A stretch of DNA of 64,000 bases from Malacoraja senta (taxonomy: Eukaryota), in contig CM075988.1 in NCBI GenBank assembly GCA_038087875.1, positions 24,120,001 to 24,184,000 on the forward strand, in the 5' to 3' direction. Position 1 is the stretch's first letter; each line of letters begins with the position of its first letter. This document shows positions 1 to 64,000 of the stretch, piece by piece. Both the position numbers and the translations under genes were made by a program. Under the pieces are notes generated by a model. That model had not been told where the DNA came from. It was given only the letters and a program-made list of their open reading frames with translations, and did not search any database.

Positions 1-275
1 AGAAAGGAACTGCAGATGGACACAAAATGGGAGACCCTTCTTCAGACTGAAATCTCCTCAAGGAACTGCCGATGCTGGTTCACACCAAAGATAGACACAA
101 AATGCTGGAGTAACTCAGCGGGACAGGCAGCGTCTCTGGAGAGAAGGAATGGGAGACCCTTCTTCAGACATCTCCAGAGATGCTGCTTGCCCCGCTGAGT
201 TACTCCAGCACGTTGTGTCATTTGTGAAACCTGCATCTGCAGTTCCTTGTATCACCATGATATAGCGTTTAAGAA

Positions 276-441
276 AGAACTGCAGATGCTGGAAAAATCA
301 AAGGTAGGCAAAAATGCTGGAGAAACTCAGCGGGTGAGGCAGCATCTATGGAGCGAAGGGTCTCGACCCGAAACGTCACCTATTCCTTCGCTCCATAGAT
401 GCTGCTTCACCCGCTTAGTTTCTCCAGCATTTTTGTCTGCC
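276..441. repeat. Fold-back (self-inverted) Penelope 3'-repeat
   Basis: Arms at about 305-359 and 386-441 are reverse complements; the loop is the partial motif GGGTCTCGACCCGAAACGTC. Confidence 0.8.
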
Positions 442-935
442 ATGAAATAGCAGTCGCCAGTGAAAGTGGTTCGACCCCTGCACAGCAAAGCTGTATTTCT
501 AGTGAGTGCGATGAGAGAGTTTTGGTCAATTAACCTGATTGAGTTTGGTTAGTAAGGTTACCGTTTATCGTGCAATGACTTTAGTGGATACTTTCTAATG
601 GAACTACAAAACTTTAGCTGCTCACAGGCTGTGCTGGATGGTTACAGCGTCCATAGCACTTGAGTATAATCAAATGGATTGGTGCCTCTGTAAAGCCTCC
701 ATTAACAGTGCCCAGTGTGTCTCCTTTAAACTATGTCTAATGTGATTTAAAAAAATAATTGAAAAAGCACAACTCCATTAAGCATGGCTCAGTAGTGTGG
801 GATCCAGCAGAGCTAACTGATGCATCAACACGAGCTGGAGTTGTAATGTCCCATTGCCTTCAGCAACATGTTAACACCACAGTGTGACACGCTGTGTAAC
901 GCAGCCACTTCTCTGCTAGACTTTTGCACTAGCTG

Positions 936-1387
936 GGCGGCAGAGTGGCGCAGCGGTAGAGTTGCTGCCTCACAGCGCCAGAGACCCGGGTTCGATCCTG
1001 ACCACGGGTGCTGTCTGTGCAGAGTTTGTGCGCTCTCCCCGTGACCTGCAGAAATAGTCTACTGAGCTTACAGTGCGGCACGGTGGCGCAGCGGTAGAGT
1101 TGCTGCCTCACAGCGCCAGAGACCCGGGTTCGACCCTGACTACCGGTGCTGTCTGTGCGGAGTTTGCACGTTCTCCCCGTGACCGGCGTGGGTTTTCTCC
1201 GAGATCTTCGGTTTCTTCCCACACTCCAAAGACGTACAGGTTTGTAGGGTTAATCTGCTTGACATAAGTGTAAATTGTGCCGTGTGTGTGTGTGTGTGTA
1301 GGATAGTGTAAATGTGTCGGGATCGCTGGTCAGTGAGGACCCGGTGGGCCGAAGGGCCCGTTTGCACGCTGTATCTCTAAACTAAAC
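936..1387 (+). mobile_element. tRNA-derived SINE (HE1/V-SINE-like): a head-only copy (936-1048) followed by a full copy (1073-1387)
   Basis: A box TGGCGCAGCGG, B box GGTTCGA(T/C)CC, core GGGTTTTCTCC...CCCACACTCCAAAGACGT, (CTAAA)n tail. Confidence 0.85.
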
Positions 1388-1911
1388 GTTCAACATTATT
1401 AACATTCACTCTGTTGACGTTGACTGATGGTGATCTGGGAGCAGGGTAGGTCCAGAAGGTCTCCTGGTGTGAAACGGTTGCTGGTTTAGAATTGTGATAG
1501 ATGCCTTTTCTCATTCCCATTCTAAAGGTTTCCAGTGCACCTGCAAATCTAGCCAACTTTTTAAACGCAAAGTCTCTTTCTCTGACTCACCTCAAGGCTC
1601 ATCCCTGCCGTCTGCAGGCGCTGGGAGTGAGGGGCTTTGTCCAATCTCATCAGCAGCAAGCCAACGCCCAGGGTTCAGACGTTCTCGGAGCAGAATTAGG
1701 CCATTCGGCCCATCAGGTTTACTCCGCCATTCAATCATGGCTGATCTTGCTCTCCCTCTCAACTCCATTCCCCTGCCTTCTCCCCACAACCCCTGACACT
1801 AATCAATAATCTATCTATCTCTGCCTTAAAAATATCTACTGACTTGGCCTCCACAGCCTTCTGAGGCAATAAATTCCACAGATTCACCACCCTGACTAAA
1901 GACATTCCTCC

Positions 1912-2288
1912 TTGAAACATATAAGATTGTTAAGGGCTTGGACACGCTAGAGGCAGGAAACATGTTCCCGATGTTGGGGGAGTCCAGAACCAGGGGCCAC
2001 ACAGTTTAAGAATAAGGGGTAAGCCATTTAGAACGGAGACGAGGAAACACTATTTCTCACAGAGAGTGGTGATTCTGTGGAATTCTCTGCCTCAGTGGAG
2101 AAGGGTTACCTGGATGCTTTCAAGAGAGAGCTAGATTGGGCTCTTAAAAATAGCGGATATGGGGAGAAGGCAGGAACGGGGTACTGATTGGGGATGATCA
2201 GCCATGATCACATCGAATGGCGGTGCTGGCTCGAAGGGCCGAAGGGCTGAAGGGCCTACTCCTGCACCTATTGTCTATTGTCTATTGC
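1912..2288 (+). mobile_element. Young CR1 3' fragment nested in an opposite-strand CR1 (about 1687-2395)
   Basis: Near-identical to the copies at 3623, 17419, 18594 and 41417; (ATTGTCT)n tail. Confidence 0.85.
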
Positions 2289-3622
2289 CCTCATCTCCTT
2301 CTTAAAGGAACGTCCTTTTATTCGGAGGTTATGGCCTCTGGTCCTAGACTGACCCACCAGTGGAAACATCCTCTCCGTGTCCAGCCTGTCCAAGCGTGGT
2401 CAGGATGGAGACTACTTTGGCTGAGCAGCTCGGTTCAGGAGAGCCTCACGCAGGCAACCTTGCACCATCTGGAGCGGGATGGTGGGAATTCAGACTGACT
2501 AATAAAGGAGAACAGTGGGGAGCATGCAGTCACTCGACGTTGATGAGCGGAAAGTTTTACTGACTGGAAGCGATTGCTGTAAAGAGCGAGGATCGCTGTG
2601 CGGATAAAGCAGCTGGGGGTGTGAGGGAGGAGAGATCACGGGGAGCCCGCTCTACTCCGCGCCCGTTCCATTGCAATTTGGTGTTCGCAGTGGAAAGAGT
2701 GCAAGCTCGGGCGTCCTGGGGTTTATTACAGCAGCGTCAGGAGCCGTTACATTGCTGGCTGCTCGCTGCAAAATCCTGGGCTGACTTCTCCTGCAAACAG
2801 ATGGAGGGAGTTGACGCCAGTCTCCACTTGAGTTCCCAGCTCCAGGCACCAGCCATCCATCCCTGGCAGCGGGCCACCATGTGAAGGACTCAAATACCCC
2901 CTGGGGCTGGCCTGCCTTTTACTGATTGCCAGGAGAAAAGTGGACCGTTGGAGATATGAGAGTGAGTGAGATAGCAGCGACAGTGGTCACTGCTGAAGGC
3001 CGAATTCCCAATTTTCAATGATGGACACAAAATGCTGGAGTAACTCAGCGGGACAGGCAGCGTCTCTGGAGAGAAGGAATGGGTTGAGACCATTCTTCAC
3101 CCGATTCCTTCCCCGTCTGAGGAAGGGTGAATAACATGATGTTGTAGTGGGAGAGAAGAGGAATACGGTGGGAATTAGGAGAGGCATGCTGTGGACAAAG
3201 GGGAAAAGGTAGTTAGAGGCAAATCCCGGATATTGGGAGAGAGACATCGGTAGGGGGAATAGTGTGAAGATTGGGATGGGAATACTGTGGGATGTACAAG
3301 ATGGATAGTTAAGGGTTTGGGAGAGGGATACCATGGTCCTCAGAAGCGGGATACAATAGATGGGAGAACATTATATGGTGGGAACTTGGAGACAGATACT
3401 GTAGGGAATGGGAGGGGAATACTTGTACGGTTTGGGAGGATGACATTGTGGGAGAATGGGATTGGAAGGGTGATGTTGTGAGGACGGGAATGCCTTGGGC
3501 ATTTTGAAAGAGGGTGGAGATTGGGAGAAGGTTCATGTGGGATTAGGAGCATGATAGTGAGGATGACTAAAGACAGACACAAAAAGCTGGAGTAACTCAG
3601 CGGGACAGGCAGCATCTCTGGA

Positions 3623-3996
3623 CAAAAGACAATATACAATAGACAATAGGTGCAGGAGTAGGCCATTCGGCCCTTCGAGCCAGCACCACCATTCAATGTG
3701 ATCATGGCTGATCATCCCCAATCAGTACCCCGTTCCTGCCTTCTCCCCATATCCCCTGACTCCGCTATTTTTAAGAGCCCTATCTAGCTCTCTCTTGAAA
3801 GCATCCAGAGAACCTGCCTCCACCGCCCTCTCAGGCAGAGAATTCCACAGACTCACAACTCTCTGTGAGAAAAAGTGTTTCCTCGTCTCCGCTCTAAATG
3901 GCTTACTCCTTATTCTTAAACTGTGGCCCCTGGTTCTGGACTCCCCCAACATCGGGAACATGTTTCCTGCCTCTAGCGTGTCCAAGCCCTTAACAA
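3623..3996 (-). mobile_element. Young CR1 3' fragment inserted in a Penelope repeat
   Basis: TRGHSLRI...FFSQRVVSLWNSLP; the host repeat resumes at TGGAGAGAAGG. Confidence 0.88.
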
Positions 3997-4014
3997 TGGA
4001 GAGAAGGAATGGGT

Positions 4015-4042
4015 GACGTTTCGGGTCGAGACCCTTCTTCAG
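4015..4042 (-). ncRNA. Minimal hammerhead motif, sense to the nectin1 pre-mRNA
   Basis: Reverse complement reads CTGAAGA-A-GGGT(CTCG)ACCC-GAAA-C-GTC. Confidence 0.6.
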
Positions 4043-5198
4043 ACTCTGTGGCTTTGTTAAGCCAATACCCCCCCAACTCTAACTGGAAGAGACAATATTG
4101 ATGGACTTCAACTTATATGGTAACACCAGCTGGCAAGCGTTGACCGTAAGGAATGCATTATCCACCTGGCTTTGGTGGACAGGAGACTTCAGTAACAGGA
4201 TCATACGCACATGAACTGTGCTGGCCGAGCGAATGAAATGGTTTCCTCGGTAAGAGACTGAATAATATGAAGTATTTTTTATCAGTCACCCCCCGCAGTT
4301 TAACGTGTGGTATAAAGTTTTCAGTAATATTCGACACCAGCTACCCTAATAGAAAATATTAGATACAGCTGCCATTTTATTACCAGCATCTTGGAGTATA
4401 AGCAGCTGAGGAATGCAGCACATGTGTATCCAGTCTCTTGTTAAAAGGCAGGGAAATTGTCCAAACTTCAGAGCCAAAAATGGAGTTGGGGCCAGGCAAC
4501 GGGGCTGGCTGGGGCTGGGGCTGCAGAATCAGCCTGCACTCTAGTTCACATCATGGATGGTACAGGTGGAATGGGAGCTGAGACCAGCCAGCCTGGTTGA
4601 CCGCAGTTCCGACTGGGCTTTGCCTTGACCTGATTGAACATCAGAGAAACATGGAAAATAGGAGCAGGAATCGGCCATTAAGCCAGTTCTAACCCTCAAT
4701 ATGATAAGTTCTTGTTATAGGAGCAGAATTAGGCCACTCGGCCCATCAAGTCTGCTCTGCCTTCAATCATGGCTGATGTATCTTTCCCTCTTAACCCCAG
4801 TCTCCTGCCTTCTCTCCATAACCCCTGATACCCGTATTAATCAAGAATCTGTCAATCTCCGCCTTAAAAATATCCATTGACTTGGCCTCCACAGCCGTCT
4901 GTGGCAATGAGTTCCACAGATTCACCACCCTCTGACTAAAAAAATTCCTCGTCATCTCCTTTCTAAAGTTACGTCCTTTTATTCTGAGGCTGTGCCCTCT
5001 TGTCCTGGAGTCTCCTGCTAGTGGAAACATCCTCTCCTCATTGGCTAGGCTTGAAATATTACATTCAGTTCCTTCAACAAAAATATTGGTACATTTTGTG
5101 AATGGCTGGGGTCCACACACGGACCTCTGTATATTTCATCCCCAGTCAAGTCCTGCCGAGCCAAAGAAGATCAGTTTATTCCTAATCTTAGTGCTCGA

Positions 5199-5614
5199 GG
5201 CCCTGTCCCACTTATGTGTCCTTGGCACGCAAATTACGCGACCTCGTGGTCGCGTTGAGGCGCACGGGCATCGTGTGGCCGAGCGGGGCCGGTCCCACTG
5301 AGAAGCGCGGAGGGGTATGTAGTTGTGCGCGACATCGCGCGGGGCTCCGAAATCTTTGTAGTGAACTAAATCTTCGCGCGCAGTCTGCAAAGAAGGGTCT
5401 TGACCCGAAACGTCACCCATTGCTTCTCTCCAGAGATGCTGCCGGTCCCGCTGAGTTACTCCAGCTTTGTGTCCATCTTCAAATGACGTCACGCGCTCCA
5501 GACGGCTGTGCGTACGCATGTAATCGCGCCCGACCTTCGCGGGACCGTCGCGGCTCAATGCAACCACGAGGTCGCGTAATTTGCATGCCAAGGACACGTA
5601 AGTGGGACAGGCCC
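5199..5614. mobile_element. Harbinger-type MITE with about 60-bp imperfect TIRs, interrupted by a Penelope repeat (about 5383-5480)
   Basis: Left GGCCCTGTCCCACTTATGTGTCCTTGGCACGCAAATTACGCGACCTCGTGG; the right end is its reverse complement. No clear TSD. Confidence 0.75.
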
Positions 5615-5859
5615 TCCAGTAGGCCAGGCAGCATCTGTCGAGGAAGGTAGGCAAATGATCTTTCGATTCGGGACCCTTCTTTGGACTGATCAATCCAAAG
5701 AATGATCCCGACCCGAAACGTTGCCAGTCCATCTCCTCTCACAGATGCCGACTGGCTGACTGAGCAGTTTGTCAGTAGCTCAGGAGCCCAACATCTGCAG
5801 TCCCCTTGCATCTCCCACTCCTAATCTTTATCTTCTGCCTGTCAGCCAGTCCATGCACA

Positions 5860-7220
5860 ATCCCGCCTGGTTTAATTTCAAACTCTGTGCTACTTTTTAA
5901 TAGACTTTCTGGAAATCCAAAGGCATTGCATCAACCAATTTCCCTGTATCTATTATAGGTTATGCATGTTCAACAAGATTCAATAGGTATGTCAAACAAG
6001 ATTTCCCTTTCATAAATCCATGCTGATTTTGTCTAATCCCATTGATATTTTCCAAGCGCTCCCTTATCACAGATTTTATAATGGACTCTAACATTTCCCT
6101 TCTGCAGATGCCAGGCTGACTGGTCTGTCCTTCCCTGTTTCGCTCTCTATTTCTCTCTTTTAAGTAGCAGGATGACTATTTAACCCCTTCTCATAGTCAT
6201 AAAGTGATACAGCATGGAAACAGGCCCTCCGGCCCAACTTGCCCACACCGGCCAACATGTCCCAGCTACACTAGTCCCACCTGCCTGCGCTTGATCCATA
6301 TCCCTCCAAACCTGTCCTATCCATGTACCTGTCTAACTGTTGCCTCAACTACCTCCTCTGGCAGCTCGTTCCAAGCACCCACCACCCTTAGTGTGAAAAA
6401 GTTACCCCTCAGATTCCTATTAAATCTTTTCCCCATCACCTTGAACCTTTGTCCTCTGGTCCTCGATTCCCCTACTCTGGGCACGAGATTCTGTGCATCT
6501 ACCCGATCTATTCCTCTCATGATTTTATACACCTCTACTAGATCACCCCTCATCCTCCTGCCCTCCCAGCCCACTCAACCTCTGGTTCGCAGAAACGGTC
6601 CCATTATCTCTCAGAGTTTGGAGGATGACAACCAATGCAAACACTATTTCCATGACTACTTCTTGTAGCAATCTGCAATGCAGATTATTAAATTCCAGTG
6701 ATTCATTGGCTTTCAGACCCATTAATTCCTCCAGCAGTATTTTATTCCCACTGAGACTAATTTCCCCTTAATTTCTCCATTTCATTAGACTCTTGGTTTC
6801 CCTAGCATTTCTGAGAAGTTATTTGTGACTTCTTCCATGAAGGCATCACCAGAGTATTTGCGTAATTACTCTGTTATTGCTTCATTCCCCATTATAAATT
6901 CTCCTGCTTCTGTCTGCAAGGGGTCCACGCTTGTCTCTACTGATCTTTTTTTCTTATTACATATGTGTGGCACTTTTCCATTTGCTTTAATGTGTTTTTA
7001 CTCTTTATTGTCGCCCTCCTAAGCTCTAGGTCATTCTTCGCTGCATACTAATACTTAAGTATTACATTTTCTTGGACAATTTATACAGTATTCCTTTTCC
7101 TGGGATTAAATCTGATCTTAAACCTCTTCTGTTAGCCATGCGTGGGTTACTTTCCATGTTTTTGTTCAGAAAGGGAAGGACGACTATTGCAGATTCTACA
7201 TTTAATTCCTCGGAGTTAGC
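5860..7220 (-). pseudogene. Old degraded CR1-clade LINE ORF2 fragment, split by a younger CR1 3' end (about 6195-6560)
   Basis: The minus strand encodes QHGFMKGKSCLT (about 5990-6025) and a decayed LDFQK motif (about 5905-5925); multiple stops. Confidence 0.75.
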
Positions 7221-7386
7221 CCGCCTATTGTGCCGCCATGCATGAAATGTCGGACTAGAGGGCGTAGCTCTCAGGTGAGAGGGGCAAAGTTTAAAGGAGC
7301 TGTGCGGGGCAAGTTTGCCACCGTTATAATTATAATAATGTATACAAATTATTTAAGAAGCCAATTTAAAGGAGCAGAAGGCAAAT

Positions 7387-7535
7387 GGGCTGTGAGATTG
7401 CAACCTTCACGTGGTCCGCCCCTGTTTCGACGAATGCAATCAACCCGGCGTGCACAATCAAATAAGATCCAATAGAACAAGTTGTCCGACAACTTTAGGC
7501 TGTGCACGCCACACACAAGAAGAAGCAGAAGAAGA
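7387..7535 (+). mobile_element. Short retroposon fragment with a (GAA)n tail
   Basis: 11-bp direct repeat AGAAGGCAAAT at 7376-7386 and 7536-7546. Confidence 0.55.
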
Positions 7536-8389
7536 AGAAGGCAAATATTGCACCGTGTGTATCCGTTTTCACGAATTTGTGGTTCTGCTTTAAATTGGAC
7601 GATCTTTGGCTCTCGTTTTGAAGGGAACAGCTCTGTGTGAAGTTTGGCAACCAGAGCCCTGGCATTTCCAGGGAATGATCGAGGCAGGGGGAGGGAGTTT
7701 GAACGGGGAGACAGATACTGCCAAAGCACCTTCTGTCAAGGACTCTGCGATGACCATGAATCAGTCCAAGTCCAAAGTACAAAGCTGTGGACATTTCATT
7801 CCACTTGTACACAAAGCGGATTTGGAAAACAGACAACCAAACGCGGGACTCTGAAGGCCTCTGTCGCTTGGAATGTTAATGGCAGTCCACCCCCAGTTAT
7901 TGCTGCTGTTGCCAGCAGAACCTTCTTGTTATGTGTGATGTTAACTAATAATATCATGTAACACATTCCTTTCATGTTGATAAGTTAAATGGTTGAGAAC
8001 AATGTTGCAAACCACTCTCATTGAAACAGATGCTTCCCAGGGTTTGTCGAAAGAAACACACGCACTTTACAGAAATATTGACGCACAAGTCTCCCCTATT
8101 CTCTTCTCTCTTTCTCCCGTTCTATCCCCAAGAAAAATAAGACCTTCATTGTTCTGTTTTGGGACATTTGAATCGTGAACTGCAGGTGCTGGAATCTTGA
8201 GCAAAAAGCAAAGTACTGGAGGAACTCAGCGGGTCAGGCAGCATCTGTGGAGGGAATGGACAGATCAGGTTTGAGGTCCCTCCAGCACTTTGACTTTTTG
8301 CTTTCGTGATGATGGTGGGGAGATAACGGTGTAGGAAGGAACTGCAGATGCTGATTTAAACTGAAGATAGACACAAAGAGCTGGAGTAA

Positions 8390-9565
8390 CGGGCCTGTCC
8401 CACAAACGCAACTTTTCAGCGACTGCCTTCGACCTTCAAGCTCGAGGGCACTCGCCTGAAAAACCTCGAGCTGGATCGGCCGTCAGCGATGAAACCGCGA
8501 GCCGGATCGACCGACCGCACACACACGCGCACGCACACACACGCACGCACACACATCGCAAAGGCGAGGGCCAGGGAAACATAGAAACATAGAAAATAGG
8601 TGCAGGAGGAGGCCATTCGGCCCTTCGAGCCAGCACCGCGGGGGAGCGCTGTCTGAAATTCACACCCGTGATGAACAGGAAGGTAAAATATGGCTGGCAC
8701 AGTGTCCTTTAGAGAGGGGGGGGGCGGAGAGAAGGGGAGAGAAGGGGAGAGAAGGGGAGAAGGGGGGAGAAGGGGAGAGAAGGGGAGAGAAGAGGGGAGA
8801 AGGGGAGAGAAGGGGAGAGAAGGGGAGAGAAGGGGAGAGAAGAGGGGAGAAGGGGAGAGAAGGGGAGAGAAGAGGGGAGAAGGGAAGAGAAGGGGGGGAG
8901 AAGGGGAGAGAAGAGGGGAGAGAAGAGGGGAGAAGGGGGGGAGAAGGGGAGAGAAGAGGGGAGAAGGGGAGAGAAGAGGGGAGAAGGGGGAGAGAAGGGG
9001 GGAGAAGGGGGGGAGAAGGGGAGAGAAGGGGAGAGAAGGGGAGAGAAGAGGGGAGAAGGGGGAGTAGGGGGGAGAAGGGGAGAGAAGAGGGAGAGAAGAG
9101 GGGAGAAGGGGGGAGAAGGGGAGAGAAGAGGGGAGAAGGGGGGGAGAAGGAGTGGAGACACTTTTAAGAAGCCAGACAACTTTTAATAAAGTTTAGTGGG
9201 CATATAACATTACCGGTCGGTTTACTTACCTTTTTTTTCTCAACGAGCTATAACCTTCGACTACCTTTGATTGCCTTTGATTACCTACGATAGCATTACG
9301 ACCTGCTACAACCTACCTCGACTAAACCTACAAGTAAAATAATATCAATTTATTTCCATGGCGACCTTTTTTTACTCAGCGGGACAGCTTGCTAAAAAAA
9401 ATCGGCGCGACCTAGCTGAGGCCTCGAGTACCCGGGGACTACTCTCGAGCATGAAGGAGAGTTACAAAGACCTCCTAGGACCTCGTGTCGACCATGCTGC
9501 GAGTACGAGTCGAGGGCAAACTCTTCTAAACTCGCCAATTAGGTCGCCGTAGTGGGACAGGCCTT
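8390..9565. mobile_element. Harbinger-type non-autonomous element with an internal purine-rich satellite and a CR1 tail fragment
   Basis: TAA(8387-8389)-CGGGCCTGTCCCAC...GTGGGACAGGCCTT-TAA(9566-9568). Removing it restores CTGGAG-TAA-CTCAGC of the Penelope repeat. Confidence 0.85.
8711..9158 (+). repeat. Polypurine minisatellite (GGGGAGAAGA-type units)
   Basis: About 450 bp almost entirely A/G. Confidence 0.95.
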
Positions 9566-10084
9566 TAACTCAGCAACTCTGGAGTAATCATTGCTGACCA
9601 TCCCAGATGGAGGGGGGGGGGGGACGACGACAATCGGTCCCAGGAGAATCAGACCACGTGGTGTTGGAGTCTGCCTGAAGTTTGAAGAAGGGTCTCGACC
9701 CGCAATGTCACCTATTCCTTTTCTCCAGAGTTGCTGCCTGACCCGCTGAGTTACACCAGCATTTAGTTTCTACCTTTGGTTGAGGGGTAACCATCGTCCT
9801 GGTACACAGACAGAGTTCTCAGTTTTAATTCCTGTGGATCCATCTTAAGAAAAAGACAGCTTAGGAAACAACATCTCTCCCTGAGGCTGGAATCGCAAAA
9901 TGCCCCAAAGTGCTTTATAGCTATCGAAGTGCATTGAAATGCACTGTTGGGAATCTCAGCAGACAATTTATAGACGGCCAAGTTATTACAAAACAGCAAT
10001 GAGGTAAATGGTTTCGTGGCACTGCTTTACAGCTCAGTATTAGCTGGGAGATGAGCGGAACTTCTCTGCTTCTCTTTGCTGCTG

Positions 10085-10538
10085 AAAGACTACAAAAGGT
10101 AGTAAACACTGCCCAGTCCATCATCGGCTCTGACCTCCCTTCCATCGAGGGGATCTATCGTAGTCGCTGCCTCAAAAAGGCTGGCAGTATCATCAAGGAC
10201 CCACACCATCCTGGCCACACACTCATCTCCCTACTACCTTCAGGTAGAAGGTACAGGAGCCTGAAGACTGCAACGACCAGGTTCAGGAATAGCTACTTCC
10301 CACAGCCATCAGGCTATTAAACTTGGCTCGGACAAAACACTGAACATTAATAGCCCATTATCTGTTTATTTGCACTTTATCAGTTTATTTATTCATGTGT
10401 GTATATATATTTATATAATGGTATATGGACACACTGATCTGTTCTGTAGTCAATGCCTACTATGTTCTGTTGTGCTGAAGCAAAGCAAGAATTTCATTGT
10501 CCTATCAGGGACACATGACAATAAACTCTCTTGACTTG
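10085..10538 (+). mobile_element. Rex1/Babar-type LINE 3' end
   Basis: LQKVVNTAQSIIG...IIKDPHHPGH...LLPSGRRYRSLKTATTRFRNSYFPQ, then a 3' UTR ending GACAATAAAC-TCTCTTGACTTGA. Confidence 0.75.
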
Positions 10539-11596
10539 AAGCAGGGTTTTTGTTTGGTGAGGGGCGGATAGAGCCTTGGTTAAGTGCACCTTGGTAGCTC
10601 AGAAGGTGCAGCCCTCTCTCACAGCTCCGCTGGGAATGTGCAGCTTGGGTAGACTGGATCGTGAACTGGATCTTCTGACTCGGATCCAAGTCATTTATCC
10701 ATCTGAGGTTGACACCGTCAGCGTCAGTTTACAAGATCCCTGTTTACACAAGAACGCATGAAGAAAGGAGCTGCCTCGGCCACTGGGTGCCTCCAGGCTG
10801 CCCCACCATTCAATCTGAGCGTGGCTGATCTACGCTTCACTCTCCCCTGACTCTCAGTCTGAAGAAGGGTCTCGACCCGATACGTGCACCATTCCTGCTC
10901 TCCAGAGATGCTGCCTGTCCCACTGAGTTACTCCAGCACTTTGTGTCGACCCACAATATTTATCTATTTCTATTCTAGCTTTAAACTTTTGAGGCAGGTA
11001 TCTCTAAGCAGATAGGGTGAACTTTAAGGAGGGACGTACTTATAAAGATGAAATATGCCCAGAGATTCCACACTGCTCTGAAGCTTTAGGTGTAGGGCAA
11101 CACAGTGGTGCCGCGGTAGAGACCCGTGTTCGATCCTGACTACGGGTGCTGTCTGTGTGGTGTTTGAACGTTTTCCCTGGGACCCCGTGGGTTTTCTCCA
11201 GGTGCTCCGGTTTCCGCCCACACTCCAAAGACGTGCAGGTTTGTCGGTTAATTGGCTTCGGTAAAATTGTAAATTGTCCCCAGTGTGTGTGGGATAGTGT
11301 TGGTGTGCGGGGATCGCTGGTTGGCGCGGACTCGGTGGGCCGAAGCGTCTGTTTCCGCGCCGTATCTCTGAACTAAACCAAAACTAATTGCAAAACGCTG
11401 AAATAAACAGCGGGGTCTATCTGAATTTCTAGGCTATGTTTTCCAGTTGATGTTTACAATCATTGTGTGGAACGGTGGGATGGGCTGGGAGGGAGAATGG
11501 AGAAGAGGCAGACACACAAAATCTCCCTGCGTTTGTCTGCGGCATCAAAGGCTGGGAACTTTGGTCTGTAAGCAACCTTGGGGCACTTTAACAAAA

Positions 11597-12102
11597 GTCA
11601 AGTCAAGTCAAGAGAGTTGTCATGTGTCCCAGATAGGACAATGAAATTCTTGCTTGCTACAGCACAACAGAACATTGTAGGCATAAATACAGAACAGATC
11701 AGTGTGTCTATATACCATAGACCATATATATATATACATAAATGAACAGATAAAGTGCAATAGAGGTAGACATAAATGCTGGAGAAACTCAGCGGAGGGT
11801 GAGGCAGCATCTATGGAGCGAAGGAAATAGGCAACGTTTCGACCCGAAACGTTGCCTATTTCCTTCGCTCCATAGAAGCTGCCTCACCCGCTGAGTTTCT
11901 CCAGCATTTTTGTGTCTACCTTCGATTTTCCAGCATCTGCAGTTCCTTCTTAAACAAAATAGATAAAGTGCAATAGGCTGTTTTAGTTCAGAGTTTGTTT
12001 GATGTCGTGTTTAATAGCCTGATGGCCGTGTGGAAGAATCTCTTCCTGAACCTGGATGTACCAGATTTCAGGCTCCTGTACCTTCTACCCGATGGCAATG
12101 GA
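11597..12102 (-). mobile_element. Rex1/Babar-type LINE 3' end (second copy, interrupted)
   Basis: PLPSGRRYRSLKSGTSRFR; 3' UTR similar to 10370-10538; (CTTGA)n tail. Confidence 0.75.
11764..11960. mobile_element. Fold-back Penelope 3'-repeat inserted in a Rex1-type LINE tail
   Basis: Near-perfect palindrome with arms of about 75 bp centred on CGTTTCG-ACC-CGAAACG. Flanked by the 16-bp direct repeat AGATAAAGTGCAATAG (11748-11763, 11961-11976). Confidence 0.85.
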
Positions 12103-12400
12103 GAAAAGCAGGGTGATGAAAAGCAGGGTGATGATAAATAAACTAGGCGTTTACACTCACAATGAGGAGCAGCGTGTACAGGGCAAAACATCACATGAGC
12201 AGAGGATGAATTGGGAAAACAAATGGCAATTGAAGATGTCCGTGTTTAGCTAGTGTTCAACTTGAGCAGCGAAGCTTATGCTCTCATTACCACCACTTCA
12301 TTTTCCAGTTGATTTATGTATTCCTAGTTATTTCATATTCCTCCGGCATTTTTGCTTACTAACATAATCCCCCAGAACTGGCTGAACATCTATCCCCCCA

Positions 12401-13047
12401 AATGTTAGCATTCATACCAAAAGGATTTGAGTATAGGAGCAGGGAAGTTCTACTGCAGTTGTACAGGGTCTTGGTGAGACCACACCTGGAGTATTGCATA
12501 CAGTTTTGGTCTCCAAATCTGAGGAAAGACATTTTTGCCATAGAGGGAGTGCAGAGAAGGTTCACCAGACTGATTCCTGGGATGTCAGGACTTTCATATG
12601 TTGAATGACTGGATAGACTCGGCTTGTACTCGCTAGAATTTAGAAGATTGAGGGGGGGTCTTACAGAAACTTACACAATTCTTAAGGGGTTGGACAGGCT
12701 AGATGCAGGAAGATTGTTCCCGATGTTCGGGAAGTCCAGGACAAGGGGTCACAGTTTAAGGATAAAGAGGAAATCTTTTAGGACGGAGATGAGAAAAACA
12801 TTTTTCACACAGAGAGTGGTGATTCTCTGGAATTCTCTGCCACAGAAGATAGATGAGGCCAGTTCATTGGCTATATTTAAGAGGGAGTTAGATGTGGCCC
12901 TTGTGGCTAAAGGGATCAGGGGGTATGGAGAGAAAGCAGGTACAGGATACTGAGTTGGATGATCAGCCATGATCATATTGAATGGCGGTGCAGGCTCGTA
13001 GGGCCGAATGGCCTACTCCTGCACCTATTTTCTATGTTTCTATGTTT
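12401..13047 (+). mobile_element. CR1-clade LINE 3' fragment
   Basis: LYRVLVRPHLEYCIQFWSP...TRGHSLRI...FFTQRVV; (TATGTTTC)n tail. Confidence 0.9.
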
Positions 13048-14032
13048 CTAAAAGATTCAGGGATTAACGGCTTTGTTTTGCAAACGTGGATTTTGAGATT
13101 GTTGGTCTCTGATGTGTTTGTGAGGAATGCAAACAGGCTGTCAGTAACTGCCTGGCCCAACTCAGGCACCAGTTACTGGAGCAAGAGGGCACAGATGGGC
13201 ACAAGGCATCGCTGCACATGCAAATGTGTAGGAAGGAACTGTGGATGCTGCTTTAAACTGAAGATAGACACAAAAAGCTGGAATAACTCAGCGAGACAGG
13301 CAGCATCTGTGGAGAGAAGGAATGAGAGACCCTTCTTCAGTCTGAAACATCACCTATTCCTTTCCCCCCAGAGATGCTGCCAGAGTCTCTTGCCCAGAGC
13401 TGGGGAATCGAGAATCAGGGGACATGTCCTAGGTTTAATGAGAGTTGGGAAAGATTTAATGGAATGGAATGCTATTTATTGTCATTCAAACCTAGTTTTG
13501 AACGAAATATCATTTACTACAGTTTTTTACATTACAAAAAAACCCAAGACCCACACTTAACACAGTTTACATAAACATCCATCACAGTGAGTCTCCAACA
13601 CCTCCTCACTGTGATGGAGGGCAAAGTCTTATCTCTTCCCTTTGTTCTTCTCCCGCGGTCCAGCAGTCCAACTGCAGCGTCGAGGTGAACTGGGGCTCCG
13701 ATGTTAAAGCCCCCGGCGGGCGATGGTAAGTCCTGTGTCCATTTAGCCACGCCGGGTGATGTTAGGCCCCGGCTCCATGTCCTTTAAACCCCGCGGTTCA
13801 AGCAGTCCAACCCGCGGTCCAGCAGTCCAACTGCAGTGTCTAGGCGAACTGGGGCTCCGATGTTAGAGCCCCCGGCGGGCGACGGTAAGTCCCGTGGCCG
13901 CTAACCCGCGCCGGGCCATGTTAGGCCTCGCTCCGTGTCCTTTAAACCCCGCGCGTCCAGCGGGAGCAGTTGTCGTTGCGGGAGCTCTGAAAGCCGTCTC
14001 CCACCAGGGACCTGGAGCTCCCGATGTTCCTG

Positions 14033-14232
14033 NNNNNNNNNNNNNNNNNNNNNNNNNNNNNNNNNNNNNNNNNNNNNNNNNNNNNNNNNNNNNNNNNNNN
14101 NNNNNNNNNNNNNNNNNNNNNNNNNNNNNNNNNNNNNNNNNNNNNNNNNNNNNNNNNNNNNNNNNNNNNNNNNNNNNNNNNNNNNNNNNNNNNNNNNNNN
14201 NNNNNNNNNNNNNNNNNNNNNNNNNNNNNNNN
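14033..14232. other. Assembly gap (200 N)
   Basis: Run of 200 Ns; a round size typical of a scaffolding gap of unknown length. Confidence 1.
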
Positions 14233-14469
14233 GAAAGAAGGGTCTCGACCCGAAACGTCACCCATTGCTTCTCTCCAGAGATGCTGCCGGATCCCGCTGA
14301 GTTACTCCTGCATTTTGTGTCTATCTTCAATTTTCTTGGCCCCGCTCTGGGAGTAGAAGTGGGGGCGGATCCGGATCCACAACGGCCGTGAGCCCCAGGC
14401 CGAGCTCGGCGATCGTTTGCCTGCTTCTGCTGCTGTTGGAGGTGAGACGTTGCATCACGCCAGGGTCTT

Positions 14470-14695
14470 GGGCCTGTCCCACTTTGGCCGCAGTTACGCG
14501 ACAGGCCATTGGCACGTGAAGATTTTGTTCGCTACAAAAATTTCGGAGCCCCGCGCGATGTTGCGCACAACTACATACCCCTCCGCGCTTCTCAGTGGGA
14601 CCGGCCCCGCGCGGCCACACGATGCCCGTGCGCCTCAACGCGACCACGAGGTCGCGTAATTTGCATGCCAAGGACACGCAAGTGGGACAGGGCCT
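14470..14695. mobile_element. Harbinger-type MITE, deleted and inverted relative of 5199-5614
   Basis: GGGCCTGTCCCAC...GTGGGACAGGGCCT; 14515-14695 is the reverse complement of about 5199-5375. Confidence 0.75.
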
Positions 14696-16214
14696 TTACT
14701 GATTGGGATGGAGTGGAGTAAGAGGAGAGAGGGCGAGGTGGAACTAGAAGAGAGAGGAATGAGCGATGAGAGAAAGTGAGGCGGGGGGGGAGGGGTGGGT
14801 TATATATTAATTGCAATCAAAGCATGAAAGGAGGCAAAGATTTGGAGACAAAAGCTGATAAAGGATAGTTAGTCAACCTTGCAAAGTCCTTGTCAGGAAT
14901 GTCTGGGGACCAATATCTAAATTGGACAAGTTGTCACGCTGACAGAGTTGTACGCGGAGAATTATACCCTGCAGCCACAGTGCCAAGCTCGTCAATCACA
15001 ATCCCTGGGTACTACCTGCCCCAGCGGCCCTGCTGACGGGTGGCACCTCTATAGCACGCGGGCACGGAGACTGCAATACTGATCCGCGCTCCCGTGAAGT
15101 CTCGTGACTTCCACACTCCACAGAGACCTGTAGGTTTGTAGGTAAATTGTCCGTGGTGCGTGCAGGGTAAGTGTTAACGTCCGGGGATCGCTGGTCAGTG
15201 CGGACTCGGTGGGCTGAAGGGCCTGTTTCCGCGCTGTATCTCTAAACTAAACCACACCTAACCTAAACAAATAAATGTGAAAGAGGTCAGAGTCCCAAGG
15301 AATAAATGAACGGTGTACTTGCATGCAAGTCCTATGCTGAAACACAACGCGTTGTACTCTGTATTTCAGTGGCAACTGATTGGGAAAGGTTCAGAAAACA
15401 TCACGTTGAACCGAATGTTTCTTATTCCAATTGAACTGAATGTTTTTATTCCTGACATTTGGTTAATTAATGGATCACATAACCTTAAACGATCGTCAAC
15501 TCGGGATTAGCAATACAAACTGCTTCAGTGTTGTGCATAAGCTGTACATGTATCGCAAAACTCACCATAAATAAACGCTAAAATACAACGCTCAATAGTC
15601 TTTTCAATAATTTACAGTGAAGGATGATCATTATCCAAGCCGGACACAGGCAAAGGTTGTCAAGAATGAAGCCATTTTGCAGATTACACAAAGCTGGGTG
15701 GCAGTGTGAACTGTGAGGAGGATGCGATGAGTCTGTAGGCCGACTTGGGCAGGTTGGGTGAGTGGGCAGAGGCATGGCAGATACACACAAAAAGCTGGAG
15801 TAACTGAGCGGGACAGGCAGCATCTCTGGAGAGAAGGAACGGGTGACGTTTCGGATCGAGACCCTTCTTCACACTAGTCAGGGTAAAGTGAAACGCGAGA
15901 TATACGACGATGATGTAGAGAGATAAAGAACAATGAAAGAAAGATGTGTAAAAAAGTAACACGACAGAAACATGGAAAATAGGTGCAGGAGGAGGCCATT
16001 CGGCCCTTCGAGCCAGCACCGCCATTCATTGTGATCATGGCTGATCATCCCCAATCAATAACCCGTGCCTGCCTTCTCCCCATATCCCTTGACTCCACCA
16101 GCCCCTAGAGCTCTATCTAACTCTCTCTTAAATCCATCCAGTGACTTGGCCTCCACTGCCCTCTGTGGCAGAGAATTCCACAAATTCACAATTCTCTGGG
16201 TGGAAACAGTTTTT

Positions 16215-16430
16215 TCTCACCTCAGTCTTAAATGGCCTCCCCCTTTATTCCCCTTTGATAAAGGAAACAGGCCATAGTTAGCGGTTTGTCGGGTGAAAAC
16301 GAGAAGCTGGTGCGACTTGGGTGGGGGAGGGAAGGGGAAGAGAGAGGGAATGCCGGGGTTACTTGAAGTGAGAGCAAGCGACCACTGGGCTGTAAGCTGC
16401 AAAATATGAGATGCTGCTCCTCCAATTAAC
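16215..16430 (-). mobile_element. Penelope-like endonuclease C-terminal fragment
   Basis: Translation EEQHLIFCSLQPSG resembles EEMHLIFRLGSLHPGG at the end of the 38158-39215 ORF. Confidence 0.65.
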
Positions 16431-17418
16431 AGCGACCCACTTGTTTCAGAGAGACTGACAGTGCCCTAGCCCACCGACGGTGAATGGGCGCCAGGGCTGG
16501 AGAATTCCACAGCTCACTGGAGCGTTGTTCTTGCCCACGCGGCTGAGATGATGCGCTGCTGTGTTTCTCGGCCGGGAGAGCCCATGCATCCTTGTTTTAG
16601 TAAATGTCAAACGCTGGTTAATAGCCGAGGCCCTCAGTCACGTCACGATACCGGCAGCTGCTGACTTTCATTCGACTCCTACAGTTAAATAGGCAACTGA
16701 TGAACACATCAGAATGCACGGCGGAGAAACGCACCATCTGCCCACAAAGAACCACAAACTCTATCCGCAGCTGGACGCACAGGGCAAGATTTCATTTTGT
16801 TTCTTCTCTCGTCCCCAACCAAAAATACTCATGCGGCAATCTAAGTACAGACATACTACCCCAAAATGCACAATGGTGCTATTTCATGGCTGACATTAAC
16901 TAGATGAAGTACCCTCTTCTTTAGTCTGAGGATGGTGAATCTGTGGAATTCATTGCCACAGACAGCTGGGGCAGCTAAGTCAATGGATATTATTAAGGCA
17001 GAGATTGATAAGGATTCTTGATTAGCCAGGGGTTATGGGGACAAGTTTCAGTTTGGTTTACAGTGAAAAGCTCTTTGTCACCTGCTAACCAGTCAGCGGA
17101 AAGACAATACATGATCACGATCGGGTCGTCCACAGGGAACAGATACATGACAAAGGGAATAATGTTTAGTGCAAGATAAGGTCCAGTAAGGCAGGAGAAA
17201 GGGGTTGGGAGGGAGAGATAGACCAGTCATGATTGAATGGCGGAGTGGACTTGATGGGCTGAATGGCCTATAACTTCTGAACGTATGAGCAGGTGAATAC
17301 AAACTCGAGCATTGCAGTTCGTGCCTGGATCCCGTGCGTGTGTGGAAGTGTGTGAGAACATGTTGCATGGACTTCGGATGAGCCGGGAATCGGAGGTGGT
17401 GATCCTCGAAGCAGAGTT

Positions 17419-17916
17419 AGACAATAGACAATAGGTGCAGGAACAGGCCATTCGGCCCTTCGAGCCAGCACCGCCATTCAATGTGATCATGGCTGATCAT
17501 CCCCAATCAGTACCCCGTTCCTGCCTTCTCCCCATATCCCCTGACTCCGCTATTTTTAAGAGCCCTATCAAGCTCTCTCTTGAAAGCATCCAGAGAACCT
17601 GCCTCCACCGCCCTCTGAGGCAGAGAATTCCACAGACTCACCACTCTCTGTGAGAAAAAGTGTTTCCTCGTCTCCGTTCTAAATGGCTTACTCCTTATTC
17701 TTAAACTGTGGCCCCTGGTTCTGGACTCCCCCAACATCAGGAACATGTTTCCTGCCTCTAGCGTGTCCAAGCCCTTAACAATCTTATATGTTTCAATGAG
17801 ATTCCCTCTCAACCTTCTAAACTCCAGAGTGTACAAGCCCAGCTGCTCCATTCTCTCAGCATATGACAGTCCCGCCATCCCGGGCATTAACCGTGTAAAC
17901 CTACGCTGCACTCCCT
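17419..17916 (-). mobile_element. Young CR1 3' fragment
   Basis: ORF 17507-17911 is a CR1 ORF2 C-terminus; (ATTGTCT)n tail. Confidence 0.9.
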
Positions 17917-18593
17917 CAAATGCTTTTTCCCTCAGCCGAGTAAAACAAGGTCAAGGCGGACGCGGAGATCGATCCAGCTCCATCCATCGAGTAAACCAAA
18001 TGAAAATAAGCATTTGTGTGCCCTGCAGCCGTCTCCATTGAGTTCAGGAAGAAAGGGAGAGCAGGGATAGAACCCTGACCTGCATAATGTGCGGCAGCAG
18101 AGATACTCGATGAACGCAAATGTGCCTCACACACACTGCACATGAAGCTACTCACTGGTCAATGATCCAGGCTCAATCCAGAATACAAATGTGGAGCGTT
18201 TGTTCATGTCCAGGGCTATTCCCAGCCCACTCACGTAAAAAAGCTCGAGAAAACACATCCCTTCCGAAGGAACCCTTCCTTCACCATTGCCCCGTTAATT
18301 GTGAATCCAAATGTGGTCAAGCACATTTGTTGCAGGAAGGAACTGCAGACGCTGGTTTGAAAGGGAGACACAAAATGCTGGAGTAACTCAGCGGGACAGG
18401 CAGCATCTCCGGAGAGAAGGAATGGGCGACGTTGCGGGTCGAGACCCTTTCTTTACATTTGTCGTCAGCCACCGGTAAGAGATGGTGGTCGTGTGATCTC
18501 CTCGTTCATGCAGAGTGCAACCATGAACCTGAACCTCTTGAGTGTTGGTAAAATGGGGGAAACAAATGGAAGAGGCAGAGGATGTGTTGTAGT

Positions 18594-18981
18594 CAATAGA
18601 CAATAGACAATAGACAATAGGTGCAGGAGTAGGCCATTCGGCCCTTCGAGCCAGCACCGCCATTCAATGTGATCATGGCTGATCATCCCCAATCAGTACC
18701 CCGTTCCTGCCTTCTCCACATATCCCCTGACTCTGCTATTTTTAAGAGCCCTATCTAGCTCTCTCTTGAAAGCATCCAGAGAACCTGCCTCCACCGCCCT
18801 CTGAGGCAGAGAATTCCACAGACTCACCACTCTCTGTGAGAAAAAGTGTTTCCTCGTCTCCGTTCTAAATGGCTTACCCCTTATTCTTAAACTGTGGCCC
18901 CTGGTTCTGGACTCTCCCAACACCGGGAACATGTTTCCTGCCTCTAGCGTGTCCAAGCCCTTAACAATCTTATATGTTTCA
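18594..18981 (-). mobile_element. Young CR1 3' fragment
   Basis: Same subfamily sequence and tail. Confidence 0.9.
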
Positions 18982-21442
18982 TTAGTCGTTGAGTGACTTG
19001 CTCCCATGGTCACTGAATGGTGGCCTTATTCTGCTGCTGTGTCTCATGGTCTTATAACTGGAGGATGGAGTGGACCCACTCACATACTTCCCCTTCAAGA
19101 AACTCCTGCGCCAGGAATCTGTGGAGGTCTGTGTGGCTCCCACGTTGGTTTTGAGTTCTGATGCGCCAGTTGAGCTCAGGGCAGTTTAGTTTAGTTTCCA
19201 GCACATTAACACCATCCTACACACACTCGGGACAATTTTTACATTTACCAAGACAATTAACCTGCAAACCTGCACGTCTTTGGGAGTGTTGGAGGAATCC
19301 GAAGATTGGGGAGGAAACCCACGCAGGTCGGGATCGAACCCGAATTTAAGAATAAGGAGTAAGCCATTTAGAACGGAGACGAGGAAACACTTTTTCTCAC
19401 AGAGTGTGGTGAGTCTGTGGAATTCTCTGCCTCAGAGGGCGGTGGAGGCGGGTTCTCTGGATGCTTTCAAGAGAGAGCTAGATAGGGCTCTTAAAAATAG
19501 CGGAGTCAGGGGATATGGGGAGAAGGCAGGAACGGGGTACTGATTGGGGATGATCAGCCATGATCGCATTGAATGGCGGTGCTGGCTCGTAGGGCCAAAT
19601 GGCCTACTCCTGCACCTATTGTCTATTGAACCCGGGTCTCCGCGGCTGTAAGGCAACAACTCTACCGCTGCGCCACCATGGCTGCACTCGTAGAAGTCAT
19701 CCTCGATCGCAAAGGTGGTGATGGTGCCGGTAATCAACGTAGGACATTAAGGATTCTCAATATTTGCAAATTCAATTTCCGTTGAATGACAGGGCCACCT
19801 GAAGGATAATTGTACAGGCTGGTGAAATGATAGTTGTCCAGTACAGTTTGGCGATTATCGTGCTGCTACCGGCAGGCTTCCATCACCTTCTCCTCCTTCA
19901 AATATGAAGACATATCATCGCTGCTTCGTTTGACTTCAGCAGCACCCATTTGTAAACAGTTTCCCAAACGGATTAGCTGCAAGCATTGAGTGTTCACCAG
20001 GCGTAACAATTATCAGCATTCACCAGGAAGAGTCCCAACCTGAAGCATCACCCATCCTTTTTCTCCACAGATGCTGCCTGACCGGCTGAGTTACTCCAGC
20101 ACTTTGTGTCCATCTTTGGTATAGACCAACATCTGCAGTTCCTTTCTGTACACCAGGTCTGTCTGTTTCAGTCCAGGTGTGAAGAAGAGTCTTGACCCTA
20201 GACATCACCTATCCATGTCCTCCAGAGATGCTGCCTGACCCGCTGAGTTACTCCAGCACTTTGTGACTTTCGTAAACCAGCGTCTGTAGTTCTTGGTTTA
20301 TGTGTGTGTGTGTGTCCTTCCTAAATTATTGCAATATTGGGAGACATGGTGTTGGAAGAACCACTGCCTTTTTTGGCAAGGGCCAGGAATCAAATGTTCT
20401 GCATTTCCCTCCCCAAACATTTAAGCCTTATATTTATTATTCCGCAAGTTACTGAATCACACACAGGTCACCACCTCAGCTAATTACTGGAGCAAGCTCC
20501 TAATGGCATTATTTCCACATCTCATCATGACTTCAAGCTTACTAAAGTAATTATATTCAGCGATATTGAGAAGCTGGAGAGAGCATGGATCAATAGATCC
20601 CCTTGTGGCATCATGCTCATTCATTTGCACGTATGTGCGTGCATGCACACACGTGCTCTGTGCGAGTTCAACTCTGACACACAAACGATTTAGTAATAAA
20701 TCGCAGTGTTTATTGTAAATTTAAATTAGTTTAGTTTCGAGATACAGTGCAGAAACGGGCCCTCTGGCCCACCGAGTCCGCTTCGACCAGCGATCCCCGC
20801 ACAACAAGATTATCTGACACGCACTCGGGCCAATTTACAACTTGCCAAGCCAATTAGCCGACAAACCTGCTCGTCTTTGTAGCAACTCTACCGCTGTGCC
20901 AACATAACAGTGGATAAAGGAAGATCAAAATGGCAGAAAACACATTTCCATTGAACCTGCGATAAAGGAAATGTATCTCAGCTCTCACAAGAGAGTTATG
21001 AATCTGTGGAATGCTCTGCCTCAGAAGACAGTGGAGGCCAACTCTCTGGATGCTTTCAAGAGAGAGTTAGATAGGGCTCTTAAAGATAGCAGAGTCAGGG
21101 GATATGGTGAGAAGGCAGGAACGGGGTACAGATTGTGGATGATCAGCCATGATCACAATGAATGGCGGTGCTGGCTCGAAGGGCCCAATGGCCTACTCCT
21201 GCACCTATTGTCTATTGTCTCTCAGTGAAGAGTTAGAATCCAGAATCAAGCAACTGGGTTGGAGTGGGATTCGAGTCACAGGCAGGCCCAAGTAGGCAAA
21301 AACGAATTGACAGATGTTTAAAGGAAATGTGAAGGGAAGCTTTTAGTTTTTACACACAGAGGGAGGTGGGTGCCCAGTACACACTGCCAATGGTGCAGAT
21401 TGAGGCAGATATGTTAGTGGTGTTTAAGTGGATTTTTAGTTA

Positions 21443-21834
21443 AGCCCCTGTCCCACTTAGGAGACCTAAACAGCAACCTCTGGTGACCTTGCCCGCCACC
21501 CAAAAAAAAAATCAAGGTGGAGGTGACCTGCAACCTCCTACCACCTCCCAGGCATTTGTTGAAAACCTTCCTCGACTATGTAGAAAACCGGCTTCGACTA
21601 GACCTGCGACTAAAAAATTATCGATTTTTAAAACTGCAACATATTTTTGGTCGAGGCCGGTTTTAATCACGATGAAAAAATAGCAGCAACCTAGATGAAG
21701 CCTCGACCACCGCGGAAACCACTTTCGACCATTAGGGAGAGTGACCAAAACCTCCGGTGACCTCATGAAAACCTTGGGTGGCAGGCAAGGTCACCAGAGG
21801 TTGCTGTTTAGGTCTCCTAAGTGGGACACGGGCT
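21443..21834. mobile_element. Harbinger-type MITE with about 59-bp TIRs
   Basis: TTA-AGCCCCTGTCCCACTTAGGAGACCTAAACAGCAACCTCTGGTGACCTTGCC...GTGGGACACGGGCT-TTA; splits an older CR1 tail. Confidence 0.88.
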
Positions 21835-22680
21835 TTAGGCACATGGATCTGCATGGAATGGAGGAACATGGATCACGAGCAGTCCGGGAGGTCAGTTTAA
21901 CTTGGCATCATGCTGGACACAGATATTGTGGGGCCTAATGGGTCATTTCCTGTGAAGATAGACACAAAGTGCTGGAGTAACTCAGCGGGACAGGCAGCAT
22001 CTCTGGAGAGAAGGAATGGGTGACGTTTAGGGTGGAGACCCTCGTGCTGTATAGCTCTATGTTCTAGAATGTATAAGAAAGAACTGCAGATGCTGGTTAA
22101 AATCGAAGGTAGACACAAAATGCTGGAGTAACTGAAGGGTCTCGACCCGAAACGCCGCCCATTCCTTCTCTCCAGAGATGCTGCCTGTCCCGCTGAGTTA
22201 CGCCAGCATTTTGCGTAAACCTAGATCTATGTTCTGTTTTTTTCTTCATCAAGGGACACCTGTTAATCAGTTGGGCGTCACAACAAAGAGACTCATTGCC
22301 ACCTTTATTGATTCAGGCGGTATAAAAAAAACCAAATATAATTCTCAAATTACCAGGGAGAGATGAATCATCAACTGACCAGTCTGGTTGTCTAACAAGA
22401 GAATCACTGTAAAAACACTCCTATTTACAAGCTGACGCAAGATAAGTTTATTAGTTTAGAGATACAGCACAGAAACGGGCCCTTCGGCCCACCGAGTCTG
22501 CACTGACCAGCGATCCCCGCACACTAATACTATCCTACACACACTGGGGACAATTTACAATTTTACCAAAGCCAATTAGCCTACCTTTGGAGTGTGGGAG
22601 GAAACCAGAGCAACCGGAGAAAACTCATTAAAGGCCAACTTCCCTCCTGGGATATATAAAGTTCTACTTTAGTCTTCAGT

Positions 22681-22708
22681 CTGAAGAAGGGTCTTCACCC
22701 GAAACGTC
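22681..22708 (+). ncRNA. Minimal hammerhead motif in a solo Penelope-derived repeat
   Basis: CTGAAGA-A-GGGT(CTTC)ACCC-GAAA-C-GTC. Confidence 0.6.
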
Positions 22709-23007
22709 ACCCATTCCTTCCCTCCAGAGATGCTGACTGACCCGCTGAGTTACTCCAGCTGTTTGTGTCTATCTTCGGTGTAAACCAGCATCTGCAGTTC
22801 CTTCCTACACAATGAATGAAGTTAATGGATTCATATTATACTGGGATTGTTCTGCGCTTGTAGTTGTCACACAGAACCAGAGCTACTGATAATAGTGAAC
22901 AGGACCTGGTGTCACTGGTGATTGTGATCAGCATTCAGAGTCACGAGTAACAGTAAGAATAATTCACACTCGCACCTGGAGGTGCAAGTGTGTGGAATTA
23001 TCTGCCT

Positions 23008-23438
23008 CAATAGACAATAGGTGCAGGAGTAGGCCATTTGGCCCTTTGAGCCAGCACCGCCATTCAATGTGATCATGGCTGATCATCCCCAATCAGTACC
23101 CTGTTCCTGCCTTCTCCCCATATCCCCTGACTCCGCTATTTTTAAGAGCCCTATCGAGCTCTCTCTTGAAAGTATCCAGAGAACCTGCCTCCACCGCCCT
23201 CTGAGGCAGAGAATTCCACAGACTCACCACTCTCTGTGAGAAAAAGTGTTTCCTCGTCTCCGTTCTAGGGCATCAGAGGGCATCTGTTCTAGGGCATCTG
23301 AAAAATAGCGGAGTCAGGGGATATGGGGAGAAGGCAGGAACGGGGTACTGATTGGGGATGATCAGCCTTGATCACATTGAAAAGCGGTGCTGGCTCGAAG
23401 GGCCAAATGGCCTACTCCTGCACCTATTGTCTATTGTC
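23008..23438. mobile_element. Two CR1 3' ends in inverted orientation (23008-23267 minus; 23301-23438 plus)
   Basis: About 135-bp reverse-complementary arms, each ending in the ATTGTCT tail. Confidence 0.85.
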
Positions 23439-23613
23439 AGTCAGTCATAGTCATACATTTATGCCTGTCCCGCTGAGTTACTCCAGCATTTTGTGTTTAT
23501 CTTCGATTTAAACCAGCACCTGCAGTTCCTTCCCTGCACGTAAATACAGTTCTATGGGGTAGTGGTTCTACCGTAAGGTGGAGTTTGTCCAATGGACACC
23601 GGCCGGCACTTAC

Positions 23614-23964
23614 CGAAGACAGTGAGGTTGACCTGGCTCTCTCTGTTTCCGGTTGGGAAGGTCGCAAACTCACAGATGTACACTCCCTCGTCCATGAGCT
23701 CCAGCCTGGACATCTCAATGGTGGCGTCGCTGAGAGAGGGGTTCTTGAAGGAGACTCTGTGCTTGTACGGCGGCAGGACGGACTCGCCCATCGTGGGGTG
23801 GTAGATGGCGATGTTCTGCTTCGATCCGTTGGTCGCCTTCTGCCATGTCACCTGCGTGATTTTGATGGTGGGGTCGTTGTTGACGAAGGTGCATCGCAAC
23901 ACCACGCTGGTGCCGATAAACGCCGACAAGCTCTCGTCCACTGTCACGGTCTGCGCCTGGAAAA
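23614..23964 (-). CDS. nectin1: nectin-1 (PVRL1) internal exon encoding the N-terminal Ig V-set domain (probable exon 2)
   Basis: Translation FQAQTVTVDESLSAFIGTSVVLRCTF...KITQVTWQKATNGSKQNIAIY...DEGVYICEFATFPTGNRESQVNLTVF matches the nectin-1 V domain as I recall it (ITQVTWQK, EFATFPTGNRESQ). Donor G|GTAAGT at 23614/23613. Acceptor TTGTAG|TT at 23965/23964, with a CTAAC branch-point-like motif at 23984-23988. Length 351 bp, phase 1/1 as expected for an Ig exon. Confidence 0.93.
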
Positions 23965-24006
23965 CTACAACAACACACCCCTCGTTAGAAGTCAGTCGGA
24001 ATAATC

Positions 24007-24513
24007 GACAATAGACAATAGGTGCAGGAGTAGGCCATTCGGCCCTTCGACCCAGCACCGACATTCAATGTGATCATGGCTGATCATCCCCAATCAGTAC
24101 CCCGTTCCTGCCTTCTCCCCATATCCCCTGACTCTGCTATCTTTAAGAGCCCTATGTAGCTCTCTCTTGAAAGCATCCAGAGAACCGGCCTCCACCGCCC
24201 TCTCCCCATATCTCCTGACTCCGCTATTTTTCAGAGCCCTATCAAGCTCTCTCTTGAAAGCATCCAGTGAATTGGCCTCCACTGCCTCCGAGGCAGAGAA
24301 TTCCACAGATTCACAACCCTCTGTGTGAAAAAGTTTTTCCTCATCTCCGTTCTATGGCTTACCCCTTATTCTTAAACTGTGACCCCTGGTTCTGGACTCC
24401 CCCAAGATCAGGGACATGTTTCCTGCCTCTAGCCTGTCCAAACCCTTAATAATCTTATATGTTACAATAAGATCTCCTCTCATCCTCCTAAATTCCAGAG
24501 TATACAAGCCCAG
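24007..24513 (-). mobile_element. CR1 3' fragment with an internal tandem duplication; its tail ends about 40 bp before the nectin1 acceptor
   Basis: The AVEAGSLDAFKRELDRALK unit is present twice (ORF 24094-24306). Confidence 0.85.
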
Positions 24514-24548
24514 CTAACAGCTACGTGCACGGTTCTTCATATGACTAA

Positions 24549-24690
24549 AGGGCCTGTCCCATTTACGCGATTTTATTCGGCAACTTGCCGGCACCCGTCA
24601 TGGTCCGCTGGGTGACGCCTGTGTGGACGTGAGTAGTCACCCAAAGAGTCGTACCTTTTTCTGATCGCTGCTGGATCAGCCACCTGCCAT
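24549..24690. mobile_element. Truncated Harbinger-type MITE (left end only)
   Basis: TAA-AGGGCCTGTCCCAT; the interior matches the reverse complement of about 56366-56432. Confidence 0.6.
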
Positions 24691-24874
24691 GACTATGACT
24701 GGTGCCCTTAACGCACACACAAAGCATTGGTCCCAAAGGACTTGGCAGCCTCGGAAGGGGCCAGAGCGTGTCGCTACATTGGTTCCTTGATGGCAAGTAC
24801 AGGCACAGACAATGCCTATCAACGCAGCATCTGTACAAGCAGAGGGCTTCAACCCAAGAACAGCTGTGTTACTG

Positions 24875-25100
24875 AAGATGGACACAAAACGCTGGAGTAA
24901 CTCGGCGGGTCGGGCGGTATCTCTGGAGAATATGGACGGGCGACGTTTCAGGTCGGGAGCCTTCTTCAGTCTGAATGAAGGTCCTGACCTGAAACGTCAC
25001 CCATCCATTTTCTCCGGAGATGCCGCCTTACCCGCTGTGATACTCCAGCATTTTGTGTCTATCTTCGATAGAAACCAGCATTCGCAGTTCCTTCCTACAC
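24875..25100. repeat. Inverted pair of Penelope 3'-repeats, each with a diverged hammerhead motif
   Basis: GGGCGACGTTTCAGGTCGGGAGCCTTCTTCAGT directly followed by CTGAATGAAGGTCCTGACCTGAAACGTCACCC. Confidence 0.75.
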
Positions 25101-25118
25101 CACAGGTTTATAGGTTAA

Positions 25119-25449
25119 TAGCCCTGTCCCACGGTACGAGTTCATTCCAAGAGCTCTCCCGAGTTAAAAAAAAATCAAACTCATGGTAAGCGCGTAGAAT
25201 GAACGTAGCGGGTACGTCGGAGCTCGGGGACGTCTCTTAGCGGCTCGTAACGCTAACGGCAGGTACTCGGGAAGACTCGCTAACGGCAGGTAAGCACGGG
25301 AAGACTCGTGAAGATTTTTCAACATGTTGAAAAATGTCCACGAGAGCCCCGAGTACCGACGAGTGGCCATTACCGTAAATCTCCGAGTTCGAACCAGGGC
25401 AAACTCGGGAGAACTCTTGGAATGAACTCGTACCGTGGGACATGGGTTT
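25119..25449. mobile_element. Harbinger-type MITE with about 45-bp TIRs
   Basis: TAA-TAGCCCTGTCCCACGGTACGAGTTCATTCCAAGAG...CTCTTGGAATGAACTCGTACCGTGGGACATGGGTTT-TAA; interrupts a CR1 fragment. Confidence 0.85.
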
Positions 25450-27959
25450 TAAGGTGAAGGTGAAAAGATTTAACAGGAGTCTGATGGACAGCTTTTTCAC
25501 ACAAAGGGTGGTGGGTGTATTGAACGAGCTGCCAGAGGAGGTAGTCGAGGCTGGGACTATCGCAACGGTTAAGAACCAGTTAAACAGGTACATGGATAGG
25601 AGAGGTTTGGAGGGATATGGGTCAAACACAGGCAGTGTAGATGGGACATGTTGGCCGGTGTGGGCAAGTTGGGCCTGTTTCCACGCTGTGCGACTGACTC
25701 TATGACCATAGCGGTATTACCATCTGTACTGCACTGATGTCACAGGAAGCTGAAGACACTCAACGACAAAAGACTTCAATCTGATACCGTCGACTTTAAT
25801 TTGAGAGTACTGCTTTATTACATTAAGCGCTGAAGAATTAATAAACAATCTGCATTCATTAAGGAATTCCATAAGACATAAGACATAAGTTACATAAGAC
25901 ATGTGGTGAGAGGATACTTGTGAGGGGGAGGAGGAGGGGGAGGGGTGCAAGAGGCTGGCTGTAGAAAGGGCACCGTCTCGGAGAGTGAGAATAGCAACTA
26001 TTTATTTCGCAGCAAGGATCGTGTCAAGCCAAATTCTTCAAGTAACAATACAAGTGCTGGTTTACATAACGCACTGTGTTCAGTCCAGGGAACTAATTTC
26101 CATTCCTGTGGATCAGCACAAGTTTTGAGAGAACAACATAATTAATGACGAGAATGAGTTCCTGGAGCCATGTGTGCACGTTCCCACCGGCAAAGCCCAC
26201 TGCCCGGCCAGTCTTTCCTCCGTCACCCGCGGCTGTAGTCTTTCAGCTCAACGTTTCCAAATGCCCAATATTTATTCATGGAAAAATATATCATATGGAC
26301 TATTACATCTCAATGCCACGCTACCAATCAATGCAGCCCCCACAGACTCGCTGAACGCTGCCAAGTTTCACTGTTCCCATGGACGGGTAACTATTGATGC
26401 ACTGACCTACTGTAGATATGTACCCAGCGCAGGGAGCGCACAGCAGAGCCCAGCAACGCATTACGTTACAGTATACACTCACACACACACACTCACACAC
26501 ACACTCACACACACTCACTCACACACACACACAGCAGAGCTCAGCACTGCATTATTGTACAGTACGCACACACCCTCACAAACACACTCACAAACACTCA
26601 CACACACTCACAAACATTCAAACACACACTCAGAAACACACACAAACACTCACACACTGACACACAGCAGAGCTCAGCACTGCATTATGTTACAGCACAC
26701 ACACACACACACTCACTATTCACACTTGTGCTTTGTATTAGAGAAGTCACTGAAGAGCAAACAATTCTAGATATAAACATTTTGTGTACAGGTCATGTCG
26801 TTAGACCAGACTTGCCCTCGGAAATTCAACCTTTTTTTCTCAACTGTAACAAGCCCCTTGGGGCTCATCACATCAATGAGCCTTGAAGTGTAGGAACAAA
26901 ATACCCACATCAACATGTACACACACACACACAGGACAACGGTCATCTATTCGAGCAGCTCTGTGGTTTTCCAGTTAATTTCCGATTAGTTTTTTACCTC
27001 CCTAAGATTTACCAGAGAGCCTTACAGCATGGAAACAGGCCCTTCAAAAAGAAAAAAAACAATTCTTCAAGCCCCATATTGGTTGCACAGTGGCACAGCA
27101 GTAGAGCTATCACCTCAGCCCCAGATTCAATTGTGACTACATGTACTGTCGGAACAGAGTTTGCACGTTCTCGCCGTGACCTGCGTGGGTTTTCTCAGAG
27201 ATCTTCGGTTTCCTCCCACACTCCAAAGACGTGCAGGTCTGTAGGTTAATTGGCTTGGTGTAAATGTAAAATTGTCCCTAGTGTGTGTGTGTGCGTAGGA
27301 TAGTGTTAGTGTGCGGGGATCGCTGGTCGGCGCGGACTCGGTGGGCCGAAGGGCCTGTTTCCGCGCTGTATCTCTAAATCTCAATTGCATTCAACATCCC
27401 ACCTCATTAATACTGAACTTAATCCACGCAAGGCCTTAGCTCTCATTCCAACTCAGTTAAAAAAAACAACGGCTCCCAGCTCCATTTTGTCAAATTCGTC
27501 CCCATGTTCTGGGAACAGGAGTATTAAACACACTTGATTCTGCACAGTATGTGGTCCTTGCAGTAAATCGCTCAAATTAAACCGTAGATCTTCAGCTGTC
27601 ATGCACAGGTTATTTCAACATATCATAGCTAAACACCAAGGAGATTATCTGTGTGGAGCAGGTTGAAAAATACACACAGACAGAGCCCTACCTCCCTCCT
27701 CCCCATAAAATGTCCACAGCGCACTGGCGATAACACTGCTTATTCCAGTTCATGCTGTTTATGTGAAGCAGATAAGGACAGGAATCATTTTTGCCCTTGA
27801 AGGCAGAGGGCAATTTTTACTCATCAGCAGTTTCAGCAGAGCGATCCTGAAACTATTACACAGTCAGTGAAAAATAGTCTCTACTGAGAGGATGTTGCAC
27901 TCACATCTTCAAATATAGGTCTCCACAAGGAACGTTCAAAGCAGCAGTGTCTCGCAGAA

Positions 27960-27962
<3 letters not shown>

Positions 27963-27991
<29 letters not shown>

Positions 27992-28296
27992 CTGTGTGTG
28001 TGTGTCTGTGTGTGTGTCTGTGTCTGTGTGTGTGTCTGTGTCTGTGTCTGTGTGTCTGTCTGTGTCCTTGTCTGTGTCTGTGTCTGTGTCTGTGTCTGTG
28101 TGTGTCTGTGTCTGTGTCTGTGTCTGTGTCTGTGTCTGTGTGTGTGTCTGTGTGTGTCTGTGTGTGTGTCTGTGTGTGTCTGTGTGTGTCTGTGTGTCTG
28201 TGTGTCTGTGTGCGTGTGCGTGTCCGTGTCCGTGTCCGTGTCCGTGTCTGTGTGTGTGTCTGTGTGTGTGTGTGTGCGTGCGTGCGTGTGTGTGTG
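27963..28296. repeat. Compound (GT)n/(GTGTCT)n microsatellite
   Basis: Seen directly. Similar tracts at 26476-26715 (CA-rich), 40143-40352 (CT/GT) and 50598-50635 (GT). Confidence 0.95.
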
Positions 28297-28999
28297 GGCA
28301 GCTGGTCGTGTGGTCGGATGTCTGTGCAGGATTAGGCCATTCGGCCCATCAAAGAGGGCAGCACAGTGGTGCAGCATCAGAGAAGTAGACAAACTTGTCC
28401 CTCAAAAAAGCTTTTGAGGGTACCTCAGTACACGTGACAATAGACCAAACTAAAATATGATTATGCCTCTGGGAATGACTAGCTGTTTGCGATTTTCAGC
28501 GTCAATATTTCAACTCTCCAGAATTGGTCCAGATTCTCGCTCAGACTTTGGACTAATACACCCCATCGATTTTCTGGTGAAGTTGCCGTTTTCAGATAAA
28601 ACGCAAGCACTGAAGCAAACATCCTCGAGGCGGTCCTGGGTTTCAGAGATGCTGCAATTAGTGTCTTTAGCCAGAGAGTAAGCATGACGTTCGTGGGTCA
28701 CTCACATCTGCGCACAGTGATACCACTGCAGCCGAGTACGTGCTTGTGTTAAAACAATGCCCGAGGTTCCAAACCTGTGTACGTTGAATTGGTGCACTGC
28801 TCTCTAATCCCAGCCACCCCCTGAAATACGCTTTCTCCTCTCTCTCCCCCCCCCCCCCCACGACCAACACCCCCCTGCCTCACCCCTTCTACCACCACCA
28901 CCCACGCCTCATTTCCCTCCCCCACCCCTGACTCAGTCTCGACCCAAAACGTCACCTATTCCTTTTCTCCAGAGACGCTGCCTGTCCCGCGGAGTTACT

Positions 29000-29288
29000 T
29001 TAGTTTAGAGCTACAGCGCGGAAACAGGCCCTTCGGCCCACCGAGTCCGCCCCGACCAGCGATCCCCGCACACTAACACCATCCTACACACGCCAAGCCA
29101 ATTAACCTACAAACCTGCACGTCTTTGGAGTGCGGGACGAAACCGATGATCTCGGAGAAAACCCACGCAAGCCACGGGAAGAACGCACAAACTCCGTACA
29201 GGCAGCACCTGTGGTCGGGATGGAACCCGGGTCTCTAGCGCTGCGAGCGCTGTAAGGCAGCAACTCTACCGCTGCGCCACCGTGCCGC
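29000..29288 (-). mobile_element. tRNA-derived SINE (HE1/V-SINE-like)
   Basis: Reverse complement of the same consensus. Other copies at about 11095-11388(+), 27085-27378(+), 39978-40392(+), 48690-48935(-), 54338-54650(-), 58072-58365(-), 60405-60710(+), 62120-62425(-). Confidence 0.88.
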
Positions 29289-30416
29289 TCTTTGTGTCTA
29301 TCTTCTCCAGCACTTTGTGTCTATCGTCGGTTTAAACCAGCATTTGCAGTTCCTACCTACACATCATCAAAACCTTTGTTCCAATGTCCAATGGATACAG
29401 CGTTGGCTCATGTTCACACAGATTGTAAAGTTTTGTTCCTTTTAATGTTTGACCGAAATAAACATATTCATTCATTCATTCAAAATTAGGCCATTCGGCC
29501 CATCAAGTCTACTCTGCCATTCAATCATGGCTGATCTATCTTTCCCTCACAACCCCATTCCCCTGCCTTCTCCACATAACCCTTGACACCCCGTACTAGA
29601 ATAGTGGACCCGCCGTCTGTGGCAATGAATTCCACAGATTCACCACCCTCCGACTAAAGAAATTCCTTCTCTTCTTCCTAAATATACTCAGTATATTCAA
29701 CAATGGGAATTCACAGGGAATCATGAAAATCTGAGATTAGGTTGGGAAAGTGAATTTGAGGTAAACAAACTGAATGACACTGCGTTCGAATCTGTTCATC
29801 TATTGGCCATAATCACACGTTAGCAATTTTAATCAAATCTATAAGGTGACTTAATGTTTGGGAAAGTGAATTAGGTGCGCGCCGGGGCTCTAACACCACG
29901 ACCCTGCATTAACCGGCGTGGCTTTAATGGCCACGGGATGATCACCATCGCCCGCCGGGGGCTTTGACTTTGACTCTGACATCGGGGGGGGGGGGGGGGG
30001 GGCAGTGGAGAGATACGTTTTTTTTGCCTTCCATCACAGCGCTGTGATGGATGGATGTGTAAATTGTGTTGTGTCTCCGGTCTTCTTCGTTTTGTATTGT
30101 ATGGCTGCAGAAACGACATTTTGTTTGGACCTCAAGGGGTCCAAATGACAAATTTGTCCAAAAGACAAATAAACAAATTGTTTCTTTATCCCACAGTCTT
30201 AAACTGATACTTGTTTCCCATCAACTTTTGTAGACCAATTTTCTGTGGTTTCATCATTCTAAACATAGTTTTGAACAAAACCTTCACTGAGTAAGCTAAA
30301 GAAACTTAGACCCCTGCCCACGTTATGTACAAGTCACCAAGTCCGACTGTAGGTAGACACAAAATGCTGGAGTAACTCAGCGGGACAGGCAGCATCTCTG
30401 GAGAGAAGGATTGGGT

Positions 30417-30445
30417 GACGTTTCGGGTCGAGACCCCTTCTTCAG
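30417..30445 (-). ncRNA. Minimal hammerhead motif (one extra G), sense to the nectin1 pre-mRNA
   Basis: Reverse complement CTGAAGAAGGGGTCTCGACCCGAAACGTC. Confidence 0.5.
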
Positions 30446-31347
30446 ACTGAGGCTCAGGGGAAAGGGAAACAAGAGATATAGGACAAATGAGGGGAGGTTC
30501 AACGGGATCTGGGGGGTTCTTGTTCATCAGTCAATGAAAGTAAGCATGCAAGTAAAGCAGGCAGTGAAGAAAGCAAATGGCACGACAGCCTTAATAAGGA
30601 CCTCAACCCGAAATGTCACCCATTCCTTCCCGCTTTCTCCCCATATCCCTTGATTCCGTTAGCCCCAAGAACTCTATCTAACTCTCTCTTGAATACATCC
30701 AGTGAATTGGCCTCCACTGCCTTCTGTGGCAGAGAATTCCACAGATTCACAACTCTGTGTAAAAAAGATTTTCCTCATCTCAGTCCTAAATGGCCAACCC
30801 CTTATTCTTAAACTGTGAACCCAGGTTCTGGACTCCCCTACAGTTAGCTCAAGTAACAATGTCAGCACATAGTGATAATAATAATACATTTTATTTATAT
30901 AGTGCTTTTCAAGGACTCAAAGTTAGAGATTACGGTTGGCATGCTGTTAGGAGGCCTGGAATATAGCTCGACAGGTCAGTACACTAGAATGAATCAGACC
31001 TTGGCAGCCTAGGGTATAAATTACGATTGGAATTAAAACTAGCCAGTAGGAGTAATGAATGGTGACATGAGATGATTGGATTTTCATTATCACGCTGTGT
31101 GATTCATTAATACCCTCGGCAAAGAGGAACCTGCTCCATCTCCCTGGTTTGTGTGATGGGCAACACCAAATGCACCACCGCCTTCCACCTTCAATTGTCC
31201 ATTATGCTGATCCAGAGAACCATCTCCTGCAAGAGTAACCGGAGATACGTGTAGTCCTCTCCAGCAATATCCATATGAATAGTATCACCACTTGCTCAAT
31301 GCAGTACCCACTTCCAACCATCATAATATCCTACTTTGGATGCAGTT

Positions 31348-31670
31348 AGGGCGATCACGGTGGCGCAGCGGTAGAGTTGCTGCCTTATGCAGCGAATGCA
31401 GCGCCAGAGACCCGGGTTCGATCCCGATTACCGGTGCTGCCTGTACGGAGTTTGTACGTTCTCCCCGTGACCTGCGTGGGTTTTCTCCGAGATCATCTGT
31501 TTCCTCCCACACTCCAAAGACGTACAGGTTTGTAGGTTAATTGGCTTGGTAAATGTAAACATTGTCCCTCGTGGGTGTAGGATAGTGTTAATGTGCGGGA
31601 TCGCTGGTCGGCGCGGACCCGGTGGGCCGAAGGGCCTGTTTCCGCGCTGTATCTCTAAACTAAACTAAAC
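31348..31670 (+). mobile_element. Full-length tRNA-derived SINE (HE1/V-SINE-like)
   Basis: A box 31361-31371, B box 31415-31424, tail CTCTAAACTAAACTAAAC. Confidence 0.9.
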
Positions 31671-34042
31671 TGACACTATTATTAACTTTCGCTCCTTTTA
31701 ATGGCCAGCATTTTCCAACCTCCATTATAACTCCGGCAGGGATTAGCGCTCAGCACGCATCTAATCGTTGCACACGTGCTTGGAGTGCTGCTGCTTGCAG
31801 CCAACCTTGTTGGTAAAAGCAATGCTGCCCCAGAGCTCCATCCATCCTCCACCAACCCAGACCCGCTCGGCCAGACGGCTGTGGAGGCCAAGTCAATGGA
31901 TATTTTTACGGCAGAGATCGACAGAGTCTTGAATAGTACGGGTGTCAGGACTTACGGGGAGAAGGCAGGAGAAAGTCTGAAGGGTCTCGACCCGAAACCT
32001 CACCCATTCCTTCTCTCCAGAGATGCAGCCTGTCCCGCTGAGTTACTCCAGCATTTTGAGTCTATCTTAGGCAGGAGAAAGGTTGAGAGATCAGCCATGA
32101 TTGAACGGCAGAGAAGACTGGATGGGCCGAATGGCCTGATTCTTCTCCTATCACTTACGAACCTATGAACCCCCAACAATGCTCAACGTGCCAGCTCCAC
32201 CATAGCTTGCCCGCAAGTAGTGGCCACACGGGAGATCAGTGGACGTGCTTTGCCAGAGGCAGAGCCCAGAGGAATGGCAGATACAGCGGTCACTGCAACC
32301 GGCAGCAAGGCGCTAAAAGCATTTGCAGAAGCTGACGCCGGCTAATTGGAAAAGGTTTCCGACGCCAAGCACTGGGTGGATAAGATAAGCAGATGCAGCA
32401 TTGGTAAACTGGCACCAGACAAAGTTCCTCTGGGGATCACGGGTTCAGATCCACTCATCGTCTGTCACCCGGTCGGTGCCACTGCAGAAAGGATTTGCCA
32501 GCAAGTTGAAGCTTCCTGAAGAGTGAAGTGATCCCAATGAGAATGAAGAGAAGGTGGGAAACGGCCAAAGGGCGGCACATTGGAAACCGGGGCTCCTGGA
32601 GAAAACCCACATGGTCACACTGTTCCTTAGTCACAGGGTGGTGAATCTGTGGAATTCTTTGCCACAGAAGGTTGTGGGGGCCAAGTCAGTGGATATTTTT
32701 AAAGCGGAGATAGATTCATGACGAGTACAGGCGTCAGGGGTTATGGGAGAAGGCAGGAGAATGGGGTTGAGAGGGAGAGATAGATCAGTCACGATTGAAT
32801 GGTGGAGTAGACTTGTCGGGCCAAATAGGCTAATTCTACTCCTATCACATATGACGGGGACAATGTACAAACTCTGCACACTGACAGCACCCCTAGTCAG
32901 GATCGAACCTGGGTTTTGGGCGCTGTAAGGCAGCAACTCTACCGTTGCGCCACCATTACAAGCAAAGGTTGGACAAGTTAAGGTTGTACCTTTTGGAGTA
33001 GAGAAGAGCGGTAGACGACAAGACAATAGGTGCAGGAGTAGGCCATTCGGCCCTTCGAGGCAGCACCGCCATTCAATGTGATCATGGCTGATCATCCCCA
33101 ATCAGTACCCCGTTCCTGCCTTCTCCCCATATCCCCTGACTCCGCTATCTTTAAGAGCCCTATCTAGCTCACTCTTGAAAGCATCCAGAGAACCTGCCTC
33201 CACCGCCCTCTGAGGCGGAGAATTCCACGACTTGACTGAAATATACACGGGTCGCGAGCGGTCTTGACGGAGGGCATGCAGAGAGGATATTTCCTCTTGC
33301 TGGAGAATTTACAAGCAGGAGTCACCGTTTAAAAATCGGGGGTCATGCACTGAAGACAGGCGAGGGGGAAACTTCCCCTCGGAAGGTCATCATTGGATCT
33401 CACCACCTCAAAGGACAGTGAGGGCAGTCTTAAATATTCCAAAATCAGAACTTGAGGAATACTTGATTGGAAAGGGGGTGGAAGATTCCGATGGGGGTGA
33501 GCACGGAATGTGCGGATGAGGTACAAGATCCCCCATGAATTTATTAAATGGGGAGAAGCCCGATGGAGCAAGTGACATGCTCTTGCTATTTTACACAGGT
33601 GTGTAACGTCACAATGGACGCAACAGTGAATAGAAATCTACTTCTCTCCCACCACCAGGATTTCATTACCAACTATGCAACTGAGGAACGTTTGGAAAAC
33701 TATTACTAAAATGGACACCCGCCTCTCATTCCTGACGAGTTTGAGTTGAGCTTATTGTCACGTGTACCGAGGTACAGTGAAAAGCCTTTTGCTGCGTGCT
33801 AACCAGTCAGCGGAAAGACAATACATGATTACAATCGAGCCGTTCACAGCGTACAGATACGTGCTAAAGGGAATAACGTGAATAGCACTCCGTGCAAGTT
33901 AAATCCAGTAAAGTCCGAGCAAAGACAGAGATGGTCCCCAGTGTCTCCATGAGGTAGATTGGAGTTTAGGACCGAAGATAGACACAAAAAGCTGGAGCAA
34001 CTCAGCGGGCCAGGCAGTATCTCTGGAGAGAAAGGAATGGGT

Positions 34043-34071
34043 GACGTTTCGGGTCGACAACCCTTCTTCAG
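34043..34071 (-). ncRNA. Minimal hammerhead motif, sense to the nectin1 pre-mRNA
   Basis: Reverse complement CTGAAGA-A-GGGT(TGTCG)ACCC-GAAA-C-GTC; the variation is confined to loop II. Confidence 0.55.
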
Positions 34072-34217
34072 ACTCTGCTCTCTAGCTGTTGGTAGGAGGG
34101 TTCAGTTGCCCGATTACAGCTGAAATGTGACAATGCAAGATGGAGTAGGATCTGGTAACCCAACGAGATCACCCTTTCCGTTTAGAAGCCGCTCTTACAC
34201 AGGGCATTGTTCCAAAA

Positions 34218-34547
34218 CAGTGGGCGGAAATCGTTTTAAAACTTGGGGGTGGGGGGGGGGAACCACACAATGAGGCTGCCATCTAGGACAGGGTCGGCAA
34301 CCTATGGCCCAGGGGGCGGATCCGGCCCCTAACCCAAAATCTTTCGGGCCCGTTTTTTTTTTCCCAATTAGTTTTCTCGGACCTGGGAACTGCAGCCAGA
34401 CCTGGGCAAGCGAGTCGACCTGGACTGGCTGTAGTACCCAGGTCACAAAACATTGGGGGGGGTGGGGGGAGATTGTCCCCCACCTCTCAAAACATGGGGG
34501 GGGGGGGGACTGGGCCCCCATCGTCCCCTTCAGGATTTCCGCCCATG
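34218..34547. mobile_element. hAT-type non-autonomous element
   Basis: TIRs CAGTGGGCGGAAATC / GATTTCCGCCCATG. 8-bp flanks TTCCAAAA (34210-34217) and TTCCAACA (34548-34555). Confidence 0.75.
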
Positions 34548-35550
34548 TTCCAACAGGTCAGATGGCTGTTTTAGCATCCATTAGGACGGCAGCAGGGAGA
34601 GGATTCTCAAGAGCCCTTTGAGGTAAACAGTGCTGAGGGAGCATGTGGCGCTCCCAGCTGCTGATGCCTCCCACTCTCTGCACATTTGTCCAAGTTGGCT
34701 GCTTATGTCTCTGGCATAGTGCTGCTGTCAGCCTGTGCCGTAATCCTCGCCTGCAGACACTGTTCTCAGACACACCTCCGGTACCCAGGGAGTGCTCGCA
34801 ACAATACAGCAAGGCAGAAGAGAGAGGGCTCACACACACACAGTCACTAATAGCTATTGCAAGGAATCAAAAGGGCTGAACTGCCAATTAGCAGAAGCCA
34901 ACTGTCCTTCGAGCTCCCGGCCAATGAGTGACAACGTACGGACTACAGCCAAAGGTGCAACTGTGGACATGGAGCTCTGCACAAGGTGTGGAAAGGTGTG
35001 CTGATGAGAAATCTCAGTCAAACGCCAAGCTTTCAATAATATCTTCCCAAGACTCATCATTTGTTTAATTCAGTTTAGTGATACAGCGCGGAACCGACCC
35101 TTCGGCCCACCAAGTCCGTGCTGACCAGCGAACTCAGAGTACCACAACTATCGTGCACGTTGGGGCACATATAATTTTGCCAAAGCCAATTAACCTACAA
35201 ACCCGTACGTCTTTGGGGTGTGGGAGGACACCGGAGATCCTGGAGAAAATCCACAGGGAGAACGTGCAAACTCCGTACAGACAGCACTCGTCGTCAGGAT
35301 CGATCCGGCCTGTAACGTCGCCCATTCATGTCCTCCTAAGATGCTGCCTGATCCGCTGAATTACTCCCATTACTTTGGATCTTTTTTTGTTGTAAACCAG
35401 CAGTACCTTGTGTAAGTAAGTAAGTTTTATTTATATAGCACGTTTAAATCAACTTGCGTTGAAACCAAAGTGCTTTACATAAAAGAAATAATTAGGTTTC
35501 CGTACATCAGTACTTCAAGAACAATAGGTATGGATATCCTTTCACATACT

Positions 35551-35770
35551 GTGTAGGAAGGAACTGCAGATGCTGTTTAAAAACCGAAGAAAGATGCAAA
35601 AGCAGGAGTAACTCAGCGGGACAGCAGCATCTCTGGAGAGAAGGAATGGGTGACGTTTCAGGTCGAGACCCCTTCTTCAGACGTCTCGACACGAAACGCA
35701 CACGCCATTCCTTCTCTCCAGAAATGCGGCCTATCCCGCTGAGTTACTCCAGCTGTCTGTGTCTATCTTC
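35551..35770. repeat. Fold-back Penelope 3'-repeat
   Basis: Minus-strand copy with a near-intact motif (35652-35680) followed by an inverted partial copy. Confidence 0.75.
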
Positions 35771-36629
35771 TTTGATAGAGTGGTTTACCTTTCCAATGAA
35801 ATGACGGCATGATACCATTATTATTGCACGGCAATGTATTTTCACGGTGGGTGTAAACCACAAATTTGGAATATTACCAGCTGAGATCAAAGTGAAATGT
35901 GAAACCTGGCTAAGCTGTCAGACTGCGGAATTACAACTCATCCCAGCAGTTCATATTGAAACAGCTCGCACACAAGGATTTCCAGAGGGAGTATGTGTTT
36001 TTACAATCCAACTTATTTACTTTGCAAAAGAACCCTTTCATTTGGAAAACAACATTTTAAATAATCAGCAACAGAGGAGTTTTGGCAAGTTTCACCGATC
36101 AGAGAGATTATGGTTGCAATAGAACCAGATCACACTAAACACACCCTTTTAACAGATATGATGTATCACAGGATAATGGCTGTGGTTTTCAGTGGAACTG
36201 TAAAGGACATCCAGAATTAATCTGTGTAGGAGGGAACTGCAGATGTTGGTTACACCGAAAATAGACACAAAATGCTGGAGTTTAGTTTAGACATACAGCA
36301 CGGAAAAGCTGGGCCCTCGCCATGCCGACCAGCGATCCCCGCACATTAACACCATCCTACACCCACCAGGGACAATTTTTACATTTACCAAGCCAATTAA
36401 CCTACACAAACCTGCACGTCTTTGGAGTAACTCCGCGGAATCAGGCAGCGTCTCTGACAGACGAAATCTACAAGGCCTCGTCTAGGCGGAAACGGCTTTC
36501 TATTCTGCCGCAAGTATTCAGGACAAAGTGGATGTCAGAGCAAATTGACCCCATGAACGGTGAGCTGGGAGGGGCGGGAGACCTTCGTGGAAATGCAGAA
36601 CAGCAGCGCAAAGAAAACTAAACGTAAAC

Positions 36630-37520
36630 CTGCAGGTACAGAAGGCAGTGAAGGATACACATGGCATGTTGGCCTTCATAGCAAGAGGACTTTAGTATAG
36701 GAGCAAGGAGGTCCAACTGCAGTTGTACAGGATCCTGGTGAGACCACACCTGGAGTATTGTGTGCAATTGGTCTCCTAATTTAAGGAAGGATATTCTTGC
36801 TATTGAGGGAGTGCAGCGTAGGATCACCAGGTTAATTCCCAAGATGGCGGGACTGACATATGATGAAAGAATGGTCGACTGGGCTTGTATTTAGAAGGAT
36901 GAGAGCGGATCTTACAGAACCGTATAAAAATCTTAAGGATTGGACAGGCCAGATGCAGGAAAAAATTCCCTCTCGCTCACACTTGTCCTCTTCATGAAGG
37001 TGCTTACTGATGGAGAAGTGGCACAGAAGAGGTGATCAAGCCTAGGGATCAGCCATGTTGTGGACCAAGTGGACAACTCCTATTATCTTGTATTCGAGAT
37101 ACAGCACGGCCCACAGAGTCCATGCCAGCCATCGACTACCCGTTCATCCTTGCATGTTAGGGGCCGCTCGTCTACAAACCTGCATATCTTTGGGATGTTG
37201 GAGGAAACCAGACTTACTGGGGGAACTGGTCCAGGACCAGGGGCCACAGTTTAAGAATAAGGGCTAGGCCATTTAGGACTGAGATGAGGAAAAGCTTTTT
37301 CACTCAGAGAGTTGGGAATCTGTGGAATTCTCTGCCACAGAAGGCAGTGGAGGCCAATTCACGGAATGTTTTCAAGAGAGAGTTAGATATAGCTCTTAGG
37401 GCAAATGGAATCAAGGGATATGGGGAGAAAGCAGGATCGGGGTACTGATCCGCCATGATCATATTGAATGGTGGTGCTGGCTCGAAGGGCCGAACGGCCT
37501 TCTCCTGCATCTATTTTCTA
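36630..37520 (+). mobile_element. CR1 3' fragment interrupted by a non-CR1 segment (36966 to about 37228)
   Basis: LVRPHLEYCVQ region, then the insert, then GGGCCACAGTTTAAGAATAAGGG and the tail. Confidence 0.8.
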
Positions 37521-37769
37521 TGACTATAGACAAAGAATGCTGGAGTAACTCAGCGGGCCAGGCAGCGTGTCTGGATAGAAGGAATGGGTGACATTTTGGG
37601 TCGAGACCCTTCTTCAGACCGCGATGGGGGAAGAGGTAAACTAGGGATATGAAGAGGTACAGAACAAATGAACGAAAGGTACGCAAAGGGACAAATCAAG
37701 CCAGAAACAGACTCTTCTACTGAAGGAGAATATGCTCAGACACTCCGTATAGCAGCAAGCTGGCCATGT

Positions 37770-38142
37770 ATAGACAATAGACAATAGGTGCAGGAGTCGG
37801 CCATTTGGCCCTTCCAGCCAGCACCGCCATTCAATGTGATCATGGCTGATCATCTCCAATCAGTACCCCGTTCCTGCCTTCTCCCCATATCCCCTGACTC
37901 CGCTATTTTTAAAGAGCCCTATCCGGCTCTCTTGAGCTCTCCTATCCAGAGAACCTGCCTCCACCGCCCTCTGAGGCAGAGAATTCCACAGACTCACCAC
38001 TCTCTGTGAGAAAAAGTGTTTCCTCGTCTCCGTTCTAAATGGCTTACTCCTTATTCTTAAACTGTGTGTGGCCCCTGGTTCTGGACTCCCCCAACATCGG
38101 AAACATGTTTCCTGCCTCTAGTGTGTCCAAGCCCTTAACAAT
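37770..38142 (-). mobile_element. Young CR1 3' fragment, host of the Penelope insertion (resumes at 39424-39448)
   Basis: The consensus CCCTTAACAATCTTATATGTTTCAA is split by the insertion. Confidence 0.88.
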
Positions 38143-38157
38143 GTTTGTTTTGTTTTG

Positions 38158-39215
38158 GTGATTGTATTGGTGCCACATCCTGCACCCACACACAACTGAC
38201 TGACTTCATCCGCTTCACCACCAACTTCCATCCGGCACTCAAATACACCTGGACCATTTCCGACACTTCCCTACCATTCCTTGACCTCACTATCTCCATC
38301 GCAGGTGATAGACTTCTTACCGACATCCACTACAAACCTACCGACTCCCATGGCTATCTGGACTACACTTCTTCCCACCCTGCTTCCTGTAAGGACTCCA
38401 TCCCCCACTCCCAATTCCTCCGTCTACGCCGCATCTGCTCCCAGGATGAGGCGTTCCACACCAGGGCATCTGAAATGTCCTCATTCTTCAGGGAACGGGG
38501 GTTCCCCTCCTCCACCATAGATGAGGCTCGCACCAGGGTCTCTGCCATACCCCGCAACACTGCTCTCTCTCCCCATCCCCCCACTCACAACAAGGGCAGA
38601 GTCCCCCTAGTCCTCACCTTTCACCCCACCAGCCGTCACATACAACAAGTGATCCTCCGTCAGTTTCGCCACCTCCAACGTGACCCCACCACTCGCCACA
38701 TCTTCCCATCTCCCCCCATGTCTGCCTTCCGCAAAGACCACTCCCTCCGTAACTCCCTTGTCAATTCTTCCCTTCCCTCCCATACCACCCCCTCCCCGGG
38801 TACTTTCCCTTGCAACCGCAAGAGATGCAACACTTGTCCCTTCACCTCCCCCCTCTACTCCATTCAAGGACCTAAGCAGTCGTTCCAGGTGCGACAGAGG
38901 TTCACCTGCATCTCCTCCAACCTCATCTATTACATTCGCTGCTCTAGATGCCAGCTGATCTACATCGGTGAGACCAAGCGGAGGCTTGGCGATCGTTTCG
39001 CCGAACACCTCCGGTCGGTCCGCAATAACCAACCTGAACTCCCGGTGGCTCAGCACTTCAACTCCCCCTCCCATTCCGTATCTGACCTCTCTGTCCTGGG
39101 TCTCCTCCATGGCCACAGCGAGCAACACCGTAAATTGGAGGAAATGCACCTCATATTCCGCTTGGGCAGTCTACATCCTGGGGGCTTGAACATTGAATTC
39201 TCCCAATTCTGCTAG
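38158..39215 (+). CDS. Penelope-like element ORF fragment: RT C-terminus/thumb, Cys-rich linker, GIY-YIG endonuclease
   Basis: Uninterrupted frame of about 350 aa with DCIGA (remnant of YIDD-CIG), LPFLDL, YKPTDSHGYLDYTSSHP...SIPHSQFLRLRRICS, PCNRKRCNTC and NLIYYIRCSRCQLIYIGETKRRLGDRFAEH. The predicted start codon lies in junction sequence and is not real. Confidence 0.9.
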
Positions 39216-39332
39216 CCCTTGCTGTCCCCTCCCCTTCATCAGCCATCTGGTTGTCTCCTCCCATCCCCCAGCCCTCGGGCTCCTCCTCCGCCTTTTTCCT
39301 TTTTTCCTTTCTTCTCCCCACCCCCTATCAGT

Positions 39333-39360
39333 CTGAAGAAGGGTTTCGGCCCGAAACGTT
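39333..39360 (+). ncRNA. Minimal type-I hammerhead ribozyme motif in the Penelope 3' repeat
   Basis: CTGAAGA-A-GGGT(TTCG)GCCC-GAAA-C-GTT. Conserved CUGANGA and GAAA cores, 4-bp helix II with UUCG loop, loopless helix III (palindromic ACGT), NUH triplet GUU. Helix I is only about 2 bp. Confidence 0.65.
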
Positions 39361-41416
39361 ACCTATTTCCTTCGCTCCATAGATGCTGCTGCACCCGCTG
39401 AGTTTCTCCTGCATTTTTGTGTACCCTTAACAATCTTATATGTTTCAAACATATATGTATATATGACTTGTATGTAAACATATATGACTTGTATGTATAG
39501 AGACGAATGAACATCGTGGAATAAGTTAGAAAATACCCAGCAATTACCCCAATACATTAAGAAAGTTGGGAGACCATCACACCCATCGGCATTATTTAAT
39601 CGAGCTTCCTTCCCACATACAAACTTCACCTTCCGAAACAGAATTTGCAAATACTGCACCCATTAACTGAGCAGGTGAGCACCAGGAACATTAACTAGCA
39701 GCGTTGCGGTTAGAAATGATGACAAACATTGTTGAGTTTGAGAAGTAATTCACCATCAATAATTCACCATTCACCTCCTTCCACTCCTAACCAACACAGA
39801 ATTTGTTTTTTTAAATCTGTCAAGCTCTTGGCTCAGAGCCAGAAGGCAGAAGATTAAAAAAAAAGCAGCTCCATTAGTGCCAATAGGAATAACAAAGGAT
39901 GGAATTCAAAAACATCGCGCCCGACATGCAGGTGGGAAGATGGGACAGCAAGGCCGGGCCGGGCACATTCACCTGGGCAGTGGCGGCGCAGTGGTAGAAC
40001 TACAGCCGTACAGCGTCAGGGACTCGGCTTCCATGACCACTACGGGTGCTGTCTGTGCTGAGTTTATATGTTCTCCCCGTGACCGGTGTGGGCTGCCTCC
40101 GGGATCTCCGGTTTCCTCCCACACTCCAAAGGGGGGTGTGTGGTGTCTGTCTCTCTCTCTCTGTGTGTCTGTCTCTCTCTGTGTGTGTGTGTGTGTCTCT
40201 CTGTGTGTGTCTCTCTCTGTGTGTCTCTCTCTCTCTCTCTCTCTGTGTCCCTCTGTCCCTCTCTGTGTGTGTCTCTGTCCCTCTCTCTCTGTCCCTCTCT
40301 CTGTGTGTGTCTGTCCCTCTGTCTGTGTGTGTCTGTGTGTGTTTGTGTGTCTGTAGTCGGTGCGATTCCGCGCCATATCTCTAAACTAAACTAGATTTAC
40401 AATAGGGAACTGCGCTTTATTACTGTAAACTAAATAAAACTGTAAACTAAAGAGTGCATGATTGAAGCTGCCAACTCAGTGGCACACAACAGGGTTAATC
40501 CCATCTACAGACCACCCCTTCACTCTGCCCTGGAGAGGAGAGAGGCCTGGCTGTTATTTTGCTGACCTATTTCCCGCTGGTCCATCAGAATTGTGACAGC
40601 AGGGATAAAGCTGACACTTGGAGATTGCTTTTAGATTATTACTTGTCTGGTACGAAAAATGGTCACTTGGCATTCCGCCAGCTGCCAAATTCCACTTTAT
40701 TTCATCCCGACACCAAGCGTTTACTCACTCTAAGCTGCGCCGGGGCAGGGTCACCTTCACAAGGGCCCTTCCCGACTCCTGCAGTTTTCGACAACCAGCA
40801 GAGCAAGCATTCACAGCATGAAAAGTCGAAACGTCGCAGTTTGTCACGACAGACTCGGACTGAAACGTCGGCGATAACCGGCGCATTCTCAACAGTTTAC
40901 AGAACTTTCTAACTAAAGAACTTGACATTAATTTTAATCAAGCCATACCACGGGGACTGGTCAATGGATGTGGACGTTTCTCAGATGAGGCAGCGCAATA
41001 TTCAGTAATGGGAAGTGACTGGAAATCATTGCAATGGGTTTACACCATCATCGTGAGGGGGCAGTGTGAGGCTCGCAAATCAGAGTTATCTAATATGCTG
41101 TTCAAATTAAACTTCAACACTGATTAGAATGAGCACCTGCTGGTTGCCACAGCCACATGGAAAGGTTACTTATTCCCATCTCAAACGGCGCCTAAATCGC
41201 GCTGCCCTACTTTCCCCCCCACATTCAGAGCTCAGTCATGCAGCGGCCATTTGGCTCATTATCCCCTTGCCAACAGGAGTTCCTCATCAAAACCTCATAG
41301 CCTCCATTTTCGTGGACACTTGTGATGGCCCTGGCTTTAAAAGCTGAATCCAAATAGCCTCCTCAGCCATTTACCCCTTATCGAAACCCCACAGTATTTT
41401 ATTGAAACATTGGCTT

Positions 41417-41918
41417 AATTCTTGCTATTGAGGGAGTGCAGCGTAGGTTTACAAGGTTAATTCCCAGGATGGCGGGACTGTCATATGCTGAGAGAATGGA
41501 GCAGCTGGGCTTGTACACTCTGGAGTTTAGAAGGATGAGAGGGTATCTCATTGAAACATATAAGATTGTTAAGGGCTTGGACACGCTAGAGGCAGGAAAC
41601 ATGTTCCCGATGTTGGGCGAGTCCAGAACCAGGGGCCACAGTTTAAGAATAAGGAGTAAGCCATTTAGAACGGAGACGAGGAAACACTTTTCCTCACAGA
41701 GTGGCGAGTCTGTGCAATTCTCTGCCTCAGAGGGCGGTGGAGGCAGGTTCTCTGGATGCTTTAAAGAGAGAGCTAGATAGGGCTCTTAAAAATAGCGGAG
41801 TCAGGGGATATGGGGAGAAGGCAGGAACGGGGTACTGATTGGGGATGATCAGCCATGATCACATTGAATGGCGGTGCTGGCTCGAAGGGCCGAATGGCCT
41901 ACTCCTGCACCTATTGTC
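41417..41918 (+). mobile_element. Young CR1 3' fragment
   Basis: ORF 41436-41780 is a CR1 ORF2 C-terminus. Confidence 0.9.
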
Positions 41919-43200
41919 ATTGGCCCATTCATAAGACACAAAGTGCTGGAGTAACTCAGTGGGTCAGGCAGCATCTCTGGAGAACATGGAGAGCTGATGT
42001 TTGAGGTCGGGACCCTTCTTCAAATTGAAGGGTCCTGACCCAAAACGTATCTATCCATGTTCTCCAGAGATGCTGACCTACCCGGATGAGTTACTCCAGC
42101 ACTTTGTCTTTTCTTTTGCAAACTGGCATCTGCAGTTCCTCCTTTCTCCATCAGTCTCACCATGATGGTGTCTATAGGAAGAAGGTTCTCGACCCGAAAC
42201 GTCGCCCATTCCTTCTCTCCAGAGGTGCTGCCTGTCCCACTGAGTTACTCCAGTTTTTTGTGCCTAACTTCAGTTTAGACCAGCACCTGCAGTTCCTTCC
42301 TGCACATGATGCTTTGAGGATGTCTGCTTCCAAGAGCTCCAAATGCAACTTTACTGAGCTTCTATTTATAAACTATGATAATTCCCGGCACATTTATTCC
42401 CACCTGCGCTGACAAGTTACCTTGCAAAGTTTCGGTCGAGACCAAGGTTGAAATTCCTGTTTTTCCAGATATATTTTTAAAAACTTGTTTTTTTTTGTGT
42501 GGGTTTCAAAAATTGCAACCGATTGCAAAATTAATGCCGACACAATCGTCAGCTCCACCCCACGCTGATGTTGACCCACGAGACAAGGACGCAGCCACCA
42601 ATGTTAGACTTGTGCGGGACCTTGCCGGGAATAGGCAACCCGCTGCCATTTTCTCCACCACCGCCCATCGGGAACTCAGAATGGCCCTGCCGACATGCCC
42701 GGTGCGAACTTGCCCAGGTCCCACCCGTCACTGACGTCCCGGCTGGAGCCCGGCGATGGGGCAAAAGTGTCTCGAGTCGTTCTCAGCAACTCCCGCCTGT
42801 GGACCCCGCACAAGATTAGTGTGTGGGAAGGAACTGCAGATGCTGGTTCAAACCGAAGATAGGCACAAAACGCTGGAGTAACTCAGCGGGACAGGCAGCA
42901 GCAACTCTGGAGAGATGGAATGGGTGACGTTTCAGGTCGAGACCCTTCCACAGTGAGAGTTAGAGAAGAGGGTCTAGAGATATGGAAGGGTAAGGTGTGA
43001 AAACAACGACGATAAGGAAATGTAGAATGGTTCATTGTTAGCGGAGGGTGTGACAAGGAGGCGTACAACCAGTAAATTAATCAGTGAAACTATGATTCTC
43101 GATTAGTACGGGTGTCAGAGGTTATGGGGAGAAGGCAGGAGAATGGGGCTAGGAGGGAGAGATAGATCAGCCACGATTGAATGGCGGAGCAGACTTGATG

Positions 43201-43541
43201 CTTCCATCTGCAGCGCGGCGGGGTCTTTAGATCTTCGTCCGCCGGCCTGCGGCCTACACCAACCTGAAGCCGCGGTCTCCGGTGGGGAGGCACCGGTTCT
43301 GGACTTTACCTTGTCTACACATCTGGACGCCCGCAGCGGCGGCTGCGGAGGGTTGAGGTCCCGACCACGGGGGAAAATGGAGGAGGACTGGCCAAATTCT
43401 GTGCCTTCCACCACAGTGATGTTTGTGTTAAATGTTTATTGTGTTTTTGTGTGTTCTTTCTCATTGTACCGCTCGCTGCTGGCAAATTCATTTCACTTGC
43501 AATTTATGTGCAATGTGACGAATAAAACTGATTGATTGATA
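43201..43541 (+). mobile_element. GC-rich short retroposon with a LINE-like TGACGAATAAA-(TGAT)n tail
   Basis: Flanked by TTGATG (43195-43200, 43542-43547) inside a CR1 tail. Confidence 0.7.
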
Positions 43542-44679
43542 TTGATGGGTCGAATGGCCTAATTCTACTCCTTGTGACCTAGTCGGAGGACTGGGATGGG
43601 GAGGGACGGATAAAGCCAACTGCACGGATATCTCCGTTTACTGTTCCGACGCTGTGCTCCTCTCCAGTCTCCCAACTCTACACACACACAGGAACACATC
43701 CCAGGGGCATTCTGGCCAAAGCTGGCCTCACAGCGGTCGTGATGTCCCCATCATTGCAGTGCTGCCGTGACATCGATCTAACCAGCTGCAAACCCCACAC
43801 AGTCAGTCAGCCAGTCGCTCGCACAAAGGTTGCCTGCCAGCCATTTTACTGAGGATTTACTTTAAACATGACAGGCAGCAGTGTAGGACCGGTCCCGTGG
43901 GCTCCCGCTGTAGAGATTGCACATGGAAGCAGCTCTAGACAGGCAGGCCACGCTGCCAGACTGTAAGCAGGCTCATCACTGCCCTCCCCGGTGTTGTCGT
44001 CCCTTGATGTTGCCTCATGTTAACATTATTCAGATCTAAACCTTCTCTCGCTCCAATACAAAACCTGACAGCAGAACAATCTATATTTATGCTGTTTAGT
44101 GTGCTTAAAATGGACACAGTTTGCACATTCCTCCCTTTCAATCACTGCACTGACATGCCCGAGGACGATGCCTTCTCTGGTGTTGGAAATCCAATAATAA
44201 TGGTCCCAGCGCCCAGAGGTTCGCGCGAGATAATACTTGTGGCTCAAATACTGTTGTATGCTGCACTCATTATGCGCCAACCCATCGAAGTCAGGGTTGC
44301 CTAGGAAGGCCATCGTCATCCTCTCAGCTTTGATTACTTGCACTGGCGCTTGTCAATATACCTTCAACATAACCTTAAGGGAAAGACCGAGATCATAAAA
44401 TCGCAGAGTAGTTAATAAATCTAAAGGTCATATCATTGTCAAACACAATATCATTGATGAAATATCACCTAAACTTACTCGGAAGAACACGGATAGGTGG
44501 CGTTTTGTGTCGTGGCCCTTCTTCAGTCTGACAGTCCGAAGGAGGGTCCCCACCCAAAAACATCACCTGTCCATGTTCTCCAGAGATGCTGCCCGACCCG
44601 CTGAGAAATTCCAACACTTTGTGTATTTTTGTGAAGCAGCATCTGCAGTTCCTTGTCCCTACATCTGGACAGACTCCGT

Positions 44680-44707
44680 CTGAAGAAGGGTTTCGGCCCG
44701 AAACGTT
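44680..44707 (+). ncRNA. Minimal hammerhead motif, same subtype as the ORF-linked copy
   Basis: CTGAAGA-A-GGGT(TTCG)GCCC-GAAA-C-GTT followed by GCCTATTTCCTTCGCTCCATAGATGCTG. Confidence 0.6.
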
Positions 44708-45059
44708 GCCTATTTCCTTCGCTCCATAGATGCTGCTGCACCCGCTGAGTTTCTCCAGCATTTTTGTGTACCTTCCATCTTTGGTAACCTCAGCAGTTGG
44801 CTGGGCAAGCAACTCTCTCAAGAAGCATCATGTCCCAAAAAGACAGGGGTGAGAAGATGCAGGGAAACAAAGATGGGTGGGGGCACAAAGACAGATAAAA
44901 GATGTTCCTTTAACTTGAGATCTGTCAGACATTAGACATTTGCAAAAGACATATTGGAACAATTTCCAAGCCAATATTTCTGACACAACCTGTTGTCACC
45001 ATAATGGGCCTGTCCCACTTAGGACATTTTTTAGGCCGAAAAACCAGTGACCGGACTAA

Positions 45060-45379
45060 TGGGCCTGTCCCACTCAAGCGATTTTTTAGGCGACTGCGAC
45101 ATTGAAATTCACCTAAGTCACCTGTCGACAACCTGGCGACTGCCTACATTAACCTGGCGACAACCCACGACAGCACCTACGTCAAGCTACGCTCATTTGG
45201 CGTCAAATGCAAGGTCGCCACTGTCGCTGAAAAATGTTCGGATACGAGAAAGATGTTTTGGGCGACTGAGGAAGCGACTCACGACCATACAGGTGACACC
45301 CCGGCAACCAACGGAGACATGTGGCTACCGCATCGTCTCCGGTAGTTGCCTAAAAAGTCGCCCAAGTGGGACAGGCCCA
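45060..45379. mobile_element. Harbinger-type MITE, preceded by an extra left end at 45005
   Basis: TAA-TGGGCCTGTCCCAC...GTGGGACAGGCCCA-TAA (perfect terminal 14 bp). Confidence 0.88.
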
Positions 45380-45623
45380 TAACTACCCCATCATAGAAGA
45401 TCTGTTTCAACACATGCGGTTTCATTCCCACCATTTTAAGGCACTTCATCCTGAGCATCAAACTTGTTCCCAGCAAGTCATTGCAGCTGCTGATGTTCCA
45501 GCATGAAAGTGAAGTGATCATTTATGGTCCAAGATCGCCTATATTTTACAAGAGTTCAAAACCATGTTTGATTCTGGGCAACAAGCCAACTTGTGTTTAG
45601 CTTCCAAGATCAACCAACATCAT

Positions 45624-45940
45624 GGCGGTCACAGTGGTGCAGCGGTAGCGTTGCTGCCTTACAGCGAATGCAGCGCCGGAGACCCGGGTTCGATCCCAAT
45701 TACGGGTGCTGTCTGTATTGAGTTTGTACGTTCTCCCCGTGACCTGCGTGGGTTATCTCCGAGATCTTCCGTTTCCTCCCACACTCCACAGACGTACAGG
45801 TCTGTAGGTTAATTGGCTTGGTATAAATGTAAACATTGTCCCTAGTGGGTGTAGGATAGTGTTAATGTGCGGGGATCGCTGGTCGGCGCGGACCCGGTGG
45901 GCCGACGGGCCTGTTTCCGTGCTGTATCTCTAAACTAAAC
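45624..45940 (+). mobile_element. Full-length tRNA-derived SINE (HE1/V-SINE-like)
   Basis: Close match to 31348-31670, including the GCGAATGCAGCGCC variant. Confidence 0.9.
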
Positions 45941-48297
45941 CATGTGCAAGCTGCTTGCATCAACCACGCTCTGTGACAAAGTCCGCCTCATGTGGAACAA
46001 TCCTTGCTTATCATTATTGGATTCACGGCCAACTTGAATTAATGGCCTTTTAGTTGAGATTTCCTCACAGATGGAAACATACCCTCTCTTCGTGTAGTTA
46101 TAATTCAAGACACTTCATGCAAGTCACTTTTAAGCTCCGACCTCTTCAATCACCTTGGCACATTCTGGTGGTCCAACTGAGATGGCGTTTCCACATATCA
46201 GCTGCAACCAGCTCTCCTCGGCTGACTCGCTCAGTCCATTCCCCCCCCCTCACTGACTCGGCTCACATGTGAAGAACCCAAGCTGGGCCCACGTCAGCTA
46301 TTCATCATTAGCTGCCTCATGCCAAGAACAGAAGAAGCAGCTGGAACTGCTGCCACAATGTTCGAGACCCAGATTCAACCTTGATCTTGGGTGTTGTTTA
46401 TGTGTTCTCCCGATGATCGGGTGGGTCCCAATAGTCAATAGACAATAGACAGGTGCAGGAGTAGGCCATTCGGCCCCTCGAGCCAGCACCGCCATTCAAT
46501 GTGATCATGGCTGATCATCCCCAATCAGTACCCCGTTCCTGCCTTCTCCCCATATCCGCTATCTTTAAGAGCCCTATCTAGCTCTCTCTTGAAAGTGTTC
46601 AGAGAATTGGCCTCCACTGCCTTCTGAGGCAAAGAATTCCACATTCACAACCCTCTGTGTGAAAAAGTGTTTCCTCATCTCATGGCATACCCCTTATTCT
46701 TAAACTGGGGCCCCTGTTCCTGGACCAGTTCCCCCAGTAACTGGTTTCCTCCAACATCCCAAAGATATGCAGGTTTGCAGGCGAGTGGCCCCTAATATGC
46801 AAGGATGAACGGGTCGTCGATGGCCGGCATGGACTCTGTGGACCGTGCTGTATCTCGAATACAAGATAATAGGAGTTGTTCACTTGGTCCACAACATGGC
46901 TGATCCCGAGGCTTGATCACCTCTTCTGTGCCACTACTCCATGAGTGAGCAGCTTCATGAAAGAGGACAAGTGTGAGCGAGGGGGAAGTTGCAGTTGGGG
47001 GAGAGGGGAGGGGAGGGGAGGGGAGGGGAGCCGGGACAGGGTGGGAACGGGAAGAGACTGGAATCAGAAGTGCCCGCAAAGGCAGTGCGGTCGAATGATC
47101 TCACATCATGTAAATGACTCGGGGCTGGAGTGGACTTGGCCGGCTGCCAAGAGCCAGGGATGGTTGCTTTGTTCCCACCCACCGCTGCATCAGAGTGACA
47201 CTCACACAGCCGGTTTTGTTATTCCGCTTCCACCTCGGGCCAAAAGACCAGTTTGTCTTCCCATGAAGGAGCCCGGATTGTAACGAGCTGGGAAACTGTG
47301 TCATCACACAAATGAAGCCGTCCAGAACAATGAGCCCTCGGAAACCGCACAAGCAGCAGAAATGGACTGCGTGTGTACACATGAACGCACAACACTAGTG
47401 TCAGAGGACACGACAGAGTTCACTATTGTGTAACACCAATCCAAAGCACAAAACTGAACACTTGTCTGCTGAACCCCTCGTGATTAGGTCCAAGGGTTGT
47501 ATTATTGTCACAGGTTCAGTGAAAAGCTTTTTTTTGCACCGTGCGATCCAGTCACCAAAAATACACGATTACCCTAGAGCCGTCCACGGTGTACAGATAC
47601 AGGATAAAGGGTTAAACGTTAAGTACATGTTAAAGTGAAGTCTCATTCGATATAGTTCAAAGGTCTCCAGTGAGGTCACAGAGTGATACAGGGTAGAAAC
47701 AGGCCCTTCGGCCCAACTTGCCCACATGGGCCAACATGCCCCAGCTACACTAGTCCCACCTGCCTGCGTTTGGTTGATATCCCTCCAAACTTGTCCTGTG
47801 GTAGATAGGACGTCGGGACCGCCCCCTAGTTGGCGAGTGAACAGTTCCCCGACTAGAGAGAGAATTAGAGCAAGGAAGAATCATGAGCAGAAAAAGACAC
47901 AAAGAGCTTCCATATTGCCTTTACAGTGAAGTGCTTTTGAAGTGCACTTACTTTTGTAACAATCTGAAAGCTACCATTTCACAGTGTTATGTTGACCAGT
48001 TAACCTATTTCGGATGTTTAAAGGACTAATTTTAGACCTGCATGCTGGGGATAAATGCCCTGCCATTCTTCAGGGAAGAATCTGCAACTTCCGTCCAAGT
48101 TGGTTGTGTTCATACCTCCTTGTGCAAAAGATGCTGTTCCACATTGGGCACCACGTCATGGAGTCATGGAGTCTTGGAGTCCGGAAACAGGCCCTTCAGC
48201 CCAACATGCCCACACCGCCCAACATGGAGATGTCCAATCTACACTTGTCCCGCCTGCCCGCGATCCGCCCGTATCCCGCCAAAACCTCCTCACACAA

Positions 48298-48646
48298 AGA
48301 CAATAGACAATAGGTGCAGGAATAGGCCATTTGGCCCTTTGTGCCAGCACCGCCATTCAATGTGATCATGGCTGATCATCCCCAATCAGTACCGCGTTCC
48401 TGCCTTCTCCCCATATCCCCCGACTCTGCTATTTTTAAGAGCCCTATCTAGCTCTCTTGAAAGCATCCAGAGAACCTGCCTCCACCGCCCTCTGAGGCAG
48501 AGAATTCCACAGACTCACCACTCTCTGTGAGAAAAAGTGTTTCCTCGTCTCTGTTCTAAATGGCTTACTCCTTATTCTTAAACAGTGGCCCCTGGTTCTG
48601 GACTCCCCCAACATCGGGAACATGTTTCCTGCCTCTAGCGTGTCCA
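48298..48646 (-). mobile_element. Young CR1 3' fragment
   Basis: Same subfamily. Further copies at about 19345-19628(+), 20988-21220(+), 33018-33228(-), 46435-46720(-), 53845-54275(+), 57080-57355(+), 61334-61760(-). Confidence 0.85.
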
Positions 48647-48973
48647 AAGCTAACATGATGCTACAATGCTAAAAGCAACAAGGTGGAAGCAACCCTTCGG
48701 CCCACTGAGTCCATGCGACCAACTAGTACACTAGCTCTATCCAACACACGGGACAATTTACAAAAGGCAATTAAACTACAAAGCCGCACGTCTTGGGAAC
48801 GCGGGCGGAAACCGGAGCACCCGGAGAAAAACCCAGAGTAAATGTACAAACTCCGTACAGGCAGCACCCGCAGTCAGGATCGAACCCGGGTCTCTGGCGC
48901 TGTGAGGCAGCAACTCTACCGCTGCGCCACCGTGCCTAAGAGGTAGAATGAGGAATGAAGACTGGCATTCTAA

Positions 48974-49132
48974 TGGGCCTGTCCCACTTGGGCGATTTTT
49001 TGGGCGACTACAGGCGACTGCCGCCAAATTTGTAACGTGTTGAATAGATTTCGGCGACAGTGGTGACAATTTTTGCTGTCGTAGGTGAAGTCCATTTACA
49101 GTCTAAAGAGTTGCCTAAGTGGGACAGGCCCA
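48974..49132. mobile_element. 159-bp Harbinger-type MITE
   Basis: TAA-TGGGCCTGTCCCACTT...AAGTGGGACAGGCCCA-TAA. Confidence 0.88.
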
Positions 49133-49968
49133 TAACTTTGCTGTCCCTGTCCCAAGGCAACCCCTCCAAAGTCCACACGCTGGCATAACGGGAGCCCACT
49201 TATCGCTCTGGTCGACAGCCAACTCACACGCAGTGTGGGAAGGGGCCGGTGTCCCAGTGAAGCGCGCATTCCAGCAAAAGCCTGCTGTCGAGAGCAAGTG
49301 CTGCCAAGTAGTAAATGTCCCATTAGCAATGCATTGCTGCTGTCTGCACCACAAGCAGCTGCAAGACCACGCCAGTCCTGGGTGGTGTTATCTAAAACCT
49401 GCATCGTTCCACTCGGGAGCATATTAAAACAACTACCGAGATGTCCAACAATGGTTCATTATGTTCAATCCTCCATTTCAATCCCTTATTTGAACGTCCC
49501 AAAACAGGTGGAGTAATTGGAATTGCACGGCTAACTGGTTTATCCCCACTGGTGCTAGCCGAGCGTCGCCTTCAATGATGCAGCGTATCTCTGTCATGCT
49601 GCAACCCAAGCTCTGGGAGACTGGGACTTGAAGCCACATTTACAACCAGCGCAGCAAGGCTCATCACACACGCACACACGTCCCTTGTTCACGAGGCAAG
49701 CTCAGCCTGAAGCTGGTCACCGCACGGAGCAGGCAAACTGCGTTGGAAGGAACTGCAGGTGGCGGTTTTTCACCAAAGATAGACACAAAATTCTGCAGCA
49801 ACTCAGCGGAACAGGCGGCATCTCTGGACAATACTAAGCCAGTAACTTTACCACAATGACACTGTACTCGGTAGAAAGCAGGTGAGTGCAGTTCTCCACT
49901 TCAACAAGGCGAGCGTGCCGAGACCAGTTATAACTACTGCTGAAGATGCACATAAAATGCTGGAGTAA

Positions 49969-50444
49969 AGGTCCTGTCCCACGGGCAGGCGGTTACAGGC
50001 GGTAAGCGCGGCGTAGCAGGAAGTGGGGACTGCGCGGCTGCCACCGTAAGGCCTGTCGCACGAGCATGCGGCAAGCGCAACCTAACCGGAAGCGGTTGCC
50101 GCGCGGAGGCCGAGTGTTTACTTTACGGCCTGTCCCGCGAGCATGGTGAGCTCGGCGTCGGGTGATGACGTCATCGCGCAACGCAACGCGCTACGCGATG
50201 ACGTCGAGACGGCTCGCGGCGTCCAGGCGGAGCTCGCGGCGAAGAGGCGGCAGTGGGGCGGCAGGACGTTGCCGCACGAGATTTTTGGACAGTGTCAGTT
50301 TTACTGAGCACCGCGCGGTGTCGGGACCAACTACATACGGTTCCGGCGATCTGCGTGGGACCGACCCCGCGGTCCCCTAGCGGTCCACGCATGGTCCCCA
50401 CTTCCTGCTATCGCCAGTAACCGCCTGCCTGTGGGACAGGGCCA
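49969..50444. mobile_element. GC/CpG-rich Harbinger-type MITE inserted in a Penelope repeat
   Basis: CTGGAG-TAA-AGGTCCTGTCCCACGGGCAGGCGGTTAC...GTAACCGCCTGCCTGTGGGACAGGGCCA-TTA-CTCAGC. Confidence 0.85.
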
Positions 50445-50595
50445 TTACTCAGCGGGACAGGCAGCATCTCTGGAGAGAAGGAATGGGTGACATTTCGGGT
50501 CGAGACCCTTCTTCAGACTTTATGTAGTTATCAGCAACATGGATGTTGTTATTACTGAGCACACACTCAGTGTTGTGTGTCTAGGGTGGGAAGGT

Positions 50596-50641
<46 letters not shown>

Positions 50642-53600
50642 CCCATGTCATTGCAAAGTTATCCCATTCTGATCTGAGATACTGCCTGTGCCTCTGAGGC
50701 AGAGAATTCCACAGACTCACCACTCTGTGTCAACATCGGCAGGGCATCAGAGTGGAGCCCAAACCTGCTCTGTGAGACGGCTGAGACAACAATCAGTCAC
50801 CAAGACACCAAAGCACCAGGTAATGGGAGAACATGGACAAGTCGAGCAGTGGGCAGGTGGCTACAAGGAGAGGATGGCAATGAGTGATAGAGGAATCTGC
50901 CAGCATTAAGGCAACAGTGCATGATGCATCAAGCAAGGATTCGCCATGATATGGGTGTTCATAAGGTCATGTGATAAGAGCAGAACTAGGCCATTCGGCC
51001 CATCAAATCTACACCACCATTCAATCATGGCTGATCTATCTCTCCCTCCTAATCCCATTCTCCTGCTTTCTCCCCATAACAATGGACACCAAGGTTAAGT
51101 ATTGCTCCTTTGACAGTTCCCTCCTGCACTTACACTGAATACCGTTTTAAACCCCTTGCTCATCTCTGCACAAACAGCATAATTTTCAAAAAGCCAATTG
51201 CCGAGCAAATAGTCGATGGCCCAATCCCAACCTGAAAGGTCACCAGTTACTTTTTCCCCCAGAGATGCTGCCTGCCCCGCTGAGTTACTCCAGCATTTAA
51301 GGCCATAAGGAATAGGAGTAGAATTAAGCCATTCGGCCCATCGTCTACTCCGCCATTCAAGCATGGCTGATCTATCTCTCCCTCCTAACCCCATTCTCCT
51401 GCCTTCTCCCCATAACCTCTGACACCTGGACTAATCAAGAATCTATCTATCTCTGCCTTAAATATATCCACCGACTTGGCCTCCGCACCCTTCTGTGGCA
51501 AAGAATTCCACAGATTCACCACCCTCTGCCTAAAGAGATTCCTTTTCATCTCCTTCTTAAAGGTACATCCTTTTATTCTGAGGCTACAACCTCTGGTCCC
51601 AGACTCTCCCACTAATGGAAACATCCTCTCCACATCCACTCTCTTCAGGCCTTTCACTATTCCCGCCCCCCCCCCTCCCCCCACTCATCCTTCTAAACTG
51701 CAGCGAGTGGAGGTTCCGTGCCATCAAATGGCCATCATACGTTAGTTAACCCACTCATCCTGGGTACTGGCAACTTGAACCCCTTGCATCGAGAACTCAG
51801 AAACAAGAACTCTGAAGCTAGTGATTCAGAGCAGTTTCCGCCCACTGGTTCTGACTGCCTGGGATAGTAAAGCACATAGTTAGAGTGTTTAAACACGGGA
51901 AGATTATACATCATTACTACTTCACCTGACAGCTGATTATTATGGCACTAATTATTGCACTTTAAAATGAATCAAACATGCAGATGCACTGATGCTGGCG
52001 AGTCAAGTCTGTTCAGCCTCATGAGTGACGCCATGCTGGGCCGTCGAAGACTTCTCCCTCTTGGCTGCGTTAATCCATCGGTCTCCCACTTGTCTGGCGC
52101 TGATAAAAGACGTCTGCGTCCCCCACCCTACCCTGGGTGTTCCCAGCCTCTGGGTGACAATTCCACAGGTGTGGCCGCTCCGCCCAAACAAACGTCAACA
52201 TCGGCGGGGCATCAGAGCCGAGCCCAAACTTGCTCTCGCCCAGAGTCCATGAGGCTACCACGCATCCTTGCCAACCGGGAATGTGGCTGCTCGCTTCTCC
52301 TTGCCAGTCTCAGCGCAGACTCCCAGCCCTTGCCCAAGGTCAGCAGGCACAGTGTGTAGGAAAGAACTGCAGAGAAGTTCACAAGTGATAGGAGGAGAAT
52401 TAGGCCATTTTGGCCCATCAAGTCTACTCCGCCAACCAATCGTGGCTGATCTATCTTTCCCTCTTAGCCCCCTTCTCCCCACAACCCATACTAACCAAGA
52501 ATCTATCTATCTCCGCTGTAAATAATATCCCATGACTTGACCTCCACTGCCTTGTGTGCGGGTGTACACCGAAGATAGAGTCTGAAGAAGGGTTGTGACC
52601 CAAAACATCACCTACTCCTTTTCTCCAGAGATGCTGCCTGATCTGCTGAGTTACTCCAGCATTTTGTGTCTGTCCCCAACAACCACAGACCAGCTAATGG
52701 ACTACCTGGGTGTGCATGCCAGCAATACTGGGTCAAATGGCCGTCTCCAGACTCCGCCATCATTTATTTAATAAGACGATGACCGATCCTGTGTGCCTGA
52801 TCCACTTGTCCACCTCATCCCCATAGAAGATTCCCTTAAGCATCCTAAACTAATCAACTCTGGCTCAATGATGGAGCAATCCACCTACATCGGGACTCCC
52901 CCAACATCGGGAACATTTTTCCTGCATCCAGACTGTCCAATCCCATAATAATTTTACATGTTTCTTTAAGGTCGCCTCTCATCCTTCTAAATTCCATTGA
53001 ATGCAATACAAGCCCAGTCGTATAGTTCCCTTCAATATTACATTTGTGGAATGGAGGGAAATGTTGGCAGTGAAGAAATTGACTGAGCAACAGGAGATAG
53101 GAATGGATGGTGGGCAGGCACTCAAATTGGCAGTGGGTGACCAACACGGAGGCCCAACGCAAATTGGAGGAACAGCACCTCATATTTTTCTTGGGTAGCT
53201 GACAACCCAGCAGTATGATTCCTCCATCTTCAAGTAACCCCTGCACCCTCTCTCTCCGTCCCTCCAACACCCTAGTAGTTGTACGAGTTTCTCTTGTCGC
53301 CCAGCTGAGTTTCAGTGTTTGTATAACTCATTACAACCTTGCCCAATGCAAAAAAACAGACCAATTTTTAGAGAGACTGATGCAGCGCGGAAACTAGGCC
53401 CTACCGGTAACCCTCATGATGTGTGGAACTCCACACGTTTACACTTCAGAATTTGAAACGCACACTGCAATTTAGATGCAGGGGGGAAGATCTCCTGCCA
53501 CTGGACTCGTACCACTCATCGACACACAGCATGGTCTGCAGCATCTAAATCAGAGGCTACAGGACAAGGTTGCACCTCACTCGGCAGCGGCATCTAGCCC

Positions 53601-55385
53601 GTCATTAATAATTTAATCCGTGCCAAACAGAACATTCACGTGACCCCCGCTTCATATCCGCGGGCAAGATCAAAAGGCTGCCACCAATGCAAAAACACTG
53701 ATCACTGCATCATTAGTTATTTAGGTTGCTCACAGAGTAAATCTATTTTATTGCGGCTCGTGCCAGTTCGCTGCCAGTCTCAGAGGCATCAAGGGATGTG
53801 CGAGGAGTGCAGATCAGGAGTGGGAATATATCAAATGTACATCGGTAGCAGGAAACATGTTCCGCGTGTCGGGCGAGTCTGGAACCAAGGGGTCACAGTT
53901 TAAGAATAAAGGGTAGGCCATTTGGGACGGAGATGAGGAAAAACGTTTTCACCCGGTGAGCTGTGAATCTGTGGAATTCTCTGCCACTGAAGGCAGTGGA
54001 GGCCAATTCACTAGGATGTTTTCAAGAGAGAGTCAGATTTAGCTCTTAGGGCTAACGGAATCAAGGGATATGGGGGGAAAAGCAGGAACGGGGTAGTGAA
54101 TTTGGATGATCAGCCTTGATCATATTGAATGGCGGTGCAGGCTCGAAGTGCCGAAAGGCCTACTCCTGCACCTGTTTCTATAAAGGAACATGTTAGAGAT
54201 TTGGCTTTGATCATATTGAATGGCGGTGCAGGCTCGAAGGGCTGCTTCGGGCCTGCACTTATTTTCTATGTTTCCACTCCCCACTCCACAAAAAGTCCAT
54301 AACTGATCTGGAACAATGCAGAGACCCCACTGGCGAGGTTTAGTGTAGTTTAGAGATACAGCGCGGAAACAGGCCCATCGGCCCATCTAGTCCGCACCGA
54401 CCAGTCATCCCCGAACATCAACACTATCCTACACACGCGAGGGACAATTTACATTGATACCATGCCAATCAACCTGCACGCCTTTGGAGTGTGGGAGGAA
54501 ACCGAAGAGAAACCGAAGATCTCGGACAAAACCCACCTGGTCACGGGGAGGACGCGCAAACTCCGCGCACAGCACCCTTGGTCAGGATCGAACCCGGGTC
54601 ACCGGCGCTGCTACCACCGTAAGGCGGCAACTCTACCGCTGCGTCACCGTGGCCGAAACCACAAACCAAACTACAGCACTGAATCAAATCTCTGCCTATG
54701 TAGACATTATGCAACCAATTAGAAATGCAATCAACTCTGACTTTGTGCTGTTTCTCAGGACTGGGAAATAGTTGCAGATCCCATGACAAGTGGAGACTTA
54801 CCTCCCCTCTTGTAGAACGTGTAGTATTCCCCCCTCCGGGATGAATGGCCGAATAAACAGTTAAAATGCAAGAGTGTATAGGAAGGAACTGCAGGTGCTG
54901 GTTAAAACCGAAGGTAGACACAAAATGCTGGAGTAACTCAGCGGGCGAGGCAGCATCTCTGGAGAGAAGGAATGGGCGGCGTTTCGGGTCGAGACCCTTC
55001 CCTGTGTTTAATAAATCTGTGTAATAAAGGCATGCGCCATTTAGGACACGCATGGCCAAGTTTCTTAACATGATTCTTGCGCGCATTAATCCAAATATCG
55101 CTACAGTGAAAACCCAAATTAAAACTTGGCAAGACTTAAGCCAAGTCAGAATTCTCCTCCTGAAGTTTTGTTTCAACTCACATTCGGAGTCTGCTTCAAT
55201 CCTTACTCTGACAGTGCCCTTACTGTTAAAGTTCACTCATAGAAAACACAACACATTAGTCAAACATCATCAGGAGCATTGATCACTTATTACATGATCA
55301 CATTGAATGGCGGTGCTGGCTCGAAGGGCCGAATGGCCTACTCCTGCACGTATTGTCTATTACGCATGCGGGGGTGGGAGACTTA

Positions 55386-55592
55386 AGGGCCTGTCCCACT
55401 TGCTGATTTTTTCGGCGACTGCCGGCATCATATCAGTGTCGCCAAAAGATTTTGAACATTTCAAAATCCAGCCGCGACAAAAAAAGTTGCGACACTTGAA
55501 AAAACACCGCGCGTCAATACGTCATCACTCTGACCCGATACGTCAGTCAATGATGCCGGCAGTCGCCGAAAATCGCCATGTGGTAAGGTGCC
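55386..55592. mobile_element. Harbinger-type MITE with a decayed right tip
   Basis: TTA-AGGGCCTGTCCCAC; subterminal TTTTCGGCGACTGCCGGCATCAT is inverted at about 55550-55572. Confidence 0.7.
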
Positions 55593-56065
55593 ATACAAAT
55601 GCAAGGAGTCTCCTTCCTGTGTCTAAGCCCACGTGGATTCTGCACTTGACAATATTGTGAATGCAACCGTCATTCTGTCAAAGGATACAATAAGCTTATT
55701 TCTACCTGCTCAGATTTTCATGAACAATCTAACGGAGAGATAAAGAATACAAATTTGAAACGAGTATCCCCGCACACCTGAGGGAATTTGAAGCACTATC
55801 CCTCTCCAAAACGTGCGCCAAACTGGAACTTGAATAAACAACATTCAGCACACAGTTAACAGCTCATTGTAGGAGTACAATATGCACATATACAACGCAT
55901 CACAGGAGCCTTGTTTACCTCGATAATCCAGCCTCTGGGGACAGTTTATATTATAACACACCTGTCCTTCCACAGTGCATTAACCAAACGCAGCAGAGAG
56001 GAACTGAACATTTCTATTGGATAGACAGAAAAGATCTCGTTTCAAATGACTTAAGGGCCTGTTGT

Positions 56066-56363
56066 TCCAGACTCAGGAACAGCTTCATCCCCAGAGCTAT
56101 AGCTGTTCTGAACCGGCCCTGCTGAGTGCCCCCCCCCCCCCCCCACGTGAAGTGTCTCCCTCGGATGGTCACGTTGCACATCAACCCGGCACAGACACAT
56201 CTGAACTTTAGACTGCTTTACTGTTTTATTTAAATAAATCATGTTTCTCGGGGTATCTAAATTTTATTCGTTGTTTAAGTGATGACATCGGATGGAAGCT
56301 GCGTACCAAATCTGGTGGCACCTATGTGCAATGACAATAAAATATATTATTATTATTATTATT
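56066..56363 (+). mobile_element. Rex1-like LINE 3' tip
   Basis: RLRNSFIPRAIAVLN*, then a UTR ending TGACAATAAA and an (ATT)n tail. Confidence 0.6.
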
Positions 56364-56922
56364 AAATCCAGCAGCGACCAGAAAAAGGGACGACTCTTTG
56401 GGCGACTACTCTTGACCATACAGGCTTCACCCCGCGAGGTGTATGGACCAAAGTGAGACTAGTGTAGATGGGGCCATGTTGGTTGGTGTGGGCAAGTTGG
56501 GCCTGATTCTACGCTGTACGACTCGCCTAACGCATGAGAAACGCTGCCACAAGGTCACAGACTTAAAGGGAGAGACAGAATAATGTTTTCTAATTGATTG
56601 AGTGGACACTTCACACTAATTAACACATGGAAATAAAATGTGAACTACAGCACACGAACGGGCAAGTTGTCCAAAGTCATTTGTCAAACTTTGTGCACAC
56701 AGGGCTTCTCAGCTGTTCTATTGATGCAGTGCAGAGTCAGTAGTATACTACCGTGCTGACTGCATCTCCTCAGCAGAAACAAGGCCCAAGCACACAACGG
56801 TGGCACAGCGGTGGAGTTGCTGCATCACAGCGCCAGAGACCCAGGTTCCATCCCGACCATGGGTGCCGTCTGCACTAGAGTTTGTGGAACAGATTAATGG
56901 AAACTATCTTGATTCGTCCGGG

Positions 56923-57051
56923 CAGTGGCGGACTGGGTCTAAAAATATTGGTTGCCAGGAGACAAAGGGGGCCCACTTGATATAGGGGGCCCACTTCATC
57001 AGGGGCCCACTTGCCATCGGGCAAGCTGACACCCTGGTCAGTCCGCCACTG
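56923..57051. mobile_element. 129-bp MITE, probably hAT-like
   Basis: Perfect 13-bp TIR CAGTGGCGGACTG / CAGTCCGCCACTG, three internal GGGGCCCACTT repeats, no 8-bp TSD. Confidence 0.65.
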
Positions 57052-60000
57052 GGGAGAAGGCAGGAGAATGGGGTTGAGAATTAGGGGTAAGCCATTTAGA
57101 ACGGAGACGAGGAAACACTTTTTCTCACAGAGAGTTGCGAGTCTGCGGAATTCTCTGCCTCAGAGGGCGGTGGAGGCAGGTTCTCTGGATGCTTTCAAGA
57201 GAGAGCTAGATAGGGCTCTTAAAGATAGTGGAGTCAGGGGATATGGGGAGAAGGCAGGAACTGGGTACTGATTGGGGATGATCAGCCATGATCACATTGA
57301 ATGGTGGTGCTGGCTCGAAGGGCCGAATGGCCTCCTCCGGCGCCTATTGTCTATTGAGAGGGAAAGATAGATCGACCATGTTAGAATGGCGGGGTGGACC
57401 GAATTGTCTAATTCTGCTCCCATCACTAAAAGAGAAAAAAAAAGGATAACAGTCTAACTGCAGAGAGGACCTCTTATGCTCAAGAATATTTACACTGGTG
57501 GCTATCCTCCTAAAGTTAGTGAGGACACAGCTTATGACAACTGCACTCTGCAGGGACCTGTACAGTAAAGAGCCACCGGTCTGTCAGAGGGATGAAGCTC
57601 AAGTCAAGTAGAAAGTCAGCGCTTCAGAGAAATCACATTGTAACCAGATTGAAAACATTGCCTTTTAACGAGCCCTTTCTGTTGTTGTGACAGCCAATCT
57701 AGCCCTCAGAAGCCAGAAAAACCCAGTCAAAGAGAGGCCTTGGGAAATTCAACTCTGCTCACCCAATTACACTAGCTACCAGAAGTGATCAAAACCATTT
57801 GACATGTCGGCAGTTCAGAATGATCACCAAACATCACTAGTTTGTGCAACTAGCTGTCGACACACAAAACAAAGGTAACACTTGATCCAACACTTGTTGA
57901 TACTGTCGACACTTCGTATTCTACTCCAGATTGACCCCAATGCTATCACCAGCATCATACTTGCACCACTGTTGACATATGGCAGAAAACCTCACCCCAC
58001 TGGTGCTTCTTTCTCCAATAGAGCATCTTTAACATTGAATAAAATGACAAGGTTAAAAATACAAGCTAGCTAGTTTAGAGATACAGCACAGAAACAGACC
58101 CTTTGGCACACCGAGTCCGTGCCAACCAGCGACCCCCCCCCCCACCCCTACACCATCACTACCCTACACACTAGGGACGATTTACTATTTTTACAGAGGC
58201 CAAATTAACCTGCAAACTTGTATGTCTTTGGAGTGTGGGAGGAAACCGGAGAAAACCCACATGGCCACGGGTAGAACGTACAAACTCCGTACAGACAGCA
58301 CCTGTAGTCATGATCAAATCCAGGTCTCTGCCGCTGTGAGGCAGCAACTCTACCGCTGCGCCACCCTGCAGCCTTATTTCTGTACCAATTAGTGAAAATG
58401 TTTGCGATTTTAAATTAAACTTCCATCTGCATTTGAAGCATTTAAAATAACAATTGGTCGAACTCAAAGTGCTGCAAGGATATTTCTACAATTAAATCAA
58501 TTTAACAAATCTTAACTGAGTTACATGGATCAATATCTACAGTTTTCCAAATGGCAAGTCTGCAAGAAGCTATTTTTCTACATAATTAAACAAATTGAGT
58601 TCTCTATTAATTCCAAAAGGTAATGGAAGATGGATGGGACCTTTTCTCTGCATTAATGATGATTGGTGGAGGAATATTTTGTCGTCTACACTTTTCTAAA
58701 ATTTCTATTGTTTATTTCCTCAAATTCGGTTGCAAAATGATCTACATGTTGTAGAGGTGTTCAAGCTGTGTGCCGTCATAGATGTGCTGTCTGCTACTCT
58801 GGGACTAAGTGCTGACAAGAAATGAAAGTTACGGAATTAGATTACACACCCCGTCGCCTCGCAAGGGAACTCGAGTCTAGCTGAAGGTGCTTCCGTCAAG
58901 AAGAGGGATGCTTGCGTTGCATCGAACGTCAGCACTGGTTCATGGCTGAGCAGAGAATGAGAATGCCATTGCTATAATGATCCCCAAAGGACAGGTGATC
59001 AATTGAAGGCAGACTCTGGTCGTACACCAGCGCACCCTTTGCCAAAATCAAAGTGATAACTGTTCCTTTGCATGAGGGAATCCAGCAATTTTCCACCATG
59101 CAATGCCTGGCAAAATGGCCACAGCCATAACAATCCACACTTGAATTCTTCATTTAAAAAGCACCATACTGCTTTCAGAGCAATCAGATGGCAAGCTCGC
59201 TAGTTATTTAAATCGTGACGGGTTTAAGGTTTAATTAAGCTGCACATTACCTATTTCCAAACACAGCTTTATTGATTTTTATTGAACATTCAAAATTAAA
59301 ACCTCATTTCTCTCGGATCTGATGGGGTTGGGGTAATTTTCCCAAACCTCAGGAGATGTGCCACATATCCCAGAGTTAGACAGACAGCTAATACCACACA
59401 CACAGCAAAGCGCTGACTTGGAAAAAGTTGTATGTGTAGGAAGGAACTGTAGACGCTGGTTTAAACCAAAGACAGACACAGAAAGCTGGTGCAATTCAAC
59501 GGGTCGGGCAGCATCTCTGGAGAAAAGGAATAGGTGACATTTCGGGTGGAGACCCTTCTTCAGATTAAGAGTCAGGGAGAGTTATGGAAAGTTAATGGGA
59601 ATCAGTCCACCCTTGTTTAACCTGACAATTAACTGGCTGATTACAATAAGAGTAAAAGTCACATCCGTGTTGATTTCCACATCTCATGTCCACACCCAGA
59701 GTGGAACCTGAACAGCGAGAGTGAGCTGTATTGTGCCTTCACCAACGAATGACCTCATCTCTATTTAAATTATTATCCTGCAACTTCCTTGTCCCTTTTG
59801 GGAATTTTGATTGAGTCAGCTTCATCTAGAACATAAATCAGACATATTCAATTGTACCAAAGCCCCATATCAAACCATTCACCGCCACAAGAACGTACAA
59901 ACTCCGTACAGACAAGCACCCATAGTCAGGATCGAACCCGGGTCTCTGGCGCTGTAAGGCAGCTGCTCTACCGCTGCGCCACCATGCATGTTATTTTGCA

Positions 60001-63000
60001 GTTTGCTGTTGTTGCCCTGATTCTGTGTTAACAACCTCGCCATAGTAGAGGAAATCGGACCAGTTCTATAGCGTTGCTATCGGCTGGGAAGGCGGATGAA
60101 GGCTGCAGCAGAGAAGGGTCCCCGGTCGTCTTGGACTCCATGCCACTGGATCCTGACCCAGATCTGTCAAGGACCGTGGGGTGGCTGTCTGTGCACCAGT
60201 CTCCCCACGTTAAACAAAGTCACGCACAGGCGTCCTCCATGAGAGGACAGTCACACTCGTTTCGAGTGCCTGCCGATGATGAGCTGTAGTAGTTCAAGCA
60301 GGTAGCCCACTATCACCTTCTTAATGCCGAGTCAGAAGCTGCAGCTTCACTGAGATCATGACAAAGAAATGTAATACTTCTTCACCTTGGTCAGTCAGAT
60401 CAGCATGGTGGCGCAGCGGTAGAGTTGCTGCCTTACAGCCCCAGAGACCCGGGGTCAATCCCGACTACGGGTGCTGTCTGTACGGAGTTTGCACGTTCTC
60501 CCCGTGACCTGCGTGGGTTTTCTCCGGGATCTACGGTTTCCGCCCACACTCCAAAGACGTACAGGTTTGTAGGTTAATTGGCTTGGAGTAATTGTAAATT
60601 GTCCCTGGTGTGTACAGGATAGCGTTAGTGTGCAGGGATCGCTGGTCGGTGCGGACTCGGTGGGGCGAAGTGCCCGTTACCACGCTGCGTGTCTAAACTA
60701 AAAACTAAACAACTCAGTTGTCCAATTGGAATAGTGTGACATTTAATAGATTAAAAAGAACCAAAGGCCCAAGCAGAACTATTGGAAATAGACACAAAGT
60801 GCTGGAGCAACTCAGCGGGTCAGGAGGCATCTCTGGAGAAAAAAGGATGGGTGACATTTCAGGTCGGAACCCTTCTTCAGACTGAAAGTAAAAGGGGATG
60901 GAACTGGTGGTAGGAAAAGGCCAGAACAAATCTGGGCCAGCGACAGATGACCCAAGGAAGGGTGGAGCCCACAATGGGCAGAACTGTTGGGTCTTGGCCA
61001 CTAAACCTTCATCCTGATTCACTGTCAAAGGGTAATGCCAACCTACTTTCCGCCCAATATCCTCCAGCGCACTCCATGAAGGGCTCAGAAAATTCATTGT
61101 GAAAACCACACAGCCATTTGATTTTATTATATTAATAGTCTGTCCAGTTGGATATGTGGGATTTATTCGAATGCATTTAACAAGGGATTCAATTGTTGAC
61201 GGGGCATATACATGTGAATCTCGGCACGCAGGCCTAAGGCAAGATAAAACAGGATTTTGTCCATTCAAACTCAGTGCATCTTCTCTGATGTTATCTATCC
61301 CATCAAAGCCGAATCTCTAACATGTTCCTTTATAGAAACAGGTGCAGAAGTAGGCCGTTCGGCCCTTCGAGCCAGCACCGCCATTCAAATATGATCATGG
61401 CTGATCATCTAAAATCAGTACCCCATTCCTGCTTTTTCCCCCCATATCCCTCAAGTCCGTTCGCCCCAAGAGATAAATCTAACTCTCGCTTGAAAACATC
61501 CAGTGAATTGGCCTCCACTAACTTCTGTGGCAGAGAATTCCACGGATTCACAACTCTCTGGGTGAAAAAGTTTTTCCTCTTCTCAGTCCTAAATGGCCTA
61601 CCCCTTATTCTTAAACTGTGACCCCTGGTTCTAGACTCCAACACCGGGAACATTTTTCCTGCATCCAGACTGTCCAATCCCTTAATAATTTTACATGTTT
61701 CTTTAAGGTGTCCTCTCATCCTTCTAAATTCCATTGAATGCAATACAAGCCCAGTTGTATAGTTCCCTTCAATATTAAATTTGTGGAACGGAGGGAAATG
61801 TTGGCAGTGAAGAAATTGACTGAGCAACAGGAGATAGGAATGGATGGTGGGCAAGCACTCAAATTGGCAGTAGGTGACCAACATGGAGGCCCAACGCAAA
61901 TTGGAGGAACAGCACCTCATAGTTTGCTTGGGAAGCTGACAACCCAGCAATATGAATGTTGATTCCTCCATCTTCAAGTAACCCCTGCATCCTCTCTCTC
62001 CGTCCCTCCAACACCCTAGTTGTTGTACGAGTTTCTCTTGTTGCCCAGCTGAGTTTCAGTGTTTGTATAACTCATTATCACCTTGCCAAATGCCAACAAC
62101 AGACCAATTTTTAGAGACTCTGATGCAGCGCGGAAGCTAGGCCCTTCGGCCCAGCCGGGTCCACGCTGACCAACAATCCCTGAACGTTAACACATTCCTA
62201 CCCACTAGGGACAATTTGACATTTTTTACCAAGCCAATTAACCTGCAAACCTGCACGTCTTTGGAGTGTGGGAGGAAAGTGAAGATCTCGGAGAAAATCC
62301 ATGTGGTCACTGGGAGAACATACAAACTCCGTACAAACAAGCACCCGTAGTCGGGATCGAACCTGGGTCTCCGGCACTGCAAGCGCTGTAAGGGAGCGAC
62401 TCTACCGCTGCGCCACCGCGCCGCCCAATATGGGCCCCACCTTTCGTTCATCATCATTGGTGGCTTTGAGCTGCCTACAAGGAGATGAATTAATAGTCTC
62501 AACTGTCAACCATACGGATTGGCTGATGGGATAAAACACCACTTAAAGTCTCCTGATAGATATTAAAAGCAGGAGGTGTTAACTAACAAATATGAATAGA
62601 TTAGGAATGGTTACAATCTATACAGGCAAGTGCACAGTCACCTACTTTGGGGCAAAGATGAATAAAACAGAGTACTTTCTCAATGAGAAAATCTAGAGAC
62701 AGCAAAGGCCTTAGTCATCTTGCAGGCCCATTTACAGAAATGATTACAATTCTATGGGCAGGTTCATCAGTGATAGGAGCAGAATTAGGCCATTCGGTCC
62801 ATCAAGTCTACTCTCCCAACCCTCTCAAGCCCATTCTCCTGCCTTCTCCCCATAACCTCCGATCCCCGCCCCGTACCATTCAATCTCTGCCTTAAAGATA
62901 ACCATCGTCGTGTCCTCCACAGCCTTCTGTGGCAAAGAATACCACAGATCCACCATCGTCTGACTGAAGAAATTCCTCCTCATTGCAGACGCAGGAATTC

Positions 63001-64000
63001 GTCAGAAACATAATGCTCACCTGTCTATCTGCAGAACGGGAATGCAAAGGGATGGAACCTATGTTGTAACAGCACCAAGTTACCGTTGGACCACACCTGG
63101 AGTGCTGTGAGCAGTTTTGAGCACCACCCTAAAGCAATGATACATGTCTCAGATGGGGCGCAGCTGACATTTATTAAAAGGTCTCATTTTCAAGGAGACA
63201 TTAGAGACACGATGCTTGCATTCTCTGGAATGTACGAGATTAAGTAGTGATTAGCTAGAGGGTTTTCAAGTAACTGACAGCAGATGAAGGGGTGAGGAAT
63301 GTTTCTGTTAGGTGTGGAGCCTCAAACTAGAGGGGGGGGGGTAATTATAAAGAGGCCAGACATGAGGAAGCATCAACTCACAAGCCGCGGCAGAAATTTG
63401 AGACTCCTCCACACACTCCTGTTGAAATTGAAGAAGTGTTATCCTTCAGGTACAATTTACAATATCCATTTACAAGATAGCGGAGGAATACTGGATTATT
63501 TCTCGTCTGAACACCCAGCAATAAATAAATAAATATAGATGCTTAAAGCTGAATAAATTTCCGATAGCTTGTACAGAAATGAGTAGTCTAAAATCTGTAC
63601 TTAATCTAAGTGGCAAGAATTAACCTTGAAATAAATGGAGGGCCAATAGATTGTTGACATTAGGTTAATCGTTAATTTTATACCCAAAATTAATAGGCTT
63701 TTATTAACAAAATGGTATGGGGATGTGGTATCGTTCTGCTCCGATTTCACCGAATAGCAGATAAATGCTTCATTCCTGTTCCTATCTTTTAAATAAATTC
63801 ACCTCTCGCAAGTGTTGGGAGATCAATCTAACATTCCGCATTTGGAAACAGACGCCAGCCTAATTTTCCCCTGCAGTGCAGCGCGAAACATTGGGACCTG
63901 TTGTTGAAATGAAGTAGGAGACACTGATCTTTGGGGGGTGCCTCCCTTCTCCAGCCTAGTTGGAGCAATGGACCCATCCCAAGTTACCCTTCATTACTAA

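Follow-up and report, generated by a model that had tools for sequence, protein, structure and literature searches.

Head-to-head insertions of a Neptune-type Penelope-like retrotransposon in Malacoraja senta: arm, tail and junction counts point to a probable joining of two target-primed cDNAs

Introduction

In the twin priming of L1 elements both strands of the nicked target prime cDNA synthesis on the RNA, and the outcome is an inversion inside one target site duplication (TSD). The two cDNAs are joined by microhomology or by filler nucleotides, the two segments are non-overlapping, and the internal priming site is variable from one insertion to another.

The closest described products are the insertions of EN+ Penelope-like elements (PLEs), for which an inverted, 5'-truncated pLTR, a tail of 30-40 nt on one side and one TSD have been reported (Arkhipova 2013, PMC3846280; Craig 2021, bioRxiv 10.1101/2021.04.23.441226). 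Inverted copies are also described for Naiad elements, which are devoid of any hammerhead (bioRxiv 10.1101/2021.04.23.441226), and the origin of the tandem and inverted structures of PLEs is called unresolved in the review literature. For the anole element Poseidon_Ac it was shown by in vitro TPRT (Frangieh 2024, PMC11167929) that both strands of the target are cleaved and extended, and that the RT starts at two internal sites, separated by about 35 nt, which bound the tail. The start sites did not differ between the strands, a dimer is predicted, ribozyme cleavage is not needed and the RNA continues into the ORF (PMC11167929). A term search of the main text of that paper returned no discussion of inverted copies or TSDs. 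Minimal hammerheads of PLEs have been described by Cervera and De la Pena 2014 (PMC4209133), who also noted opposite-strand hammerhead pairs 100-700 bp apart, and in the same source a helix I of about 2 bp is described for D. virilis. A CX2-5CxxC linker upstream of the GIY-YIG domain is reported to be present in Neptune and Nematis elements and absent from Penelope and Poseidon.

Here we analyze such insertions starting from a stretch of 64,000 nucleotides, referred to as the window. A sequence-only reading of the window had proposed that Penelope repeats integrate as self-inverted fold-backs turning around at the ribozyme motif, and that the ribozyme hairpin or its cleavage end may set the point of strand switching or self-priming. 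The same reading noted that inverted terminal repeats are known for Penelope elements, and rightly so: the inverted truncated copy, the one-sided tail and the single TSD are published PLE hallmarks (PMC3846280; bioRxiv 10.1101/2021.04.23.441226) and the structure is not new. New are the counts that discriminate between mechanisms. With short, clearly TSD-flanked insertions in the tens of thousands, the genome allows arm lengths, tails and alleles to be counted, and the counts connect the in vitro result from 2024 (two starts, both strands) with the inverted pLTR. Searches of the accessible literature returned no paper in which the inversions of PLEs are attributed to double priming.

Results

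Element coordinates are given relative to +1, the C of the hammerhead CUGA box, so that the predicted cut comes after +28, the tail-less end is at approximately +93 and the tail ends at +128. A longer copy of the same family is present in the window (Table 1), with a reading frame at 38139-39215 and a hammerhead core starting at 39333, and it fixes the orientation and the clade of the element. The translation of 38139-39215 matches the Pfam GIY-YIG profile, as in an EN+ PLE, with an E value of 3.7e-4 and a score of 21.2 bits, slightly below the gathering cut-off of 22.6. Its CX4CxxC motif falls within the CX2-5CxxC linker upstream of GIY-YIG, and on this sequence criterion the linker marks the element as putatively of the Neptune/Nematis type rather than Penelope/Poseidon, the clade to which Poseidon_Ac belongs. 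The portions of the ORF that we observed are the thumb/EN end and the N-terminal start. Several partial tandem copies (L295-L298 and L300-L304) extend from the EN end across the hammerhead and +128 into an open frame. This identifies the repeat as the pLTR, with either end lying inside the element RNA. The base following +128 is an A in 84 of 100 flanks, as it is in the element, and the ends at approximately +93 and +128 delimit a one-ended tail within the 30-40 nt known from EN+ PLEs. Genome-wide there are 53,589 exact matches to a 29-nt core and 5,897 to a 39-nt tail end. Copy density on C12 (199 copies in 200 kb) is about 4 times that of the C1-C4 spread (47 copies in 200 kb). A near-identical block found on many small contigs (L295-L297 and L300-L304), which extends from 299 nt upstream of the hammerhead into the ORF N-terminus, may represent either a segmental duplication or an element that recently served as a source, and a 200-base assembly gap at 14033-14232 of the window adjoins a PLE copy.

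The hammerhead motif has the core boxes, a stem II with covariation (U-G and U-A alleles), a palindromic helix III stub and the UH triplet of a minimal type I hammerhead, and intact cores are found in window copies, for instance at 39333 and 22681. It shares the CUGA-GA and GAAA boxes, the extra base preceding stem II and the palindromic 15.2-16.2 positions without loop III with the minimal PLE hammerheads as presented in PMC4209133, and differs from them in that helix I of the putative hammerhead here is only about 2 bp. Rfam gave no hammerhead match at gathering score in the whole window, and no hammerhead family in 39250-39450 at E values up to 10.

The region 11764-11960 is one insertion of a Neptune-type Penelope-like retrotransposon flanked by a TSD (Table 1). 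The sequence-only reading had taken the 197-bp insert to have arrived in a single event, and the identical 16-bp repeats on its two sides bear this out. It had also called the insert a near-perfect palindrome centred inside the hammerhead. This is true for 158 bp (11764-11921), in which 1 substitution and two small indels separate the left arm, of 78 bp, from the right, but not for the remaining 39 nt, which consist of the 34-nt tail and 5 additional nt and are found in the right arm only. The symmetry centre does lie within stem II, but the insert is without the CUGAAGA box, the first catalytic box, and therefore holds no complete ribozyme. The predicted fold of the insert is one long single hairpin (z = -21.9 compared with 200 shuffles). 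The 3-nt loop at the junction belongs to the tailed arm, and the 27-nt junction has 38 exact copies genome-wide. The focal copy on its own fits either priming from both target strands or a snap-back of one cDNA (see Discussion), but the outer end of its second arm coincides with the priming site at +94.

Table 1 Features of the window with positions and strands; element coordinates are relative to +1 of the hammerhead.
Feature	Position	Strand	Remarks
Left TSD copy, 16 bp	11748..11763	+	19 bp with one mismatch when counted from 11745
Tail-less arm, antisense, element about +20..+94	11764..11841	-	Outer end is the major internal start site
Junction in hammerhead stem II	11836..11850	.	6-nt overlap of both arms and 3-nt loop
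Tailed arm, sense, element +11..+128	11836..11955	+	Stem II, GAAAC box, predicted cut triplet, 3' pLTR
PLE tail, about 34 nt, tailed arm only	11922..11955	+	
Right TSD copy	11961..11976	+	
Head-to-head pair, one tail, 12-bp TSD (1 mismatch)	255..451	.	Tailed arm to about +36, tail-less arm to about +6
Head-to-head pair, one tail, 14-bp TSD (1 mismatch)	22052..22235	.	Tailed arm to about +65
Older pair, centred on palindrome at 5' edge of hammerhead	24864..25100	.	TSD not found
Older pair, one tail, junction about -2/+11	35550..35771	.	TSD not found
Older pair, one tail, junction at 5' edge of hammerhead	41934..42144	.	TSD not found
Longer same-family copy	38139..39426	+	Thumb / CX4CxxC linker / GIY-YIG frame, pyrimidine-rich UTR, hammerhead core, tail-less end
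Exon, immunoglobulin V-set domain	23552-24064	-	Pfam E 2.6e-17

Eight further fold-backs had been claimed in the window, mostly turning in or next to the motif, and for these the outcome is mixed. Four of them (24875-25100, 35551-35770, 41934-42140 and 13225-13380) do turn at or next to the motif, though no TSD was found around them. The pairs at 276-441 and 22070-22215 have a TSD, but their tailed arms end downstream of the motif, in the latter case far downstream. At 61-247 there are two tails from different subfamilies and no TSD was found, so that this is probably a case of nested or adjacent copies rather than a fold-back, and at 8176-8300 a profile search gives no second arm of at least 40 nt. 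Altogether a TSD was scored in 3 of the 10 head-to-head pairs of the window (null below 1%).

For quantification of the pair structure we used a tailed sample, drawn from contig C1 as its first 100 copies with an exact tail, which is unbiased with respect to the junction. After leaving out eight complex copies (L136, L137, L141, L157, L171, L173, L177 and L209) and two segmental duplicates (L182 and L183), and counting L138, L180 and L200 as solos adjoining older copies, the sample contained 44 clean head-to-head pairs and 46 solos. Junctions were called by joint alignment of both arms. An unselected sample of 464 kb (the window, the C12 flanks and the C1-C4 spread) contained 302 copies.

It is clear from both samples that the pairs are single insertion events with a fixed polarity. 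One TSD brackets both arms in 39 of the 44 clean pairs, a check that the sequence-only reading had asked for, and its length is 10-18 bp, mostly 14-15 bp (random boundaries below 1%). In the 464 kb, adjacent copies are head-to-head in 66 cases and tail-to-tail in 7 (p = 4e-13), with ratios of 10:1 in the window, 52:6 in the C12 flanks and 4:0 in the C1-C4 spread. Exactly one tail is present in 34 of 40 scorable unselected pairs where 20 are expected (p = 8e-6; the count leaves out 26 pairs with an arm ending elsewhere), and the 6 exceptions to this one-tail rule are all without a TSD. The outer end of the inverted arm lies at +91..+102 in 34 of the 44 clean pairs, is shorter in 9 and is never at the tail end (0/44); one inverted arm called at +113 ends at +94 by eye. 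When 30 arms were sampled on the core alone, 22 ended at +89..+96 and 7 carried the tail, which makes the +89..+96 site the commonest 3' end in the family in this core-only sample, and five tail-less solos ending at this site have their own TSD of 10-17 bp.

Long head-to-head pairs, whose arms measure 200-760 nt and extend into the EN region (L122, L146, L155, L174, L184 and L246/L247), obey the same one-tail, one-TSD rule, and in L184 the inverted arm begins inside the ORF at approximately -287. A different arrangement was observed at L002:1010-1530 (G000:C17:2962650-2963273), where a 47-bp segment from the hammerhead region is repeated head to tail about 11-12 times inside one inverted, tailed insertion; the layout is retrozyme-like, and the repeated unit is without the first catalytic box.

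The inner ends of the arms are not spread uniformly along the element. Both lie within the hammerhead (-10..+31) in 29 of the 44 pairs, and at least one does so in 39, so the proposed clustering of the turns at the motif is real. The peak is at the 5' edge of the motif (-10..+9), with 29 tail-less and 14 tailed arms, and a second cluster lies in stem II, with 8 tail-less and 17 tailed arms. Among the solos, 24 of 46 end at the same 5' edge, so that stopping there characterizes the cDNAs in general and not only those in inversions. The suggestion that the cleavage end is the point of strand switching has to be rejected: none of the 88 inner arm ends is found at the predicted cut (+27..+31), most arms contain the catalytic core 5' of the predicted cut, and the one solo end of 46 that was called there comes from an over-extended alignment. 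The 170 unpaired copies of the unselected sample include 118 that extend to +9 or beyond it in the upstream direction, and 3 with an end at +27..+31.

There are 38 distinct junctions among the 44 pairs, and the check on recurrence thus indicates that the pairs are formed anew and do not descend from a replicating mini-element. Thirty-nine junctions are short; in 11 of these the arms overlap by at least 2 nt, 11 are blunt or have 1 nt, 6 have a filler of 2-4 nt and 11 a filler of 5-31 nt. Of the 11 long fillers (at least 5 nt), 8 match at least 6 nt of the nearby flank or of the element, as expected of end-joining. Where the arms overlap, the shared sequence falls on self-complementary words, located at -5..+4 and within stem II. 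The hairpin is not without a role: at some junctions it provides microhomology, through stem II or the TCAG-T-CTGA palindrome, and it also contributes to short inverted fillers.

Of the 38 genomic copies of the focal-type junction, 29 have a TSD and one pair of copies is a duplicate. In 26 copies the tailed arm carries the loop and in 9 the tail-less arm does, 3 copies being unclear; among the 26 are 6 whose second arm is shorter and variable, which a snap-back would also produce. Three alleles at +58/+59 occur among these copies (13, 11 and 6 copies), matched between the two arms. The variety in tail side and alleles suggests that this junction has arisen de novo repeatedly, with the microhomology acting as a hot spot.

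The relative reach of the two arms bears directly on the mechanism. In the 44 young pairs the tail-less arm extends further 5' in 21, the tailed arm in 6, and in 17 the two are within 4 nt of each other (21/27, p = 0.006); in the unselected sample the corresponding numbers are 16, 5 and 13 (16/21, p = 0.03). A snap-back copy cannot outreach the tailed strand that serves as its template, and the 21 longer tail-less arms are therefore not snap-backs, which removes the self-priming fold-back, also put forward in the sequence-only reading, as a general cause. The tailed arm ends already at +61..+86 in five pairs (L133, L149, L202, L178 and L123), where the stops are like those of classic twin priming.

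At subfamily alleles the arms of a pair agree in 154 of 174 site comparisons, compared with about 92 under permutation, and therefore they usually derive from one RNA or one source. In three pairs the arms differ at a two-base subfamily allele, where about 0.04 would be expected from mutation, and the arms of L130 match two established haplotypes. These discordant alleles hint at two RNAs in some events, although conversion or recurrent slippage could mimic them.

Discussion

We consider it probable that the pairs consist of two separately target-primed cDNAs, one for each nicked strand, which are joined head to head by host end-joining; this model is built on the final genomic products. Under this double priming the endonuclease would nick both target strands approximately 14-15 bp apart, and one RT would prime at +93 and another at +128, in most cases with a single RNA, or RNAs of one source, as template. 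The cDNA begun at +93 would usually extend as far as a hard stop at -4..+3, and that begun at +128 would end variably, from +86 upstream and often within the region already copied. The cDNA ends would then be joined by end-joining via the hammerhead palindromes or with templated filler, so that the ribozyme hairpins would provide microhomology to the join without triggering it. In favour of double priming, +93 is an independent end that is also used by TSD-flanked solos. The model further agrees with the in vitro activity of the anole Poseidon protein (PMC11167929), although that protein belongs to another clade and its start sites were the same for the two strands. Some observations speak against it: 9 of the 44 inverted arms end before +91, the complex copy L173, which was set aside, carries a tail on each arm and lacks a TSD, the loop of the focal-type junction prefers the tailed arm as it would in a snap-back, and the allele sharing is predicted by a snap-back as well.

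The pairs share with the described EN+ PLE insertions the head-to-head copy, the tail at one end, the TSD around the unit and the palindromes at the junction, and differ in that the unit here is mostly 130-230 bp and extremely abundant. Compared with L1 twin priming the second priming site is fixed, and most pairs duplicate 60-95 nt of the element, usually about 90 nt, where the L1 segments would be non-overlapping; something near to non-overlap is seen only in L123 and L178. The double-priming model also fits the inverted copies of the Naiads, which are described as ribozyme-less.

In the snap-back model, a tail-primed cDNA would stop at the hammerhead, fold on the palindrome of stem II or of the 5' edge, copy itself to +93 and then be cut or joined to the target. 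Such a route agrees with the 17 of 44 junctions that are symmetric within 4 nt, the 11 of 39 with overlaps of at least 2 nt, the loop on the tailed arm in most focal-type junctions, the alleles that are mostly common to both arms, and the short inverted fillers at L130 and L160, which resemble aborted snap-backs. It requires, however, that the tailed arm reaches at least as far 5' as the other, which fails in 21 of 44 pairs and in 9 of 38 focal-type junctions, and it leaves the fixed +93 end common to the solos, the long flank-copied fillers and the allele-discordant arms unexplained. As a general route it is already refuted, and we find it unlikely overall, with room remaining in part of the focal-junction class; our counts thus argue against the self-priming explanation of 2013 (Arkhipova, PMC3846280). 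About equally unlikely is a hairpin made before integration, in which an antisense or read-through RNA would self-prime a long hairpin that the endonuclease opens by staggered cuts at +93 and +128. Ideas of a hairpin that is subsequently resolved are found in PMC3846280 and bioRxiv 10.1101/2021.04.23.441226, and palindromes at the inverted junctions of rotifer elements were interpreted in this way. The head-to-head polarity, the single tail and a loop on either arm would all be accounted for; yet identical arms with a simple loop are predicted, and 11 of 39 junctions have fillers of at least 5 nt, some of which are copied from the target flanks (L149 and L202), indicating that the join was formed at the target. 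Furthermore, solos with a TSD end at the same two sites, and both sites are RT start sites in vitro according to PMC11167929.

That the pairs are instead two independent insertions, or products of later rearrangement or gene conversion, is very improbable given that one TSD surrounds both arms in 39 of 44, that head-to-head pairs so strongly exceed tail-to-tail pairs and that the one-tail rule holds; for the pairs with a TSD this origin is refuted. Young copies do land in older ones (L003, L007 and L180), two-tailed and no-tail pairs without a TSD exist, and gene conversion could produce the few discordant alleles, so that independent insertions probably apply to a minority such as 61-247 of the window. 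Least probable of all is a replicating, non-autonomous palindromic mini-element of SINE- or MITE-like nature with a few masters and fixed junctions. Although the focal 27-nt junction is present 38 times and a few other junction types recur, such an element is contradicted by the number of distinct junctions and by the identical junctions that have their tail on either side (26 versus 9) and carry three +58/+59 alleles. Nor do the pairs look like MITEs, for which a fixed junction, equal termini and a fixed short TSD would be characteristic: the termini are unequal and the TSD varies between 10 and 18 bp. For annotation this means that such palindromes belong under PLE insertions, not under MITEs or ribozyme-driven mini-elements.

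Returning to double priming, the hard stop of the cDNAs is most simply read as the 5' end of an RNA whose transcription would begin in the upstream pLTR, and, more weakly, the short copies would then be 'strong-stop'-like, primed in that upstream pLTR. The element sequence at -5..+2 bears what we take to be a resemblance to an initiator consensus. In its widest form the proposal is that a dimer primes both strands, using two fixed sites with a spacing of 35 nt, that the inverted pLTR and one-sided tail are the product of this double TPRT, sometimes on two RNAs, and that the copies of 95-130 bp are strong-stop cDNAs running off the transcript 5' end at the edge of the hammerhead; we put this forward tentatively, as a possibility somewhat short of an even chance. 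RNA reads from related organisms showed no pile-up of molecule starts or ends and mapped no transcript start, and no GT-AG skip was present among the joints listed. Opposite-strand joints at -5..+19 were present in three of the runs, and these may be genomic palindromes or the result of library template switching.

The hard stop coincides with an apparent 3' splice site, and a 3' splice site at the hammerhead has been reported for D. virilis. The UTR at 39215-39332 resembles a retained intron, with a donor-like GT at the stop, a pyrimidine tract and a CAG one base before the core, and the unrelated subfamily UTRs of L211, L219, L163 and L184 all retain the pyrimidine tract and the CAG. A spliced template was considered and rejected: searches of the genome with exon-junction patterns found no spliced copies, the general pattern giving 36 matches, of which 10 were inspected and proved to be another subfamily's own UTR in 9 cases and a TSD-flanked solo in 1, and a subfamily-specific pattern giving 4 matches only, explained by their flanks. 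Two further signals were discarded. An apparent AAAAT target preference is a query artefact, the unselected flanks showing the first A only, and an extra 5' G resembling a cap signature (22/42) is confounded by the stem II microhomology, so that no claim is made from it.

Among other features of the window, the V-set exon listed in Table 1 is presumably nectin-like, and the repeats probably lie in introns of its gene. The 3' end of a different retroelement, which we assume to be CR1/L2-like, forms a head-to-head inverted duplication at 23008-23436, with 147 bp at 95% and a repeated filler at the junction. Three MITE-like elements (5194-5619, 21442-21835 and 25115-25452) have related terminal inverted repeats of 51-75 bp at 89-97%, and the one at 5194-5619 has a PLE copy inside it.

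What the first reader, a model, noticed from the sequence alone, without database searches (positions are those of the whole stretch)
39216..39423. The commonest short repeat here is a Penelope 3' repeat carrying a minimal hammerhead ribozyme motif
Seen: directly after the GIY-YIG ORF is AGT-CTGAAGA-A-GGGT(TTCG)GCCC-GAAA-C-GTT-ACC. The same unit, with or without the motif, recurs at roughly 40 loci in 64 kb. Across copies helix II pairing is kept while its loop changes: GGGT-CTCG-ACCC, GGGT-TTCG-GCCC (U-A to U-G), GGGT-CTTC-ACCC, GGGT-TGTCG-ACCC, AGGT-CCTG-ACCT (G-C to A-U). The triplet stays NUH (GUC/GUU). Established: Penelope-like elements carry minimal type-I hammerheads with a very short palindromic helix III, thought to act as dimers. 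Inference: what looks like an anonymous SINE is a highly amplified ribozyme-bearing non-autonomous family, with its mobilising enzyme visible in the same window. Weakness: helix I is only about 2 bp (GU/AC), there is an extra A after CUGAAGA, and many copies are CpG-decayed.
Basis: partly seen in the sequence, partly recalled or inferred. Interest (0 to 1): 0.85.

Follow-up and report, generated by a model that had tools for sequence, protein, structure and literature searches.

The report
Penelope element ends with minimal hammerheads
The repeat is the very abundant tail end of several Penelope-like jumping-gene families and carries a real, already described tiny self-cutting RNA motif; the short copies are likely aborted reverse transcripts of uncut RNA rather than a separate mini-element.

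Summary
Observation confirmed. The motif lies at 39330-39362 in a 5'-truncated Penelope-like (Neptune-type) insertion with an 11-bp target-site duplication. The window holds 57 hits at 47 loci, only 6 with an intact motif; the genome holds 41,266 exact intact motifs (control 0). (1) The G-C to A-U covariation is chance-level: 1 of 170 copies. (2) The window's ORF is only the C-terminal 351 of 1,238 residues, and belongs to a minority subfamily. (3) A separate non-autonomous family is not needed: both commonest-type UTRs I searched lead to their own older GIY-YIG ORFs. Head-to-head pairs carry one long-tail and one short-tail arm in 31 of 35 cases, likely from priming on both DNA strands. Cleavage is untested, and the fold is predicted disfavoured in isolation. 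Known kind; useful as a young, intact test system.

The parts
38132..38142 (.). left target-site duplication (11 bp), followed by about 16 nt of filler
   Evidence: identical to 39424-39434
38159..39215 (+). C-terminal third of the Neptune-type ORF (RT thumb region, C-X4-C-X2-C linker, GIY-YIG endonuclease), 5'-truncated, no RT core
   Evidence: 98% identical to positions 2827 onward of a 3,996-bp full unit with a 1,238-aa ORF; Pfam GIY-YIG E 3.7e-4, below the curated cut-off
39216..39329 (+). pyrimidine-rich 3' UTR specific to family A
   Evidence: 94-98% identical in the 12 long copies fetched; unlike the UTRs of other families
39330..39362 (+). minimal type-I hammerhead motif: 2-bp helix I, CUGAAGA, extra A, 4-bp helix II, GAAA, 4-nt palindrome in place of helix III; predicted cut after 39360
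   Evidence: sequence; core letters the same in 6 family majorities apart from one CpG-decay position; cleavage not tested
39363..39425 (+). conserved 3' segment ending at the proximal (short-tail) 3' end, unit position about 96; lacks the optional ~35-nt tail
   Evidence: two 3'-end peaks, at model positions 91-99 and 120-122 and at unit positions 96-100 and 131-136
39424..39434 (.). right target-site duplication
44678..44797 (+). short family-A-type copy starting at G2, intact motif
22678..22802 (+). short B-type copy with long tail, intact motif
33970..34074 (-). short B-type copy, intact motif
30346..30448 (-). B-type copy with its own UTR upstream, intact motif
3994..4045 (-). B-type copy, intact motif, 3' part interrupted
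11758..11946 (.). head-to-head pair (short-tail arm on -, long-tail arm on +) joined in helix II; forms a ~100-nt hairpin
277..452 (.). head-to-head pair, long plus short arm
35560..35773 (.). head-to-head pair, long plus short arm
41932..42140 (.). head-to-head pair, short plus long arm
44478..44653 (.). head-to-head pair

Best explanation
The repeat is the 3' end (minimal hammerhead plus optional 35-nt tail) of several Neptune-type Penelope-like families, and the short copies are likely aborted target-primed reverse transcripts made from RNA that had not self-cleaved. Shown: full-length 3,996-bp units with a 1,238-aa RT plus GIY-YIG ORF exist, some in tandem, with the motif 135 nt upstream of the next ATG; short copies carry TSDs, span the cleavage site, have two alternative 3' ends and pile up at the motif's 5' edge. 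Inferred: the protein cuts both DNA strands and starts reverse transcription inside the RNA at one of two sites; most cDNAs are released after 100-135 nt; when both strands prime, one at each site, the two cDNAs join head to head. Inferred: the ribozyme is slow or protein-assisted, acts as a dimer across tandem units, and would process long tandem transcripts, possibly into circles. The dispersed copies are mostly decaying debris.
For: Family A ORF copies about 98% identical, 115,200 candidates. Tandem junction and full units. B-type UTRs lead to their own ORFs in 19 of 20 and 15 of 15 loci. TSD of 7 bp or more beside the 5' boundary in 17 of 30 loci (two pairs are repeats of one insertion), shuffled mean 0.67. 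Only 3 of 146 unpaired short copies begin at the cut site (positions 31-33), while 98 begin at positions 1-14. Of 16,371 exact family-A motifs, 3,066 have a non-element letter directly before G2. 49 head-to-head versus 5 tail-to-tail and 7 head-to-tail pairs among 279 hits. One long plus one short arm in 31 of 35 classifiable pairs, p 1.6e-6. Arms are of the same family in 33 of 49 (null 9.7) and share derived variants at twice the null rate. The short arm reaches further 5' in 18 of 27 informative pairs (hand count), which simple fold-back copying cannot give. Hammerhead fold predicted 2-10 kcal/mol above the free fold. In vitro the Anolis element cuts and extends both strands, starts RT at two internal sites, uses uncleaved RNA and has a protein-assisted hammerhead (PMC11167929).
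Against: No cleavage or RNA-end data. The segment 3' of the motif is as conserved as the core, so conservation alone does not prove catalysis. The 5' boundary is very sharp at G2/A1 inside an initiator-like TCAGT (label recalled), with excess G before it (47 of 100 against 30-35% expected, p 4e-4 to 9e-3; 38 of 100 against 28%, p 0.02), which fits a capped short RNA. The 76 of 111 is an upper bound, since rare UTR families would count as stops (L057 and L190 share one such upstream sequence). Second-pass copies are a selected, processive set. 16 of 49 pairs were assigned to different families, partly classifier noise. Gene conversion between arms could mimic shared variants.
Confidence: 0.72

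Rival explanations
1. A SINE-like non-autonomous family: short copies are transcribed from an internal promoter starting at A1/G2 (or by read-through) and are mobilised in trans by the Neptune protein.
For: Sharp 5' boundary at G2/A1 and G excess before it. The stop is absent on the second pass. Most unpaired copies of every family lack a recognisable UTR. PLE proteins can act in trans on pLTR-framed sequences (PMC3846280).
Against: 5' ends spread over positions 1-24 rather than one base. Each of the six sequence families has UTR-bearing members (1-12 each), and three are shown ORF-linked. Full-length copies do not start at A1/G2 (0 of 17). The G excess is modest and partly explained by A>G change.
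Confidence: 0.2
2. The motif is a catalytically dead hammerhead relic, kept only as the docking structure for the reverse transcriptase.
For: 2-bp helix I with predicted pairing probability of 0.05 or less; core-sequestering folds predicted in all families. No double-sided covariation. No 5'-end peak at the cut site. Eight of nine predicted Xenopus dimers did not cleave (bioRxiv 2026.07.22.740005).
Against: Across six family majorities with unalignable UTRs, the 7 variable positions of 34 are loop II (3), a wobble-tolerant helix II base, a CpG-decay site, H17 (U or C only) and base 1.1 (A or G, both pair with U): the pattern expected of a maintained catalytic core. The equally weak Anolis motif cleaves with protein. 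This rival concerns catalysis only and is compatible with the truncation model.
Confidence: 0.3
3. Short copies arise by splicing: the pyrimidine tract plus CAG before the motif acts as a splice acceptor and host exons are captured.
For: All UTR types end in a pyrimidine tract and CAG. The D. virilis intron ends at helix I (PMC4209133).
Against: TSDs abut the boundary within 0-9 nt in 17 of 30 loci, leaving no room for an exon. G, not the exon-end pattern, is enriched before G2.
Confidence: 0.04
4. Short copies are solo repeats left by recombination or deletion of full elements, and the inverted pairs arise by cDNA fold-back.
For: Junctions often fall in the palindromic helix II region; self-priming was proposed for rotifer elements (PMC3846280).
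Against: TSDs flank short copies and whole pairs; the long plus short asymmetry and the further 5' reach of short arms do not fit copying of one arm from the other.
Confidence: 0.06

Closest known systems
Minimal hammerheads (min-HHR) in pLTRs of metazoan Penelope-like elements (Cervera and de la Pena 2014, PMC4209133)
   Same: Type I, no real helix III, palindromic 15.2-16.2, extra base between 9 and 10.1, G10.1-C11.1, mostly single motifs from truncated elements, some opposite-strand pairs.
   Different: Helix II is 4 bp (7-8 in Schistosoma) and helix I is 2 bp (4-5 typical; 2 in D. virilis). 41,266 exact intact motifs here against about 9,000 in Xenopus tropicalis and 4,000 in coelacanth (different descriptors). 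No shark, skate or ray entry found in the parts I could search.
Neptune clade of endonuclease-positive PLEs (described in Craig et al., bioRxiv 2021.04.23.441226)
   Same: One ORF, RT then C-terminal GIY-YIG, CX2-5CxxC linker, DKG motif, partial tandems, inverted 5' copy, one-sided 30-40 bp tail.
   Different: Long ORF (1,238 aa) with a proline-rich, internally repeated N-terminal insert; clade assignment rests on motifs, no tree was built.
PAc, Poseidon element of Anolis carolinensis (Frangieh et al. 2024, PMC11167929)
   Same: Two internal RT start sites bounding the tail, uncleaved RNA as template, both strands extended, weak hammerhead.
   Different: There the ORF starts inside helix II and the tail lies in the ORF; here the ATG is 135 nt past the cut site and the tail is non-coding. 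Different clade. Here only genomic footprints, no biochemistry.
Non-LTR retrozymes (Li, Clavereau and Pollet, bioRxiv 2026.07.22.740005)
   Same: pLTR-derived, hammerhead-bearing, non-coding; one 408-bp x 13.5 array elsewhere in this genome fits the definition.
   Different: The window repeat is dispersed monomers and inverted pairs, not tandem arrays.

Membership tests
Endonuclease-positive Penelope-like element | single ORF with RT and C-terminal GIY-YIG | tested here: met
   1,238-aa ORF; RVT_1 E 6.5e-6 and GIY-YIG E 1.5e-3, both below curated cut-offs
Endonuclease-positive Penelope-like element | partial tandems forming pseudo-LTRs | tested here: met
   L032, C562, C2340, C19, C10, C232
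Endonuclease-positive Penelope-like element | inverted 5'-truncated copy and one-sided 30-40 bp tail | tested here: met
   49 head-to-head pairs; 31 of 35 long plus short
Endonuclease-positive Penelope-like element | target-site duplications | tested here: met
   17 of 30, null 0.67; 11 bp at the finding
Neptune clade | CX2-5CxxC linker between RT and endonuclease | tested here: met
   C-X4-C-X2-C in the translation
Neptune clade | RT phylogeny with named Neptune elements | not tested
   no named reference sequences at hand; Nematis shares the linker
Minimal PLE hammerhead | core CUGANGA, GAAA, NUH | tested here: met
   41,266 exact matches, control 0
Minimal PLE hammerhead | extra base after A9, G10.1-C11.1, palindromic 15.2-16.2 | tested here: met
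Minimal PLE hammerhead | helix I of 4-5 bp (2 bp in the D. virilis variant) | tested here: inconclusive
   2 bp in all six families; no extension seen; pairing probability 0.05 or less
Minimal PLE hammerhead | compensatory changes in helices | tested here: not met
   1 of 170 double changes; only one-sided U-A/U-G changes; neutral copies are not expected to covary
Minimal PLE hammerhead | self-cleavage as dimer or with protein | not testable with these tools
   needs in vitro assay
Rfam hammerhead families | match to a curated model | tested here: not met
   no hammerhead hit at E<=5 in the window
Non-LTR retrozyme | two or more tandem non-coding units, each with a complete hammerhead | tested here: not met
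   window repeat: 7 head-to-tail pairs among 279 hits; met only by the C2688 array outside the window
SINE-like non-autonomous family | own lineage distinct from the autonomous partner's end | tested here: inconclusive
   all six families have UTR-bearing members, three shown ORF-linked; no genome-wide tree
SINE-like non-autonomous family | internal promoter and fixed 5' end | tested here: inconclusive
   sharp but not single 5' boundary; modest G excess; promoter not testable

The most novel reading that the evidence does not exclude
The 130-nt hammerhead-plus-tail module is a self-propagating Penelope SINE: a short capped RNA starting at the edge of helix I, kept uncut by alternative folding, on which a dimeric Neptune protein primes both DNA strands at two fixed sites of one RNA. 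This would have produced several hundred thousand copies and on the order of 100,000 inverted-repeat hairpins in one vertebrate genome.
Probability: 0.18. Interest if true: 0.65.

Novelty: new member of a known kind. Interest (0 to 1): 0.33.

Why it matters
The class is known, so the motif itself is not news. The value is in scale and testability. About 0.37-0.49 hits per kb in random regions imply very roughly 0.7-0.95 million copies; they cover 5.5% of the 464 kb sampled (which includes the repeat-rich window region). A young family with intact ORFs and tandem full units offers a Neptune-type vertebrate system for biochemistry; of the papers I read, only a Poseidon element has been reconstituted. 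The genomic counts (one long plus one short arm per inverted pair, first-pass-only stop, no insertions starting at the cut site) give in vivo support for two-site, two-strand priming on uncleaved RNA and sharpen the open question of what the hammerhead is for.

Tried and rejected
Rfam scan: no hammerhead family; microRNA-like hits are the inverted pairs. Covariation among copies: chance level. Splice-capture origin of short copies: rejected by abutting TSDs. A 5'-end peak at the cut site as a fossil of cleavage: absent; among full-length 5' ends one lies at +35, and L190 (+28) was left out because it shares an upstream sequence with L057 and looks like an internal deletion. Longer helix I through upstream pairing: none seen. 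End-to-end pairing of the core with the long-tail end: better than shuffles only in A and A2 (2% and 3% of 500), not in four other families, so not claimed as conserved. Within-array versus between-array identity of 4-kb units did not separate rolling-circle from other origins (within 0-7 differences, between mean 5). Sequencing runs: no RNA holder listed; the four runs laid were contigs whose RNA status is a guess, with no GT..AG joint among the 15 of 66 joints shown; no conclusion on expression. No solved-structure match for the ORF at E<=0.01. Lunse et al. (RNA Biol 14:1499) is not held; only its title was seen. Seven of the 40 listed full-length 5' ends were not examined.

Full report
Observation. 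A profile iterated from two natural copies finds 57 hits in the window (47 loci, as 10 are head-to-head pairs) and 279 hits in 464 kb (window, 4 adjacent and 36 arbitrarily chosen 10-kb regions); the reversed control gives 0. Only 6 window copies and 14 of the 279 keep a strictly intact motif. Genome-wide an exact 32-place intact pattern occurs 41,266 times, control 0. The 36 random regions give 0.49 hits per kb (0.37 on the largest contigs), very roughly 0.7-0.95 million hits in 1.94 Gb. In a window self-comparison the repeat has the highest coverage (47 against 36).

Covariation. The claimed G-C to A-U change is not supported. At G10.1-C11.1, 123 of 170 copies keep G-C, 34 show C>T alone (CpG decay) and 1 changes both sides, close to the 0.8 expected by chance. 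Recurrent changes are one-sided U-A to U-G and mark families. Among majority sequences of six families, 7 of the first 34 positions vary: three in loop II, one wobble-tolerant helix II base, one CpG-decay site, H17 (U or C) and base 1.1 (A or G). The UTRs upstream differ between families and cannot be aligned over their length. This fits a maintained hammerhead core, but the 3' segment is equally conserved, so catalysis is not proven. No Rfam hammerhead model matches.

The element. The window ORF is the last 351 codons of a young family: 114 scored copies at about 98% identity from 115,200 candidates. Full units are 3,996 bp with a 1,238-aa ORF whose ATG lies at +167 from the motif's first base, and occur in tandems of up to about 3.9 units that end at unit position 96-99. 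The protein has weak RVT_1 and GIY-YIG matches, a DKG motif and a C-X4-C-X2-C linker, the Neptune/Nematis signature in Craig et al.. The closest named relatives by identity are shark and ray proteins (Mobula 73%, Chiloscyllium 69%, Rhincodon 68%, Hypanus 66%; best 120 of 1,109 hits listed), so the host is likely a cartilaginous fish. The window copy spans 38159-39425 with an 11-bp TSD. It belongs to the A/A2 group, 6 of 57 window hits; B types make up 39. Searching with two B-type ORF-end/UTR stretches returned loci with GIY-YIG ORF remnants upstream in 19 of 20 and 15 of 15 fetched cases, at about 82% and 92% identity to the queries. The repeat is thus the shared 3' end of several families of different ages (median divergence 3% to 16%).

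How short copies form. They have two 3' ends about 35 nt apart, the optional tail of PLEs. TSDs of 7 bp or more abut the 5' boundary in 17 of 30 young loci (two pairs repeat one insertion; null 0.67), so they are fresh insertions with no captured exon. They span the cleavage site: of 146 unpaired copies without UTR, 98 begin at positions 1-14 and 3 at 31-33. The templates were therefore uncut. The boundary is sharp: among 16,371 exact family-A motifs, 3,066 have a non-element letter before G2 and 1,980 before A1. Up to 76 of 111 unpaired copies that reach the motif's 5' edge stop there, but only 1 of 17 independent full-length copies stops when it reaches the upstream motif (p 9e-7; the array and L190 left out; 33 of 40 listed hits examined, from 1,146 candidates). 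The stop therefore belongs to the initiation phase or to a separate short template. A G excess before the boundary (47 of the first 100 listed, and 38 of 100; hand counts; tests) keeps the capped-short-RNA rival alive.

Inverted pairs. There are 49 head-to-head, 5 tail-to-tail and 7 head-to-tail pairs. Of 35 classifiable head-to-head pairs (14 left out for a truncated arm), 31 have one long-tail and one short-tail arm (expected 17.4; p 1.6e-6). TSDs flank whole pairs (L150, L161, L172). Arms are of the same family in 33 of 49 (null mean 9.7) and share derived non-CpG variants at 0.0091 per site against 0.0046. The short arm reaches further 5' in 18 of 27 informative pairs (hand count), which fold-back copying cannot produce. 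I infer that both strands of the cut prime, one at each internal site, probably on the same RNA. The one-sided tail and inverted copy are described, and the Anolis protein extends both strands and starts at two sites in vitro; I found no paper giving this count or reading in searches.

The ribozyme. All defining letters of the minimal motif are present, and the extra A and a 2-bp helix I are both described. The hammerhead fold is predicted 1.6-10.5 kcal/mol above the free fold and helix I pairs with probability 0.05 or less, so solo copies are likely inert. Tandem full units and one 408-bp array place two motifs on one transcript, the geometry proposed for dimers. I put activity in a dimer or protein-bound state at about 0.6; this is inference.

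What is known. Papers seen: PMC4209133, parts 1-2 of 4 of the text, plus a term search of supplement file 2 (file 1, which may list further species, could not be searched); PMC11167929, parts 1-2 of 4; bioRxiv 2026.07.22.740005, parts 1-3 of 5, which includes one cartilaginous fish with retrozymes of mean 363 bp (supplements closed and may name related families); passages of PMC2377424, bioRxiv 2021.04.23.441226, PMC3846280, PMC6765202 and PMC6155905; Lunse et al. title only. Searches found no paper describing these hammerheads in sharks or rays; Repbase and Dfam could not be checked. Earlier AI notes from other genomes reach similar verdicts; they are not independent evidence.

Verdict. A real feature, a new member of a known kind. 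Interest 0.33, for scale, the young intact family and the quantitative insertion footprints.

Noticed in passing
L142:1705-7314 (G000:C2688, about 130,700-136,320): A retrozyme-like array: 13.5 tandem 408-bp units (3' UTR, hammerhead, tail, first 128 nt of the ORF), preceded by an inverted long-tail arm, ending at the short-tail end, flanked by a 10-11 bp TSD. The junction occurs only at this locus (13 matches, control 0). It fits one rolling-circle insertion or later local amplification.
   Followed up: partly
L140-L141 (C2340), L138-L139 (C562): Tandem arrays of full 4-kb units (about 3.9 and 2.1 units), several with intact 1,238-aa ORFs.
   Followed up: partly
window 23552-24064 (-): An exon encoding an immunoglobulin V-set domain (Pfam E 2.6e-17), nectin-like by recall; the repeats around it show no strand bias (18 + and 19 - unpaired copies).
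   Followed up: no
window 17419-17950, 24007-24470, 41399-41922 and about 60 other segments: Many 3' fragments of a second abundant retroelement (CR1-like LINE by recall; peak coverage 36); the finding's element is inserted into one of them.
   Followed up: no
L057:5123 and L190: Two family-A copies share an AT-rich upstream sequence unlike the usual UTR; L190 lacks the hammerhead core between positions 5 and 27 yet continues into the ORF.
   Followed up: no
L032:4557-4700, run X3: Contigs of organism C join the tail end back to the motif start through short pyrimidine-rich linkers, suggesting tandem or circular 135-165 nt units; contigs of the four runs laid show loose ends at the same two 3' positions.
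   Followed up: no
window 39216-39332 and other UTR types: Every UTR type ends in a pyrimidine tract and CAG at the edge of helix I, like the D. virilis intron end; may be a splice acceptor in transcripts.
   Followed up: partly
unit positions 51-58, 80-87 and 107-114: One 8-nt strand can pair with either of two repeats of the same motif, each 10-20 nt before one of the two 3' ends; alternative stems could set the two RT start sites. Not tested for covariation.
   Followed up: partly
L022:5576-5803: The ORF's proline-rich N-terminal region holds a 78-bp in-frame repeat whose copy number varies between young copies.
   Followed up: no
window about 13,990-14,230: A run of 200 N (assembly gap or withheld) directly before one copy.
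   Followed up: no
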